Program-made: the position numbers and the translations under genes
The notes under the pieces: model-generated
What the model was told of the DNA's origin: nothing
Databases searched by the model: none
What the model saw: only the letters and a program-made list of their open reading frames with translations
Assembly (NCBI GenBank): GCA_028718635.1
Contig: JAQULK010000001.1
Location: 543,834-607,833 of the forward strand
Origin: Minisyncoccota bacterium
GTDB lineage: Bacteria > Patescibacteriota > Minisyncoccia > Phycocordibacterales > UBA9973
Direction of reading: 5' to 3'
Length of the DNA stretch: 64,000 nucleotides
Shown here: piece by piece, positions 1 to 64,000 of the stretch
Layout of the letters: each line of letters starts with the position of its first letter
How positions within the stretch are numbered: position 1 is the first letter of the stretch

Positions 1-429
1 ATTCGGACGTCCAACGTCCGTAGATCCACACCATGTGTATTTTGCTTCGCGTTCAATTAAAGATATTCCTAGGGTTTTAGTATCTTTAATCTTTAAATTT
101 ATATTCTTAATTCTTTTAAATTCATTCTGAAGCTCATTTTTAATGGTATTTTGAGGATAAATGAAAATATTAGTTTTCGGGAAAAGCCATATATATTTTC
201 CAGAAATTTTTTTATCTACCGCACTTTTTAATGTTTCTGTATCAAGAACCTTATTACCGACGATATCCACCTCACTAATATTTATATTTTTCAAACGGGA
301 AAGAAAAACAAGCAATATAAAAAACGCTAGAACCACTATCAATAAGATCAAAATCTTATTTAAAAAAACTTTGTGCCTTCTTTTTTTTAATTCTAAGAGG
401 CCCGGAGAATTTAAAACATTTCTTTTCAT
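1..429 (-). CDS. FtsQ/DivIB-like cell division protein, N-terminal part (runs off the window start; not in the ORF track)
   Basis: Manual translation from ATG 429: MKRNVLNSPGLLELKKRRHK, one TM helix (ILILLIVVLAFFILLVFL), POTRA-like ISEVDIVGNKVL...FKRIKNINLKIKDTKTLGISLIERE; open to base 1. Confidence 0.7.
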   Translation of the reverse strand, partial: MKRNVLNSPGLLELKKRRHKVFLNKILILLIVVLAFFILLVFLSRLKNINISEVDIVGNKVLDTETLKSAVDKKISGKYIWLFPKTNIFIYPQNTIKNELQNEFKRIKNINLKIKDTKTLGISLIEREAKYTWCGSTDVGRPN

Positions 430-497
430 CCCAGTACTAAAATTTTAAATTGTTAATATTAGTGGTCATTTATTCTACTCAAAAATTTAGTACGGGA
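429..497. repeat. TCCC...GGGA inverted-repeat element, copy E1
   Basis: TCCCAGTACTAAAATTTT ... AAAAATTTAGTACGGGA; ends nearly identical to 40409-40476. Confidence 0.8.
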
Positions 498-502
498 CAG
501 GT

Positions 503-1768
503 TTATTTAATGAATTCCCTACCACCCATATATTTGCGCAAAACTTCCGGAATTTTTATCGAACCATCGGCTTGTTGGTAATTTTCTACTATCATTATAA
601 GAGGCCTGCCGGAAAGAGCCGTATTGTTTAATGAATGGACAAATTTCAATTTGCCGTCATTATCGCGATAACGAATATTCAATCTGCGAGTTTGAAAATC
701 ATGGAAATAACTAGCGGAACCGGTTTCTCGGTAGGTATTTTCAGACGGCAACCAAGTTTCAATATCATATTTCTTTACTTGACCCAAGCCCAGATCCCCG
801 GCGCAATTTATAACTACATGATAAGGCAAACCTAAAGCTTCCATGATTTCTTCGGTATTCCGCTCGATCTCCTCATGAAACTTTACTGATTCTTCGTGAG
901 ATGCTTCACAAAGGACAACTTGCTCAAATTTATAAAACTCATGAACTCGAAGGATTCCTTTTGTATCTTTGCCATGACTTCCTGCCTCGCGACGAAATGC
1001 ATCAGAAAATCCAAGCATTTTTATCGGCAAATCTTTTTTTTCTAAAATTTCTCCCATATAATGTCCCATCATTGCGACCTCGGCCGTGCCAGAGAGATAC
1101 TCGCCATCTTGCGTCCTGTATAGATCTTCTTCTCCTTGAGGAAGATAACCAGTGCCTAAAAATACTTCTCGCTTTACTAAAGATGGAACTATCATCGGAA
1201 CAAAACCGTCTTTTTTAGAAAAGAAATCCTGCACAAACTGCCACAAGGCAAATTCTAATAACGCGCCATCACCCTTGAGAAAATATCCGCGAAAGCCGGC
1301 CACTTTTACACCTCGAACAATATCAACCATCCCGAGATTCTCCATGAGCTCAATGTGGTTTTTGGGAGTAAAATCAAATTTAGGAATTTCACCAAAAACT
1401 TTTACTTCTTTGTTTTCTGCGTCTGTTTTCCCTTCCGGTACAGACATATCTGGAACATTCGGCACTTGCACCATTATTTTCTGCCATTCTTCCATAGTAG
1501 TCTTTAATTTCTCTTCTTTAGCCTTGATGTCTTCTTTCACTGCGCGCATTTCCTCAATTAATTGAATTTTGGATGCTGGGTCCTGATCGCGAGATATGTC
1601 ATTCGAAACTCTATTTACTTCACTACGAAGTTCTTCCACTTCTTTGAGTTCTTTTAATCGGGTATCATCAAGCGCAATCAAAGCATCAATATCTATCTCA
1701 ATATTTTTTTTCTTCGCCCCCGCCTGCACGATATCTTTGTTTTCGCGAATAAATTTGATGTCTAGCAT
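503..1768 (-). CDS. serS: seryl-tRNA synthetase
   Basis: MLDIKFIRE start, coiled-coil arm, GTAEV, FRREAGSHGKDTKGILRVHEFYKFE, HSLNNT; start trimmed to ATG 1768 because the upstream extension is a repeat element. Confidence 0.97.
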   Translation of the reverse strand: MLDIKFIRENKDIVQAGAKKKNIEIDIDALIALDDTRLKELKEVEELRSEVNRVSNDISRDQDPASKIQLIEEMRAVKEDIKAKEEKLKTTMEEWQKIMVQVPNVPDMSVPEGKTDAENKEVKVFGEIPKFDFTPKNHIELMENLGMVDIVRGVKVAGFRGYFLKGDGALLEFALWQFVQDFFSKKDGFVPMIVPSLVKREVFLGTGYLPQGEEDLYRTQDGEYLSGTAEVAMMGHYMGEILEKKDLPIKMLGFSDAFRREAGSHGKDTKGILRVHEFYKFEQVVLCEASHEESVKFHEEIERNTEEIMEALGLPYHVVINCAGDLGLGQVKKYDIETWLPSENTYRETGSASYFHDFQTRRLNIRYRDNDGKLKFVHSLNNTALSGRPLIMIVENYQQADGSIKIPEVLRKYMGGREFIK

Positions 1769-1795
1769 ATTTTTATTATACACAAAAGTTGTTAT

Positions 1796-1894
1796 AATGA
1801 AAAGCGCATAAATGATTTTAAGGAAACGTGTGGGTTCCCTGTCCTTTTGACTCCGAGGGCGCAGTTTCAAAAAATTATTTATGCGCTTTTCATT
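1796..1894. repeat. long hairpin element family C, copy 1
   Basis: 24-bp arms (1796-1819 and 1871-1894) around a core whose reverse complement CGCCCTCGGAGTCAAAAGGACAGGGAACCCAC recurs at 41490-41521. Confidence 0.8.
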
Positions 1895-1896
1895 TC

Positions 1897-2757
1897 ATGC
1901 AAATTAAAAAACTGACAAAAAACAAATTTCCAAAAGCATTATTAGAAATTCCCCAACCGCCGGAAAATCTTTGGGTTATGGGGGAAATGCCCTCTCCTAA
2001 TTTAATACACCTCTGTGTAGTAGGCTCAAGAAAATTCACATCTTATGGGCGCGAATCCTGCGAAAAAATAATAGCAGGATTAAAAGGCTATCCGATAGTA
2101 ATCGTTTCTGGCTTTGCTATGGGTATAGACACCATAGCTCACAAAAAAGCGATGCAGGTAGGGCTCAAAACCTTAGTCTTCCCTGGTTCAGGATTATCGG
2201 ATGAAGCAATATATCCAAAAACAAATGTAAGACTCATAAGAGAAGTTATTGAAAACGGCGGATGCTTAATTTCGGAATTCGAACCTGACTTCAAGGCGAC
2301 GCAATGGAGCTTTCCGATGAGAAATAGGCTAATGGCTGGTATTTCAAAAGCAGTACTCATCATAGAAGCAGAAGAAAAATCAGGAACACTTATCACTGCA
2401 CGACTCACTACAGAGTACAATAGAGATTTATTGGTGGTGCCTGGTTCGATTTTTTCTCCAAACTCAAAGGGAGTAAATAAATTATTGCATCAAGGCGCGA
2501 CTCCCGTCACTTGCTCTGAAGATGTCCTTGAAGCGTTAGGCTTTGAGCTTCCTAAAGACAAAGAAAAACAGGCTAAATTGTTTTTAGACTTATCACCTGA
2601 TGAGAAAAAAGTCATCGATCTTTTACGCGAACCGATGCCTCGTGATGAATTGATCCGCTCTTTAAAAATGCCGACACCACATGCCAACGCACTGCTATCG
2701 GTGATGGAAATAAAAGGATTGATAAAAGAAGAAATAGGTGAAATAAGATTGGCCTAA
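1897..2757 (+). CDS. dprA: DNA-protecting protein DprA
   Basis: VVGSRK, IVSGFAMGIDTIAH, FPMRNRLMAG, EAEEKSGTLITA, C-terminal winged helix; next to topA. Confidence 0.96.
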   Translation: MQIKKLTKNKFPKALLEIPQPPENLWVMGEMPSPNLIHLCVVGSRKFTSYGRESCEKIIAGLKGYPIVIVSGFAMGIDTIAHKKAMQVGLKTLVFPGSGLSDEAIYPKTNVRLIREVIENGGCLISEFEPDFKATQWSFPMRNRLMAGISKAVLIIEAEEKSGTLITARLTTEYNRDLLVVPGSIFSPNSKGVNKLLHQGATPVTCSEDVLEALGFELPKDKEKQAKLFLDLSPDEKKVIDLLREPMPRDELIRSLKMPTPHANALLSVMEIKGLIKEEIGEIRLA

Positions 2758-2763
2758 TGTTTT

Positions 2764-3654
2764 CTATTTAATTTTTTTTCCATATTCATATGTGTGATTT
2801 TTATCAGCAGAAATATATTTTGAAATTAAATAAAATGTACTTGGATCAGCATCGGTTATTATTCCACTTTGTTCCCTTATTTCAAAGGCATTATTATAAA
2901 CATGATTTTTATCCTTGAAATAACATTCGGGTAATTTGGTAAATGTTTGAACATCAGCAACTTCTATTTTCTTACCACGATAATAGACACCACTCTTATC
3001 TTTATAAAAATCACATTCCAAAGATATAAAAGTTGCGGAATCAGCTCCCTTTAGTACCACTGCCGATTGAGGAATAGTGCCCTTAATATTACGAACAAGC
3101 TCCCCTCCAAAATAATAAACATTATGATTATCTTTAGCATAATGTTCACCTATAAACAAAAATGTTTTTGGGTCAGCACCATCAATAATATTTAATGCAC
3201 CTTCTCCTAAATTATCAACTCCTGCCATATACACATTTTTATTATCTTTTGAGTACAACCATGGGTTTATATCATTGACACCCATATTTTCAATTATTTT
3301 GAAAGATGTCGCATCAATCCCATTAAGTTTTTTTCCAAAATAAAAAACGGTTTTTTCATCCTTAGAATAAGGACTACCACTTATTATCTCAAAATGTATT
3401 GGATCAACGTCTATCTTTTTAACCAGCGGAATAAACTCAAAACACAGCAATGATCTACATCCTCCTCCTATTAAATAATCCTCATTACTATGGTAATATA
3501 TCGAAGAAAATCCTTTGTAATAATACTCACTAATGCTAATGCTCGAATCTATTTTTTCTTTCCCAAAGGAAGTTCTATTAATTAGAAACCATACACTAAA
3601 TGCTAAAAATACAATTACTATTAGTAAAACAGGAGTTCTAAGTATTTTTTTCAT
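2764..3654 (-). CDS. DKNYY-repeat membrane-anchored protein
   Basis: N-terminal TM segment; repeated YSKDxxxVYY and GADPxTF units. Confidence 0.8.
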   Translation of the reverse strand: MKKILRTPVLLIVIVFLAFSVWFLINRTSFGKEKIDSSISISEYYYKGFSSIYYHSNEDYLIGGGCRSLLCFEFIPLVKKIDVDPIHFEIISGSPYSKDEKTVFYFGKKLNGIDATSFKIIENMGVNDINPWLYSKDNKNVYMAGVDNLGEGALNIIDGADPKTFLFIGEHYAKDNHNVYYFGGELVRNIKGTIPQSAVVLKGADSATFISLECDFYKDKSGVYYRGKKIEVADVQTFTKLPECYFKDKNHVYNNAFEIREQSGIITDADPSTFYLISKYISADKNHTYEYGKKIK

Positions 3655-3732
3655 AAATTTCTTTATTCATTGTCACATTAATCTAATCCTAGTTTCTTCA
3701 ATGATTTAGCATCTCAAATACTAAGTTATTTT

Positions 3733-4017
3733 TTAGAATTTCTTTCCCGAGTTAAATTCTATTTTCTCAACTCGCACAGTTAAATTTTCAATTCTTCTAT
3801 CGTAAGCAACATGATCGGTATATAAAGTAGAAATATTATCTCTAAAAGATTTACTGTCTTCGTGTATCGCTTTAATTTCTTTTAACATTATCTGCAAAAC
3901 ATCTTCTTGTCTTTTTAGATCCTTCTTTGTAGCCATTTTTTTCTCTAAACTTTCAAAACTATTATTCATCATAATAGCTAATTTATCTATTGTCATTTTT
4001 CCACCTTTTTTAATCAT
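3733..4017 (-). CDS. small coiled-coil hypothetical protein
   Basis: 94-aa ORF, MTIDKLAIM...MATKKDL, heptad pattern; fills the intergenic gap. Confidence 0.65.
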   Translation of the reverse strand: MIKKGGKMTIDKLAIMMNNSFESLEKKMATKKDLKRQEDVLQIMLKEIKAIHEDSKSFRDNISTLYTDHVAYDRRIENLTVRVEKIEFNSGKKF

Positions 4018-4137
4018 TACTCAAGTATACCAATAACAAGATATTCGAGTCAAATTAAATTAATTTTTATATATTTTGAGTAAAAAATGAAACAAAATTT
4101 GCAAAAAAAATATGTTTCGTGTAATACTTGGTGAGTT

Positions 4138-6417
4138 ATGAAATTATTAATTGTGGAATCACCATCAAAAGCAAAAACTATTGAGAAATATCTCGAAGGT
4201 GCCTTTACTGTGCGCGCGTCTGTCGGACATATTCGCGATTTGCCTAAATCAAACAAACAAGCCATAGACATCGAAGGCGGTTTTATTCCGCATTATGAAA
4301 TTTCAAAAGGTAAAGAAAAGATTGTGCATGAACTCCAAGGACTGGCAGAAAAAGCAAATGAAATACTTCTCGCGACAGACCCCGACCGTGAAGGAGAAGC
4401 CATCGCTTGGCACATAGAAACACTCCTTAATCAAGACCCCGAAGGAAAGAGTACTTCCTACGGGGCAAGTAAAAAAGTAAAAACTCCTATAAAAAGAGTA
4501 AGGTTTTACGAGATAACAAAAGATGCGGTACAAGAAGCTATAAAAAACCCAAGTGATATCGATCTGAAACTCGTTAAAGCTCAAGAAGCGCGCCGGGTGC
4601 TCGACAGGTTGGTAGGATATGATTTAAGCGGACTCATATGGAAAAAAGTGAGATACGGACTTTCTGCTGGCCGTGTCCAATCCCCTGCGCTTCGCATAAT
4701 AATGGAACGAGAACGCGAAATTCTAGCTTTTGTTCCTGAAAAATATTGGAAAATATTTGGATTATTTGAAACACCCAAAAAAGAGAAAATAACTCTAACT
4801 TGTTCCAAAGAGCCTCGAGAAGAAAAATTATTTGAAAAAATAATGACTGAAGGTAGAAAAGGTACTTGGATGGTAAAAGGAGTAAAAGAATCTGAGCAAA
4901 AACGTTCTCCTCGAGCGCCCTTTACCACTTCAACACTCCAGCAGACTGCCTCTTCGCGGCTTGGGTATTCCCCTTCGCGCACAATGCAAATAGCGCAAAA
5001 ACTTTATGAAGCAGGGCACATCACCTATATGCGAACAGACAGCACCAACCTTTCTGGTACTGCTCAAGCTCAAATAATATCATTTGTAAAAAAGGAATAT
5101 GGCAATAACTATGCGGAGGCACACACTTATAAGACAAAATCAAAAAATGCCCAGGAGGCGCATGAGGCTATCCGCCCTACACATATAGAGAAACTGTCTG
5201 CTGGGACAGATGACCAAAGCAAATTATACCGACTTATTTGGGAGCGCGCGGTTTCTTCACAAATGGCAGATGCCAAATTACTTAAAACTAAAATTACTGC
5301 AAATATAAATTCGGACGTTGGACGTCCGGTTTCCGGACGTCCAACGTCCGAATTACCCGATTTCACAGCGGTTGGCTCTCGTTTGCTTTTCCCCGGATGG
5401 CTAAGAGTCGACACTGGAGCGCGCGGTGAAGATGTGGAATTGCCTTTATGCAAAGAGGATGAAATTCTAAAACTTCTAGAACTAAAAGGAGAAGAAAAAT
5501 TTACCGAACCGCCTGGTAGATATTCTGAAGCGGGATTGATTAAAGAACTTGAGGCGAGAGGCATCGGCAGGCCTTCTACTTATGCATCAATAATGAGAAC
5601 CATCGAAACTAGAGGATATGTAAAAAAAGAAGGCAAAACGCTCTTTCCTACTGATGTCGGCGAAGTAGTATCGGATTTTTTAGAAAAACATTTTGCCAAT
5701 TATATCTCTGACACATTCACTGCTGAGATGGAGGACGAATTGGACGAAATATCCCGAGGCGAACGCGAATATGAAAAAACATTGAAAGATTTTTATATTC
5801 CTTTTTTGAAAGAAGTTAAATCAAAAGAAAAATTAGAAAAAGCAACCAACTTGGGCAATGCTCCGGAAAACATAAAATGCCCGAAATGCGGAGAGCCTAT
5901 GATTGTCAAGCTTTCACGCGGAGGAAAATTTTATTCTTGCTCGAAATATCCCGATTGCGAGGGAGCATTAATGCTCGACGGTACAGAATTAAAAGGTCCG
6001 GAAGAAACCGGTGAAATATGTCCTGAATGCGGAAACAAGAAAGGCAAATCCGGTGGAGGAAAATTGATAGTCAAACAAAGGCGCGATGGCACAGGCACAT
6101 TTATCTCCTGCTCGCGTTATCCTAAATGCAAATTTATCAAAAAAGATGAAGCTGAAGAAGCCAAAAAACGCACCGGTGTCATCTGTCCTGTTTGCAAAAA
6201 GGGAGATATCTCAGAGAGACGCGGACGTTTTGGAATATTTTATTCTTGTTCAAACTATCCTGATTGTAAATTCGCCATAAAGGCAAAACCTACCGGCAAC
6301 ATATGCAAGGAATGCGGAAGCTTGATGATGGAAGGCACAAAAACAATTCCTGAAAGATGTTCAAATAAAGCATGTAAAATACATAATCCTCATAAAATAC
6401 CCAAGATTGAAGCTTGA
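4138..6417 (+). CDS. topA: DNA topoisomerase I
   Basis: IVESPSKAK, ATDPDREGEAI, SAGRVQ, ITYMRTD, AHEAIRPT, C-terminal C4 zinc ribbons. Confidence 0.98.
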   Translation: MKLLIVESPSKAKTIEKYLEGAFTVRASVGHIRDLPKSNKQAIDIEGGFIPHYEISKGKEKIVHELQGLAEKANEILLATDPDREGEAIAWHIETLLNQDPEGKSTSYGASKKVKTPIKRVRFYEITKDAVQEAIKNPSDIDLKLVKAQEARRVLDRLVGYDLSGLIWKKVRYGLSAGRVQSPALRIIMEREREILAFVPEKYWKIFGLFETPKKEKITLTCSKEPREEKLFEKIMTEGRKGTWMVKGVKESEQKRSPRAPFTTSTLQQTASSRLGYSPSRTMQIAQKLYEAGHITYMRTDSTNLSGTAQAQIISFVKKEYGNNYAEAHTYKTKSKNAQEAHEAIRPTHIEKLSAGTDDQSKLYRLIWERAVSSQMADAKLLKTKITANINSDVGRPVSGRPTSELPDFTAVGSRLLFPGWLRVDTGARGEDVELPLCKEDEILKLLELKGEEKFTEPPGRYSEAGLIKELEARGIGRPSTYASIMRTIETRGYVKKEGKTLFPTDVGEVVSDFLEKHFANYISDTFTAEMEDELDEISRGEREYEKTLKDFYIPFLKEVKSKEKLEKATNLGNAPENIKCPKCGEPMIVKLSRGGKFYSCSKYPDCEGALMLDGTELKGPEETGEICPECGNKKGKSGGGKLIVKQRRDGTGTFISCSRYPKCKFIKKDEAEEAKKRTGVICPVCKKGDISERRGRFGIFYSCSNYPDCKFAIKAKPTGNICKECGSLMMEGTKTIPERCSNKACKIHNPHKIPKIEA
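5308..5354. repeat. perfect 22-bp palindrome inserted in frame in topA (GGACGTTGGACGTCC family)
   Basis: AATTCGGACGTTGGACGTCCGG-TTT-CCGGACGTCCAACGTCCGAATT; relatives at 1-22 and 58413-58452. Confidence 0.88.
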
Positions 6418-6459
6418 AATAATATTTTCTAACTTTCACAAAGGTGCTATACTTTTAAG

Positions 6460-7941
6460 ATGGAAAATACAGTAGGAGATGTAAGAGAAATCATTGATCT
6501 CGTACAAGGAAAAATAAATAAAGAAGAGGAGGAACTTTTGCGCAAAGCCTATGATTTTGCGAAAAAAGCTCATGCGGGACAAAAAAGAATGAGCGGAGAA
6601 CCTTATTTTATTCATCCTTTTGAGACTGCAAAAATTTTAACTGGTCTTGGAATGGATATTCAAATCATCGTTGCTGGATTATTGCATGATGTATTAGAAG
6701 ATACTTCTATAACAGAAGATGCAATACAAAAAAATTTTGGTGATGATATTTTATTTTTAATCAAAGGTGTAACGAAATTAGGAACCTTAAAATACAGAGG
6801 ACATGAAAGGCATGTGGAATCTCTGCGTAAATTTTTTGTGGCGATAGCAAGCGATCTACGAGTAGTTATTATTAAATTTGCCGATAGATTGCACAACCTG
6901 CGCACTCTCGAATATGTGCGAGAAGATAAAAGAGCTCGAATAGCCATAGAATCTATCGAAGTTTACGCTCCCCTCGCAAACAGGCTCGGAATGGGAAAGC
7001 TCAAAGGCGAACTAGAGGATGCCGCTTTCCCATATGCTTTTCCAAAGGAGTACAAAGAGACAGAAGAAATATTTAAAGAAAAAAAAGGTCTTTATGAAAA
7101 AAACTTAAAAGAAGTGAATGAAAAATTACAAAAAGAATTAGAAAAAAACAAAATAAAATTTATAGAGATTGATTATCGGATAAAACACTTATACAGCTTA
7201 TATAAAAAACTTTTAAAATATGATATGGACATAGATAAGATCTATGACATCGTGGCGTTACGTGTGGTAGTTAATACTGTTGCAGATTGTTACCGAGTCT
7301 TGGGATTAATCCATTCTGTTTGGAATCCACTACCAGGAAGAATTAAAGATTTTATTTCTATTCCAAAACCAAACGGTTATCGTTCAATTCACACAACTGT
7401 TTTTACTGGTTTAGGAGGAGTAGCAGAAATTCAAATAAGGACAAAAGAAATGCATACTGAAGCAGCTTATGGTGTCGCTGCCCACTTTGTTTATAAAGAA
7501 AAAGGTGAAAATAAAATTAAAGGAAATAAAGAAAAATTTAAATGGATCGAAGAACTAAAAGAACTTAATTATTCTCCTGATGATCCAATAAAATTTATTG
7601 ACCATCTTAAGATGGATTTCTTTAATGATCGTATTTTTATCTTCACGCCTAAAGGGGATGTTATTGATTTGCCAGAAGATTCAAGCCCGATAGATTTTGC
7701 CTATTCGATACACACTGATATTGGAAATCATATTTTTGGAGCTAAAATAAACGGCAAAATGTCTCAAATTTTTACCAAATTAAGAAATGGAGATATTGTT
7801 GAAATAATAACCAAAAAAGATTCTAAACCTTCAGGCAAATGGCTGGAATATACTAAGACTTCCATTGCAAAGAAAAATATAAAATCCTATCTTGAAAAAA
7901 ATAGTCTTCTTTCTAAGCTCATGTCCTTCGGCCGTAGTTAA
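6460..7941 (+). CDS. RelA/SpoT (p)ppGpp synthetase/hydrolase with TGS domain, no ACT domain
   Basis: SGEPYFIHP, LLHDVLED, DRLHN, KPNGYRSIH, EIQIRT, FTPKGD. Confidence 0.95.
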   Translation: MENTVGDVREIIDLVQGKINKEEEELLRKAYDFAKKAHAGQKRMSGEPYFIHPFETAKILTGLGMDIQIIVAGLLHDVLEDTSITEDAIQKNFGDDILFLIKGVTKLGTLKYRGHERHVESLRKFFVAIASDLRVVIIKFADRLHNLRTLEYVREDKRARIAIESIEVYAPLANRLGMGKLKGELEDAAFPYAFPKEYKETEEIFKEKKGLYEKNLKEVNEKLQKELEKNKIKFIEIDYRIKHLYSLYKKLLKYDMDIDKIYDIVALRVVVNTVADCYRVLGLIHSVWNPLPGRIKDFISIPKPNGYRSIHTTVFTGLGGVAEIQIRTKEMHTEAAYGVAAHFVYKEKGENKIKGNKEKFKWIEELKELNYSPDDPIKFIDHLKMDFFNDRIFIFTPKGDVIDLPEDSSPIDFAYSIHTDIGNHIFGAKINGKMSQIFTKLRNGDIVEIITKKDSKPSGKWLEYTKTSIAKKNIKSYLEKNSLLSKLMSFGRS

Positions 7942-7970
7942 CGTCCTACAGGCGAGGCCTTCGGACGTTC

Positions 7971-8966
7971 CTAGACGCTAAAATTAGAAATATTGTATAA
8001 ATCTGTCTCGTCCTTTTCTGCTTCTTCTTTTGATCTATCGTCTAGTGGTGTCTCAGCGGTTGAACCGTTAGGTTCCAGCGGTTGAACCGCTGTATTTTCA
8101 ATATGCTTTTCAAGCATATCACCTGGTTTTTTTTCAACTTCTCCTTTACGAATCAAGTCTAAAATTATTCGCAAATCTTCAGTAGAAAAAAAGTCAATTT
8201 TAATTTGCCCGCCCAATTCCTTCCTATCTATGTGTACTCGGGTACCTAATTTTTCCTGAAATTCTTCTTCTAATTCCGTAATTTCCGGGTCAGGCATAAA
8301 TTCTTTTTTTCGCACGCGATCATAAGCTATTTTCCTAGCCAGTCTTTCTGCCTCGCGCACCGTGATTTTTTTGTAAACAATTTCCTTAAATAAAACCAAT
8401 TGTTCCTCTGGATGATCTGCGAGCATTAAGAGTGGGCGAGTGTGACCATCGGAAATTTTTCCTTCAGATAAACCATGCAAAATTTCTTCTGGTAAAGTTA
8501 AAATACGCAAAGAATTGGAGACATATTCTCTGCTTTTACCCATCTTTTTAGCGACTTCATTGTGGGTAAATTTAAACTCAGTGACTAAACGAAAAAAAGC
8601 TCGAGCCCTATCAACGACATTTAAATCTTCACGCTGTAAATTTTCAATGATAGCAAGCTCAAGCTTCATCAAGGTCGTATCCCCTGTGCGAATCACTACA
8701 GGGACTTGCGATACCATAGCCATTTTGGCAGCTCGAAGCCTGCGCTCTCCAGCAATCAATTCATATTCAGTTACTAGTCCATCCCCGCCTTCTTTTTCCA
8801 CTTCAACTCGAGAAACTATAAGTGGCTGAAGAACCCCGTACTGTTTTATTGAATCAGCTAAATCAGCTAATCTAGCTTCATCAAAATCTCGCCTTGGTTG
8901 AAAAGGATTTGGTTTTATTTTATCGGTGTCAATCCAAAAAATTGAATTGGAATATAAGTTAGACAT
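7971..8966 (-). CDS. parB: ParB/Spo0J partition protein
   Basis: NPFQPRRDF, GVLQPL, IAGERRLRAA, IENLQREDL, HTH. Confidence 0.95.
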   Translation of the reverse strand: MSNLYSNSIFWIDTDKIKPNPFQPRRDFDEARLADLADSIKQYGVLQPLIVSRVEVEKEGGDGLVTEYELIAGERRLRAAKMAMVSQVPVVIRTGDTTLMKLELAIIENLQREDLNVVDRARAFFRLVTEFKFTHNEVAKKMGKSREYVSNSLRILTLPEEILHGLSEGKISDGHTRPLLMLADHPEEQLVLFKEIVYKKITVREAERLARKIAYDRVRKKEFMPDPEITELEEEFQEKLGTRVHIDRKELGGQIKIDFFSTEDLRIILDLIRKGEVEKKPGDMLEKHIENTAVQPLEPNGSTAETPLDDRSKEEAEKDETDLYNISNFSV

Positions 8967-9147
8967 GAATTGATTTTAGCATGTTTTAGAAAATATAAAA
9001 AATTTATATAATCTTACAACTGATTTAGGGCAGATGTAAAATTGATTATTGTTGGAAAGAAATTAAATTGAGGGCCGTGCTCTTGGTTTAGACCTTCTTT
9101 TGGCAATACTTGTCATGCTCAATCCAAAATAAGGAAGGAGCATAAAA

Positions 9148-9537
9148 ATGAGAGACACGAATGATGAGAGGATTAGCAAAGCAGTATCGACCTTCGATCA
9201 CATCCTTTGGGAAAGTATTCTTAGGGCGTGTGGAATGGCAACTTCTAAAGCTTTCCAGCAAACAGGTCGTTCGGCGCGGGTAGTTTATTCAATCCCAGAC
9301 TTGGATCCCAACAGTGCTATTTACTCCGAAGGCATAGCCCAAGAAGTAAAGAGTTTTCTGATGTACAATCGACGCGTAAAGAAAATTGGTAAAAGATTGT
9401 ACAAACTCGATGAAGCTCTTAAATTATGTACTCATGAAAGTTATCGAATATTTTTGAAAAGAATATTCGGCGAACAACAAGAAAAAGAACTAGATTTCGT
9501 TCAGAAGCGAATCTACGAATTTCGTTTTCATGTTTGA
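9148..9537 (+). CDS. hypothetical protein (ORFan-like)
   Basis: 129-aa ORF with strong SD AAGGAAGGAG and its own terminator. Confidence 0.65.
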   Translation: MRDTNDERISKAVSTFDHILWESILRACGMATSKAFQQTGRSARVVYSIPDLDPNSAIYSEGIAQEVKSFLMYNRRVKKIGKRLYKLDEALKLCTHESYRIFLKRIFGEQQEKELDFVQKRIYEFRFHV

Positions 9538-9545
9538 TTGATATC

Positions 9546-9592
9546 ATAGACAGGCCATGGGGATTTAATCCTATCGCCTGTCTATTTTTTTT
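9546..9592 (+). terminator. intrinsic terminator
   Basis: ATAGACAGGC...GCCTGTCTAT followed by a T-run. Confidence 0.8.
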
Positions 9593-9656
9593 GTAGGATA
9601 ACGTTATTTTTCTATAAATTGATTTAAAATTAAAAATAAAGTATTATTTTAATGTT

Positions 9657-9740
9657 GCCGGGGTGGCGAAATTGGTAACCGCAATTGACTCAAAATCAAT
9701 CGGGGGCGACCCCTTGGGAGTTCGAGTCTCCCCCCCGGCA
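9657..9740 (+). tRNA. tRNA-Leu(CAA)
   Basis: Acceptor GCCGGGG/CCCCGGC-A, anticodon arm ATTGA-CTCAAAA-TCAAT, long variable arm, GGGAG-TTCGAGT-CTCCC; CCA not encoded. Confidence 0.95.
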
Positions 9741-9741
9741 C

Positions 9742-10317
9742 TTGCCTTATAACAATAAAAACAAAAAATCTTTAGCCTATATAATTGGTGTTTCTTTGGG
9801 AGATGGAAATTTATCCAATGCGAACGGACGTGCTGTAAGACTAAGAGTAACTTGTGACAAAAAGTATCCACTGCTAATAAAAAATATAGTAAAAAATTTG
9901 GAGAACATTTTTATAAAAAATAAGGTTTCCATAGTGGACAGAGTTAACGCCGTAGATGTTTCTGTATATTCAAATGATTTAGAAGATTTATTAGGCTGGA
10001 AGGCAAAAAATGGATCTAAGATAAAACAACGAGTGTGTATTCCAGATTGGATTAAGGAAAATGAAATCTACCAAAAGGAGTGTATTCGAGGGTTATTTCA
10101 AACAGACGGATCTTTGTATTTTGACAGAGGATATAAAATGGCTAATTTTACATCTGCATGTATTACATTAATTCAGGATGTTAGCGAGATACTTAATTCT
10201 TTGGGTTTTAATGTTAAATCAAGAAAAGTTATTGATAAGGGCAAGATTAAATATGTCATTAGAATTTCTAAAGATGTAGAGGTTTTTGTTGAAACTGTCA
10301 ATTTTTGGAAATTGTAA
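9742..10317 (+). CDS. LAGLIDADG-family (two-motif) endonuclease-like protein
   Basis: LAYIIGVSLGDG and CIRGLFQTDGS motifs; probable TTG start just after the tRNA (the track extends the ORF into the tRNA). Confidence 0.85.
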   Translation: MPYNNKNKKSLAYIIGVSLGDGNLSNANGRAVRLRVTCDKKYPLLIKNIVKNLENIFIKNKVSIVDRVNAVDVSVYSNDLEDLLGWKAKNGSKIKQRVCIPDWIKENEIYQKECIRGLFQTDGSLYFDRGYKMANFTSACITLIQDVSEILNSLGFNVKSRKVIDKGKIKYVIRISKDVEVFVETVNFWKL

Positions 10318-10331
10318 CTATATTTAAGAAG

Positions 10332-10369
10332 TTATCCACATTTGCATTATATCATATATGATATATAGT
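10332..10369 (+). promoter_or_regulatory. promoter with palindromic operator upstream of the phosphatase-murA unit
   Basis: TTATCCACA, -35 TTGCAT (10342), 18-bp palindrome TATATCATATATGATATA (10348-10365), -10 TATAGT (10364). Confidence 0.65.
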
Positions 10370-10930
10370 TTATATGTGGGAAAATTATATGTAGTTAGGC
10401 ATGGAGAAATTGATTACAATATTCAAGGAAGATACGCTGGCTCTGTTGATGTTGAACTGAATAAAAAAGGAATACAACAAGCGCACGACACCGCCAACAA
10501 AGCTTCTCAATTAAATATTGATTTAATTATAACTTCTCCCCTAAAAAGATGTACGCGAATGGCGAACATTATTCAAAAAGTTATTAATGTGCCAGTCCAT
10601 AATTCAAATGAATTTTGTGAAAGAAACGTCGGGGTTTTTGAAGGTTTAACGCGTGAGGAAGCAAAGAAAAATTACCCTGAATTGTGGGCAAAAAATATTA
10701 CCAGGATTTACGACGATGCTCCACTTGGCGGAGAAACAATCAAGGAGGTAGAAAAAAGAGTTTATATCGGACTTCAGAAAATCAAAAAAAAATATAATGA
10801 TAAAAATACTCTTATTGTCACGCATGCTTTTGTTGGTAAAATAATACATAAGTTTTTTAACGAAATGAACGAGAAACAATTTTTTGAATACAAACTTGAT
10901 AATGCCAAAGTGGTGGAATACAATTTATAA
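10358..10930 (+). CDS. histidine phosphatase (phosphoglycerate mutase) family protein
   Basis: VVRHGE, SPLKRC, ERNVGVFEG, GGET, IVTH; true start may be GTG 10376. Confidence 0.92.
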   Translation: MIYSLYVGKLYVVRHGEIDYNIQGRYAGSVDVELNKKGIQQAHDTANKASQLNIDLIITSPLKRCTRMANIIQKVINVPVHNSNEFCERNVGVFEGLTREEAKKNYPELWAKNITRIYDDAPLGGETIKEVEKRVYIGLQKIKKKYNDKNTLIVTHAFVGKIIHKFFNEMNEKQFFEYKLDNAKVVEYNL

Positions 10931-10944
10931 ATTATTAGAAATAT

Positions 10945-12453
10945 ATGCAAAATACCCAACAAAAACAAATAGGAGAATTTATTAAAAATTTAAGAGAACA
11001 AAGAGGTTTAACGCAGGGAGAATTTGCCAAAGCTCTTTTTACTTCTCAAAGCGCTGTAGCTCGCATGGAAAAAGGCGAACAGAATTTTTCTACAGAAATT
11101 TTAACAAAAATAAGCAATGTACTAGATCATAAAATGGTTTGCATAAATGATTCAATTGACTTCCAAGTAAACGGCGGGAAGAAATTGAGTGGAACCATTA
11201 AGACAAATTTTTCTAAAAATGGTTCAGTTGGGCTACTTTGCGCTTCCCTATTAAATAAAGGCACGACTACCCTGCACGGTATTGCTAGAATCGAAGAGGT
11301 AAACAGGGTGATAGAAATATTGGAAAGCATAGGAGTCGCAGTAAAATGGTCAGACCAAAATACAGTAATTATTAAGCCCCCAAAAAAGTTTAATTTAAAA
11401 GATATAAATATTGAATCGGCTATTAAGACTCGTTCTGTTGTAATGCTGATGGGACCGCTCGTTCATTATCTTTCTTCTTTTTCCTTGCCTCATGCGCACG
11501 GTTGCAGTCTAGGCAAACGCACGGTGGCCGCTCATATTTATGCCCTGGAAAACCTTGGAATAAAAATAAAAACCACAGAAAAAACTTATGATATCACCGC
11601 AAAAAAATTAAAACCTAGTGAAATAGTGATGTATGAATCGGGAGATACTGCTTGTGAAAATATTCTGACAGCAGCCGCTCTAATTTCCGGAATCACAACC
11701 ATCTCTTTTGCCAGCGCAAACTACATGGTTCAAGAAATTTGTTTTTTCCTTGAGGCTTTGGGTGTGAAAATTGACGGCATAGGCACCGCCAACCTCACAG
11801 TGCACGGAATAAAGGAAATAAATAAAGATATTGAATATTGGAACAGCGAAGACCCGATCGAGTCCATGATGTTTATTTCGGCTTGCGTTGTCACGGATTC
11901 GAAACTCACCATCACCAGATGCCCAATTGATTTTCTATCATTAGAACTCGAGAAATTAAAAAGAATGAATTTAAAATATAAAATATTGAAAAGATACTAT
12001 TCATACAACGGTCGTACCAGACTCGTCGATATTGAAATATTTCCAAGCAAATTAAAAGCATTAGATGATAAAATCCATTCAAACCCTTACCCGGGAATAA
12101 ATATAGACAATTTGCCTTTTTTTGTACCCATCGCCATACGCGCTAAAGGTCAAACCATGATTCATGATTGGGTTTATGAAGATCGCGCGATTTATTTTAC
12201 TGAATTAAATAGATTAGGTGCAAGCATTACTCTTGCAGATCCTCATCGCGTTTATATTCAAGGCGGAACGCCTCTCAAATCGGCTCAGGTAGTATGCCCG
12301 CCAGCTCTTCGCCCTTCAATGGTTATTCTTATTTCCATGCTGGGGGCTCCTGGGACTTCCATTCTTCGCAATGTTTACATGATAAACCGCGGTTATGAAG
12401 AAATAGCTAAACGACTAAACTCCGTCGGTGCAGATATTAAAATTTTGAAGTAA
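10945..12453 (+). CDS. murA: UDP-N-acetylglucosamine 1-carboxyvinyltransferase with N-terminal XRE HTH
   Basis: XRE HTH (LTQGEFAKALFTSQSAVARMEKG), SKN, GCSLGKR, PYPG, INRGYE. Confidence 0.95.
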   Translation: MQNTQQKQIGEFIKNLREQRGLTQGEFAKALFTSQSAVARMEKGEQNFSTEILTKISNVLDHKMVCINDSIDFQVNGGKKLSGTIKTNFSKNGSVGLLCASLLNKGTTTLHGIARIEEVNRVIEILESIGVAVKWSDQNTVIIKPPKKFNLKDINIESAIKTRSVVMLMGPLVHYLSSFSLPHAHGCSLGKRTVAAHIYALENLGIKIKTTEKTYDITAKKLKPSEIVMYESGDTACENILTAAALISGITTISFASANYMVQEICFFLEALGVKIDGIGTANLTVHGIKEINKDIEYWNSEDPIESMMFISACVVTDSKLTITRCPIDFLSLELEKLKRMNLKYKILKRYYSYNGRTRLVDIEIFPSKLKALDDKIHSNPYPGINIDNLPFFVPIAIRAKGQTMIHDWVYEDRAIYFTELNRLGASITLADPHRVYIQGGTPLKSAQVVCPPALRPSMVILISMLGAPGTSILRNVYMINRGYEEIAKRLNSVGADIKILK

Positions 12454-12454
12454 T

Positions 12455-12561
12455 ATTTACAACATCAACTTTTTTACGGTACGGATTTTTGGAAGCTTTA
12501 AAAATCCTGAAGTTTGCTCGCCGTCGCTCGCAAAACCCCTGCGAAAAGTTATGTTGTAAAT
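12455..12561 (+). repeat. structured repeat family B, copy 1 (3' of murA)
   Basis: Core GGTACGGATTTTT-n-AAAAATCCTGAAGTTT...CGCCGTCGC...AAACCCCT inside copy-specific inverted arms. Confidence 0.85.
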
Positions 12562-12569
12562 TTAAAAAA

Positions 12570-13445
12570 ATGAAAAAAATTATTGTAATATTGGGTCAAA
12601 CAGCTACCGGTAAAAGTGATTTGGCAGTACAGATTGCTAAAAAAATTAATGGAGAAATTGTTTCTGCTGATTCCAGGCAGGTGTATAAAGGTCTTGAGAT
12701 TGGAACCGGAAAAATTACTCGAAAAGAAATGAAGGGTGTTCCGCATCATTTACTTGATGTAGCAAACCCCAAACACAGATTTACGGTTGCAGAATATCAG
12801 AAATTAGCAATATCAGCCATAGTTGATATTGCTAAACGAGGTAAAATTCCCATAATTTGCGGAGGGACGGGATTTTATATTGACGCAATAACGAAAGGTA
12901 TTGTTTTCCCGGAAGTTCCGCCAAATATTAGGTTGAGAAAAAGTCTGGATAAAAAATCATTAACAGAATTATTGAAAATATTAAAAAAACTTGATGCAAA
13001 ACGTGTTAAGAATATAGACGTTAAAAATAAAGTCCGGTTAATTAGAGCGATTGAAATAGCAAAAGCATTGGGCAAGGTTCCGAAAATTACAGCGGTTTCA
13101 CCGCTGTATGAATTTATTAAGATAGGTTTATATCTTCCTCAAGAAAAATTAAAAAAGAAAGTAGAAAAGAGAGTAAAAAAAATGTTTAAAATGGGTTTAC
13201 TAAAAGAAATAGAAAAACTTAAAAAATCTATCCGCCTCGGCGGTTACAGCGTTTCAGAAAAAAGGTTGAAGGAATTGGGATTCGAATACTATAACCCCAC
13301 GCCAGAAAAAGTGATTTCAGAAACTCTCAAATACTCCAAACGCCAAATGACTTGGTTTAAAAAGGATAAAAATATTTATTGGATAAATGGCGCAGAACAA
13401 AACGATAATTATTTGAACATACTAGGATTTGTCGGAGGCAAGTAA
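12570..13445 (+). CDS. miaA: tRNA dimethylallyltransferase
   Basis: GQTATGKS, SADSRQVY, IGTGK, GGTGFY, YSKRQMTWF; start trimmed to ATG 12570. Confidence 0.95.
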   Translation: MKKIIVILGQTATGKSDLAVQIAKKINGEIVSADSRQVYKGLEIGTGKITRKEMKGVPHHLLDVANPKHRFTVAEYQKLAISAIVDIAKRGKIPIICGGTGFYIDAITKGIVFPEVPPNIRLRKSLDKKSLTELLKILKKLDAKRVKNIDVKNKVRLIRAIEIAKALGKVPKITAVSPLYEFIKIGLYLPQEKLKKKVEKRVKKMFKMGLLKEIEKLKKSIRLGGYSVSEKRLKELGFEYYNPTPEKVISETLKYSKRQMTWFKKDKNIYWINGAEQNDNYLNILGFVGGK

Positions 13446-14710
13446 TACATCGGGTCGAGATATGCATTTATGGGCGCTAGAGGCTGAGTCAGTGACTTTC
13501 CAGGACAAGCCTTACTCGGAAGGTTTTTCACTTCAGCCGCATTGGGAGCAAAGACAGAGACGTGCAAGTGCGGTCCAGTAGAATAGCCTGTATTCCCGCT
13601 ATAGGCCACTACCGTGCCCCTGTCTACCTTTTGCCCTACATTCACTTTTATTAAGGATAAATGCCCATAAGCGCTAGAAAGTCCATTATCGTATTTAATG
13701 AAAACAAATTTACCAAAAGAAGCCCCTGGACATTGTATATCTGTGTCTCCTATGCCGGCAACTATTCCTGAAGCCATGGATTTAACTGGTGTACCCACTG
13801 AGGCGCGGAAATCTACCCCACCATGAGAACCTGACACATAAAGTCTCTTGGAGTCGACAGTCTTGCCAAAAAGCTGAGTTATAAGTATATAATCTAACGG
13901 CCAAGAAAATACCCCAGCATTTGGCAATTTTGAAGGATCTAGAATATATTTTAATTGAGATTCATAATCCCGGAGTTCTTTTTCGATTGCATTTTTTTGA
14001 GCAAGCTTGCTTTTTAAAAGTTTTTGATAGTTGGCTTCGCTATTTTTCGTTTGAGCTAAAAGCTTATTTTTTTCTTTAGTGTTCTGCACTACGATTTTCT
14101 GCTGATCAGAAAGTTGGGATTTTAGTTTTGAAAGCTCATTTTTAGCATCGATGGTCACATTTCTAGTATCTTCCAAGGCTCCTTTTGTTTGTTTAAGCGT
14201 TATTATTTCCGCTCTAATTCTTTCACGCACGGTGATAATATTATCCATATCATTCCAAATTGTTGAGAAATCATTATTAGACAAAATGTTTTCCACTAAG
14301 CTAGTTTGCTCGGATTCATTTATATTTTTAATCTCGAGACGGATAGAATCTAAATTATTTTTTATAGAATCTTCCTTGGTGTGTATATCAGAACTCAAGC
14401 TTTGGATTGTAAAATTTGTTTTATCAATTTTCTTTTGGGTAAGGGCGATATCCGCATCCAATTTTTTTTTAGTTAAATCAAGCGCTTTAAGAGAACTGCT
14501 CAGAGAGTTTTTTTGTTGTCCAAGGCTATCTAATTGTGATTGAAAATTAGCAATCTCCTTTTCCAACTGCGCAATGTCGGAATTTTTTTGATTTATCTGA
14601 TCTTGAAGATTTTGAGCGCTTTGTGCATAGGAAAAAACAACTGGAAAAAGAAGTAAAATTATTAAAACCAGCGTATTAAACTGCTTTTTGTAATCGCGAT
14701 AATGTTTCAT
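13409..14710 (-). CDS. coiled-coil M23 family peptidase (EnvC-like architecture)
   Basis: Signal/TM segment, long coiled coil, HGGVDF, YGHLS, GNTGYSTGPHLH. Confidence 0.92.
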   Translation of the reverse strand: MKHYRDYKKQFNTLVLIILLLFPVVFSYAQSAQNLQDQINQKNSDIAQLEKEIANFQSQLDSLGQQKNSLSSSLKALDLTKKKLDADIALTQKKIDKTNFTIQSLSSDIHTKEDSIKNNLDSIRLEIKNINESEQTSLVENILSNNDFSTIWNDMDNIITVRERIRAEIITLKQTKGALEDTRNVTIDAKNELSKLKSQLSDQQKIVVQNTKEKNKLLAQTKNSEANYQKLLKSKLAQKNAIEKELRDYESQLKYILDPSKLPNAGVFSWPLDYILITQLFGKTVDSKRLYVSGSHGGVDFRASVGTPVKSMASGIVAGIGDTDIQCPGASFGKFVFIKYDNGLSSAYGHLSLIKVNVGQKVDRGTVVAYSGNTGYSTGPHLHVSVFAPNAAEVKNLPSKACPGKSLTQPLAPINAYLDPMYYLPPTNPSMFK

Positions 14711-15995
14711 TTTTTCCTAATACGGAGGCTATGGTAAACGGATCAGGTGATTTGTCCATTCCAGACAAAGCAAAACGCACTGGATGCAGCAATTCTCCCT
14801 TACTGCTCATTTTATCCGCTAGTGACATCAGCACATTTTTTATGTTTTCCTGAGAAAAATTTTCTTCTTTTAATTCTTCTAATGCTTTTATCGCTAGCTG
14901 TAAATTTTCAGACGTTTTTTCCGGAGAAGTATTCTTAAAAATTAATTTCTCCTTAGGATAATTTGGTTGTTTAAAAAATAAATCCAACTCTCCTTTTTCT
15001 ATCATTTCCTTTATATCTCCCCACTTAGAAATTCTCTCAAAAATTAATGGTACTATTTTTTTTTCTCGCATATTTTCTGGTAGACTTTTTAAGATATTTT
15101 TTTCTATTTCTTCTTTAGAAAGTAATTTCATATGCTCCTTATTTATCCAATTTAATTTATCATCGCTCCACTTTGCTCCTGAATGTTGAATTTTAGTCAA
15201 ATCAAAAACCTTAATTAATTCTTCTCTGGTGTATACTTCTTTTTCTCCGCCGGGATTAAAACCAAGGAATGCTAAATAATTTATCATGGCATCCGGTAAA
15301 TAGCCCTCCTTTTCGTAATCTAAAACATCTTTGGCGCCATCGCGTTTCCCTAGTTTTTTGTTTCCTTCCGATCCCATTATCGGAGGCGTAGTTACAAAAT
15401 ACGGAGGAGTAACGCCAAGCGCTTCATAAACAGACAAAAACTTCGGGGTTGAGGATATAAATTCTTGCCCTCGCACCACGTGAGTCACCTCCATCTCTAT
15501 GTCATCTACAATGTGCGCAAAATTATAGGTCGGATATCCGTCGCTTTTTATTAATATAAAATCATCCAGCGCCTCCGGGCCGGCAGAAAGTTCTCCCCAA
15601 ACAATATCATTCCATTCGGTGCGTTTTTTTTCTGGTATTTTAAATTTTATAGCTTGGCCATCTAAATAAGTATGCCCGGCTTTAGTGAGTTTATCCGCGT
15701 ATTTTTTATATAATTCTAATCTTTTTGATTGAATATATGGCGCATGTGGTCCTCCGATATCCGGCCCTTGATCCCAATTCAAACCAAGCCATTTTAATGA
15801 TTTTTGAATATGCTCTATTGATCCTTCGACTTCCCTTTCTTTATCTGTATCTTCTATGCGTAAAATAAATTGACCATTGTTTTTTCTAGCCAAAAGCCAA
15901 GCATAAAGCGCTGTTCGGATATTTCCGACATGAATAAAACCCGTCGGCGACGGCGCAAACCTAGTTACAACTTTTTCTGTAGTTTTTTCTTGCAT
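14676..15995 (-). CDS. gltX: glutamyl-tRNA synthetase
   Basis: TRFAPSPTG, HVGN, LRIEDTD, THVVRG, KLGKR. Confidence 0.96.
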   Translation of the reverse strand: MQEKTTEKVVTRFAPSPTGFIHVGNIRTALYAWLLARKNNGQFILRIEDTDKEREVEGSIEHIQKSLKWLGLNWDQGPDIGGPHAPYIQSKRLELYKKYADKLTKAGHTYLDGQAIKFKIPEKKRTEWNDIVWGELSAGPEALDDFILIKSDGYPTYNFAHIVDDIEMEVTHVVRGQEFISSTPKFLSVYEALGVTPPYFVTTPPIMGSEGNKKLGKRDGAKDVLDYEKEGYLPDAMINYLAFLGFNPGGEKEVYTREELIKVFDLTKIQHSGAKWSDDKLNWINKEHMKLLSKEEIEKNILKSLPENMREKKIVPLIFERISKWGDIKEMIEKGELDLFFKQPNYPKEKLIFKNTSPEKTSENLQLAIKALEELKEENFSQENIKNVLMSLADKMSSKGELLHPVRFALSGMDKSPDPFTIASVLGKNETLSRLQKAV

Positions 15996-16017
15996 GCAAT
16001 TATTTTAGCACATTTTT

Positions 16018-17148
16018 CTATTTCTCGTGGCTTAAGGCTATGTCTACCAACTCCCTAGCTATTTTTTCTGCAGCACCTTCTTTCCCAAAAGCTTTTGCAT
16101 TCTCGGCCATTTTTTTATATCCTTCCTTGTCATTTATTATTCTTTCAATTTCTAAGCTTAAAATATTAGCTGTCATATTCTCCTCCTCAATAACACTGCA
16201 AGCTCCGGCTCGCGCATAACTAAAAGCATTTTTCCTGGAGTGGTCGGCGTTTGAATTTTTAAAAGGGACCAGGATCGATGGCACGCCCCAGGAAGCTATT
16301 TCGAACAAGGTTGACCCTGCGCGCGAAACGATAACCGTGGCAGCGCCAGCTACCATTTTCATTTGCAAAGGATTTAAAAAAGGAAGAGGCAAATACCTCG
16401 CTTTATTTTTTTCTTTTTCAAGAGCAACCTCGGACTGCCCTTTAACTGTCTTAAAATTTTTAATCCCTGTTTGATGAATAATTTGATAATTTTTTATTAA
16501 TTTTGGCAATGCATCTAAGACAACATTGTTTATAAGTTGTGCACCCTGAGAACCACCAAGTATGACAATTACAGGTATGGCCTCTTCTAATTTAAAATAT
16601 TCAAACGCTTCTTTTTGCGGTGCTTTATGTTCTATTTCGGTTCTTATCGGCTGGCCTGTCCAAGCAATGGTTTTTTTAGGAAAAAATGGGGCAGACTCCG
16701 CAAAAGACACAGCGACTTTTTCGGCAAAATGCCCGGCCCAAAGATTTACGCGTCCGGGAGCAGAGTCCGATTCATGGATCAAAACAGGAATGCGTAAAAT
16801 TCTGGCTGCAAAAATCGTCGGGAAAGATGCGTATCCGCCTTTTCCAAAAACCACATCCGGATAAATCGTAAATAATTTGTAAGTGGCATTAAGAATGCCA
16901 AAAAAAACCTTAAAAATATCAATAAAATTTTGGAATGAAAAATAGGTACGCATCTTTCCAGAAATTACTTCTTCAAAAAGAAGTTCATTTTCAACAAGCA
17001 TTTTTTTGTCGTAAGGGCTATCTGAAAAATAGTAAAGTTTTGCTCCAATGATGTGTTCGGAATCTACAATTTTATTAACTTTTTGAGCGACAGCGATTAA
17101 AGGATAAAAATGCCCTCCTGTCCCCCCGCCTGTAAAAACTATTTTCAT
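16018..17148 (-). CDS. murG: undecaprenyl-PP-MurNAc-pentapeptide N-acetylglucosaminyltransferase
   Basis: GGGTGGH, KGGYAS, GGSQGA, SRAG. Confidence 0.97.
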   Translation of the reverse strand: MKIVFTGGGTGGHFYPLIAVAQKVNKIVDSEHIIGAKLYYFSDSPYDKKMLVENELLFEEVISGKMRTYFSFQNFIDIFKVFFGILNATYKLFTIYPDVVFGKGGYASFPTIFAARILRIPVLIHESDSAPGRVNLWAGHFAEKVAVSFAESAPFFPKKTIAWTGQPIRTEIEHKAPQKEAFEYFKLEEAIPVIVILGGSQGAQLINNVVLDALPKLIKNYQIIHQTGIKNFKTVKGQSEVALEKEKNKARYLPLPFLNPLQMKMVAGAATVIVSRAGSTLFEIASWGVPSILVPFKNSNADHSRKNAFSYARAGACSVIEEENMTANILSLEIERIINDKEGYKKMAENAKAFGKEGAAEKIARELVDIALSHEK

Positions 17149-17170
17149 GATTTTATTCTACCATATTTAA

Positions 17171-17222
17171 TCCCTGTAGCAGAGCGAGCCCTGCCTGCCG
17201 GCAGGCAGGGCTCGCTACGGGA
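17171..17222. repeat. TCCC...GGGA element with a nested CCTGCCTGCCGGCAGGCAGG palindrome
   Basis: TCCCTGTAGCAGAGCGAG[CCCTGCCTGCCGGCAGGCAGGG]CTCGCTACGGGA, abutting the stop of paralog 1. Confidence 0.8.
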
Positions 17223-18974
17223 CTAGTATATTTCTTGCTGATAACACCTCTCACAATAAATAATTTCAGGACGTTCCGGAGCATAACTGGTCTCAAACTC
17301 TACAGGGCATTTACCTATATGGGTATGGGTAGTCTTTTCACACATGCAGGCTCTATGCCAAAGCTTTAAGGGATTCCTTTGTTTCAGTCTTTGGTAATGT
17401 CTGCAATTAGGACAGAGATGAGGTAAAGGTAGATTCATTCTTTGGTAGAATTGGAGTTCTGGAGCAATGATTTTGAAGGCTTCGGTGCATTGTTCATTGC
17501 ATTTGCCTTGATGTTCGCATTCTATGACTTTCCCTAGGATGGATTCATCTACGTCTTGGATGTTGTCCGGAATGTCTGTTGTTTTAATGTCTAGGGTATA
17601 GTTTCTTTCTTCTGCATCTTTCCATTGGTAACCTTGTTTTAAAGCTTCTTCTTTGGTTAAAGGAAAGTATTCTTGAGCGATGGTTTCGTTGTAACAGAAA
17701 GGGCTTAATTCTGTTGGAAAGAACTCTCCGTATTGGTAGATTCTGCCTTTGGTGTCTAGGTAGGGCATATCGTTCATGTGCTTGATGATTTTGGGGACTA
17801 GTTCTTCGTATTGTTCTTTGGTGTATTGGTGGTTGAGGATGCAGTAGGATTTGTTGCGGAGACCGACGCAGGCGAAGAGGTGGATAGATCCTGAACAATT
17901 TATAGAATAAGAAATATCACTACTGTCCTTTATAAAAAAACTAAATTTATAATCGGAATTTTCATTTGATTCAAAACCTAATGCAATAGTCTCATAGACT
18001 GATTCTGCTTTTGACATTCCATAATTGTCATAGCTATCTTTTACGCCAAGGACTGAATGTGTGGTGTATTTACTATTTTCAGAATCATTTCCCAATACAT
18101 CAAAACAATATTTACAATTTCTTGCATTCCTAATATTATTCCCTGTGCATTCTTTTGTATTAATTAAAAGAGAATGTCTGTGTATAGAATTAAGATATAA
18201 ATCTTTAAATTTATCTTTGTTTTTTTGCAAAGAATCATAACTACCTAAATTTAAATTCTGAATAGTTGCCAAATATTCTTCCCTCTTCATTTGTTTATTA
18301 AAAAAACAATATTGTTTATTCTTTAAATTAGTACATCCAAAACAGTTAGTGCAATTTTTACATTCGTATAAAAAATATGAATCAACGCAATTATCAGAAT
18401 TTTTACTAAAGAATAATCTGTTTGAATTCTCGCATTGAATATCCTCATAACAAAGTTCAAGTTTTTTAGAAATAGAAATGTCTAAGGAATCTTTCATGAA
18501 GGATGAGTTGCTGGAATATAAAACATTTTCATCGTTTTTACTTCCAAATAAGAGGTAACAATTTTTATTTTCAGCAGAAAAATTACAATAATCTGAATTT
18601 ACTGGATTAGTATTAAATAAACTCATTTGTGGAACTTTATTATATAAATCCTTTAGCTGAACGAAAAAATTTTTAGAAAAATCATAATCGCTTCCAAAAG
18701 AAAAAGGATCCCAAGAATCTCCCCACCAGCAATCCTGACAGAATACATTTATGGGACTTTCTTCTGCATAAATAGAAATAATAGTTTTTTTACAAAGATT
18801 GCATTTCCTTTTATACAAAGACCTTTCATTGCGAAAGTTCATCCTTTTGACCATCCGACATTCCGGACACCATGTAGGTGGAGGCACTTTTATTTTTTTA
18901 TAGAAATTAAAATCTTCCGGCTCGATTATGAAGTCTTTTTGACAATTTTGGCATACTTTAGTTTCCGAATCCAT
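17223..18974 (-). CDS. Cys-rich zinc-ribbon/beta-repeat family protein, paralog 1
   Basis: CQNC..DF...DF.FY..IKVPPPTWCPECR N-terminus, CxxCxxCFGC repeats, YGEFFP, LPHLCPNCRH, ETSYAPERPEIIYCERCY end. Confidence 0.9.
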   Translation of the reverse strand: MDSETKVCQNCQKDFIIEPEDFNFYKKIKVPPPTWCPECRMVKRMNFRNERSLYKRKCNLCKKTIISIYAEESPINVFCQDCWWGDSWDPFSFGSDYDFSKNFFVQLKDLYNKVPQMSLFNTNPVNSDYCNFSAENKNCYLLFGSKNDENVLYSSNSSFMKDSLDISISKKLELCYEDIQCENSNRLFFSKNSDNCVDSYFLYECKNCTNCFGCTNLKNKQYCFFNKQMKREEYLATIQNLNLGSYDSLQKNKDKFKDLYLNSIHRHSLLINTKECTGNNIRNARNCKYCFDVLGNDSENSKYTTHSVLGVKDSYDNYGMSKAESVYETIALGFESNENSDYKFSFFIKDSSDISYSINCSGSIHLFACVGLRNKSYCILNHQYTKEQYEELVPKIIKHMNDMPYLDTKGRIYQYGEFFPTELSPFCYNETIAQEYFPLTKEEALKQGYQWKDAEERNYTLDIKTTDIPDNIQDVDESILGKVIECEHQGKCNEQCTEAFKIIAPELQFYQRMNLPLPHLCPNCRHYQRLKQRNPLKLWHRACMCEKTTHTHIGKCPVEFETSYAPERPEIIYCERCYQQEIY

Positions 18975-19000
18975 GGACTTAAAATTAATTATTTTTATGT

Positions 19001-20101
19001 TTAATTTTTGCGCTGAAATTTTGATATATTAAGCACTATGCCTATAGCCATCATATAAACCATAAGTGAAGTGCCTCCTTGGCTCATAAACACTAATGGA
19101 ACTCCTGTTAAGGGAAAAACCCCAACCACAGAAGCAATATGCATAAATGATTGCGCTGTAATTAGTATAACAATTCCATAAACTAAAAGTCCACTAAAAG
19201 CATCTGGGGAGCGATTGGCAATACGAAAACCCCGTAAAATAAAAAATAAATAAAGAATTATCGTAAAGACTGATCCGACAAAACCTAATTCTTCGCCCAA
19301 AACAGCAAAAATAGAATCCCCTTGCGGCTCAGGAAGATAACTGAATTTTTGAATGCTTTGACCGAATCCACGCCCTATAATACCGCCAGACCCTAAGGCG
19401 ATGAGAGATTGCTGGATTTGATAGGAAGATCCTTGCGCATCCTGCGATGGATTTATAAAAGTTTTTACCCGTTCCTGCAGATAAGGCGTAAAATATACAA
19501 GGGTTCCGAGTAGCAGTGTCGCCCCTAAAATCGTGCCTATAATATATTTAACAGGAACGCTTGAAATAAAAAGCATCGACACTCCGGTAACAGTAATCAA
19601 GATAAAGCTTTTTGTATCCGGCTGTTTTAATAGAACCACAGCAATGACTGCGAGCATCACTAAGAATGGCAAAATTCCAAATTTAAAATCCTTGACTCTG
19701 CTTTTCGCCCACGACAGCCAAGCGGCAAAATAAATCACAAAAGCAAATTTTAAAAATTCAACAGGTTGGAATTTTAGCAGGCCTAGGTCGATCCATCTTT
19801 CTGCCCCTCCATGACTCCACCCAAGTGCAGGAATAAAAACCGACGCAGTCAATAATATTGATCCCAGAAAAATTATTAAGGAAAATCTGCGCCAAAATTT
19901 ATAATTAATCTTAGAACAAAAGTACATGCCCAGAAAACCAATACCAAGACCTAAAACTAGTTGGCTAAAAAGCACTGAATAAAAAGTTTTTTCATTTCTT
20001 GCTAAAACTCCGAGCGATGCTGAAATAAACATAGCCACTCCCAGCGCTAATAAAATAAATGTAATTATAAGAAAAAATTTATCGGCCTTTTTTTCTTTCA
20101 T
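19001..20101 (-). CDS. ftsW: SEDS peptidoglycan polymerase FtsW
   Basis: GAERWI, FQPVEFLK, KQPD, YLPEPQGDSIF, PLTGVPLVFMSQGGTS; lies between mraY and murG. Confidence 0.95.
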   Translation of the reverse strand: MKEKKADKFFLIITFILLALGVAMFISASLGVLARNEKTFYSVLFSQLVLGLGIGFLGMYFCSKINYKFWRRFSLIIFLGSILLTASVFIPALGWSHGGAERWIDLGLLKFQPVEFLKFAFVIYFAAWLSWAKSRVKDFKFGILPFLVMLAVIAVVLLKQPDTKSFILITVTGVSMLFISSVPVKYIIGTILGATLLLGTLVYFTPYLQERVKTFINPSQDAQGSSYQIQQSLIALGSGGIIGRGFGQSIQKFSYLPEPQGDSIFAVLGEELGFVGSVFTIILYLFFILRGFRIANRSPDAFSGLLVYGIVILITAQSFMHIASVVGVFPLTGVPLVFMSQGGTSLMVYMMAIGIVLNISKFQRKN

Positions 20102-20216
20102 CCCGTACGAAATAGGACGCGTACGCTTACGTTATATCCTTTGTTTTGTTATTAATAATAGATCTTATCAATTTCATAATTTTATTTGTTTTATGCGTCC
20201 GCGATTTCGTTCGGGA
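20102..20216 (-). mobile_element. start-codon-targeted inverted-repeat element E3 (ATGAA duplicated)
   Basis: Minus strand ATGAA-TCCCGAACGAAAT...ATTTCGTACGGG-ATGAA (ftsW start). Confidence 0.75.
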
Positions 20217-20224
20217 TTCATTCT

Positions 20225-21280
20225 TTACCGACTAATAATTGCTAAAATTATGCCTATGATGGCAAACATAATTGAGAGAACCCAAAAACGCATCGTCACC
20301 TTATAGGATGGCCAGCCGATCGCCTGAAAATGATGATGAATAGGAGCAAGCCTAAACACTCTTTTGCCGTTTCTAATTTTCTTTGAAATCATTTGGATGA
20401 TAACCGAGCCAGAGGTGACCACGAGCAACATAGCAACTACAGGCAGAATCAAAACTGAGTCAGTTAAAAATGCCAATGTTGCCAAAGTAATAGTGAGCCC
20501 CATAATGCCCGTCTCTCCCATATAAAATCTAGCAGGAGGAATGTTGAACCAAAGGAAAGCCAAAATTGATCCGGTAATTACTCCGGAAAAAACAGCGAGA
20601 TCTATCTGATTATTGGCGAAGGCAATGGCGGAATATGCAGCAAAAATTGAGGCAAAAACTCCTCCTGAAAGCCCGTCGATGCCATCGATTACTCCTCCGG
20701 AAAAAGTCGCCAACGCCACTATTATAAAAAAAGGAATAATCAAAACGCCCAAATAAATTTCGCCACCGAACGGAATATGGATCGACGTCATGCCTAGTTT
20801 ATAAAAAAACCAACATCCTATAAAAAAAGATATCAAAAGTATAAAAAGAACTTTCCATTTGCGCCAAGATTTGTCATCCCGGGCAAATTTTCCAGATCCG
20901 TAAATTTGGATAAGATCATCCCAAAGCCCGACCAATGAACCCAAAAGAAGCGTGAAAAAAGGGATGAGCGCTTGGTTGCGGCTCAGAAAATTCATTTTTT
21001 CCGTATCGTTGGATGGAAATAGAACTAGAGCTAAATAAAAAAGAAGCGTGGTCAGAAGAGCGGAAGCCCAAATTATTATTCCGCCGACGCGAGGAGTTTT
21101 TGATTCTTCTTTTTCGTTGTGTATTTTATGAAAATCTGACGCGGACGTGTCCATGCTTCTGGAATATTTTTTCCACATTTTATATTTATAAAAAAAATGG
21201 GTGGCGATAGGAGTAAGCAAAAGACCTAAAAAAAATGCAAAAGCCGTAGGTATAAAAATCTTGACCAAATTTAGAAGCAT
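20225..21280 (-). CDS. mraY: phospho-MurNAc-pentapeptide transferase
   Basis: KTPRVGG, GLWDD, DGIDGL, FNIPPARFYMGETG, APIHHHF. Confidence 0.95.
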   Translation of the reverse strand: MLLNLVKIFIPTAFAFFLGLLLTPIATHFFYKYKMWKKYSRSMDTSASDFHKIHNEKEESKTPRVGGIIIWASALLTTLLFYLALVLFPSNDTEKMNFLSRNQALIPFFTLLLGSLVGLWDDLIQIYGSGKFARDDKSWRKWKVLFILLISFFIGCWFFYKLGMTSIHIPFGGEIYLGVLIIPFFIIVALATFSGGVIDGIDGLSGGVFASIFAAYSAIAFANNQIDLAVFSGVITGSILAFLWFNIPPARFYMGETGIMGLTITLATLAFLTDSVLILPVVAMLLVVTSGSVIIQMISKKIRNGKRVFRLAPIHHHFQAIGWPSYKVTMRFWVLSIMFAIIGIILAIISR

Positions 21281-21323
21281 TTAATCAGTATAACATTAAT
21301 TTTCTTTTGATTAAAATATATGG

Positions 21324-22190
21324 TTGTGTTATTGTTTCCGTGTGAACAAAATTAACTCAAAACTCGTCCTTGCTTTAATTTTATTGATTTTTATATCTCT
21401 GCCAGTGTTCACCACTTCTCTTTTGGATTTTGAAGAACAAAAAACAAACGAAGAAAATTACCAGAAACTTTTACAAGAAGAATCAACCCGCAAAGAAATA
21501 GCGAAGAAAATTCAAGAAGAGGCGGAAGAAAAAAAATATTTAACGGGAAAATTCGACCCTAGCGTTAGAAAAGATTTTGTTTTGATACCTGCGATGTATA
21601 CTACCAATCAAAGCAAAATGTATTTGAGAAAAGAAACTTTTGACGCCTTTTTAAAAATGCGAGATGCCGCAGATAAGGGTGGAATTGGCCTTAGAATAGC
21701 TTCAGCTACTAGAAACTTTGTTTATCAAAAAAATATTTGGAATAATAAATGGACAGGGGTTATGGAAGTAAATGGAGAAAATCTTGCAAAAACTATTCCG
21801 GACAGCTTGGAAAGGTTTATGAAAATATTGGAATATAGCGCCGTTCCAAGCACATCCAGGCATCACTGGGGTACAGACATAGACATAAACGATGCTACCC
21901 CAGAATATTTTGAAAGCAAATTGGGTAAAAAAACTTATGAATGGCTAGTAAAAAATGCTCCATTGTTTGGTTTTTGCCAACCTTATAATCTAAAGGATGA
22001 AAATAGGCCGACGGGCTACAATGAAGAAAAATGGCATTGGTCATATTTGCCTCTCTCAAAAACTTTTACAGAAGAATACAAAGATTTAATAAAAGACGAT
22101 GATATAAAAGGATTTTTGGGGGATGAAAATGTCGCCGGACAGGATTTAATAAATAATTATGTGCTTGGTATCAATCCTAATTGTCTTTAA
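21324..22190 (+). CDS. D-Ala-D-Ala carboxypeptidase (VanY/M15B family)
   Basis: TM anchor, SATR, SRHHWGTDID, EKWHWSY. Confidence 0.9.
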   Translation: MCYCFRVNKINSKLVLALILLIFISLPVFTTSLLDFEEQKTNEENYQKLLQEESTRKEIAKKIQEEAEEKKYLTGKFDPSVRKDFVLIPAMYTTNQSKMYLRKETFDAFLKMRDAADKGGIGLRIASATRNFVYQKNIWNNKWTGVMEVNGENLAKTIPDSLERFMKILEYSAVPSTSRHHWGTDIDINDATPEYFESKLGKKTYEWLVKNAPLFGFCQPYNLKDENRPTGYNEEKWHWSYLPLSKTFTEEYKDLIKDDDIKGFLGDENVAGQDLINNYVLGINPNCL

Positions 22191-22216
22191 TTTATTTTGA
22201 ATTACAAAAGAAAAGT

Positions 22217-22849
22217 TTATGTTTGTAATTCATATTTTTTAAAATATTTTTTATAAAGACCGTACTTCGATAATATTTCCCGCAAAGTCAAAGTAGTTGC
22301 AATGGAGATAAAAATCGCAACACTAATATTTATAAACATTAAAAAATAAAAAGTGACAGCACCTGCAAAAGCCGCCATAATATAACCGGATTTTTTATGA
22401 AAAGCGAATGGCGCATCACCCATCACTGCATCGCGAAGCACTCCGCCTCCAAAACCGGTAAACATCCCCATAAAAATACACACTAACGGAACAATAATTC
22501 CATGGCCATTGTCATTAAATAAATAATTATAAGTTACGGAAGTTCCAATAATCGAAAAAGCGGCCAAGCCGATTGAATCCAAAAAACGGAAAAAGGTAAA
22601 CCATTTCTTAAAAACATGCGGTACCAGATAGGTCGCGATGCTCCCAATAACCGCAACCAAAAGATAATTCGGATCTTTGAGATAAAAAACTGGCGTGCGC
22701 CCGATAACTAAATCCCGAAAAGTTCCCCCGCCTACCGCAGTAATAACTCCTAAAAGCACTACTCCAAAAACATTCAACTCGCGCCCCCGAGCCTTAAAAG
22801 CCCCGGCTACAGCGAATGCTAATGTTCCAATTAGATCAAGGATATACAT
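22217..22849 (-). CDS. trimeric intracellular cation channel (UPF0126) membrane protein
   Basis: LDLIGTLAFAVAGA, TAVGGGTFRD, LDSIGLAAF, GFGGGVLRD. Confidence 0.92.
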   Translation of the reverse strand: MYILDLIGTLAFAVAGAFKARGRELNVFGVVLLGVITAVGGGTFRDLVIGRTPVFYLKDPNYLLVAVIGSIATYLVPHVFKKWFTFFRFLDSIGLAAFSIIGTSVTYNYLFNDNGHGIIVPLVCIFMGMFTGFGGGVLRDAVMGDAPFAFHKKSGYIMAAFAGAVTFYFLMFINISVAIFISIATTLTLREILSKYGLYKKYFKKYELQT

Positions 22850-22900
22850 AAATATATTCTACCATAATCACCACCCCCTGCTGACATTAAAAACAGAACT

Positions 22901-22936
22901 TACTACAAAACCAGACGACCGCATCATTTCATAGTA
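22901..22936. repeat. hairpin X, copy 1 (3' of paralog 2)
   Basis: TACTACAAAACCAGACGACCGCATCATTTCATAGTA; matches 51811-51844. Confidence 0.75.
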
Positions 22937-22941
22937 TTTAA

Positions 22942-24705
22942 TTAATAAACTTCCTGTTGATAGCACTTCTCACAATAAATTATTTCTGGTCTATCTGGTG
23001 CATAACTCGTCTCAAATTCTACTTCGCATTTTCCTGCTCCATGAAAATGATTTTGTTTATCACACATGCAGACTCTGTGCCAAAGTTTCATTGGATTTTT
23101 TTGTTTCATTCTTTGATAGTGCCTACAGTTCGGACACAACCTAGGTAAAGGCAAATTCATTCTTTTGTAAAATTGCAAATCTTCAGGAAGAATTCTGAAG
23201 GCGGTCATACAATCCTCCTCGCACCCTCCTTCATGCTCACAGCCTATCACTTCTTCTAAAATTGAGTCCTCGACTTGTAGAATACTGTCCGGAAGTTCGT
23301 TCGATTTTTTTGTAATTTTATAATCTCTTTTTTCACGATCTTTCCAATTATAACCACTTGCTAGAGCTTTTTCTTTATTCAGAGGAAAATATTCTTGCGC
23401 AGTAGTTTCATTATAGCCATATGGTGAAAATTCTACAGGAAAAAATTCACCGTATTTATATACTCTTTCTTTTTTATCCATATAAGGCATATCATTCATA
23501 TGTTTGATTATTTTAGGAACCAGTTCTTCGTATTCTTCTTTTGTGTATTGCTTGTTTAAGATGCAATATTCCTTCTTTTTTAAACCAACGCAAGCAAAAT
23601 TATTTTCTCCTCCGACAACCCTGATGCTATAATCTATATTTCTCGAACTACTCCAAACTCCCCAACTATGCTTAATATTATATGTACCATTTCCACACTG
23701 AAGACATTCATATACAAGCTCAATATTATCTCCATAATGAGTAAAATCATAAGTAGTTCGTACTGGTCCATTTGAAACAAAAGAGCAAAATTTTGAATCT
23801 TCTGTATTTATGACGCAAAAACATTCTTTGGCATTTTTGGAATGTACTATATAGTCACCAGTCACATTTGAATTTTGAACACCAAAATAATATTTTTTAG
23901 GAAATTTTTTCCAAAACTTCTTAGCTTTTTCTTTCAATGCACTTATATTTTTATAAGAATCCAATCCGAAAGATTTTAATTTTTCTTCGTATTCTTCTTT
24001 GGTGTATGGGGCATTCCAAATGTGATAACTTTTTTTATGGAGATTTACACAACCAAAACAATTATTGCATCCGCGAAGACTATAAGAAAAATATACTTCC
24101 ACGCAATCTTCACAATTTTGAGAGAAAAAAGTCCGATAACAATTTACACTAGTTACTGTTTCATAACTAAGTTCTACTCTATCTACCATAGTAATGTCCT
24201 GCGAATCTTTTGAGTGGAAAACTCCGCTTCCGTAAGATATGTCTTCGTCAAAGGTTCCATCATGAAGCAAGTAACAATTTTTCATATCATTTGCCATATT
24301 GCAATACTGAGAATTAATCATAGTCATACTTATTGCGAAAAGATTACCAATGGGAACTTTAAGAAAAAGTTCAAAAATTTGATCAAAAAATGGTCTGGAA
24401 AAATCAATATCCATTGCATAATCAGAAGCATTCCAATCATCTCCCCACCAGCATTTATCGCAATATATAGTATCTTTTTTATAATCTTTGCTATAAATAG
24501 AAATTATTTTCTTTTTACACAAACCGCATTCTCTATAATGAAGACTCTTTTCATTGCGCCATGCTAAACGTCTTTGTAATCTACACTCTGGACAAAAAGT
24601 CGGCACCGGCACTTTTATTTTTTCATAAAATCCAAAATCATTCGGTTCTATTGCAAAGTCTTTTTTGCAATTTTGGCATATTTTGTTTTCTTTTTTATGT
24701 TCCAT
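22942..24705 (-). CDS. Cys-rich family paralog 2
   Basis: Same N-terminal, central and C-terminal motifs as paralog 1. Confidence 0.9.
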   Translation of the reverse strand: MEHKKENKICQNCKKDFAIEPNDFGFYEKIKVPVPTFCPECRLQRRLAWRNEKSLHYRECGLCKKKIISIYSKDYKKDTIYCDKCWWGDDWNASDYAMDIDFSRPFFDQIFELFLKVPIGNLFAISMTMINSQYCNMANDMKNCYLLHDGTFDEDISYGSGVFHSKDSQDITMVDRVELSYETVTSVNCYRTFFSQNCEDCVEVYFSYSLRGCNNCFGCVNLHKKSYHIWNAPYTKEEYEEKLKSFGLDSYKNISALKEKAKKFWKKFPKKYYFGVQNSNVTGDYIVHSKNAKECFCVINTEDSKFCSFVSNGPVRTTYDFTHYGDNIELVYECLQCGNGTYNIKHSWGVWSSSRNIDYSIRVVGGENNFACVGLKKKEYCILNKQYTKEEYEELVPKIIKHMNDMPYMDKKERVYKYGEFFPVEFSPYGYNETTAQEYFPLNKEKALASGYNWKDREKRDYKITKKSNELPDSILQVEDSILEEVIGCEHEGGCEEDCMTAFRILPEDLQFYKRMNLPLPRLCPNCRHYQRMKQKNPMKLWHRVCMCDKQNHFHGAGKCEVEFETSYAPDRPEIIYCEKCYQQEVY

Positions 24706-24714
24706 GGTCTAATC

Positions 24715-24734
24715 TGCTTTAGTTAAGTAAAGTA
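24715..24734. promoter_or_regulatory. HisR-box-like palindrome between paralogs 3 and 2
   Basis: Minus strand TACTTTACTTAACTAAAGCA, 18/20 identical to 31241-31260. Confidence 0.6.
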
Positions 24735-24735
24735 A

Positions 24736-26439
24736 TTAATACACTTCCTGTTGATAACATTTCTCGCAGTAAATAATCGGAGCGTAAGATTCATCATATA
24801 CTGTTTCAGCTTCTATATTGCATTTTGAACAAAAACGTTTTATTAATCTAAAAGGCGAACGTTTTGCTAAACGTCGCATATGCCTGATATAAAAACTCGC
24901 GTGTGGAAGAGGTAAATCCATTTTTCTATAAAATGAAAGTTCGTTCTCTGTTATTTTATATGCCCCTACAGATTTCGAATTATTTTTTTCTTCGCATTCT
25001 ATAATTTCCTTTAAAATTGAATCATCGGTTTCGCTAATGGTTTCAGGCAACTCTGAACTTTTAATCGTTGTTTTATAATTTTTTTCTTCTCTGTCCTTCC
25101 ATTTATACCCTTTTGCTAAAACCTCTTCTTTTGACAAAGGAAAGAAGTCTGCCGCTGCTGTCTCATTAAAAGCAAAATCAGAAAAAGAGTTTGGAAAATG
25201 TTCGCCAAATCGATACTCTAAACCTTGATCAAAATAAGGCATTTCTTTCATTTGTTTTATGATTTTTTCTTTCAGCACTTCATATTCCTCTTTATTATAC
25301 TTTTTATTCAAAATTGAGTACTCTCCTTTTTTTAAACCGACACATCCAAAACAATTCCGTGCCCCTGGACAGGAATTGCAATAATATAAATCCGAGGCTC
25401 CCATCCAACACTGAGTGCAAAAGTAAATTCTAGCGATATCTAGACCGCAGTTTTCTGATTCATATACTAGTTCAGCCTTATTCCCCCATTCAAAAAAATC
25501 CATGCAGTCTTCCAAGCCGAAAACCGAAAAAAGATACTTTCCATCTTTTACATTTACACAATCAAAAGATTGATGTACGTTTTTGCAGTTCGTAAACCAA
25601 TTGCCAGAAACATCACTAGATTTTATAGAAGCAACCGCTTTTTGAGGGAATTTTTTTCTAAATTCTTCAAATTTTCTATCCATTTCCTTAATGCCAGAAT
25701 AAGTGTTCAATTTAAGACCCTTTATCTTTTTAAAATATTCTTCTTTAGAATAAGCTTCGTTAAAAATATAAAATTCCTTATTATTCAAATTAACGCAACC
25801 TACACAATCAGAACAATTTCGGCAAGCATACAAAAACGAAGAATCCCTGCAATCATGGCTCTCCATACTAAACCTAAGGTTATAACAATTTCTGCAATTT
25901 ATACATTCATAACAAAGCTCGCTTTTGTCAGTCCAAGCGCAGTCGGAACAATCTCTTATGTTCTCGGCAATATAGCTATAAAAAGAATTTTCTGCATTGG
26001 TGGCTCTGAAAACCATATAGGAATTCCTTGGACTGGTAACACGATGAGTGTAAGGGCTATTGATCGCAAAACCCTGCCTGACAAGACTCATTCTCGGAAC
26101 CTTGTTTTGTAATTCCAAAAATTGTTCAAAGAATGGACGATTTTCGTCGTAATCCATTCCATATGAAGACGGATCCCATTTATCTGAATACCAAATATCT
26201 ATATCATAAACTGGAAATATCGTTTTCTCGGGATACATACTAAAAATTTCTTTGTTCGTAAAATCACATTTGCGCTTATAAAGAATAAGCTCATTGGTGC
26301 TCATTAGGCGTCTCATTAGCCTACACTGCGGGCAAAAAGTCGGTGGTGGTACTTTTATCTTTTCATAAAACCCAAAATCATCCGGCTCAATTACGAAATC
26401 TTTTTTACAATTTTGGCAAGTTTTAATTTCTTCTTTCAT
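24736..26439 (-). CDS. Cys-rich family paralog 3
   Basis: Family motifs; ends in a clean CxxC-x17-CxxC. Confidence 0.9.
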   Translation of the reverse strand: MKEEIKTCQNCKKDFVIEPDDFGFYEKIKVPPPTFCPQCRLMRRLMSTNELILYKRKCDFTNKEIFSMYPEKTIFPVYDIDIWYSDKWDPSSYGMDYDENRPFFEQFLELQNKVPRMSLVRQGFAINSPYTHRVTSPRNSYMVFRATNAENSFYSYIAENIRDCSDCAWTDKSELCYECINCRNCYNLRFSMESHDCRDSSFLYACRNCSDCVGCVNLNNKEFYIFNEAYSKEEYFKKIKGLKLNTYSGIKEMDRKFEEFRKKFPQKAVASIKSSDVSGNWFTNCKNVHQSFDCVNVKDGKYLFSVFGLEDCMDFFEWGNKAELVYESENCGLDIARIYFCTQCWMGASDLYYCNSCPGARNCFGCVGLKKGEYSILNKKYNKEEYEVLKEKIIKQMKEMPYFDQGLEYRFGEHFPNSFSDFAFNETAAADFFPLSKEEVLAKGYKWKDREEKNYKTTIKSSELPETISETDDSILKEIIECEEKNNSKSVGAYKITENELSFYRKMDLPLPHASFYIRHMRRLAKRSPFRLIKRFCSKCNIEAETVYDESYAPIIYCEKCYQQEVY

Positions 26440-26448
26440 TTTTTTTAT

Positions 26449-26484
26449 ATTATCACTTTATAACGGCCGTTAAATTTTGATAAT
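26449..26484. repeat. hairpin Y, copy 1 (3' of paralog 4)
   Basis: ATTATCACTTTATAACGGCCGTTAAATTTTGATAAT; matches 47319-47353. Confidence 0.75.
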
Positions 26485-26486
26485 GC

Positions 26487-28238
26487 TTAATACACTTCCT
26501 GCTGATAACATTTCTCGCAGTAAATTATTTCTGGCCTCTCTGGTGCATAGCTCGTCTCAAATTCGACATCGCACTTCTCTGTCCCATGAAAATGATTTTG
26601 TTTATCACACATGCAGACTCTGTGCCAAAGTCTCATGGGATTTCTGTATTTAAGCCTGCGTGCGTGTCTACAATTCAGACAAAGGTTCGGAAGCGGTAAA
26701 TTCATGCGTCGATAAAATTGCAACTCGGCTTGAATGATCTTAAATGCGCCAGTGCATTGATCATTGCAGTTGCCGTCATGTTCGCATTTTATGACTTCAT
26801 GTATAATATCATCCTGCACCTCTGAAATAGTATCGGGTAAATCGCTCACATTTTTTGTGATTTTATAATTTCTCTTTTCGGTTTCTCTCCACGAATATCC
26901 CAAAGCCAATGCTTGTTCTTTGGTCAATGGAAAGAATTCTTGAGCGGTGGTTTCATTGTAGGCAAAAGGACAAGTTTCTATCGGGAAAAATTCTCCATAT
27001 TTATATATCAGGCCTTGCTTGTCTGTGTAAGACATATCATTCATATGGTTTATAATTTGTTCTCTTAATTTAAAATATTCTTCTTTTTCATATTGCTTAT
27101 TGAAAATACAATATTGCTTTTTTCTTAAACCGACACAGCCGAAAATATCCTTTGAATTGACACAAAACATAGAATACTCCACATTTTGGCAATTTGTGAT
27201 TATCCAATGAGAGAATTTTATATTCGCGTTCTGGTCACCGCTTTGCAATGTCTCATACAATAGCGAGGATCCTTGGCCAAACGTGCTGTGGTCGTAAGCA
27301 TCGGTTAATTTTCCTGTTATAAAACTGCAAAATTTACTGTCTTCGATCTCAAAACCAATGAAGCAATTTTTTGCATTTTTTGTGTCGTTTAAATAATCGC
27401 CAGACGATCCGATATTTCGCCATCCATGATAAAATTTTTGAGGATAATTTTGCGACAAAGATTCGACTTTCTCTTGTGCTGTTTTTATCTTTTTTAATGA
27501 ACTTGGGTATAGTTCTGCTAATTTCTTATTATAATCTTCCTTGGAATACTGTTCATTAAAAATGCAATAACTTTTTTTATTTAAATTTATACAGCCGAAA
27601 CAATCATTGCACCCTGAGCAATTTTTAGAAAACATAACATTATGGCAACTATCGCAATCAATACTGAAAAATGTATTGTAGCATCGATTGCAATTCATAG
27701 TTTCATAGCAAAGCTCGCAATGGTTCGCCATTAAATTATCCACGCTGTCCTTGCTATGATTCACGAAACTACCATAAATCAAATTTTCTCCATAATCAGA
27801 ATAAGTAACCATGTATGAATTTTTTTGCCAAGCAGACATGTTGACGTATTCAGTATTAATCCAAGTCGAATACAATCCATATAAATTCATTATGGGAACT
27901 CTGTGATACAGATCATTTATTTGCGAAATTACATTCTGTTTTGGATTAAAATCAACTCCATAATCTATCGCGTCCCAGTCATCTCCCCACCAGCACGAAG
28001 TACAATAAACATGAATTCCAGAATCTTCTGCAAAGATAGCAATCGTCTTTTTATCGCATTTTTCACATATTCGATGATGGAAAGTTCTTTCGTTTCTTCG
28101 AGCCAGCCGACGTATCAAACGGCACTCAGGGCAAAAAGTCGGCAGTGGCACGTTCATTTTTTCATAAAATCCAAAATCATCTGGCTCAATCGTAAAGTCT
28201 TTTTTACAGTTTTGGCAAGTTTTAATTTCTTGATTCAT
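26487..28238 (-). CDS. Cys-rich family paralog 4
   Basis: Family motifs. Confidence 0.9.
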   Translation of the reverse strand: MNQEIKTCQNCKKDFTIEPDDFGFYEKMNVPLPTFCPECRLIRRLARRNERTFHHRICEKCDKKTIAIFAEDSGIHVYCTSCWWGDDWDAIDYGVDFNPKQNVISQINDLYHRVPIMNLYGLYSTWINTEYVNMSAWQKNSYMVTYSDYGENLIYGSFVNHSKDSVDNLMANHCELCYETMNCNRCYNTFFSIDCDSCHNVMFSKNCSGCNDCFGCINLNKKSYCIFNEQYSKEDYNKKLAELYPSSLKKIKTAQEKVESLSQNYPQKFYHGWRNIGSSGDYLNDTKNAKNCFIGFEIEDSKFCSFITGKLTDAYDHSTFGQGSSLLYETLQSGDQNANIKFSHWIITNCQNVEYSMFCVNSKDIFGCVGLRKKQYCIFNKQYEKEEYFKLREQIINHMNDMSYTDKQGLIYKYGEFFPIETCPFAYNETTAQEFFPLTKEQALALGYSWRETEKRNYKITKNVSDLPDTISEVQDDIIHEVIKCEHDGNCNDQCTGAFKIIQAELQFYRRMNLPLPNLCLNCRHARRLKYRNPMRLWHRVCMCDKQNHFHGTEKCDVEFETSYAPERPEIIYCEKCYQQEVY

Positions 28239-28261
28239 ATTTTTTCTCCCGCCTGCATCAG

Positions 28262-28813
28262 CTATGCTTCAGGCATTGCGGGCAGGTCTAAAGATTTTGC
28301 CGCAACACTGATGGAATTACTAACTTCATTATAATCTGGTAATTCTTCTACGGATTTTACTCCCATAAAAGATAATAATTCAAAGCTAGGTTTGTAAATA
28401 TATTTTCTACTGTCTTTTGCATCCGTCGTTTTATCCACCAATCCGCGAACAGACAAGGCTCTTAAAGTAAAACTAGAATTTACGCCTCTAATATAATCGA
28501 TCTCTGCCCTACTCACGCCATTTTTATAAAGAATAATAGAGAGAGTTTCCAGGCTAGCTTTGGAAAGTTCTTTATTGAGTTCCTCTTTTTGCAAATCTTC
28601 AATAATCCCGCTCAATTCTGGCGCAGTGCCGAGCATTATTTCATTTTCATTTTCGATCAGCGCTATTCCTCTTTCTTTCAAATTTTCTTTCAATTTTCCT
28701 ACAGCTTCATTTATTTCTAACTGTTCCACTTTTAAAATTTCAGCAAGTTTCTTGCGAGACATTGGTTCTTCTTTCCAAAATAATATCGCTTCAATTTTTT
28801 GTTCTATGTTCAT
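28262..28813 (-). CDS. scpB: SMC-Scp complex subunit ScpB
   Basis: IEAILF, LSKASLETLSII, EIDYIRGVNS, GVKSVEELP. Confidence 0.95.
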   Translation of the reverse strand: MNIEQKIEAILFWKEEPMSRKKLAEILKVEQLEINEAVGKLKENLKERGIALIENENEIMLGTAPELSGIIEDLQKEELNKELSKASLETLSIILYKNGVSRAEIDYIRGVNSSFTLRALSVRGLVDKTTDAKDSRKYIYKPSFELLSFMGVKSVEELPDYNEVSNSISVAAKSLDLPAMPEA

Positions 28814-28821
28814 AATAAATA

Positions 28822-29592
28822 TTAAGATGCAGTTTCAGAAATTTCTTGCATAATTTTTTCTTGCTTAGTCATTATAATATCTCCTCCTTCAGTTTCTTGG
28901 ATTGCATCAAGTATTCCGTTTCTGATAAGCTCCAGCATAGCCAAAAAACCAACAATCACAACTATCTTTTCTTCTCTTGATGCCTGCTTTCCTCCTCCGC
29001 TAAAATCCTTAAAATTCATCTTAAGAGAACTTTTAATTCTTTCTGTCAATTTATCTATCATTTCCTCGAGGCTTATGACCTTTTGCACTTCTACTTTCGG
29101 CAGAAATACTTTTTGAGGCATAGCGCCTACCGCATTCCGGGCGAAAATCATCATGGAGTCCTTAGTAATTCTATCATCCGGTAAAAATACTAAAACATTA
29201 TTCTTCCTTTCAAGCGGAGCAAAAATTATTTTTTGACCAAAATTATTTTTTATATTTCCTCCTAGCTTGGTGAAAAGTTCGTAAAGGCGCAGCCTTTCTT
29301 CTAAATTTTTAATATCTCCTTCTTCTTCGTTTGTCAGATCTAGGTTTGGCAATAAGGATTTAGATTTGATTAAAAGCAAAGAAGCCGCTACTGAGACAAA
29401 ACTCGAAATTTCAGAATAATGCAAACCTCCCAATTTATTCATGAAATTCAAGAAATCTTCAGTCACCGCGGAAAGGGATACATCATTAATATGAAGCTTT
29501 CGCTTTTCGATCAAGCTCAAAAGCAAGCCAAACGGCCCTTCAAAGCTATTAGTTTTTATTTGAAAAGCAGAATTATCTGTCTGTGTTTCCAT
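28822..29592 (-). CDS. scpA: segregation and condensation protein A
   Basis: FEGPFGLLLSLI, LLLIKSKSLLP, FLAMLEL. Confidence 0.95.
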   Translation of the reverse strand: METQTDNSAFQIKTNSFEGPFGLLLSLIEKRKLHINDVSLSAVTEDFLNFMNKLGGLHYSEISSFVSVAASLLLIKSKSLLPNLDLTNEEEGDIKNLEERLRLYELFTKLGGNIKNNFGQKIIFAPLERKNNVLVFLPDDRITKDSMMIFARNAVGAMPQKVFLPKVEVQKVISLEEMIDKLTERIKSSLKMNFKDFSGGGKQASREEKIVVIVGFLAMLELIRNGILDAIQETEGGDIIMTKQEKIMQEISETAS

Positions 29593-29711
29593 CACGTTAG
29601 AAGCAGATCGCGATCAACTCACGTTTCTGATATTTAAAGTTATTAATTTTTTTATTATTTATTTTCATATTAATATTTATTTTTAAATTGCGATCGCGGC
29701 TTCTAACGGGA
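29593..29711 (-). mobile_element. start-codon-targeted inverted-repeat element E4 (ATGGA duplicated)
   Basis: Minus strand ATGGA-TCCCGTTAGAAGC...GCTTCTAACGTG-ATGGA (scpA start); supplies the pepA stop codon. Confidence 0.75.
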
Positions 29712-31151
29712 TCCATATCCTTCGATAAATTTGTATAAAAGTCTCACGGGCGTACCGAGAGCCCCAGCAGCCAAACTCTCTCCCGCAGTTGATGTCATTC
29801 TCGGAGCTATATCCAAATGCGCCCACTTCGGAGTTTTTTCCTCTTCTTTTGTATTTTTTACAAATTGATACAAAAAAATTGCTCCATAAATCGCTCCGCC
29901 GTAACGAGAATCCTTATTGTGAACATTTGTAAGATCCCCTATAGATCCTTTTATCTCATTTTCATATTCCTCCCACATTGGCAAACGCCAAATATAATCT
30001 CCAGTTTTTTCTGCTATTTCCTCAAGGTTTTTCACCAATGCATCATTATTAGAAAAAATAGCTGAAGCCCTCTCTCCGAGCGCCACCGCCGCAGCTCCAG
30101 TCAAAGTGGCAACATCTATTATTACCTCTCCATTATATTTTCCTGCATAAGAAAGTGCATCTGCTAAAATTACCCTACCTTCTGCATCAGTATTTAATAT
30201 TTCAATCGTTTGCCCTGACATAGAGCGAACCACGTCTCCAGGTCGATAACTTTTTCCTGATGTCATATTTTCCACAGAAGGAGTAAGCCCGACTACATTC
30301 TTTTTTAATTTCATTTTTGCAGCAAGAGCTATCGTATGTATCACTGCCGCACCGCCTGACATATCCATATTCATTCCGAGAAGCGAAGAAGAAGGTTTTA
30401 GATTTATTCCCCCAGCATCAAAAGTTACCCCTTTACCGACAAGCACAATGGGTTTCTCTTCTTTTTTGCCACCCTTATATTCCATAATAATAAATTTTGA
30501 TTCTTCGTCTGATCCTCGTCCGACAGAAAGAATCGCTCTCATGTTTTGTTTCTCCATTTCTTTCTCTCCTAGGACTGTCACTTTTACTGGCAGATTCTTC
30601 ACCGCTTCTTTTGCCTTTTGAGCCAGAATTTGCGGAGTCATGTCTCCTCCTGGAGTATTTGATAACGTTCTAGTTTTATTTACCTCTTCGGCAATAATAT
30701 TTCCTTTTAAAATTGCTTTTTGAGTTTCTTTGTTTGTTCCAAAAATAATAATCTCTTTAATAGTATTAAATCCTTCCTTGGGCGGTTTTTTATATTCATT
30801 AAATTCATAATTGGCGAAATCAAGCTGAGTACCGATTATTTCTCCCAACTCTAAATCTGAAATCTGTGCGAGGTCTTGCCTCGCACAAGTTTTGAAATCA
30901 TTAAAATTAAAAGCTATTTTTTCTACTTTTGTACTTTTCGCCAAAGCAACCATCTTGCGCACAAGCAAAAAGAGCTTCCGCAAATTCATTTTTTCCTTTT
31001 CTTCGCATTTTAAATAGAGGGTTTTTACACCATTTCCTGCCTTGCCGGCAGGCATGTCCCTAACAATTTCGTCCTTATTTTTTGGGTCAATAGAAACAAA
31101 GAGCACCTCACCTTTTATGTCTTTTGCATTGTCCTTAAAAGTTATTTTCAT
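29703..31151 (-). CDS. pepA: leucyl aminopeptidase (M17)
   Basis: VGKGVTFDAGG, DMSGGA, NTDAEGRV, DVATLTGA, HLDIA. Confidence 0.95.
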   Translation of the reverse strand: MKITFKDNAKDIKGEVLFVSIDPKNKDEIVRDMPAGKAGNGVKTLYLKCEEKEKMNLRKLFLLVRKMVALAKSTKVEKIAFNFNDFKTCARQDLAQISDLELGEIIGTQLDFANYEFNEYKKPPKEGFNTIKEIIIFGTNKETQKAILKGNIIAEEVNKTRTLSNTPGGDMTPQILAQKAKEAVKNLPVKVTVLGEKEMEKQNMRAILSVGRGSDEESKFIIMEYKGGKKEEKPIVLVGKGVTFDAGGINLKPSSSLLGMNMDMSGGAAVIHTIALAAKMKLKKNVVGLTPSVENMTSGKSYRPGDVVRSMSGQTIEILNTDAEGRVILADALSYAGKYNGEVIIDVATLTGAAAVALGERASAIFSNNDALVKNLEEIAEKTGDYIWRLPMWEEYENEIKGSIGDLTNVHNKDSRYGGAIYGAIFLYQFVKNTKEEEKTPKWAHLDIAPRMTSTAGESLAAGALGTPVRLLYKFIEGYGSR

Positions 31152-31240
31152 AATTAGATTATATACCTTTTTACAAAAATTTCAAAAAACCATATAAAAT
31201 CTAACATTTTAATAAAAAAGTTTTCCACACCCATTTAGTT

Positions 31241-31278
31241 TACTTTACTTGACTAAAGTAATTTACTTTGATAAAGTA
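31241..31278 (+). promoter_or_regulatory. promoter with tandem HisR-type operators
   Basis: TACTTTA-N6-TAAAGTA (31241-31260) and TAATTTA-N6-TAAAGTA (31259-31278) overlapping -35 TTGACT, 17 nt, -10 TAAAGT. Confidence 0.75.
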
Positions 31279-31283
31279 GCGGT

Positions 31284-31688
31284 ATGAGTAAAGGAATGAA
31301 TAAAAATACATCAATAAATACGGTTAAGCTGATTCAAGGAATTGGCCCCAAGATGAATTGGGACGATAAGAAAAACAAACAATTCATTGAGGCAATCTTG
31401 AGTTTAAAAAATACCGATGAAGCCGAACGTTTTTTACGTGACTTAATGACTGAAAGTGAAATAAAAGAATTTGCGAATCGCCTCGAGGCTGCTTCCCTTC
31501 TATCTAAAGACGTACAATACAATGCGATTATTGAAAGCACGGGTCTTTCTTCTACAACGATCGCCAGAATAGCAAAATGGCTCAAAGGTTCGCTTGGTGG
31601 ATATCGCTTAATTTTATCCCGCTTATCTAATGTTTCTTTGCACCATCACAACTCTTCCAAACTTAGGAAAGGGTTGTTTTTGAGTTGA
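31284..31688 (+). CDS. TrpR-like YerC/YecD (HisR) repressor with a C-terminal His-His-His leader-like tail
   Basis: EAILSLK..DEAERFLRDLMTESE, TGLSSTTIARIAKWL...GGY; tail SLHHHNSSKLRKGLFLS. Confidence 0.9.
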   Translation: MSKGMNKNTSINTVKLIQGIGPKMNWDDKKNKQFIEAILSLKNTDEAERFLRDLMTESEIKEFANRLEAASLLSKDVQYNAIIESTGLSSTTIARIAKWLKGSLGGYRLILSRLSNVSLHHHNSSKLRKGLFLS

Positions 31689-31752
31689 TAATTATTTCAA
31701 AGTATTTTTCGAAACTAACCCCTTCCTAAGTTTAGGAAGGGGTTTTGCATTT
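31641..31752 (+). promoter_or_regulatory. His-responsive transcription attenuator
   Basis: CAC CAT CAC, then 1:2 hairpin 31649-31676, 2:3 pairing 31659-31675 with 31717-31733 (16/17), 3:4 terminator AACCCCTTCCTAA/TTAGGAAGGGGTT plus TT. Confidence 0.8.
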
Positions 31753-31788
31753 AGCAAAACTAATTTTTGTTCTTTGAAAGGAAAAAGT

Positions 31789-31941
31789 ATGAGAAAAAAG
31801 GAAAAAGTAAAGAAAGAAAGTAAAAAAGAAAAAGAAAGGAAGGCAGCAGAGAAAAGAAAGTCAGAGGACAAAGAACTCGACAGATTGGTTGATAGTTGGG
31901 GCAAGCGTTTCTTTGGTCTTGGAGGGGCATTAATAGATTAG
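31789..31941 (+). CDS. small Lys/Glu-rich hypothetical protein (50 aa; not in the ORF track)
   Basis: SD AAAGGA; MRKKEKVKKESKKEKERKAAEKRKSEDKELDRLVDSWGKRFFGLGGALID. Confidence 0.5.
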   Translation: MRKKEKVKKESKKEKERKAAEKRKSEDKELDRLVDSWGKRFFGLGGALID

Positions 31942-31957
31942 ATAAGGAGGTTAAAAA

Positions 31958-32167
31958 ATGATAGGAAAGAAAAAAATGTACAAGAAAGAAGAATTTCACA
32001 CTTGTTACAGCACAAGTGAAGAAATGGAAAAGGCACTTAAACCTTTTCGCGATGACGGCTGTTCTGACATACGTTTTATGTCCGAGTTAATTGAAATCGA
32101 AAAAAAACGGAAGCAACGATTTTGCAAACTATGCCTAAGACAAAAGTATAAAAACAAGTTAGATTAA
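31958..32167 (+). CDS. small hypothetical protein (69 aa)
   Basis: Perfect SD AAGGAGG; followed by a terminator. Confidence 0.55.
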   Translation: MIGKKKMYKKEEFHTCYSTSEEMEKALKPFRDDGCSDIRFMSELIEIEKKRKQRFCKLCLRQKYKNKLD

Positions 32168-32191
32168 TATCGCGTCTAATCAACGCAAGAA

Positions 32192-32222
32192 ATGGGGCGA
32201 ATCGTGAAACGATTCGCCCCAT
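32192..32222. terminator. hairpin terminator between convergent units
   Basis: ATGGGGCGAATCGT-GAA-ACGATTCGCCCCAT. Confidence 0.8.
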
Positions 32223-32263
32223 AATTATTTTTATTCAATTATTTTTTTTATTTTGCTTAAAAA

Positions 32264-32869
32264 TTATTTTAATTTCAAAGTGTGTCCCATTTTGTCGCGT
32301 TTGGTGAGAAGGTAGGATTTGTTATATTTATTTGGTTTTATCTCAATCGGAATATTTTCCACAATTGTCAAGCCATTTTTTATCAGACTTTCTGATTTTT
32401 TAGGATTGTTGGTCAATAACCTTATTTTTGAAATGCCTAAATCGCGCAGAATTTCCGCGCCCACCCTGTAATCCCGTTCATCTATTTCAAAACCAAGCTT
32501 TATGTTGGCTTCGGCAGTGTCTAAGCCATTTTCTTGAAGTTTGTAAGCTCTTAATTTATTCATCAAACCGATTCCCCGGCCTTCTTGGTTCAAGTAAACA
32601 AGCGCGCCCTTGCCTTTCTTTTCAATCATCTTGATTGCTTTTTCGAGCTGATGTCCGCAATCGCATCTAAGAGAGCCGAAAATGTCTCCGGTCATGCAAG
32701 AAGAATGAATCCTCACTAAAACAGTTTCATCTTTCTTCCATTTTCCTTTTACTAAGGCTAAATGTTCTCCTCTTCCCCTGGCTAAACTATAAGCGTATAA
32801 ACTAAAATTCCCATATTTGGTGGGCAATTTTACTTCTATTTCTCTTTTTACAAAATTTTTATTTTTCAT
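32264..32869 (-). CDS. ribA: GTP cyclohydrolase II
   Basis: [37 protein letters not shown]. Confidence 0.96.
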
Positions 32870-33312
32870 TTAAGTAAAGCAAGTTCGAGCGCAGCTAGGG
32901 CAGCTTCTCCTCCGACATGGATTCTTTGCCTTGCTTGCTTGATATTATTTACCGTCAGCACCCCAAAACCGACGGGAATATTGTCTTCAATCATAACTTT
33001 CAGAACCCCTTCTTGCGCCATTTTGCAGACGTAATCAAAATGCGGAGTATCACCTTTTATAACACAACCTAAAGCAACAAGGAAATCATATTTTTTCGAT
33101 TTTGCCATTTTATGCAAAGCAAAAGGAATTTCTACAGACCCAGCGACAGACATTTTCTCAATATTTTTATCAGCAATATTGCAATTCTTCAGCATCTGAA
33201 GCGCGTTTTGCAAAAGAGGCTCCGTGATCTCGGAATTCCATCTAGCAACCACGATGCCGACTTTTAGGTTTTTTCCGTTTAAATATTTATATTTTTTATT
33301 TTTTATATGCAT
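32866..33312 (-). CDS. ribH: 6,7-dimethyl-8-ribityllumazine synthase
   Basis: [34 protein letters not shown]; start trimmed to MHIK at 33312. Confidence 0.95.
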
Positions 33313-33389
33313 CCCGTACGAAATTATATTAACTTTGTAAATTGACCCATCCACAACACGAAATTTTATTAAAAAGATTTCGTACGGGA
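33313..33389 (-). mobile_element. start-codon-targeted inverted-repeat element E5 (ATGCA duplicated)
   Basis: Minus strand ATGCA-TCCCGTACGAAAT...ATTTCGTACGGG-ATGCA (ribH start); supplies the last codons and stop of ribE. Confidence 0.75.
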
Positions 33390-33950
33390 TGCATATTTAG
33401 CCAGTATATCAAATTCCAAATTAACTTCATCTTCTTCTTTTTTAAATTTTAAATTTGTGTGTTTTAGGGTATACGGTAATATTTTTACAACAAATAAATC
33501 TTTGAGAACCTCGGCGACAGTCAGGCTTATGCCTTCTATCGCGATCGATCCCTTATAAACCAAAAATTTTTTGAATTTTTTATCAGAAACCTTTATATAA
33601 AATTCTTTAGAATTTCCTTCTTTTTTTATGCTGATAATTCTGCCTTTTCCATCAATATGCCCGAGCACTAGGTGCCCGTCGAGCCTGTCGGACAAACGCA
33701 TTGATTGCTCAAGATTCACAATGTCGCCTTTCTTCAAGAGTCCTAAATTTGTAAGTTTTAGTGTTTCTGGCATATATTCAAATGAAATATTTTTGTTATT
33801 TTTTTTAACAGTGGAACAAACGCCATTGATAGAAATACTTTCTCCTAATTTTATTTTTCCTAAATTATTTAAAATATCAACAAAAAGACCGCCTTGCGCA
33901 GATTTTACTCTTTTCACTTTTGAAGTTTTTTTTATTATGCCTGTGAACAT
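33369..33950 (-). CDS. ribE: riboflavin synthase
   Basis: MFTGII, SISINGVCST, GHLVLGHIDG, KGSIAIEGISLT, VNLEFD. Confidence 0.95.
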   Translation of the reverse strand: MFTGIIKKTSKVKRVKSAQGGLFVDILNNLGKIKLGESISINGVCSTVKKNNKNISFEYMPETLKLTNLGLLKKGDIVNLEQSMRLSDRLDGHLVLGHIDGKGRIISIKKEGNSKEFYIKVSDKKFKKFLVYKGSIAIEGISLTVAEVLKDLFVVKILPYTLKHTNLKFKKEEDEVNLEFDILAKYASRTKSF

Positions 33951-34309
33951 ATATTAAGATCTTTCTCTATTTGTATAATCAATTCTTTTTCTGTTTTAAA
34001 TTTTTTAAATTTTCTGATAAATTTATTCATTTCAAGAATGACTTTCTTGTCATAAGCATTTCCATTATAGCCGAGCAAATGCGCTTCTATTTTCGGCAAA
34101 CCTTTTTTATCTAATGGACCGATCACAATTCCCGCTTGATATGTCAAACATCGGGTGTTTGACATTAAACTAACTTTTCCAGCGTACACTCCAAAAACCG
34201 GTTTTTTCTCCAGCCTCATAAAATTTTTCCTGTCTAAGTTGATGGTCGGAAAACCGATCTTCCTGCCGTACTGATCCCCTTTTATTACTTTACCAGAGAT
34301 TGTGTACAT
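33935..34309 (-). CDS. monofunctional riboflavin kinase domain
   Basis: GKVIKGDQYGRKIGFPTIN, GVYAG, IEAHLL, FIRKFKKF; no FAD synthetase domain. Confidence 0.88.
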   Translation of the reverse strand: MYTISGKVIKGDQYGRKIGFPTINLDRKNFMRLEKKPVFGVYAGKVSLMSNTRCLTYQAGIVIGPLDKKGLPKIEAHLLGYNGNAYDKKVILEMNKFIRKFKKFKTEKELIIQIEKDLNICSQA

Positions 34310-34313
34310 TTAA

Positions 34314-35663
34314 TTAAAATCCTTCTTCACTTAACCTTTCATCAATGCGATTCATGTCTCGCGGAAACATAGACGCCTCGCGAATATTTTTTAGTCCTAA
34401 AAGTTGCATGGTTATACGTTCTGCACCAAAAGAGAATCCTCCTTCTGGTGGAACTCCGTATTTAAAAGCTTCAAGAAACATTCTAATTTTATTTGGATCC
34501 ATTTCCCAAAGTTTTACATGCTCCTTTAACTGTTCGTAATTATTTATTCTTCGTCCACCAGAGAGCCATTCAACTCCGCGACAAATTAGGTCCATGCCCT
34601 CGTTGTATTCTGGTTCAGCTGGGTTCGGATAAACATAAAAAGGCTTCTTGCGAGTAGGATAGCCATAAATAAAAACAAAATCAGAGCCTGTTTCTTCTTT
34701 AATTATTTCAGAAATTTCTCTTTCATCTTGCGGATTGGTGTCTTTTTCACCTCGCACATCCCGACCAAATTTTTCAAAAATTTTCTGTTGGACTTCTCTC
34801 AAAGAAAGAGATGGGGTTTTGTCTAGCATAACTGGGAGCGTAACGTTTAATAATTTTAATTGTTCACTATTTCTAACTTCAACTTGTTTTAAAATATATT
34901 TAAAAGTTTCTTCCGCCATATCGCGTACATCTGTCCATGATTCTATAAAACCCATTTCAGCATCTAGACAAACAATCTCTGTCAAATGTCTTGTAGTCGA
35001 TGAAGGTTCAGCTCTAAAAACTTTATTCACAGTAAAACATCTTTCAAAAGCTGACATCACAATTTGTTTATAAAGTTGTGGAGACTGAGATAAATAAGCT
35101 TTCTTTCCAAAATAATCAAACTGAAAGACCTCTGCCCCACCCTCAGCAGCGGCAGGAGTTATAGACGGTGCTTGAAATTCAAAAAACATATTTTTTTTCA
35201 TAAATTCTCTGAAAGAATCAATGATCGTTTCTTGAATTTTAAAAATTGCTTGGACTTTTGGCTGCCTTAATACTAATGCCCTGTTGTCCAGCTCTGTTGT
35301 AAGTTCTAAATTATATCCGTCAAGTGACATATCAAAAGGAAGTGCTTCAGCTTTTGCTAATATTTCTATACCTGTGACCTCTAGTTCCACATCGCCATTT
35401 AATACTCCCGCTTTTATATTTTTTTCCGGACGCTTGTTTACCATTCCGGTAATTTTCAAAACCCATTCGGGGCGAATTGTTTTTGCCACCTCTATCGCTT
35501 CTACATGATTCGGCAAAGTGACGCACTGCACTCGCCCAGTCATATCCCGCATATCAAAAAAAACCATTTTACCTTGATCACGTCGCACATCCACCCATCC
35601 GGCGATGACAACCTCTTTGCCAATATGATCTTTTAAATCTTTAATATAAATTCGTTCTTTCAT
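34314..35663 (-). CDS. aspS: aspartyl-tRNA synthetase, short non-discriminating/archaeal type
   Basis: OB fold, EGGAEVF, LSQSPQLYKQ, FRAEPS, GVPPEGGFSFGAER, FPRD. Confidence 0.93.
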   Translation of the reverse strand: MKERIYIKDLKDHIGKEVVIAGWVDVRRDQGKMVFFDMRDMTGRVQCVTLPNHVEAIEVAKTIRPEWVLKITGMVNKRPEKNIKAGVLNGDVELEVTGIEILAKAEALPFDMSLDGYNLELTTELDNRALVLRQPKVQAIFKIQETIIDSFREFMKKNMFFEFQAPSITPAAAEGGAEVFQFDYFGKKAYLSQSPQLYKQIVMSAFERCFTVNKVFRAEPSSTTRHLTEIVCLDAEMGFIESWTDVRDMAEETFKYILKQVEVRNSEQLKLLNVTLPVMLDKTPSLSLREVQQKIFEKFGRDVRGEKDTNPQDEREISEIIKEETGSDFVFIYGYPTRKKPFYVYPNPAEPEYNEGMDLICRGVEWLSGGRRINNYEQLKEHVKLWEMDPNKIRMFLEAFKYGVPPEGGFSFGAERITMQLLGLKNIREASMFPRDMNRIDERLSEEGF

Positions 35664-35687
35664 AAAATTATTCTAGCATAACAAATC

Positions 35688-35803
35688 AAAATAAAATAGA
35701 AAGTAACATTTTAAGGGGTTTTGAGCGCGTCGGCGCGAAAACTTCAGGATTTTTTCAGTAGAAAAAATCCGTACCGGCAAAATGTTACTTTCTATTTTAT
35801 TTT
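35688..35803 (-). repeat. structured repeat family B, copy 2 (3' of prs)
   Basis: Perfect 25-bp arms around the family B core, on the minus strand. Confidence 0.85.
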
Positions 35804-36816
35804 CCATTATGCCAAAGCTGTGTGACGGAATCACCATTATGTAAATTGTCTATGACCTGCGCAATTAATTTAGCGGTAGAGATTATTTCCAATTTTTTAA
35901 TTTTTGTTCGAGCTTCATCTGAAAGGCATGTATCCGTAAACCAAATACCGGAGAACGGCGCATTATTTAATTTTTCTATTGCCTCTCCCGAAAGCACAGC
36001 ATGAGTAGCTGTAAAATACACATCCTCGGCGCCATTTTCTTTTAAAGTCTTGAGAGCTTTGATAGCTGTACCGCAAGTGTCCGCCATGTCATCCGGCATG
36101 ATTATATTGAAACCCCTAGGATCGCCGATGACCTCCATGATTTCATTGTGGTTAGCTTTTTTAGGATCACGGAATTTATTTATAATTACGATGTTGCCTG
36201 GAATGCCAAGCTGTTGCGCGAGTAGCCTGCAGGAAGGCGCGGCTCCCAGATCGGGCGCTACAATTTTAAATTTCTTTAAATTGAATTTTTTAGAACGAAT
36301 ATGATTCAAGATAAGCGAGTCTGTATTCACATCTACTACAGGAATAGTGAGAGGATGAGCATTGTAGCTCGATGGATTGTGTAATTTTAAAACTACTATT
36401 CTATGCGCCCCTGCCATCTGAAGCCGCATAGGAATTTTTTGAGAAAGTACCGGCTCTCGGTGATTGGAAGATTTATCTTGCCTGGAATATGGCAAGCACG
36501 GCATAACCACTGTCACTCGAAAAGGCTCGCCTTGCTTTAGAGCGAGGATCAAAGATTCGCATTCATCTAAATCATAAGAAAGTTTTTCTTTATCGCCAAA
36601 GCGAGGCTGAGAAATAATGTAGACATCTCTGTCTCGGACTGATTCTGTGTGATGCACTAAAAATTCTCCATTGCTGAATATTTTATAATAAAAAGGATCT
36701 AGTTTAGTTTTTAATAATTTGGCTACTTTAAGAGAGAGATTTTGATGAGAACCGCTGGCATTTCCGTATAACTTTAAGGGATAAGGGTTTAGTTTGGGAT
36801 ATTTTTGGTTTTTCAT
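35797..36816 (-). CDS. prs: ribose-phosphate pyrophosphokinase
   Basis: FSNGE, ESVRDRDV, PYSRQD, VAPDLG, DDMADTCGT, ATHAVLSG. Confidence 0.95.
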   Translation of the reverse strand: MKNQKYPKLNPYPLKLYGNASGSHQNLSLKVAKLLKTKLDPFYYKIFSNGEFLVHHTESVRDRDVYIISQPRFGDKEKLSYDLDECESLILALKQGEPFRVTVVMPCLPYSRQDKSSNHREPVLSQKIPMRLQMAGAHRIVVLKLHNPSSYNAHPLTIPVVDVNTDSLILNHIRSKKFNLKKFKIVAPDLGAAPSCRLLAQQLGIPGNIVIINKFRDPKKANHNEIMEVIGDPRGFNIIMPDDMADTCGTAIKALKTLKENGAEDVYFTATHAVLSGEAIEKLNNAPFSGIWFTDTCLSDEARTKIKKLEIISTAKLIAQVIDNLHNGDSVTQLWHNGK

Positions 36817-36856
36817 TTGGTTAATTAATTACAAAACATAATAAAATAACTTTCTT

Positions 36857-37921
36857 TTAATGCGCATTAACCAAATAATTCCTGGCTGAAAAAAGATATT
36901 GCTCTGTGAATATTTCTTTCATTGGGACTATAGAATTTTCTTCGTAAAAAGCCAAGATTGATTTTTTGTAAATATTTTCGTCAATGCTCCTGTATGAGAG
37001 TGGAGCGCAACCTTTTGAAAGAAGAACGGCATTGCAAAGCAAGCGCGCAGTGCGTTTATTGCCGTCTTCAAATGGTTGAATATATGAGAGACCCGCCAAA
37101 AGAGTAAGAGCGCCGCTGTAAACATCTTTCATTTTATTAACTAATTCACAAAGAGATTCCAGCGCTTCCTTAATCTGATATTTATTATCGAGAGGCTTAT
37201 ATTTTGTGCCGACAATACCGACAAGACCGTTTCTTATACCGCGAGCTATTCCTAATTTTTCAATAATTATTTCATGCACTTTTTCTATAAAAACAACATT
37301 CACTCCTTTTTTTTTGAAACCCTCTATATTTTCTAAAATGAAAGAAAAAGCTCTTTTGTGATTTAAGATCATTATCGCCTCATCCTGTGAATGACCCTTG
37401 GCTGGTATGCCTTCGCGAATCAAGCGTTCGGTATCCAATAAAGTATAGGTATTGCCTTCAATTTTTGAAGACTTCCAGGATAATTCAATTATGAAACGCT
37501 CCAATTCTTTTACATGGATTGTCGGTGTTAATTTTTTTATATTTTTTTTATATTGAGCTGTGGCAGAATCAAGGATATTTTTTTCGTCATCCGAAAATAT
37601 ATCAAGTGGAAATTCTTTGAATAAGCGAAAATTAAAAAAGCCGTTTCCTATTCTTTTGTCCGGTTCTATCGTATCATACACCGAGAGGTCTACTGGAGAA
37701 AATAAAATTCCTTTAATTGTTTTTTGGTATACAGTGGAACGTCCCTTGCCCTTTCTTTTAAGATATTCAGCTTTGCTCAGATAATCCAAATCCCGCTTTA
37801 TTGTTATTAGAGAAACTTTCTGTTTTTTATCCATTAAACCCAAAACGTCAGAAGAAGAAAACTCTTCATTTAGTTTTATATTTTTTAGAATATCCAGTTG
37901 TCTATTATTCAAATAATCCAT
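36857..37921 (-). CDS. Fic family protein with N-terminal winged HTH
   Basis: SSKIEGN, QPFEDGNKRTAR. Confidence 0.9.
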   Translation of the reverse strand: MDYLNNRQLDILKNIKLNEEFSSSDVLGLMDKKQKVSLITIKRDLDYLSKAEYLKRKGKGRSTVYQKTIKGILFSPVDLSVYDTIEPDKRIGNGFFNFRLFKEFPLDIFSDDEKNILDSATAQYKKNIKKLTPTIHVKELERFIIELSWKSSKIEGNTYTLLDTERLIREGIPAKGHSQDEAIMILNHKRAFSFILENIEGFKKKGVNVVFIEKVHEIIIEKLGIARGIRNGLVGIVGTKYKPLDNKYQIKEALESLCELVNKMKDVYSGALTLLAGLSYIQPFEDGNKRTARLLCNAVLLSKGCAPLSYRSIDENIYKKSILAFYEENSIVPMKEIFTEQYLFSARNYLVNAH

Positions 37922-37955
37922 AATTTTTTAAAAAATTTATCGTATCATTTTGACT

Positions 37956-37986
37956 CCCTAATCATATCATTTTGATACGATTAGGG
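37956..37986. promoter_or_regulatory. palindrome upstream of the Fic gene (candidate autoregulatory operator)
   Basis: CCCTAATCATATCA-TTT-TGATACGATTAGGG, with a partial second copy at 37939-37953. Confidence 0.55.
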
Positions 37987-38038
37987 CAATACCCAACATT
38001 ATTTGACTTTAAAAATTATTCGTGTAATATACATATTA

Positions 38039-38116
38039 ATGAAATCAAATATGAGTTTTAACAATTATTTCTTCTTTTTTAGCTTTTGGAGCCAAGGTTC
38101 CAGAGTTCATTTCTGA
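38039..38116 (+). CDS. Phe-rich attenuator leader peptide
   Basis: MKSNMSFNNYFFFFSFWSQGSRVHF, downstream of TTGACT-16-TAATAT. Confidence 0.85.
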   Translation: MKSNMSFNNYFFFFSFWSQGSRVHF

Positions 38117-38153
38117 TATTGTTAAAATCATTCTAAAACAAACATAACAATAC

Positions 38154-38192
38154 AAGAAACGAGCCCTGGAACGGGGCTCGTTTTTCTTTTTT
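38154..38192 (+). terminator. attenuator terminator upstream of pheA
   Basis: AAACGAGCCC-TGGAACG-GGGCTCGTTT plus T-run; antiterminator partner GTTCCAGAGTTC at 38097-38108. Confidence 0.85.
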
Positions 38193-38280
38193 GTTTAAGA
38201 GAAAAAAGTAGCACATCGTCAGAAGAATAAAAACGGTTGCCCTTAGGTGACTGAAAAAACTAGAAAGGAAGGAAAAAGTC

Positions 38281-39156
38281 ATGGAAAGAATTACTTATCT
38301 TGGCCCCCAAGGAGCAACATTCTCAGAGCTAGCTTACATAGAGCTGGCCAGGTTGTTTGGAGCTCCTAGTCTTAATGTGGGAGAAATAGTTCTGGCTGGA
38401 AAAAACCAAGACGTTTTGCCTTTGGTTTTCAACCATGGTGGCTATGGAGCTATAGCGATGGAAACAGATGCTGAGGGTAGAGTTGACGGACCTGTCAACA
38501 CTTTCATTCAGCTTCTTAGAAATTGCGAAACTTCAGAGGATTGCCCGATAACAGTTATTGGGGCAATCAAAATGCCTATTTCTTTTGCCCTTATGGTTAG
38601 ACCAGGAGTGCAAAAGAAAGACATTAGGACTGTTGTCGCACACCCAAAAGCATTAGGTGCATGCAGAAACATGGTCAACTGTTTAGTCAGTGACCAAGAA
38701 AAGATCATCGAGTCGGACAGTAATGGCTTAGCCGCCGAAGATGTTGCAACTAAACAAAAATTTTCTCAGGCTGCAGCACTTGGCCCAAGAGTCGCCGCAG
38801 ACAGGTATGGACTTCAGATTTTAGAAGAAGCTTGTGAAGATAGTCCTGCGACTACCACTTTTTTTCTTTTAGGACCTAAATCTCGCCCACAAGTGATGCA
38901 GGAGGTAAATAGGTCTTTATTAGTATTTCGGGTTAAACACGAACCTGGGTCACTTGTAAAGACACTTCTACCTTTCTCGGACGCAGGATTAAACTTGCGT
39001 CAAATTCATTCACTTTATACTGGCAAAGGTCAATATGACTTCGCAGTCGAGATTGAATGTGGAAAGGACCAAGAAGAGGACTTAGTACGTGCTATGTATG
39101 GATCAATGAGACACATGATGTGTTATGTTCTTTTCGGCCCTTTCCCTGTTGTTTAA
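38281..39156 (+). CDS. pheA: prephenate dehydratase-like protein with ACT domain
   Basis: YLGPQGATFSE, HPKALGAC, HEPGSL, NLRQIHS, GPFP; the usual TRF motif reads TTF. Confidence 0.85.
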   Translation: MERITYLGPQGATFSELAYIELARLFGAPSLNVGEIVLAGKNQDVLPLVFNHGGYGAIAMETDAEGRVDGPVNTFIQLLRNCETSEDCPITVIGAIKMPISFALMVRPGVQKKDIRTVVAHPKALGACRNMVNCLVSDQEKIIESDSNGLAAEDVATKQKFSQAAALGPRVAADRYGLQILEEACEDSPATTTFFLLGPKSRPQVMQEVNRSLLVFRVKHEPGSLVKTLLPFSDAGLNLRQIHSLYTGKGQYDFAVEIECGKDQEEDLVRAMYGSMRHMMCYVLFGPFPVV

Positions 39157-39259
39157 GTTCAATGTTTAAAAAAAAACAGCTACCTGTGGTGGCTGTAAAA
39201 ACAACACTAATTAAAGGAAGGAAGTAAAAAGAAATGAAAAAGAACCGTATTTTTCTCCA

Positions 39260-39400
39260 ATGCCTACGTCAGTACCGACAGTACCGTTTGAGCAGGTAAG
39301 TCTGCTTATACGACATATGGAAGCCCAAAAGGGCAAAAATGAAGAAGGAATGGAAAAAATAAAGAAAGAAGCTGAAGAAGCTGGCTTCAAAATAGAATAA
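39260..39400 (+). CDS. small hypothetical protein (46 aa; not in the ORF track)
   Basis: MPTSVPTVPFEQVSLLIRHMEAQKGKNEEGMEKIKKEAEEAGFKIE, ending just before a terminator; start uncertain. Confidence 0.35.
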   Translation: MPTSVPTVPFEQVSLLIRHMEAQKGKNEEGMEKIKKEAEEAGFKIE

Positions 39401-39421
39401 AGGTATCGTTTTTATCAACTT

Positions 39422-39458
39422 ATGCCGCCCTCACTATCTCAGGGCGGCATTTCTTTTT
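39422..39458 (+). terminator. intrinsic terminator of the pheA unit
   Basis: ATGCCGCCCT...AGGGCGGCAT followed by TTCTTTTT. Confidence 0.85.
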
Positions 39459-39492
39459 ATATTTTTTGAATTAATAAAATTTATTAAAAATG

Positions 39493-39531
39493 AAAAACCA
39501 GTAACACTTTTTTATTTCGGTGTTACTGGTT
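39493..39531 (-). terminator. terminator of the Trp-controlled unit
   Basis: AACCAGTAACAC...GTGTTACTGGTT followed by TTT on the minus strand. Confidence 0.7.
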
Positions 39532-39581
39532 GATTTTGAGAAGTTCGGCCTTCTCTTGCCTTGCTTGGAAAAGTGCCAAGC

Positions 39582-39764
39582 TCACCTAGAAAGTCCAGAG
39601 TCATTAATCTCTGGATCATTATCCAAAGATCCACATATCGCTAAAAGGATTCTGCATCCTCGACAATACCCACGCCAAACGCTGGGCATGTCCTCAATAA
39701 AGACAACCTTACCCTTGCATCTTGGGCAAGATTTTAATGGAAGTTGAATTCTTTCTTCTGACAC
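39582..39764 (-). CDS. 60-aa zinc-ribbon protein
   Basis: SD AAGGAGGT, GTG start, CPRC...CRGC. Confidence 0.65.
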   Translation of the reverse strand: MSEERIQLPLKSCPRCKGKVVFIEDMPSVWRGYCRGCRILLAICGSLDNDPEINDSGLSR

Positions 39765-39783
39765 AACGACCTCCTTTAAAGAA

Positions 39784-39810
39784 CAAAAATCAGCGCTTTG
39801 TTTTGCGCTG
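39784..39810 (-). terminator. Trp attenuator terminator
   Basis: CAGCGC-AAAACAAA-GCGCTG-ATTTTTG; antiterminator TTTTGCGCT lies in the leader. Confidence 0.75.
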
Positions 39811-39849
39811 TTTAATTGATTGCTTATAGATTAGGTTTATAAAAAGAAA

Positions 39850-39930
39850 TCAACAGAATAGCGCAAAAAGTTTTGTCTTTGTGCTCCACCAAGAATTCAT
39901 TAAAATATTTATTTCAAAATAATTTTTCAT
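39850..39930 (-). CDS. Trp attenuator leader peptide
   Basis: MKNYFEINILMNSWWSTKTKLFALFC with tandem TGG TGG. Confidence 0.8.
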   Translation of the reverse strand: MKNYFEINILMNSWWSTKTKLFALFC

Positions 39931-39993
39931 ATTGTTTATGTTTATTTATGCATTTATACTTAGATTCCTTATATTATTTACATATATATCTCT

Positions 39994-40039
39994 GTATCCA
40001 TGTACTAGTACATAGTAGTAGAATAAAAAAATAAAGCAA
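39994..40039 (-). promoter_or_regulatory. promoter with TrpR-type operator
   Basis: -35 TTGCTT, 16 nt, -10 TACTAT, overlapping palindrome ATGTACTAGTACAT (40000-40013); GTATC-N8-AGTAC resembles the TrpR GTACT-N8-AGTAC consensus. Confidence 0.65.
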
Positions 40040-40115
40040 GATATGCTCTTGTGGATAACCCCGCACTATAGCAAAGCTCAGTACAGGGCAAACTTTTTCA
40101 TTCATTTATTAGCCA

Positions 40116-40409
40116 CTACTTGCTTAACTTTTTTAGCATTAAATTAAAACCCCCATTCTTATTGCGAAGCTCGCGAGATCCTCGAGTGACAGTACTTATT
40201 CCAAGTCCTAAATCCCCTGCTACAGACCTATGAGTCTCTCCTTTGTTTAATTTTTTAACTATTTGCCACCTTAAGGCCATATCCTCAAGCTCAGAAGGTG
40301 TTGTAATATCTACTAAAAATTCTGTAAAAAGATTTTTATCTTTTCCAGCTTTTACTAAGATTTCTACAAGTTCTTTTTTATATTCTTTTAGTTTTTCTCT
40401 TTTGTTCAT
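40116..40409 (-). CDS. trpR: Trp repressor
   Basis: TPSE...LRWQIVKKL..GETHRSVAGDLGLGISTVTRGSREL; directly downstream of trpS. Confidence 0.92.
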   Translation of the reverse strand: MNKREKLKEYKKELVEILVKAGKDKNLFTEFLVDITTPSELEDMALRWQIVKKLNKGETHRSVAGDLGLGISTVTRGSRELRNKNGGFNLMLKKLSK

Positions 40410-40476
40410 CCCGGTACTAAAATTTTAAATATTAATCCTTATCTTTATTTCCCGTAATCAAAAATTTAGTACGGGA
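40409..40476. repeat. TCCC...GGGA inverted-repeat element, copy E2
   Basis: Fills the whole gap from the trpS stop to the trpR start; ends match E1. Confidence 0.8.
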
Positions 40477-41436
40477 CTAGTACACATTCACCCCGATCTT
40501 TTCTCGCACCTCGGCCATTTTTTTTGAAGCGACAATTTTTGCTTTTTCACCACCATTTTTAAGAATTTCTAGGGCTTTCGGAATATCTTTGGCAAATTCT
40601 TTTCTTTTTTCTCGAAGCGGGGCGATGAATTTTTCGATATCCTCTATCAGCATTTCTTTGAGTTCTTTATATTTGCCGGATTTTTCCGCATAAATCTTTT
40701 TCAATTCTTCTTCAGAACGGAAAAGTTTATGGATGGCGTAAACATTCTGAGGAATTCCCCCGCTGGAATCTGTCACAATACTCATCACGCATTTTTTTAT
40801 TTCTTCATATTCGGCAAAAAGTGGAATGGTGTTGCCATAACTCTTGCTCATTTTTCTCCCATCTGTACCGGGCACTATGGCGACATCTTTCAGAATCATT
40901 GACTCTGGCAATTTAAAGATTTGACCTCCTTCTCCGTAAACATTATTAAATTTTTCTGCTATATCTCGAGCTATTTCCACATGCTGTTTTTGATCAGCGC
41001 CTACTGGCACAAGGTCGGGACCATACATCAAAATATCCGCCGCCATCAAAACTGGATAATTGAAAGTGCCGACATCTATTTCTTTATTCTTCGCCTCGGC
41101 GTCTTTAAAGGCGTGCGCTCGCATCAGATACGGCATCGTGATGATGGTGTCAAAAATCCAAGTAAGCTCAGTATGTTCAGAAATATCGCTTTGTTTGAAA
41201 AATGTTATCTTTTGAGGATCGAGACCAATTGCTAAATAATCAAGCAAAATACTTGTGATGTTTTCCTTCATTTCACTGCGATTCCTAAGGGAATGCAACG
41301 CATGATAATCAGCTATAAAAACATAGCCATCATGCTCATTTTGGAGGTCGACGAATTGCTTCATCGCCCCAAAATAATTGCCGATATGAGGTTTTCCAGA
41401 GGGCTGAACGCCTGATAAGAATATCTTTTTTGACAT
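40477..41436 (-). CDS. trpS: tryptophanyl-tRNA synthetase
   Basis: SGVQPSG, HIGNYFG, YPVLMAADIL, VPVGADQ, KMSKS. Confidence 0.98.
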   Translation of the reverse strand: MSKKIFLSGVQPSGKPHIGNYFGAMKQFVDLQNEHDGYVFIADYHALHSLRNRSEMKENITSILLDYLAIGLDPQKITFFKQSDISEHTELTWIFDTIITMPYLMRAHAFKDAEAKNKEIDVGTFNYPVLMAADILMYGPDLVPVGADQKQHVEIARDIAEKFNNVYGEGGQIFKLPESMILKDVAIVPGTDGRKMSKSYGNTIPLFAEYEEIKKCVMSIVTDSSGGIPQNVYAIHKLFRSEEELKKIYAEKSGKYKELKEMLIEDIEKFIAPLREKRKEFAKDIPKALEILKNGGEKAKIVASKKMAEVREKIGVNVY

Positions 41437-41456
41437 GTTTATATATTTTACAAGGA

Positions 41457-41552
41457 AAAAGCAGATTATGCAAAGAATTTTTGAGCCTTCGCCCTCGGAG
41501 ACAAAAAGACAGGGAACCCACGACTCTTAAAATTCTTTCATAATCTGCTTTT
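41457..41552. repeat. long hairpin element family C, copy 2
   Basis: Arms AAAAGCAGATTATG/CATAATCTGCTTTT around CGCCCTCGGAGACAAAAGACAGGGAACCCAC. Confidence 0.8.
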
Positions 41553-41560
41553 AATTGTCC

Positions 41561-41586
41561 ACCTGCCTGCCTGCCGGCAGGCAGGT
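41561..41586. repeat. CCTGCCTGCCGGCAGGCAGG REP-like palindrome
   Basis: Same 20-mer as 17190-17209. Confidence 0.85.
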
Positions 41587-41658
41587 TAGTAACATTTTTT
41601 ACACTACTTTACGCACTTTTAAGCTTTGACAATTTTTCTACTATGCTAGAATGGCGTA

Positions 41659-43053
41659 ATGGCAAAAGTACTAAAAAATAATAATCTCCGCATTCCTCCT
41701 CAAAGCATCCCCTCCGAACAAGCAGTCCTCGGTTCTATTATGCTCCGCAAAGATGCCATGCATGAGGTTGAAGACATGATAACTTCGGATTCTTTTTACG
41801 TTGAAAAACACAAAAAGATTTTTCAGGCAATGCTCGACTTGTCGTTAAAAAATGAACCGATAGACATGCTTTCGCTTTCCACAAAATTAAAAGAACGAAA
41901 GCTCCTTGAAGCAGTCGGTGGCAACCAATATTTAGCTGAAATTGTAAATGTTGTTCCTTCTAGTACGAATATCAAACATTATGCAGACATAGTCCAAAAA
42001 AAATACGTTCTTCGAAGCCTGATAGAAGCGGCAGATTATGTATCAGAACTCGCTTTTGAAGAAGGCGACGACCACATGAATGATATTTTAGATATGGCGG
42101 AAAAGAAAATATTCGGCGTAGTCTCCTCTCCCAAAAATCAAAAATATGTAAACTTAAAAGATGCCTTGCCAGAAGCCTATGAGCGTTTGGAAAAATTACA
42201 TGAAAATAAAGGCATGCTTCGCGGACTCGCAACTGGATTCAAAGAATTAGACACAATGCTTTCTGGGTTGCAAAAATCTGATTTGGTTATTCTGGCAGCA
42301 AGGCCGAGTATGGGTAAGACTACCCTCGCCCTAGATATAGCGCGTATGTCTGGAGTATTACATGAAAAATCTATTTTAATATTTTCTTTAGAAATGTCTT
42401 CCCAGCAATTGGTGGACAGAATGCTCTCCGCTGAGTCCCGAGTGAATGCTTGGAATTTACGCACAGGAAGACTTTCTTCCGACCGAGAATTTTCTCAATT
42501 GCGAGACTCTTTGGATAAATTGGCCAAAGCAAAAATTTATATTGATGATCAGCCGGGAAATTCTATTGTCAAAATGAAAGCGCTTTCTCGCCGACTGAAG
42601 GCAGAAAAAGGGCTCGATCTTATCGTGGTGGATTATTTACAGCTGATGACTACCTCTAAAAATTACGATTCGATGGTCAATCAGGTTACAGAAATTTCCA
42701 GATCTTTAAAAAGTCTAGCCAAAGAATTAGACGTGCCAGTCTTGGCGCTTTCCCAGCTTTCTCGTGCAGTGGAATCTCGCGGCGGCAAGCCTCGTCTTTC
42801 TGATCTTCGCGACTCTGGATCCATTGAGCAAGACGCAGACGTCGTAATGTTTATTCACCGTGAAGATAGAGGAAAAGATGAATCAGAAAAAACAAACATT
42901 GCTGAGATTTTAGTAGAAAAACATCGCAATGGCCCGACTGGGAAAGTGGAACTCTATTTTGATGAAAAGACTACTACATTCTTGAACCTTGAAAAAAGCA
43001 ATTTGAGTGAATTTACTCCATCAAAAATCAAGGGAGATCTTGATGAATTCTAA
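41659..43053 (+). CDS. dnaB: replicative DNA helicase
   Basis: PPQSIPSEQAVLG, ARPSMGKT, FSLEM, VDYLQL, LSQLSR, LRDSGSIEQDAD, KHRNGPTG. Confidence 0.98.
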   Translation: MAKVLKNNNLRIPPQSIPSEQAVLGSIMLRKDAMHEVEDMITSDSFYVEKHKKIFQAMLDLSLKNEPIDMLSLSTKLKERKLLEAVGGNQYLAEIVNVVPSSTNIKHYADIVQKKYVLRSLIEAADYVSELAFEEGDDHMNDILDMAEKKIFGVVSSPKNQKYVNLKDALPEAYERLEKLHENKGMLRGLATGFKELDTMLSGLQKSDLVILAARPSMGKTTLALDIARMSGVLHEKSILIFSLEMSSQQLVDRMLSAESRVNAWNLRTGRLSSDREFSQLRDSLDKLAKAKIYIDDQPGNSIVKMKALSRRLKAEKGLDLIVVDYLQLMTTSKNYDSMVNQVTEISRSLKSLAKELDVPVLALSQLSRAVESRGGKPRLSDLRDSGSIEQDADVVMFIHREDRGKDESEKTNIAEILVEKHRNGPTGKVELYFDEKTTTFLNLEKSNLSEFTPSKIKGDLDEF

Positions 43054-43061
43054 AATATGGA

Positions 43062-43181
43062 TCCCGTTAGAGATCGAATAGTTTGTAAATAGAATAACAT
43101 GTTAATATAACTCTATGTATAAAATTTTTATTAAAAGTAATATAACTACGGAAATGCATAGCATTTCCTATCTCTAACGGG
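43062..43181 (+). mobile_element. start-codon-targeted inverted-repeat element E6 (ATGGA duplicated)
   Basis: ATGGA-TCCCGTTAGAGAT...ATCTCTAACGGG-ATGGA (recR start). Confidence 0.78.
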
Positions 43182-43793
43182 ATGGACATCATAGATAAAT
43201 TAACTGAAGTTTTTAAGGAATTCCCCGGTATCGGAGAGAGGCAAGCAAAACGCTTTGTTTACTTTTTAATGTCTAAGAACCCTGCTTACAGTGAAAACTT
43301 AGCAGAGTTGATAAAAGATTTAAAAAAAGAAACAACTCAATGCAAGGAATGTTTTAGATTTTTTATTTTAAATTCTAAAAAAGAAAATTCGTGCAATAAT
43401 TGCTCCAGCCTAAGTACGGATTCTTCTACCCTAATGATCGTGGAAAAAGATTCTGATCTAGAATCAATCAAGAAAAGCGGAGTCTATAGTGGAAAATATT
43501 TCATCCTAGGAGGATTGGTGCCTATAGTGGAAAAGACTACTAAAAGCAGAGTGCGCATTGAAGAGCTAAAAAATAAAGTCTTATCTAACAAAAATATAAA
43601 AGAGATAATTCTGGCTTTTTCGATAAGCCCTCAAGGCAACCACACCGACCAATATGTTCGTGAACAATTAAAAGATATTACAGAAAAATTAAATATAAAA
43701 ATTTCTTCGCTCGGCAGAGGCCTTTCTACTGGCACTGAATTAGAATATTCTGACAACGATACTCTCAAAAATGCATTGAAAAACAGACAATGA
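43182..43793 (+). CDS. recR: recombination protein RecR
   Basis: FPGIGERQAKR, C4 zinc finger, toprim, GTELEYSD. Confidence 0.95.
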   Translation: MDIIDKLTEVFKEFPGIGERQAKRFVYFLMSKNPAYSENLAELIKDLKKETTQCKECFRFFILNSKKENSCNNCSSLSTDSSTLMIVEKDSDLESIKKSGVYSGKYFILGGLVPIVEKTTKSRVRIEELKNKVLSNKNIKEIILAFSISPQGNHTDQYVREQLKDITEKLNIKISSLGRGLSTGTELEYSDNDTLKNALKNRQ

Positions 43794-43796
43794 CTC

Positions 43797-43904
43797 ATAA
43801 AGCAAAATAAACTTTTTGTCGGTACGGATTTTTCGAAGCTTGAAAAATCCTGAAATTCTCGCGCCGTCGCGCTCGAAACCCCTTAAAAAGTTACTTTGCT
43901 TTAT
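43797..43904 (+). repeat. structured repeat family B, copy 3 (3' of recR)
   Basis: Family B core with arms ATAAAGCAAA/TTTGCTTTAT. Confidence 0.85.
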
Positions 43905-44231
43905 TTATTTTATAGAAGTGATTTTTACTTTGAAAAACGGCTGGCGGTGGCCGTTGCGCTTTAGATAACGAGATTTTTGTTTATATTTTACAACCATGAC
44001 TTTTCTAGCGCGGCCGATCTCTGTAATCTCTGCTCTTACTTCTGCGCCCTGGATGTAAGGCGTTCCGATAGTGGTGTCCTTGCCGTCATCTACAAGTAAA
44101 ACCTTGTCAAAAGACAATTTATCCCCTTTCTTGTACTCAATTCCTTTTTCCTTTATTTTCTCAATAGAAACAAGGGTCCCCTTAGAGACCTTGTATTGTT
44201 TTCCGCCTGTTTGTATAACTGCAAATTCCAT
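43905..44231 (-). CDS. rplU: 50S ribosomal protein L21
   Basis: AVIQTGGKQYKV, IGTPY, GHRQ. Confidence 0.97.
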   Translation of the reverse strand: MEFAVIQTGGKQYKVSKGTLVSIEKIKEKGIEYKKGDKLSFDKVLLVDDGKDTTIGTPYIQGAEVRAEITEIGRARKVMVVKYKQKSRYLKRNGHRQPFFKVKITSIK

Positions 44232-44290
44232 AAGTCATATATTATATGAAATTTCACAAAAAAGCAAGACTTTGTTATACTTAACCGTAT

Positions 44291-45316
44291 ATGCAACCAA
44301 AAATAATAGAAAAATATTTTTTCTTTGGGCTATTATTTGCGACTTTTGTTTTTACCTTTTTTATTTTCCAACCATTTTGGATTGTGCTTGTACTGGGAGC
44401 TTCTTTCTCAATGATCCTCTTCCCTGTGTATAAATGGCTCAACAAAAAACTTCCCACCACTTGGCTTGCCTCTATTCTAACTTTGCTTTTTTTTATTATT
44501 GTACTTTGTGTTCCACTTTTTAGCATTGGTTCCATAGTCTTTAATCAATCTCAAAATCTTTACCATTCTGTTGTAAATAATGGAAACGTTATACCGTTTA
44601 TAAATTCCCTTGGAACTAAAATTAATCACATATTGCCGAAAGGCGCATCTTTTAACATAAACCAGCAAGTTTCAATTTTTATTTCTTTCCTGACAAACAA
44701 TATTGCAAATATCTTCAGCACTACTCTTTCCGTTTTATTTTCATTTATATTATTGCTTTTAACTATTTTTTATTTCTTGAAAGATGGAGAAAAATGGAAA
44801 GAAGCGATGCTGAAGTTGAGCCCTTTATCCAATACTGCTGACCAGAAAATAATCAACCGATTCACTCAAACAATAAGCGGGGTGTTGAAAGGATATCTTT
44901 TGGTGGCCTTCATTCAAGGCACATTGATGGGCATAGGGCTCGCTATTTTCCATGTGCCCAACCCCGCCATCTGGGCTGTCGTAGCAGGCATAGCTTCGAT
45001 CATTCCGCCTTTGGGTACGGCTGTCGTCTCTGTTCCTGCAATAATTTTCCTATTTATTATAGGTAATATTCCTGGAGCTATAGGACTTTTGATCTGGGCA
45101 GTATTGGTGGTAGGGATGGGCGACAATGTGTTAAATCCGTATATAGTCGGACGCAAAATAAACATTCCTCCGTTCTTAATTCTCTTTTCTGTCTTGGGTG
45201 GTATTGCCCTTTTGGGACCTGTCGGTATATTAATCGGTCCGCTTACGGTAAGTTTGCTTTATGCATTAACTGAGATATATCAAGACGAATTCAAATCGGA
45301 TTCGAGTAAAGCTTAA
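44291..45316 (+). CDS. AI-2E/PerM family transporter
   Basis: Multi-TM, FYFLKDG, DNVLNP, SVLGG...GPVGILIGP. Confidence 0.9.
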   Translation: MQPKIIEKYFFFGLLFATFVFTFFIFQPFWIVLVLGASFSMILFPVYKWLNKKLPTTWLASILTLLFFIIVLCVPLFSIGSIVFNQSQNLYHSVVNNGNVIPFINSLGTKINHILPKGASFNINQQVSIFISFLTNNIANIFSTTLSVLFSFILLLLTIFYFLKDGEKWKEAMLKLSPLSNTADQKIINRFTQTISGVLKGYLLVAFIQGTLMGIGLAIFHVPNPAIWAVVAGIASIIPPLGTAVVSVPAIIFLFIIGNIPGAIGLLIWAVLVVGMGDNVLNPYIVGRKINIPPFLILFSVLGGIALLGPVGILIGPLTVSLLYALTEIYQDEFKSDSSKA

Positions 45317-45334
45317 ATCAAATAATAAAAGACA

Positions 45335-46741
45335 ATGCCATTAACATTTTACAACACTCTGACCAGAGAAAAAGAAATTTTTACTTCAATCGACGACAAG
45401 GAGGTTCGTATGTATACTTGCGGTCCAACAGTTTATAATTACACCCACATAGGAAACTTGCGTGCTTTCGTTTTTGCGGATATTTTACGTCGAACTCTCA
45501 CGTATACTGGATATAAAGTAAAACAAGTGATGAATATTACTGACATAGGTCATCTTTCAAGCGATGCTGATTCAGGCGACGACAAAATGACCAAGGGACT
45601 TTTGCGTGAAGGAAAAGAATTGACCTTAAAAAATATGCGCGCCTTAGCAGAATTTTATACAAATACTTTCAAACAAGATTTGAAAACACTCAACATAAAA
45701 ATGCCAGATGGTATGTATTTTGCCAGCGATTACGTTAAGGAAGATATTGATTTGATTAAAAAATTGGAAGAAAAAGAATATGCTTATCGCACTAGTGACG
45801 GCGTCTATTTCGATATTTCAAAAATGTCCGACTATGGAGCGCTCTGGGGTGGAAAAAGAAATTGGAATAAAGAAGGCGCTCGAGTAAATGAAAATTCAGA
45901 AAAAAGAAACCCGGAAGATTTTGCTCTTTGGAAATTAAATGACTCAATTGGTTTTGAATCTCCTTTTGGCAAAGGTTTCCCAGGTTGGCATATCGAATGT
46001 TCAGCCATGGGATTAAAATTTTTAGGAGAACAATTTGATATTCATACCGGAGGGATCGATTTAATTCCTACTCATCACACTAATGAAATAGCTCAGTCTG
46101 AGTGTGCTACTGGTAAAAAACCATTTGTTAAATTCTGGATGCATAATGAATTCGTAGATACTGGCGGAGAAAAAATGTCTAAATCGTCCGGAAATTTTCT
46201 CAGAATGCAAAGTTTGTTAGATAAAAACATAGACCCAATAACCTATAGGTTTTGGCTTTTAATGGCTAGTTACCGCACAAAGGTCAATTTTAGTTGGGAA
46301 GCTCTAGAAGCTACAGAAACAGCCCTAAAACGCTTATACGGCCTATATTTGGAGCTTGGAGACGCCTCTGGTCACGTCCATAATGAATATCAAAATAAAT
46401 TCAAAGAATACCTAGAAGACGACCTAGACACGCCTAGAGCTTTGTCCTTGCTTTGGGATGTTATGAAGGATAAAAATATGTCAGATGGCGACAAAAAAGC
46501 GACTATCTTGGATTTCGATAAAGTGTTAGGACTCGGCTTTGAACATTTGAAGGAAGAAAAAATTCCAGAGGGAATTCAAAAACTCGTGAATGAGCGAGAG
46601 CAGGCTAGAAAAAATAAAGATTTCAAAAAGTCTGACGAACTACGAGACAAAATAAATTCTCTCGGTTATGAAGTGAAAGACACTTCTCTGGGACAAAAAG
46701 TTTCCCTCGGCCATAGACCTACAGGCGAGGCTAAGATTTGA
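45335..46741 (+). CDS. cysS: cysteinyl-tRNA synthetase
   Basis: YTCGPTVY, HIGN, DFALWK, GWHIECSAM, KMSKS. Confidence 0.98.
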   Translation: MPLTFYNTLTREKEIFTSIDDKEVRMYTCGPTVYNYTHIGNLRAFVFADILRRTLTYTGYKVKQVMNITDIGHLSSDADSGDDKMTKGLLREGKELTLKNMRALAEFYTNTFKQDLKTLNIKMPDGMYFASDYVKEDIDLIKKLEEKEYAYRTSDGVYFDISKMSDYGALWGGKRNWNKEGARVNENSEKRNPEDFALWKLNDSIGFESPFGKGFPGWHIECSAMGLKFLGEQFDIHTGGIDLIPTHHTNEIAQSECATGKKPFVKFWMHNEFVDTGGEKMSKSSGNFLRMQSLLDKNIDPITYRFWLLMASYRTKVNFSWEALEATETALKRLYGLYLELGDASGHVHNEYQNKFKEYLEDDLDTPRALSLLWDVMKDKNMSDGDKKATILDFDKVLGLGFEHLKEEKIPEGIQKLVNEREQARKNKDFKKSDELRDKINSLGYEVKDTSLGQKVSLGHRPTGEAKI

Positions 46742-47309
46742 AAATTTTTTTGCGGTAGATGCAAAATACGACTGACAGATTTATCAATACAAAATAAATA
46801 TTAAACGAGTAAATAGAGAAAATCCAATTTTTTACTATCAATAACCCTAGCACACTATTTAAGGCAGCTATCAAATATACAGTACTTGTTTCTGTCTCTG
46901 GAAATTTCCAGGTTTTTATTAGTGTCGGAGTTGCCGCTAAAGCATCGCTTAATATAGCAAACAAAATTGAAATTCCAAGATTGTGAGTGAGTACATAAAA
47001 AATTAAGGCCATCAAAGCAAGAAATCCGCAATATAAATCAAAAGCGTTTATTTTCCAATAACCATTTTTAGTTAAAATTGCCGTAATAATAATTACAAAA
47101 GATAACAAAGCATCCATGAATACAGGAAGACTTACAAGCCCTGCCCCAGCCTTATATTGAAAAAATACTCCTATCAGTGGAGCCAAAACCCAAATGAACC
47201 AAGAAACTAAATTAGGCTTTGCCTGCCCTCTTATTATACTTTTAAGATAAGAAAGGTGACCAAAAAAACTTAAAAGAATAACTATAAAAATTATATTTTC
47301 TGGAAGCAT
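46731..47309 (-). CDS. hypothetical multi-pass membrane protein
   Basis: 192-aa hydrophobic ORF, KPNLVSWFIW, PTLIKTWKFPETET. Confidence 0.75.
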   Translation of the reverse strand: MLPENIIFIVILLSFFGHLSYLKSIIRGQAKPNLVSWFIWVLAPLIGVFFQYKAGAGLVSLPVFMDALLSFVIIITAILTKNGYWKINAFDLYCGFLALMALIFYVLTHNLGISILFAILSDALAATPTLIKTWKFPETETSTVYLIAALNSVLGLLIVKNWIFSIYSFNIYFVLINLSVVFCIYRKKIFKS

Positions 47310-47318
47310 GAAATTTTT

Positions 47319-47353
47319 ATTATCACTTTGTGACGGCCGTTAAATTTGACAAC
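47319..47353. repeat. hairpin Y, copy 2 (3' of paralog 5)
   Basis: ATTATCACTTTGTGACGGCCGTTAAATTTGACAAC. Confidence 0.75.
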
Positions 47354-47356
47354 ACA

Positions 47357-49105
47357 CTAATACACCTCCCCCTGATAACATTTCTCACAATAAATAATTT
47401 CAGGACGTTCCGGAGCATAACTGGTCTCAAACTCTACAGGGCATTTACCTATATGGGTATGGGTAGTCTTTTCACACATGCAGGCTCTATGCCAAAGCTT
47501 TAAGGGATTCCTTTGTTTCAGTCTTTGGTAATGTCTGCAATTAGGACAGAGATGAGGTAAAGGTAGATTCATTCTTTGGTAGAATTGGAGTTCTGGAGCA
47601 ATGATTTTGAAGGCTTCGGTGCATTGTTCATTGCATTTGCCTTGATGTTCGCATTCTATGACTTTCCCTAGGATGGATTCATCTACGTCTTGGATGTTGT
47701 CCGGAATGTCTGTTGTTTTAATGTCTAGGGTATAGTTTCTTTCTTCTGCATCTTTCCATTGGTAACCTTGTTTTAAAGCTTCTTCTTTGGTTAAAGGAAA
47801 GTATTCTTGAGCGATGGTTTCGTTGTAACAGAAAGGGCTTAATTCTGTTGGAAAGAACTCTCCGTATTTATATACTCTACCCTTTGCATCAATGTAGGGC
47901 ATGTCGTTCATGTGCTGGATGATTTTGGGGACTAGTTCTTCGTATTGTTCTTTGGTGTATTGGTGGTTGAGGATGCAGTAGGATTTGTTGCGGAGGCCGA
48001 CGCAGCCAAATAAATTCGAGCAATTATAACAAATAACAGAATACTGCACATTTTGCGATTCTCTTATCTCGACTGAAAAATTTATTTTAGAAGAAGAAAC
48101 TCCTGCGGCAACACTTTCGTAAATAAGTTCACCACCTACTCCACAAGCAATCCCATCATACATATCTCGCACACCACCTCCTAGCCAAAAAGCAAATTTA
48201 CTATCTTCATTTTTTCCATCTACACAGTCAAAAATATATTTGCAGTTTTTGGCGTCTATAATATAGTCCCCGGTAGTGTTTTGCATGCGTACAAAAGAAG
48301 CAAATTTCTTCGGAAGTTTTAATTTTAAGTCTTCAAATTCTTTTTTGTTTTTAATCAAATTACTGTAATTACCTAATTTTAGCCTATCTATTTCTTTAAT
48401 ATAATCGTCTTTCGTATAGGCAATGTTAAAAACATGATACTGTTTATTTCGCAACCCAACACAACCGAAGCAATTTGAACAATTTTTGCAATCATACATT
48501 AAAAATGATTCCACGCAATTTGAACAATTTTCTCCAAAAAATAATTTATATGAATTTTGACAATTTATGTTTTCATAACAGAATTCGACTTTATCAGTAA
48601 AATAAATATCCACAGAATCTCTAGAACTAAAAGGACGATTACCATAAATAATATTTTCTCCCCATCCGCCACCAAAAGTTAAGTAACAGTTCTTGCTGTC
48701 ATCCATCCAATTTACATATTCACAATTTACATTGTTTTTATTGGTTAGATTGCTTCTGGGAACTTTTAGAAATAAATCATTGAACTGTTCGAAAAAAGTC
48801 TTGGAAAAATCATAATCTCTGCCAAAATCCATCGGTGACCAAGAATCTCCCCACCAATATTTTTGATCATACACTACTCCGCTGCCTGGTGAATAAGCAG
48901 AAAATATTTGTTCTTCGTGGCCTAAGGCATCACATTTTCTCTTATATAAAGTTCTCTCATTCCTAAAATTCATCCGTCTTACCATACGGCAAGACCAACA
49001 CCAGGTCGGGGCTGGAACCTTCATTTTTTTATAAAAACTAAAATCGTCAGAATCAATGGTGAAGTCTTTTTTACAGTTTTGACAGATTTTTGTTTGTGGC
49101 GCCAT
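47357..49105 (-). CDS. Cys-rich family paralog 5
   Basis: Family motifs; starts 1 nt after the dnaJ stop; 3' third shared with paralog 1. Confidence 0.9.
   Translation of the reverse strand: MAPQTKICQNCKKDFTIDSDDFSFYKKMKVPAPTWCWSCRMVRRMNFRNERTLYKRKCDALGHEEQIFSAYSPGSGVVYDQKYWWGDSWSPMDFGRDYDFSKTFFEQFNDLFLKVPRSNLTNKNNVNCEYVNWMDDSKNCYLTFGGGWGENIIYGNRPFSSRDSVDIYFTDKVEFCYENINCQNSYKLFFGENCSNCVESFLMYDCKNCSNCFGCVGLRNKQYHVFNIAYTKDDYIKEIDRLKLGNYSNLIKNKKEFEDLKLKLPKKFASFVRMQNTTGDYIIDAKNCKYIFDCVDGKNEDSKFAFWLGGGVRDMYDGIACGVGGELIYESVAAGVSSSKINFSVEIRESQNVQYSVICYNCSNLFGCVGLRNKSYCILNHQYTKEQYEELVPKIIQHMNDMPYIDAKGRVYKYGEFFPTELSPFCYNETIAQEYFPLTKEEALKQGYQWKDAEERNYTLDIKTTDIPDNIQDVDESILGKVIECEHQGKCNEQCTEAFKIIAPELQFYQRMNLPLPHLCPNCRHYQRLKQRNPLKLWHRACMCEKTTHTHIGKCPVEFETSYAPERPEIIYCEKCYQGEVY
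47383..47868. repeat. 486-nt exact direct repeat of 17249-17734
   Basis: Base-by-base comparison, offset 30134. Confidence 0.92.
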
Positions 49106-49106
49106 T

Positions 49107-50225
49107 TTATATCCCCTCTTTTTTAAGTTCTTCTATTGTTGCACGAGCTTGACGAGAGAGTTTGGTTGGAAGTTTTATGTTGAGTTTAATTAATAGATCC
49201 CCTCTTTTATTTTTTGCAAAAGGCACACCCTTGCCACGAACGCGCAGGATCTCATTTACAGAAACTCCTTCCGGAATCGTCACTTCGATTTCTCCATCCA
49301 AAGTTTGAATAGGATATTTAGTTCCGAGGAGCGCATCGGAGAGTTTTAAATTCAAATTCATCACTAGGTCATTTCCCTCTCGCTTGAATATAGGATGCGG
49401 AGCCACATTTATTTTTATATAAAGATCCCCCGTAGTGCCTTTAGAAACTGCCTCTCCGTAGCCTGTCATGCGAATCATCTCGCCATCGCGAATGCCGGCT
49501 GGAATGACAATGGAAACTTCTTCCTCGCGACGAAGTACTCCTTTGCCTTTACATTTTTCACAAACTTCTTTCGGCACTTCGCCTGTACCCAGACAGACTT
49601 CGCAAGTTTTCGTACTGGCGATATTTCCAAAAATTGTTCTTTTTGATTCGCGAATGCGTCCCTGTCCATTGCAATTTTTACAGGTTTCCATTTTAGTTCC
49701 AGGTTTCGCGCCGGAACCTTTACAAGTCTCGCAGGTGGAAGTTTTGGTAATTAAAACTTTTCTGGTTACGCCAAAGATAGAATCAGCGAAAGAAATTTGA
49801 ATCTCCGTAGAGATATCTCTGCCTCGACGCGCTTCTTGTCTTCCTCCGCCCATTCCGCCTCCGAAGAAATCACTGAAAATATCATTGAGGTCAAACTCGG
49901 CAGAACCGTTTTGAAAACCGCCAAAGCCCTGCCCAGAAAAATTACTGAAATCAAAACCACCGAAGCCACCTTGCCTTGGGTCGCCGTAGCCTCCGGCAGA
50001 GGCACCTCCCATATTTTCAAAACCTGATCCGAATTGATCATACTTTGAACGCTTGGCGTCGTCGGAAAGCACTTGATAAGCTTCGTTGGCTTGCTTAAAT
50101 TTTGCTTCATTACCGCCCTTTTTATCAGGGTGATATTTCTGCGCCAACTTATAAAAAGCCTTCTTGATTTCATCTTTAGAGGCAGTTTTATTCACACCTA
50201 AAATGTCATAATAGTCTTTATTCAT
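49107..50225 (-). CDS. dnaJ: chaperone DnaJ
   Basis: J domain with HPD, G/F region, four CxxCxGxG repeats. Confidence 0.98.
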
Positions 50226-50240
50226 AACATTATTCGACTA

Positions 50241-51755
50241 TTATATCATAGGCTCAGCCTCTTGTGAAGTTTTAGTTTCTATTTTTTGATTATTTTCCTT
50301 AATCTCTGATTCTTCAGATATTTCTTCTCCCCTTTCTTTTGCTTTTCTTTTAGCTTTTCCTTCAATAATAGCCTTTTCTTCCGCACTTCGAATGATGGTA
50401 GCTTCTTCTTCAGCGATAAGTTTTGCCGCATCGTCTTTTGAAATTGAGTACTTCCTACGCGAGGCATCAACAATTTCTTTTCTATAAGACGGATGTGTGG
50501 GCGCTAAAACCCGCAAGGTCTCAGCGGAAAATGGATCATAAGATTCTCCATCGATGGTCATCTTGATATAAATTTCTCCTACTGCGAGATTGATCATATC
50601 TTTCACATCAAAGAGTGGCGCAAATTCTGGTTTCATTTTGACGGCATCTTCACCACCAACACGAAAAGTAATGATACTACCGCAATTTCCGAGCACTGCC
50701 TGATGAACTTTCGTAATAATTTGGCCCACATACTGGTGGGCGATAGTTAAGTTTAATCCGTACTTTCTAGCCTCGGATAATATATTTTCAAAAGTTTGGG
50801 TGACGACATTTTGGAACTCATCTACGTATAAATAAAAATCTGTGCGGTCTTTTTCCGGAATAGCCGCACGTTCCATGCCGGCTTGTTTTATTTTTGTCAA
50901 AAACATTGAACCCAAAAAGGAAGAATTTTCTTCTCCAAGTCGGCCCTTGGAAAGGTTGATGAAAATTATTTTTCCTTCATTCATCAGCTTACTGATATCA
51001 ATCTTATTCTGTTTCTGACCGAAAATATTTCGAAGTAATGGATCGGAAAGAAATTGGCCGAGCTTGTTTACGAGCGGGATGATAGCGTCCGTATCGAATT
51101 TCTCCGACCAGTCGGCAAATTCTATAGCGAAGAATCTTTTGACCATATCGTCGGTAATATATTCCACCACTTTTTGCCTGTAATTCCTGTCAGTCAACAT
51201 TGAGATCATCCCACGCATAGTAGCATGCGGATAATCAAGCAAGGCCAAACAAGTAAAACGAAAAACGTGCTCCAGACGAGGAGTCCAGTTGGCTCCGAAT
51301 TGCTTTTGAAATACTTCGATCAATCCTTGGGTCAATTGGAATTTAAACATCGGATCGACATTTGCGAGCGGATTGAAAGAAGCTGGAAAATCAATATCTG
51401 GCGGATCTATAATGCAGACATCTTCTATACGTTCTTTTGGTATATAGTCCAGCATCGCGTCAATCACATCGCCGTGCGGATCGATCAGGCACAAGCCATG
51501 ACCATAAGTCACATCTTGCCTGAGCATGAGTTCTAGAAGTTTCGTTTTACCAACACCAGACTTTCCGATGATATAAAGATGTCTTCGTCTATCTATTCTT
51601 TTTATTCCAAAAATAAATTTTTTCTCTTCTAAAGAAGCAACGTAATTTGTCCGTCCGATAAAAGAAACTTCAGCCGGATCTACTTTGCCGAACACAGGCA
51701 GTTCTGGTGGTGGTGGTCCGTATTTTATTATTTGCACTCGATTCGGCTTGGGCAT
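50241..51755 (-). CDS. VirD4/TraG-like (FtsK-HerA superfamily) ATPase
   Basis: GKSGVGKT, IDPHGD, YVDEFQ, LSEARKY. Confidence 0.88.
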   Translation of the reverse strand: MPKPNRVQIIKYGPPPPELPVFGKVDPAEVSFIGRTNYVASLEEKKFIFGIKRIDRRRHLYIIGKSGVGKTKLLELMLRQDVTYGHGLCLIDPHGDVIDAMLDYIPKERIEDVCIIDPPDIDFPASFNPLANVDPMFKFQLTQGLIEVFQKQFGANWTPRLEHVFRFTCLALLDYPHATMRGMISMLTDRNYRQKVVEYITDDMVKRFFAIEFADWSEKFDTDAIIPLVNKLGQFLSDPLLRNIFGQKQNKIDISKLMNEGKIIFINLSKGRLGEENSSFLGSMFLTKIKQAGMERAAIPEKDRTDFYLYVDEFQNVVTQTFENILSEARKYGLNLTIAHQYVGQIITKVHQAVLGNCGSIITFRVGGEDAVKMKPEFAPLFDVKDMINLAVGEIYIKMTIDGESYDPFSAETLRVLAPTHPSYRKEIVDASRRKYSISKDDAAKLIAEEEATIIRSAEEKAIIEGKAKRKAKERGEEISEESEIKENNQKIETKTSQEAEPMI

Positions 51756-51810
51756 AACTAGATATATTTTAGCATAATTTAGGCTTAATTACATTCAAAA
51801 ATAAAATTTT

Positions 51811-51844
51811 CTATAAAACTAGACGACCGCATTGTTTTATAGTA
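51811..51844. repeat. hairpin X, copy 2 (3' of paralog 6)
   Basis: CTATAAAACTAGACGACCGCATTGTTTTATAGTA. Confidence 0.75.
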
Positions 51845-51849
51845 TGAAA

Positions 51850-53574
51850 TTAATATACCTCCTGCTGATAGCATTTTTCACAATACACTATCTCAGGCCG
51901 ATCTGGAGCATAACTCGTCTCAAATTCTACTTCGCATTTTTTAGTTCCGTGAGAATGATTGGTCTTGTCGCACATACACTGCCTGTGCCAAAGTTTTAAT
52001 GGATTAACTTTTTTAAATCTCTCCTGATGCCTGCACTCAAAACATTTTCTAGGCAATGGCAACTTAAATTTTTTCAAAAAAAGATATTCGTTTTGAATAA
52101 TTTTATAAGGTCTTTTGCAGGAAGCGCATTCAATAACTAAATTAATGATATCCTCCTCAGTATTATTGATATGATCTGGTAAATCCTTCGCTTCACAAGT
52201 AGCACTGTATTCTGGTTTGGCCTTCTCGATATAGTTGTAACCTTCATTTAAAATATTTTCCTTAGAAAATGGAAAATAATCTTGCGCAACGGTTTCATTA
52301 TAACCAAAAGGAGAAAGCTCTATTGGAAAATATTCACCATAAGAATATGAATTCCCCTTTTTATCAAAATAAGGCACCTTCGCCATCTGCTCAATAATCT
52401 GTAACCGTAATTCTTCAAATTTTTCTTTAGAATACTGTTTGTTAAAAATACAATAACTTTTATTTCGAAGACCTACACAACCAAAAATATTATTACAACC
52501 ATGACAATTAAAACAATATTCAGCATTTAAACACTCCCAAACTGTTAAGGTGAATAATTGTCTAGACCCATAAACCCCAGAATCCATAGCCTCATAAATC
52601 AATTCTGATTTTTCTCCCGTACCATAAGCGTCATAACTATCTTTTTCACCATTAACCGCGTTAATCACATATTTACAATCTTTCATATCATCTTGAATGG
52701 CAAAGCAATGATGACAATTTTTGGCATGAAAAATATCATCTCCAGAAACATCGACAGAATTTATAATGTTAGCAAATCTTCTGATGGTCTTTAATTTTAG
52801 CTTTTCAAATTCTTCGCTTACTTTTTTAAAATTTTCAAAATTTCCGAGATCTAATTCTTTAAGCTTTTTATCGTACTCTTCTTTGGTCAATTGAACATTC
52901 CACATACAATTAGACTTATTGCGGAGACCAGTGCAACCAAAACAATTTATGCAGTTTTTGCAATCGTAAAGAAAATATGAGCTAGTGCAAGAGTCTGCAT
53001 TATGAGAAAAAAAGGTTTCATAACATTTCAAGGAAGAAACATCTTCATAACAGAATTCGCAATCCTTTACTGTAAACATATCCATGCAATCTTTGCAGGA
53101 ATTGGCGCGCGAGGAATAAGAAATATTCTCGCCTATCCAAGATGCCGATACAAGAAAGGAATTTCTGAATTCGCCGATATAATTGCCATAGGAAGTATTG
53201 ACGCATCTTCCGATAAAAAGGTTTGGTTGAGGAGTTTTTTCCAACAACTCTCGAAATTGCTCAAAGAATAGCCTATTAAAATCATATTCTAAACCATAGT
53301 CCAAAGGATCCCACTCATCGCTCCACCAGATATCTCTCTCATAAATAGTAAATGGGGAATCCGATGAAAAACAACTGATCAGACTCTTGCCAGTTTTTGC
53401 GCATTTATTCCTGTGCAACGCACGTTCGTTTCGCCAAGCAAAACGCCTTTGCATTCGACAATCAGAACAAAAAGTAGGCGGTGGCACTTTTATTTTTTCG
53501 TAAAAATTAAAATCTTCTTGTTCTATCAGAAAATTTTGTTTACAATTTTGACAATTTTTTGTTTCTGCATTCAT
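51850..53574 (-). CDS. Cys-rich family paralog 6
   Basis: Family motifs; start MNAETK (alternatively 53586). Confidence 0.9.
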   Translation of the reverse strand: MNAETKNCQNCKQNFLIEQEDFNFYEKIKVPPPTFCSDCRMQRRFAWRNERALHRNKCAKTGKSLISCFSSDSPFTIYERDIWWSDEWDPLDYGLEYDFNRLFFEQFRELLEKTPQPNLFIGRCVNTSYGNYIGEFRNSFLVSASWIGENISYSSRANSCKDCMDMFTVKDCEFCYEDVSSLKCYETFFSHNADSCTSSYFLYDCKNCINCFGCTGLRNKSNCMWNVQLTKEEYDKKLKELDLGNFENFKKVSEEFEKLKLKTIRRFANIINSVDVSGDDIFHAKNCHHCFAIQDDMKDCKYVINAVNGEKDSYDAYGTGEKSELIYEAMDSGVYGSRQLFTLTVWECLNAEYCFNCHGCNNIFGCVGLRNKSYCIFNKQYSKEKFEELRLQIIEQMAKVPYFDKKGNSYSYGEYFPIELSPFGYNETVAQDYFPFSKENILNEGYNYIEKAKPEYSATCEAKDLPDHINNTEEDIINLVIECASCKRPYKIIQNEYLFLKKFKLPLPRKCFECRHQERFKKVNPLKLWHRQCMCDKTNHSHGTKKCEVEFETSYAPDRPEIVYCEKCYQQEVY

Positions 53575-53590
53575 AAAATTTCTCAACTCG

Positions 53591-53643
53591 CCTCACCCCT
53601 TGCTTTCCCCTCTCCATTACTATGGAGAGGGGCTGGGGAGAGG
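53591..53643. repeat. REP-like CCCCTCTCC/GGAGAGGGG hairpin
   Basis: CCTCACCCC...CCCCTCTCCA-TTACTA-TGGAGAGGGG...GGGGAGAGG. Confidence 0.75.
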
Positions 53644-53647
53644 TTTT

Positions 53648-55792
53648 CTATTCTAAAATTTTTCTTAAAACATCTTCTGGTACTTCCCTCGGCTGTAGCC
53701 CTCCTACGGGCGAAGCTGGTGTTTTTGGCTTTTGGGGAGTTTCTTCCCCTCCTTGTGAAGGAGGGGTGCCTGCCTGCCGGTCAGGCAGGGCTTCAGCCGG
53801 GGTGGTGATTTTTTTCGTAATCAAATCTTTTAATTTATTCATATTTTCCGGAGTAGCTGCGCGGTCAACACCTATTGGACTGACAGGCTTTTTTACTTCC
53901 CTCGGCTGTAGCCCGCCTATGGGCGAAGCTTGCATTTTATTTTTTAGAGAATCAAGTGAAATGGGAGTAGGTGTGGAAACAGGCGTTGGTGTGGATTTAG
54001 TTTCTTCTACTACTACTTTATTTAAAACTTCTCTTAATGCTGAATTGTCCCCATTTACTCGTTTCACAGGAGCTCCACTAATGCGAGCTGGATAAACGGG
54101 TTTGACTTTAACTGGAACTTTTTTAGTAAAAACTTTTTTTATAGACTTAAATACACTAGGCTTGCTTGCTAAAGCAATATCTTTTTCTCCTCTTTCTTGA
54201 TATCTATGTTCTTCTTCAACTCCTCCATTCTTTTGTTTAAATTCTATACCTAAATCAGCCAATGGTTTATAAAATTTAGATTCATCATACTTAATTTGAT
54301 CTTGCCCCCTTTTTTCCACCTTAACTTCTCCAGATTTTATTTTTGCTATACATTCCTTACAATAAACTGCTCGGCCTGGTTCAGGCTTGAAAGGTACCGT
54401 CTTTTCTAACTTACAAAGAGAACAAATTACGGGAAACTTTTCCAAATTTCCATTTCCGTTAGTGTCAGGATAATTGCCCAAGGACATTCCGCTCCAGTTA
54501 TTGATTTCTCTTTCCACTGCCTCGCGAGGCCTACAATAAAGATCCCGGGATGATTTTATTACCTCTTCTTCTATTTTTTTATTACCCGACTTTACTATCG
54601 GAGGCAAAGTCCTAGCGGAAAATGGACGGGAGGTCACGCCATCGATCATCAACTTCAGATAAATTTTATAGTTTGGCAAGTTTACAATATCAGAAGGAGT
54701 GAATTCTGGATCAAATTCTTTTTCTAAAAAGTCTGCATCGTCCGAGCCGACCCTAAAAACTATCATTGTGCCGACGTTACCAAAAACAGCATCACGCACC
54801 GCAGAACTCTTATCAGAAATAAGTTGCGCAGTGTACTGGTGCGCCACCGTCAAATTCAGCCTGTATTTTCTAGCTTCAGACAAAATACCCGCAAAAGCAT
54901 CCGTCACAAAGTTTTGGAATTCGTCGACATAAAGGTAAAAGTCTTTGCGGTATTCCTCAGGGATGCGCACTCGTTCCATCGCGGCTAGTTGAATCTTGGT
55001 AATGATCATTCCTCCTAATAGCCCGGAATTGTCTTCACCGATTCGTCCCTTGGAAACATTCACGAGAAAAATCTTCCCGTCATTCATAATGTCGAAAATG
55101 TTGATCGTACTTACAGATTGGCCGACGACATTGCGGATAATCGAGGTCGAAAGAAATTGCCCGACTTTGTTTTGAATCGGCGCGATGGCCTCATTTCTGA
55201 ATTTATCCTGCCAAGCTTCATACTCATGGACCCAGAAGGCTTTTATAACCGGATCTTTTAGATTAGAAATTATTTTCTGGCGGTAATCTTTGTCTACAAG
55301 CATTCGGGGAATTCCAAGCAGGGTCGTTCCCGGAGTATCGAGCAATGCCAAAATACAATTATTTAAAATATATTCCATTCGGGCACTCCAAGCGTTCGCC
55401 CAGATTTTCGTAAAAATACCCATGAGTCCGGACGCTACCAGATGCTTATATTGCGGATCAATTAATTCCAAAACATTAAAACCGATATGATAATCCGTGT
55501 CTGCCGGATTAAAATAAACTACATCTTTCATTCGCTCCGGCGGAATAGCAGAAAGGACGCCTTCGACGAGTTCTCCGTGCGGATCGACTACGCAGACTCC
55601 TTCGCCGTTCTGAATATTCTGAACTATCATATTAAACATCAAGGCAGATTTACCGGTACCGGACTTTCCGAGAATATAAACATGCTGACGCCTGTCCTTG
55701 CGTTTGATGCCAAAGAGTTGATTTTTGTCGCGAAAAGATGTGAGCCCAAGATAAGTAATATCTCTATTTTTTGGTATTTCTGGCAGTTCCAT
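53648..55792 (-). CDS. VirD4/TraG-like ATPase with CxxC-x17-CxxC domain and repeat-laden tail
   Basis: GKSGTGKS, VDPHGE, YVDEFQ, LSEARKY, CSLC-x17-CKEC. Confidence 0.9.
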   Translation of the reverse strand: MELPEIPKNRDITYLGLTSFRDKNQLFGIKRKDRRQHVYILGKSGTGKSALMFNMIVQNIQNGEGVCVVDPHGELVEGVLSAIPPERMKDVVYFNPADTDYHIGFNVLELIDPQYKHLVASGLMGIFTKIWANAWSARMEYILNNCILALLDTPGTTLLGIPRMLVDKDYRQKIISNLKDPVIKAFWVHEYEAWQDKFRNEAIAPIQNKVGQFLSTSIIRNVVGQSVSTINIFDIMNDGKIFLVNVSKGRIGEDNSGLLGGMIITKIQLAAMERVRIPEEYRKDFYLYVDEFQNFVTDAFAGILSEARKYRLNLTVAHQYTAQLISDKSSAVRDAVFGNVGTMIVFRVGSDDADFLEKEFDPEFTPSDIVNLPNYKIYLKLMIDGVTSRPFSARTLPPIVKSGNKKIEEEVIKSSRDLYCRPREAVEREINNWSGMSLGNYPDTNGNGNLEKFPVICSLCKLEKTVPFKPEPGRAVYCKECIAKIKSGEVKVEKRGQDQIKYDESKFYKPLADLGIEFKQKNGGVEEEHRYQERGEKDIALASKPSVFKSIKKVFTKKVPVKVKPVYPARISGAPVKRVNGDNSALREVLNKVVVEETKSTPTPVSTPTPISLDSLKNKMQASPIGGLQPREVKKPVSPIGVDRAATPENMNKLKDLITKKITTPAEALPDRQAGTPPSQGGEETPQKPKTPASPVGGLQPREVPEDVLRKILE

Positions 55793-55824
55793 ATAGTTAT
55801 TATTTTACAACAAAATCACAAAAA

Positions 55825-55851
55825 CAAAAAGCCCCTTGAAGGGGCTTTTTG
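55825..55851 (-). terminator. dnaK terminator
   Basis: CAAAAAGCCCCTT-G-AAGGGGCTTTTTG. Confidence 0.88.
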
Positions 55852-55854
55852 TAG

Positions 55855-57759
55855 TTACGCCTTAGGCTCTTCGCCTTCAGGACCTTTTTCTTTAAACTCA
55901 GCGTCTTTGACTTCGGCTGGTTGTTCTTCGGGAGTTCCAGCTGGAGGAGTTTCGGTCCCTGCCTTTGCCATTGCTTCTCCTATCTTAGACATTTCAGCAG
56001 AAAGTTCTTCAGTGGCTTTTTTGATCGCCTCTCCATCGGTGCCATCTTTCACCCCTCGCAACGCAGTTATCTTTGCATTCACTTCATCTTTTAATTCTGC
56101 AGGAATTTTTGCTTCATTGTCTTTGAGCGCTTTTTCTGCAGTGTAAATTATCATCTCTGCAGTGTTTTTCACTTCTGCATTTTCTTTCTTTTTCTTATCC
56201 TCTTCAGCATGAAGCTCTGCATCAGCTTGCATTTTCTTGATGTCTTCTTCCTTGAGCCCGGAACTGGCTTCGATTTTAATTGATTGAGTTTTTCCAGATG
56301 CTTTATCTTTTGCAGAAACGTTTAGGATTCCATTTACATCCACATCAAAAGCAACTTCAATCTGGGGCATGCCACGAGGAGCTGGTGGAACTCCATCTAA
56401 AATAAATCGGCCTAGAGATTTGTTGTCAGATGCCATCGGGCGTTCTCCTTGCACAATATGTATTTCTACAGAAGTTTGATTGTCAGCAGCAGTAGAAAAT
56501 GTTTGGGACTTACTCGAAGGAATAGTGGTATTTCTTTCAATTAATTTTGTAGCCACTCCTCCTAAAGTCTCAATCCCTAAGGATAGAGGAATCACATCCA
56601 GAAGCAACACATCACGAACATCCCCTTGCAACACGCCTGCTTGGACGGCTGCACCGAGCGCCACGACTTCATCAGGGTTAATAGACATATTTGGAACTTT
56701 GCCGAAAAGATTTTGTACTGCAGAAACTATGGCTGGCATTCTCGTCTGACCGCCCACCATGATAATTTCATTAATTTCATTCATCTTAAATGGAGAAGCG
56801 GAAAGAGCTCTTTTAGTAATTTCAATGGATCGATCTATGTATTCCTTAGCAAGAGATTCCAACATCGCACGAGACATCTTGAGCAATAAATGCTTTGGAC
56901 CAGAAGCATCAGAAGTAATAAAAGGAATATTTATTTCAGTTTCCGTAGTGGTAGAAAGTTCATGCTTAGCTTTTTCGGCAGCTTCTTTTAGTCTTTGGTG
57001 CGCCAGAGGATCTTTGATCACATCAATACCAGATTCTTTTTTATATTCTTCAGCTATCCACCCTATTATTTTTCTATCAATATCCCCTCCGCCCATATGG
57101 CTGTCTCCATCGGTGGATTTAACTTCAATAACGTCATCGCCTATTTCTAATACAGACACATCAAAAGTTCCTCCGCCGAAATCGTAAACAACTATCTTTT
57201 CATTTTTCTTTTTATTAAATCCATAAGCAAGCGCTGCAGCCGTTGGTTCGTTGATGATACGCTTTACATCGAGCCCAGCGATAGCTCCTGCATCTTTGGT
57301 CGCTTTTCTTTGGGCATCATTAAAATATGCTGGAACTGTTATTATAGCCTCAGTAATTTTTTCTCCTAACTTTGCTTCAACGTCGGCTTTTATTTTTTGT
57401 AGAATAATCGCGGAAATTTCTTCTGGTCGATAAAACTTATCTGCCATTTTTATTTTTACTCCGCCTCCATCTCCCGCTTCAATTTTAAATGAAGCTGTTT
57501 CGCGATCCTTTTGCACTTCTGGATCATCAAATCGATGTCCCATATAGCGTTTTATTTCAGCAATGGTGTTTTCTGGATTTGTAACCGCTTGTCTTTTTGC
57601 TAAAAGGCCGACGATGCGATCTCCATTTTTTGCAGTCGCTACGACAGAGGGTGTCGTACGATTGCCTTCTACATTCTCTATAATCTTCGGTGCACCGCCT
57701 TCAATGACAGCTACTGCCGAATTTGTTGTTCCTAAATCTATACCTATTATTTTTGACAT
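55855..57759 (-). CDS. dnaK: chaperone DnaK
   Basis: [33 protein letters not shown]. Confidence 0.99.
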
Positions 57760-57857
57760 ATATTTTATAAGGTTAATTTATAATTTTTAATAATTTACTA
57801 ATATTTCGCGACCACTAAAAACTTGTATAAACAGAGTATATATGATAACATATATCC

Positions 57858-58406
57858 ATGTCAAGTTATTCAAGAAAAATACTTAAAAAACTAGCCGAAA
57901 GACCGGCAATTTCCGTGGAAGATTTAAAAGACCTGCCTGCCATGCCTACCGGCAGGCAGGCCGGCGAGGCAGGAAATGATACTAAAACAACCTATGCTAT
58001 TTCTCGCGCCTTAAAAAATTTAGTGGAAGGCAAATATGCAGAAATTCATGAATCCGGAAGGCAAGATTACGTAAAAATTACTCCTCTTGGAAAAAATAAA
58101 TTAAACACGTTGCTCTTGGAAAATGAGAGTGTGCTGGTCCCACAAAATTGGGATGGATTTTGGAGAATTATTTTGCTTGATCTTCCTGAAAGTAGAAAAA
58201 GTGAGCGCGAATCTTTACGCTACCTTTTAAAAAAAGCTGGCTTTGTCTGTCTAAAAAATTCTGCTTGGATTTCTCCCTTCCCTTTTGAACATTTGTTTGC
58301 GAACATAAAAAAAGATCTCGGGCTCACCACCGAGATAATGATCATCGTCACTGAAAATATAGACAACGAAAGTAAAAAAGTTTTATTTGAAAGTTTTGGA
58401 AAGTAG
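57858..58406 (+). CDS. PaaX-like transcriptional regulator (wHTH plus PaaX/Cas2-like domain)
   Basis: WDGFWRIILLDLPE..K.ERESLR.LLKKAGF..LKNSAWISPF. Confidence 0.85.
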   Translation: MSSYSRKILKKLAERPAISVEDLKDLPAMPTGRQAGEAGNDTKTTYAISRALKNLVEGKYAEIHESGRQDYVKITPLGKNKLNTLLLENESVLVPQNWDGFWRIILLDLPESRKSERESLRYLLKKAGFVCLKNSAWISPFPFEHLFANIKKDLGLTTEIMIIVTENIDNESKKVLFESFGK

Positions 58407-58412
58407 TAGCAG

Positions 58413-58452
58413 CAGACGTTGGACGTCTGGGAATCTTGACGTCCAACGTCTG
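58413..58452. repeat. GGACGTTGGACGTCC family palindrome (3' of paralog 7)
   Basis: CAGACGTTGGACGTC-N10-GACGTCCAACGTCTG. Confidence 0.85.
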
Positions 58453-58456
58453 TAAC

Positions 58457-60184
58457 CTAGTATATCTCCTGCTGGTAGCATTTCTCGCAATAAACTATTT
58501 CCGGACGGTCGGGCGCATAACTGGTCTCAAATTCAACTTCGCATTTGCCTTTATGATTTGAATGATTTTCTTTATCGCACATGCACTGTCTTTTAAAAAA
58601 AATAGGTGGATTTCGCAACTTTAAACGTTCATAATGTCTGCAATTAATACATAAACGAGGCAATGGAAGGTTCATTCTTTTTAAGAAATCAAATTCTGTT
58701 TTAATTATGCGAAAAGCCTTCGTACATTCATGTTGACAATTTCCTTTATGAGCACATTCAATAGATTGATTCAAGATGTTCTCATCAATTTCTTTTATGT
58801 TATCTGGAATATCTTCATTTATTAATGTAATTTTATAATTTTGCTTTGAAGTTTCATACCACAAAAACCCTTTACTTTTCGCTTTTTCTTCACTTAAAGG
58901 AAAAAATTCATATGCTTGAGTAGCGTTGTACGGAAAAAAGGAAAATTTACTCGGAAAAAATTCTCCGTATTCACTTGTTTCTTTCATGTGTTTAATTATT
59001 AGAGGCACTATTTTTTCATATTCTTCTTTGGTGTATTGCTTGTTGAAGATGCAATATTGTTTATTTTTTAACGAAACACACCCAAAAAGATCTGACGAAC
59101 TACTACAGAAAACACAGTAAGTCAAATTCCTTACATTCGGATAACAGTAAGCACTGAATTTAATATTCGAACTTCCATCACCAACAATAAGACTTTCATA
59201 AATAAGCTCTGCATTTTCTCCATAATTAGAATAATCGTAACAATCTTTCACTGGACCACTTAAAATATTTTGAACGAATTTACTATCTTCCACCGTCCTA
59301 ACACGAAAACAATATTTTGCGTTTTTAGACCCATAGACATAATCACCGGAAACATTCATATTTTGACGGTCATGGATATATTTTTGAGGATAATTAAGCC
59401 AATGCTTATAAGCTTTGTCGCGTAAGATTTCAAAAGCTTTGTTGGAGCCCAAGTTAAATTCTGCAACTTTTTTTAAATATTCTTCTCTTGAATATTGTTT
59501 ATTAAAAATACAATATGATTTATTGCGAAGATTAATTGACCCTAAACAACTATTGCATCCAATACAATCTTTACAGAAAATCATTTCTTGGCAACTTTCA
59601 CAATCAACTGAAAAAAATGTTTTGTAACAAGTTGTTGTATTAACATTTCCATAACTTAATTCACATTTAGTTGTCATGTGACTGTCAAAGGATTGTTTAG
59701 AACCCGTGTCCCAAATAAGATAAGCGGAATCTTCCGTATAAGACGCTCCTCGAACGAGATAGCAATTTTTGCAGCTATGATTATTTGAACAATAATAACA
59801 ATTCACCATATTGTACATAGAATGTACAGGTAGTGGTACTTTATAAAGCAAATCTTTAAACTGTTCAAAAAATGGTTTTGAAAAATTATACTCTTGACCA
59901 TATTCCAAAGGATTCCAAGCATCAGAAATCCAATAATCCCGATCATATATTTTATAAGTGTTTTCTTCAGGGAAAAGTGAGAAAATTTCTTCCCCATTTA
60001 GAGCTTCCTTTTTCTTGAATAAATGCCAATCATTACGCCAAGCCATACGTCTTTGCAACCTGCATTCTGGACAAAAAGTAGGCGGTGGAACCTTTATCTT
60101 TTCATAAAAGTTAAAATCTCCCGACTCTATCGTGAAATCTTTTTGGCAATTTTGGCATATTTTGTTTTCACTGTTACTTTCCAT
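58457..60184 (-). CDS. Cys-rich family paralog 7
   Basis: Family motifs. Confidence 0.9.
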   Translation of the reverse strand: MESNSENKICQNCQKDFTIESGDFNFYEKIKVPPPTFCPECRLQRRMAWRNDWHLFKKKEALNGEEIFSLFPEENTYKIYDRDYWISDAWNPLEYGQEYNFSKPFFEQFKDLLYKVPLPVHSMYNMVNCYYCSNNHSCKNCYLVRGASYTEDSAYLIWDTGSKQSFDSHMTTKCELSYGNVNTTTCYKTFFSVDCESCQEMIFCKDCIGCNSCLGSINLRNKSYCIFNKQYSREEYLKKVAEFNLGSNKAFEILRDKAYKHWLNYPQKYIHDRQNMNVSGDYVYGSKNAKYCFRVRTVEDSKFVQNILSGPVKDCYDYSNYGENAELIYESLIVGDGSSNIKFSAYCYPNVRNLTYCVFCSSSSDLFGCVSLKNKQYCIFNKQYTKEEYEKIVPLIIKHMKETSEYGEFFPSKFSFFPYNATQAYEFFPLSEEKAKSKGFLWYETSKQNYKITLINEDIPDNIKEIDENILNQSIECAHKGNCQHECTKAFRIIKTEFDFLKRMNLPLPRLCINCRHYERLKLRNPPIFFKRQCMCDKENHSNHKGKCEVEFETSYAPDRPEIVYCEKCYQQEIY

Positions 60185-60202
60185 TTTTGAAATTTCTTAG
60201 TC

Positions 60203-60217
60203 TATCATATATGATAT
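60203..60217. promoter_or_regulatory. palindrome identical to the core of the murA-unit operator, between paralogs 8 and 7
   Basis: TATCATATATGATAT equals 10350-10364. Confidence 0.55.
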
Positions 60218-60230
60218 GCTAATTAAATAT

Positions 60231-61973
60231 TTAATATATCTCCTGTTGATAACACCGTTCACAGTATACAGTCTCTGGTCGGTCCGGAGCATAGTTCGTT
60301 TCAAATTCTATCTCGCATTTGCCTTTGTGATTTGAATGGTTTTCTTTGTCGCACATACATTCACGTTTATAAAGTCTTGGTAAGGGTAATTGTATAAATC
60401 TTTTGTAATGACGACAATTAGAACAAAGAACAGGAAGCGGTATATTGTGTTTCTTATAAAATTTTAGCTCATAATCCGTCAAACGAAAAGCTACATTACA
60501 ATGATGGTCACACCTCCCTGCATGAGCACATCCTAAAACTTCTTTCAAAATTTCATCATTTACTTCGACTATATTGTCTGGAATTTTTTCTGTTGGTATA
60601 CTAATTTTAAAATTTTTAACAATAGATTCGCGCCAAGTATAACCTTTTTTTGCTGCTTCCTCCTCTGTGATAGGAAAAAATTCCTGAGCTATAGTTTCGT
60701 TGTATCCCCAAGGAGAAAGTTCTACTGGAAAAAATTCACCATATCTATAAATCCTTCCCACCTTATCCACAAAAGGCACATTTTCCATTTGTTTTATGAT
60801 CTCCTCTCGAAGTTTATTAAATTCTTCTTTTGAATAAACCCTGTTTAAAATTGCATTTTCTTTGTTTTTTAGACCGGTACAACCAAATATATCATTGCAA
60901 TTGGCACAAAAATCAACATAATCCGCATCTCGCACAGAGTTATTGGCAGAATGGGAAAACTTTACATTGTAATCGTCTAAGGAACCTGTCACATACTCAT
61001 ACATCATCTCTGACCATCCGCTATAAGTAAAATCCATACAATCTTTTGCAACCAGAGTTCTATAGCCATATTTTACATTTTCCACATCCTCTGAATTAAA
61101 ACAATTTTTACAATTTTTCACATTGGAAAGATTATTTCCTGTAGAATTTACTGAACGAATGATGTTAGCAAAACGATAAATAGCTCTTTGCTTTATCTCT
61201 TCGAATTCCTTGATTAAGATTTCACGCGAAGCCCTGCTTTGTAAATTTAATTTCTTTATCTCTTTTAAATATTCTTCTTTTGAATATTGTTTGTTGCGAA
61301 TATAAAATTCTTTATTGCGCAAATTATAAGAAAGTAAGCAGTTACTACAATTTACACAATCAACCAAAAAATAAGAATCCAAACAATTTCTAGACAATAA
61401 AACGTGCTGGCAATTATAGTTTTTTTCTCCTTCAATATTCTCATATAAACTTTGTCCTTCCTTCATATTTGCGCAATCAATAATATCGCTGGACTTGTCT
61501 ACTGTTGTTGAATAAAAAACATTTTCTGACCCTTTAACGACAGAAACAGATAAGTAAACATTTCTTGATTCCCCAACATAGTTCGAATAATCAGAATTAA
61601 TAGAATTTCTCTGCCAAAGAGCTAACCTTGGTACAGTTTCAAGCAATTCTTTAAATTGTTCAAAAAAAGATCTAGAAAAATCATAACCCCGTCCAAAAGT
61701 AGTAGCTTCCCACGCGTCTCCATGCCAACATTCCCTACAGTAGACAGGAAAGGACACAAATTCAGCATACATTGAAATAATATTTTTTTTACACAGACTG
61801 CAGTCACGACGATACAATACCCTCTCATTACGCCAAGCAAGACGCCTAATAAATCTGCATTCCGGACAAAAAGTAGGAGGCGGTACTTTTATTTTTTCAT
61901 AAAAATTAAAATCTTCTGCCTCTATGATGAAGTCTTTCTTACAGTTTTGACAAATTTTAATTTCTTGTTTCAT
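60231..61973 (-). CDS. Cys-rich family paralog 8
   Basis: Family motifs; start trimmed to MKQEIK at 61973. Confidence 0.9.
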   Translation of the reverse strand: MKQEIKICQNCKKDFIIEAEDFNFYEKIKVPPPTFCPECRFIRRLAWRNERVLYRRDCSLCKKNIISMYAEFVSFPVYCRECWHGDAWEATTFGRGYDFSRSFFEQFKELLETVPRLALWQRNSINSDYSNYVGESRNVYLSVSVVKGSENVFYSTTVDKSSDIIDCANMKEGQSLYENIEGEKNYNCQHVLLSRNCLDSYFLVDCVNCSNCLLSYNLRNKEFYIRNKQYSKEEYLKEIKKLNLQSRASREILIKEFEEIKQRAIYRFANIIRSVNSTGNNLSNVKNCKNCFNSEDVENVKYGYRTLVAKDCMDFTYSGWSEMMYEYVTGSLDDYNVKFSHSANNSVRDADYVDFCANCNDIFGCTGLKNKENAILNRVYSKEEFNKLREEIIKQMENVPFVDKVGRIYRYGEFFPVELSPWGYNETIAQEFFPITEEEAAKKGYTWRESIVKNFKISIPTEKIPDNIVEVNDEILKEVLGCAHAGRCDHHCNVAFRLTDYELKFYKKHNIPLPVLCSNCRHYKRFIQLPLPRLYKRECMCDKENHSNHKGKCEIEFETNYAPDRPETVYCERCYQQEIY

Positions 61974-61975
61974 TT

Positions 61976-63649
61976 TTAAGCAATATTCTGCTTGTAACAT
62001 TCTTCGCAAGCGATTTTCTGATATCCCCACTCTGGCAAATAATACGCTTCAACTTCTTTTTCGCAATAAAAACACTTATACGGATATGCTTGCAAAACGG
62101 TCAAGTATTTCAAACTATTTTTTATACGCACGTCAAAATGACGACGCGGAAGCGGAATATTGTTCTCTCTATAAAAAGAGAGTTCGTTTTGGGCAATATT
62201 AAAACGCCAGCCTGTCTCCGGGCATATGAGCGCTTGAGTAATAATGGTATCTGGTACATCTTTTATGTCATCAGGCAATTCGCTTGTAGGCATTCCATCT
62301 ATATGATTCTCTATGATATCTTCCCAATAACCTCCAAGTTTTAAAATATCTTCTTTTTTTGTATCTGGAAAATATAAAAAGCTTGTTGAAAAATTGAAAG
62401 GTCCTGCGCTCATAGCGTAAGGTAAAAACTTTCCATATTCTCCCCTCTTTTTCATATCAGAAACTATTTCATCTTTTAGTTTTTCATACTCTTCCTTGTC
62501 ATACTGTTTATTTAAAATGCAATATTTTTTCTTCTTGAGTCCAACACAACCAAAACAATATTCACATTCAAAACAAATGTCTAAATATTCAGAATACCTG
62601 GAAGGAGACCAACTCGAATATTTGAGAGAATAACTATTTCCTTGACAGGCGCTGCAATTACCAGACAATTCCAAAAACTGACAACCATTAGAATCAATAC
62701 TTGATTTTAATTCTTGCCCTCTGATACAATTTGATAAATCTTCAGAAGTTTGTATCGTATTACAATTGTGACAATTTTTTACATCTAATAAATAATTTCC
62801 ATCTGAATTATGTGTTTTTAGATTAAAATTTGGCCTGTGAACTACCTCTTTTATAATTATTTCCTCAAAACGTCTTTTATATTTTTGGATAGAACCATAG
62901 GAACCTAAATTAAATGATTTTATTTTTTTTTCATATTCCTCTTTAGAATACTGAACATTTTCTATGCAATGAGATTTGTTGCGTAAATTCCAACACATAA
63001 AACAGTTTTGGCAATTTCGACAATCGTATAAAAATCTAGAGTCTATGCAATCACGAGAATGTTTGGAATAAAAAAGTTTATAAGAGTTAAAGCAATCTGA
63101 GGAATCATAACTTTTTTCGCAAAAAAAACCAACAATCATATCAAAAGAATTCTTTACTCCTATATTTCTATATGAATAATACAAATCTTCACAATCCACC
63201 ATCGAACGAGATAAATAACAATTTTTTGAATTCCAAACATCATCGCACCAATCACAACCAGTATTCTTTATACCTCCTTGGTGTGGGTGAGGAATTTTTT
63301 CTTGAAGTTCTTGTAATTGCTCAAAAAAAGGCTTACTAGAATTATAATCCATTCCATAATCCATCGCGTCCCATTTGTCGCTGTACCATTCGTTTAAAGT
63401 ATAGATCGGGTATCTGCTTTTTTCCGGCAAAACAGTGATCAAGCTCTCTCCTGAAAGGTCTGATTTGCCTTTGCGGAATTTTCCAAACATCCAAAAAGAT
63501 AAATGTAATTTTACTCGACAGAAAAAACAAAGCGTTGGCAGTTCAATATCAACTTTTTTATATAAAGATAATTCCTCTTCTGTAATTGTGAAGTCTTGCT
63601 GGCAGTGTTCACAAATTTTATGTTGCTGATTCTTTGTATTCATATACAT
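61976..63649 (-). CDS. Cys-rich family paralog 9 (most divergent)
   Basis: CEHCQQDF...LPTLCFFCR, CRNCQNCFMC, EYGKFLP, CFYC...CEECY; overlaps the grpE 3' end. Confidence 0.88.
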   Translation of the reverse strand: MYMNTKNQQHKICEHCQQDFTITEEELSLYKKVDIELPTLCFFCRVKLHLSFWMFGKFRKGKSDLSGESLITVLPEKSRYPIYTLNEWYSDKWDAMDYGMDYNSSKPFFEQLQELQEKIPHPHQGGIKNTGCDWCDDVWNSKNCYLSRSMVDCEDLYYSYRNIGVKNSFDMIVGFFCEKSYDSSDCFNSYKLFYSKHSRDCIDSRFLYDCRNCQNCFMCWNLRNKSHCIENVQYSKEEYEKKIKSFNLGSYGSIQKYKRRFEEIIIKEVVHRPNFNLKTHNSDGNYLLDVKNCHNCNTIQTSEDLSNCIRGQELKSSIDSNGCQFLELSGNCSACQGNSYSLKYSSWSPSRYSEYLDICFECEYCFGCVGLKKKKYCILNKQYDKEEYEKLKDEIVSDMKKRGEYGKFLPYAMSAGPFNFSTSFLYFPDTKKEDILKLGGYWEDIIENHIDGMPTSELPDDIKDVPDTIITQALICPETGWRFNIAQNELSFYRENNIPLPRRHFDVRIKNSLKYLTVLQAYPYKCFYCEKEVEAYYLPEWGYQKIACEECYKQNIA

Positions 63650-64000
63650 TGACTCTCGCAGGGCGTATCACGCGTTCACCTAGTTTGTAACCTTTCTGAA
63701 TCACATTGGCGACTGTGTGGTCTTGTTCTTTTTTGTTTGTCTCCACTGCTTCGATAGACTGATGAATATTCGGATCAAAATTCTCTCCGGTTTCGCCTAT
63801 TGCTTTCACTCCATACTCTTCAAAGATTGCATTCATTTGCGCGTAAATATATTCGACGCCCTTTCTCCAATTGTCGTCTACTTTCTCCCAAGCTTCTTTG
63901 TTTGCAAAAGCCATATCAAAACTATCAGAGACTGTTAGGAAACGAGTCAAAATTCTTTCTCGCATCGCTTCTGAAAAAATCGCTTTCCGATCTTCTTCTT
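63618..64000 (-). CDS. grpE: nucleotide exchange factor GrpE, C-terminal part
   Basis: GENFDPNIHQSI, VIQKGYKLGERVIRPARVNV; the 5' end lies outside the window. Confidence 0.95.
   Translation of the reverse strand, partial: EEDRKAIFSEAMRERILTRFLTVSDSFDMAFANKEAWEKVDDNWRKGVEYIYAQMNAIFEEYGVKAIGETGENFDPNIHQSIEAVETNKKEQDHTVANVIQKGYKLGERVIRPARVNVYEYKESAT

Follow-up and report, generated by a model that had tools for sequence, protein, structure and literature searches.

The stretch of DNA analysed here (64,000 nucleotides, hereafter the window) lies in the genome of a CPR bacterium (G000; 761 kb, 4 contigs, completeness 98.7%). The locus under study is on the minus strand of the window, flanked by trpS, which encodes tryptophanyl-tRNA synthetase (40477..41436; PF00579, E 2.5e-62), and by a convergent prephenate dehydratase gene. 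An earlier note on this DNA had listed trpS-trpR, an operator-overlapped promoter, a leader with tandem Trp codons (WW), an attenuator, an SD, a CxxC…CxxC ORF and a terminator, and every one of these parts was located on the minus strand. Beyond trpS, the trpR gene (40116..40409) encodes a clade A TrpR-type repressor (PF01371, above cut-off), and a hairpin (40058..40089; -19 kcal/mol, z -2.5) separates trpR from the promoter and likely insulates the cassette. A DnaA-box-like sequence, TTATCCACA (40050..40058), found in most loci, lies upstream of the -35 of the predicted promoter, TTGCTT-N16-TACTAT (40012..40039; -35 at 40039-40034, -10 at 40017-40012, 16-bp spacer). The predicted TrpR operator, ATGTACTAGTACAT (40000..40013), is a strand-neutral palindrome over -10/+1. 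The 26-aa leader peptide (39850..39930) has its tandem Trp codons at 39891-39886, and the attenuator (39778..39885) comprises a 1:2 helix, a 2:3 antiterminator with an extension helix, and a 3:4 terminator with a U-rich tract. Its segments (1, 39885-39877; 2, 39868-39860; 3, 39810-39801; 4, 39796-39791) carry the trpL segment names. There follow a boxA-like motif, GTTCTTTAAA (39769..39784), overlapping an 8-nt SD, AAGGAGGT (39776-39769), a 60-aa zinc-ribbon ORF with a GTG start (39582..39764), a 3' module (39537..39588) made up of a predicted H-type pseudoknot (39588-39563) and a small hairpin, and an intrinsic terminator (39530-39497, within 39486..39530; 11-bp stem, z -5.85) that ends the unit. 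The boxA-like motif and the pseudoknot-like 3' module had escaped the earlier note.

Misassembly of this region is unlikely because a single unitig, from a sequencing run that was itself possibly the source of the assembly, covered 37800-40803 with zero differences. An Rfam scan of 37800-41700 produced no match near the gathering score. The single-genome evidence for some of the elements was weak, and the locus stands above chance because the elements are conserved across the genus. The gap between trpS and trpR (40410-40475) contains an imperfect inverted repeat that is absent from the sister genome G220 and from locus L097 and to which many other contigs map, and which is possibly a mobile palindromic repeat.

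The TrpR of the window is 97 aa in length and matched PF01371 with 64.8 bits. The best NCBIfam model was TIGR01321, at 48.9 bits (below its equivalog cut-off of 67.25 bits), with the YerC model at 31.3, and the top PDB matches were E. coli TrpR. The equivalents of T44 and R54, residues with a role in Trp binding, were invariant across 52 TrpR sequences. Of the six DNA-contact residues named in PMC9413887 (R69, I79, A80, T81, T83 and R84), five were identical in our alignment and A80 was replaced by S. Binding of DNA by this protein would be Trp-dependent. The window encodes another PF01371-family protein (31284-31688, plus strand), a YerC/HisR-type paralogue and not TrpR, and upstream of its gene is a palindrome fitting the HisR consensus given in PMC9413887, so that the two genes are separable. 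The region of that paralogue (31245-32200, plus strand), with its C-terminal His triplet, terminator-like hairpin, boxA-like motif and two small orphan ORFs, is a histidine slot parallel to the Trp cassette.

Within G000 the operator at 40000-40013 was the only exact copy of ATGTACTAGTACAT, in a genome with 210 perfect 14-bp palindromes, and a scan for consensus promoters did not list the predicted promoter at 40012-40039. We searched 201 genomes of the genus for trpR, and 69 of them, counting G000, had a match at E<1e-25; weaker matches, among them the YerC-type paralogue, were excluded. One genome has two copies, giving 70 loci (69 relative loci and the window; locus L088 is from an unpublished genome, G084), and kin among these loci are not mutually independent. 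An operator was present 3' of trpR in all 70 loci, and was of one of two types, with type A (ATGYACTAGTRCA) at 32 loci and type B (CATACTAGTATG-like) at the other 38. Type-A operators were identical in 22 of 32 loci and had a symmetric double change in 5, and in all 32 a TAYHAT hexamer overlapped the operator with TTG 16-17 bp upstream. Operator type co-segregated with the TrpR clade, requiring one change on the TrpR tree (SH-aLRT 97, from a quick tree) and 16 changes on the AspS tree of 49 loci. The E. coli trp operator has GNACT half-sites with an 8-bp spacer, whereas the half-sites of the window operator abut in the 14-bp palindrome; the latter is a variant form that co-varies with its repressor. 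It resembles the oligonucleotide of the tandem-binding TrpR crystal, and our literature search found no paper for a TrpR operator with abutting half-sites. In type-B loci such as L071, the leader ATG is inside the operator, approximately 7 nt past the -10 hexamer, which suggests that the type-B leader peptide is leaderless. The DnaA-box-like sequence TTATCCACA occurs at 31 sites in G000, many of them just 5' of promoter-like sequences, and precedes the Trp promoter in most relatives.

In 53 of the 70 trpR loci we detected a leader with an attenuator, and 52 leaders were analysed after L039, whose extracted segment was incomplete, had been left out. The Trp codons were WW in 47 leaders and WR in 5, and the distance from the first Trp codon to the stop codon was 39 nt in 35 of the 52. 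The alignment used for covariation held 36 of the 53 leaders after removal of any with longer insertions or an incomplete segment. In these 36 leaders, 85.9% of cells were compatible with 1:2 and 3:4 pairing, and 90.7% with 2:3 pairing and the extension. For both alternative structures the covariation score was higher than in every one of 500 shuffles and in each slid control, although such controls account only partly for relatedness. Folding was modelled at equilibrium with the ribosome as a mask and the terminator scored by pair probability. With a running ribosome the terminator formed in 52 of 52 attenuators, and with a stalled ribosome it was lost in 41 of 52, including that of the window (pair probability 0.99 running, 0.00 stalled); the remaining 11 showed no switching in this model. 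The 1:2 hairpin of the window has an A-C mismatch and folded no better than shuffles (z -0.19). The attenuator has the features of one mediated by the ribosome, namely a short leader whose tandem Trp codons keep a fixed distance from the helices, and mutually exclusive antiterminator and terminator structures with a U tract. On the model, switching at the window attenuator is predicted, as is Trp-dependent termination there. Together, the operator in 70 of 70 loci, the covariation of both structures and the folding switch in the window support the proposal in the earlier note of a dual control by TrpR and a WW attenuator.

Comparison of the 70 loci indicated that this control serves varied genes. 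The gene before trpR was trpS in 64 loci, and trp genes occupied the cargo slot in 15; Trp biosynthetic genes would be under this control in those loci, and none were found in G000. Among the other cargo were an Asp/Glu racemase, PEP-utilising proteins, small ORFs, and unnamed enzyme-sized proteins that occur together with a histidine phosphatase; the first cargo gene encoded 130 aa or fewer in 43 of 69 loci (starts hand-picked). In G000, neither TrpA nor a chorismate-binding protein was detected, and tblastn for trpB, trpA, trpE, trpD-C and trpF gave no match. Genus-wide, TrpA was over the cut-off in 9 of 212 genomes, as were chorismate-binding enzymes. The slot was closed by aspS or prs in 55 loci, and 35 of the 45 closed slots lacking trp genes kept a leader with an intact attenuator. 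On the AspS tree of 49 loci, trp cargo was scattered (8 changes for 9 rows, with 211 of 500 shuffles as low). Recent exchange is indicated by loci L041 and L046, whose trpB genes are nearly identical (pS 0.06) despite an AspS identity of 42%; AspS itself may also be mobile. Throughout the genus the Trp cassette forms an exchangeable slot and is not a unit built round the zinc-ribbon ORF.

Several further observations were made on the cargo and its surroundings. Two enzyme-sized cargo families, of approximately 250 aa and 345 aa, were each found with a histidine phosphatase under Trp control and had no Pfam or NCBIfam match (L076, L085, L092, L099, L052, L053; L095, L079, L038, L044, L054, L069). 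Trp at positions 2-4 was found in 7 small cargo ORFs, far above background. In L077, L082, L090, L096, L078 and L076, the stretch that separates the attenuator from the start of the cargo holds a further conserved RNA-like element (GTTTGTGAAAACT…CTCAGGTG…GAATCTACC). The window also holds a second leader attenuator, at 38039-38190 on the plus strand, with a Phe run (YFFFFSF), before the prephenate dehydratase gene; its terminator region has a z of approximately -5, the leader region is 90% identical in the sister G220, and 11 other loci, whose cargo varies, have related Phe/Tyr leaders. After the prephenate dehydratase gene, at 39260-39400 on the plus strand, is a 46-aa ORF with an SD and no Pfam or NCBIfam match.

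The homology and structure searches that the earlier note had proposed for the 60-aa ORF yielded a family of 11 sequences and a confident all-beta model. A word-based protein search with the ORF found nothing, a single-protein search was positive in 0 of 60 relatives, and no Pfam or NCBIfam family model was over its cut-off. The resulting reading of the ORF as an orphan was overturned by a phmmer search against 1.84 billion representatives, which gave 11 matches, 8 of them small proteins (46-61% identity), and by a profile search that added the protein of G220 and P0012 to reach 11 family sequences including that of the window. The family motif is C-x2-C-x8-D-x4-W-x-G-[YF]-C-x2-C, and C13, C16, D25, W30, G32, C34 and C37 were invariant in the 10 aligned members; binding of Zn by the four Cys is predicted from this pattern. 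Relative to G220, the ORF had a dN/dS of 0.34 over 50 codons (Fisher P 0.005) and a dS of 0.72, near those of aspS (0.94) and prs (1.20). The dN/dS of aspS and prs was 0.03-0.04, and selection on the ORF is relaxed relative to these genes. The AlphaFold model (pLDDT 88) was all-beta and zinc-ribbon-like. These sequence comparisons indicate that the ORF is very probably a real, conserved protein-coding cargo.

The family is rare, with a member in 1 of 211 other genomes of the genus and in 0 of 400 draws from the order and 0 of 400 from the phylum. A related-locus search of genome contigs found nothing, and the seven metagenome loci from this search encode unrelated CPxC proteins. There were no longer fused forms among 4664 candidates, which is weak evidence. 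Of the 8 genome and 2 viral matches to the pattern, just two gave a score with the family profile, L114 and L116, and the former, a duplicate of another locus in the set, was left out of the count.

No clear structural match emerged from the fold searches. The ESM Atlas returned only unnamed zinc-finger clusters (0.94), Foldseek had no match at E<=0.001, and the best Z in the fold searches was 4.7. The best PDB sequence match of the family profile was ribosomal eS31 (E 0.002, above the 0.001 threshold), and generic zinc ribbons scored similarly. The proteins eS31/S27ae, Trm112 and LysW each have a Cys4 beta-ribbon like that of the window protein, none significantly matched (Foldseek E 0.74-1.9 for Trm112 and LysW; Z 3.3-3.5 for LysW), and the window family differs from all of them in its own invariant D-x4-W-x-G motif.

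Genomic context tied the family to the Trp regulon. By AspS, G220 is the sister of the window (95% identical), and its locus runs from trpS through a type-B trpR (51% identical) and the same attenuator to the orthologous ORF, after which come a hairpin that has no U tract and then trpB-trpA. In L116, a Ca. Doudnabacteria record that encodes family member P0006, trpR has an operator on either side; next comes a WW leader whose attenuator is switchable, then another ORF, the homologue and its terminator, and a third operator completes the series; inspection by eye of the ORFs within 3 kb on each side revealed no evident trp enzyme. The called N-terminus of P0012 is a near-exact translation of the promoter-operator DNA of the window (score 130, background maximum 47), and because this over-called N-terminus translates the promoter-operator, P0012 is likely directly behind an operator without a leader. 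The N-terminal extension of P0002 was not above background. Of the nine homologues that the protein searches supplied, seven have no usable context. All three members seen as DNA (window, G220 and L116) lie behind trpR, an operator and a WW attenuator, and it is mainly these three contexts, with the inferred fourth, that mark the protein as a member of the regulon rather than a filler.

The sister locus also bears on the history of the window. For the earlier note, an ORF neither translated nor conserved, along with a simple trp operon deletion evident from relatives, would have told against its view, and it had asked what follows this leader elsewhere. The ORF is conserved, and other cargo prevails over trp genes, but G220 partly bears out the second point: trpB-trpA stand right after its orthologous ORF, and trpBA may have been lost at the window. 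In an extended form of this idea, a salvage operon of trpR, leader, ORF and trpBA was deprived of its trpBA part, and what remains of it, switch and ORF, is in decay. Consistent with such decay, the DNA similarity to G220, otherwise carrying the same attenuator and ORF, stops at 39608, inside the ORF tail, and the dN/dS of the ORF is ten times that of housekeeping genes. We consider this unlikely, since TrpA was so much rarer than trpR (69 of 201 genomes), attenuators were mostly retained in closed slots free of trp genes, a 3' module and a terminator of its own accompany the ORF, no trp enzyme is evident near the Doudnabacteria copy, and the window switch is still functional in the folding model. 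The trpBA genes may have been either lost in G000 or gained in G220, where the synonymous sites of trpB are near saturation. Comparison of the parts suggests that the window copy is a mosaic: trpS, the attenuator and the ORF match G220 up to 39608, trpR and the promoter are of type A, and the 3' module matches L097 and L098.

The adjacency of trpR in all three contexts could also be explained by an anti-TRAP-like feedback factor: the zinc ribbon would attach to Trp-loaded TrpR (or to TrpRS) and strengthen derepression. The protein is small, has four Cys and is predicted to be induced by uncharged tRNA-Trp, as is the B. subtilis AT protein (PMC11255114). Between the sisters, however, TrpR has been exchanged (with a different operator) and the ORF kept, most trpR loci have no such ORF, and with no other exact operator in G000 the protein would mainly regulate itself. 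A complex prediction for the TrpR dimer with the ORF protein scored 0.24, under the mark of 0.32, and weighs neither for nor against. Of the explanations considered, we hold this to be the least likely.

The signals around the ORF are unusual for this genome. An SD match of at least 8 nt, as in the window, was present in 0 of 445 long ORFs of G000, and 392 of the 445 had a match of less than 4 nt. No 16S gene was found in the assembly. The boxA-like motif (GTTCTTTAAA in the window) was present in 39 of 69 loci against 2.6 in shuffles; NusB is present in G000 and Rho was not detected there. Contig C1 of G000 has isolated small ORFs with a strong SD at 391307-391676, 371648-371842, 388669-388899 and 524500-524715, three of which are Cys-rich. 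The 3' module is common to the window, L097 and L098 (three sequences, with pairings judged by eye), and hairpins homologous to the final terminator of the window occur in both of these loci. In L097 and L098 the predicted pseudoknot begins at the stop codon of a micro-ORF that ends in Trp, and the pseudoknot of the window is preceded by an out-of-frame W-T-F-stop relic.

This relic would fit a role in cis, with the ORF as a second Trp-sensing frame that controls 3' RNA structure or mRNA stability and the protein as incidental. Two patterns elsewhere in the genus point the same way. A Trp was found in the last 8 residues of 17 of 39 small first-cargo ORFs, compared to 40 of 581 long ORFs of G000 (the starts were chosen by hand, and kin are not independent). 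In addition, 12 of the 70 loci (L045, L047, L049, L056, L061, L063, L064, L074, L082, L091, L093 and L098) have micro-ORFs of 8-14 codons with at least two Trp codons and a very strong SD, many with a predicted pseudoknot starting at the stop codon. A purely cis role is very unlikely for the window ORF itself, as all 10 aligned members keep the four Cys together with Asp25, Trp30 and Gly32, the fold is confident, the ORF has no C-terminal Trp, and nothing follows its terminator.

The reading we prefer, with a probability of about 0.72, is that the locus is a conserved two-tier Trp switch with a swappable slot, which here would induce, under Trp starvation alone, a real zinc-ribbon microprotein, a recurrent member of the regulon and perhaps a small binding factor acting on the translation machinery. 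It builds on the observed anatomy of the locus, its conservation and covariation, the coding selection on the ORF and its linkage to the regulon, and computation supports both the switch and the coding status well. Trp-loaded TrpR would cover -10/+1, and as free Trp falls transcription would start near 40005. While charged tRNA-Trp is present, the ribosome would reach the leader stop codon and mask segment 2, allowing the 3:4 terminator to form. When charged tRNA-Trp is scarce, the ribosome would stall at WW, segment 2 would pair with segment 3, and RNA polymerase would read through. The 8-nt SD would then have the ORF translated strongly, with the 3' module ending the message. Since genes for Trp synthesis were not found in G000, we interpret the output as a starvation response rather than biosynthesis, and the zinc-ribbon protein is likely a dedicated Trp-starvation factor. 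The idea in the earlier note of a Trp-starvation-induced microprotein is partly supported: the cargo is coding and conserved, with a family and constrained codons, and its induction is predicted; the cassette is not built round this ORF.

The inducing signal and the sub-threshold match to the eS31 profile led us to guess at the translation machinery; that the ribosome or RNA is the target of the protein is a guess, and a doubtful one. We further speculate that Trp-auxotrophic CPR episymbionts repurposed the trp switch as a plug-in starvation slot, and that the family, recruited behind TrpR in both Paceibacteria and the distant Doudnabacteria, is a new eS31-like ribosome-binding factor that parks or protects Trp-stalled ribosomes when the host supply stops, a scenario that seems rather unlikely as a whole.

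CPR genomes are usually viewed as little regulated and have many orphan small genes without a functional handle. The loci described here retain a two-tier amino-acid switch that covaries across dozens of genomes, most of them without the pathway, and the switch predicts coupled transcription-translation control in a lineage with few SD genes and no Rho found. A set of orphan proteins is hereby assigned a specific inducing condition, and the zinc-ribbon family, with its link to the regulon in lineages far apart, offers a good point of entry.

The closest known system is trp control in E. coli, in which trpL has tandem Trp codons and 1:2, 2:3 and 3:4 helices. The window shares with it a TrpR-family repressor with a conserved recognition helix, a palindrome over the promoter, tandem Trp codons and the three alternative helices. 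It differs in having abutting operator half-sites, in a genus with two repressor-operator types, in trpR being directly upstream of the cassette and behind trpS, in an exchangeable cargo that here is non-biosynthetic, and in a genome where Rho was not found and most genes have no SD. Chlamydia trachomatis trpRBA is comparable as the system of a host-dependent bacterium with TrpR beside trpBA salvage genes, as in G220. Chlamydia, however, is reported to attenuate via YtgR (PMC7755916), while the CPR locus relies on a leader peptide in cis, and trpBA is absent from the window. The earlier note had drawn an analogy to Bacillus anti-TRAP (AT, RtpA), likewise a zinc-ribbon protein of approximately 55-60 aa tied to uncharged tRNA-Trp, and this holds as an analogy only. 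AT was not one of the 12 PDB sequences that the family profile matched at E<=5, and it did not appear in the Pfam matches of 10 members. AT has a C-terminal helix (38-50) that forms a three-helix bundle (PMC11255114), whereas the window model has strands only and no C-terminal trimer helix. TRAP (PF02081) was not found in G000, with a positive B. subtilis control, and AT is under T-box control, whereas the window uses leader-peptide control, with no Rfam match in the region scanned. The ORF as anti-TRAP is ruled out by sequence, predicted structure, target and mode of control. Our searches of the open-access literature showed no description of TrpR operators or Trp attenuators in Patescibacteria/CPR. 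The locus combines the known design of E. coli trp with variant operator geometry, two co-evolved repressor-operator types, a swappable slot and a non-biosynthetic cargo.
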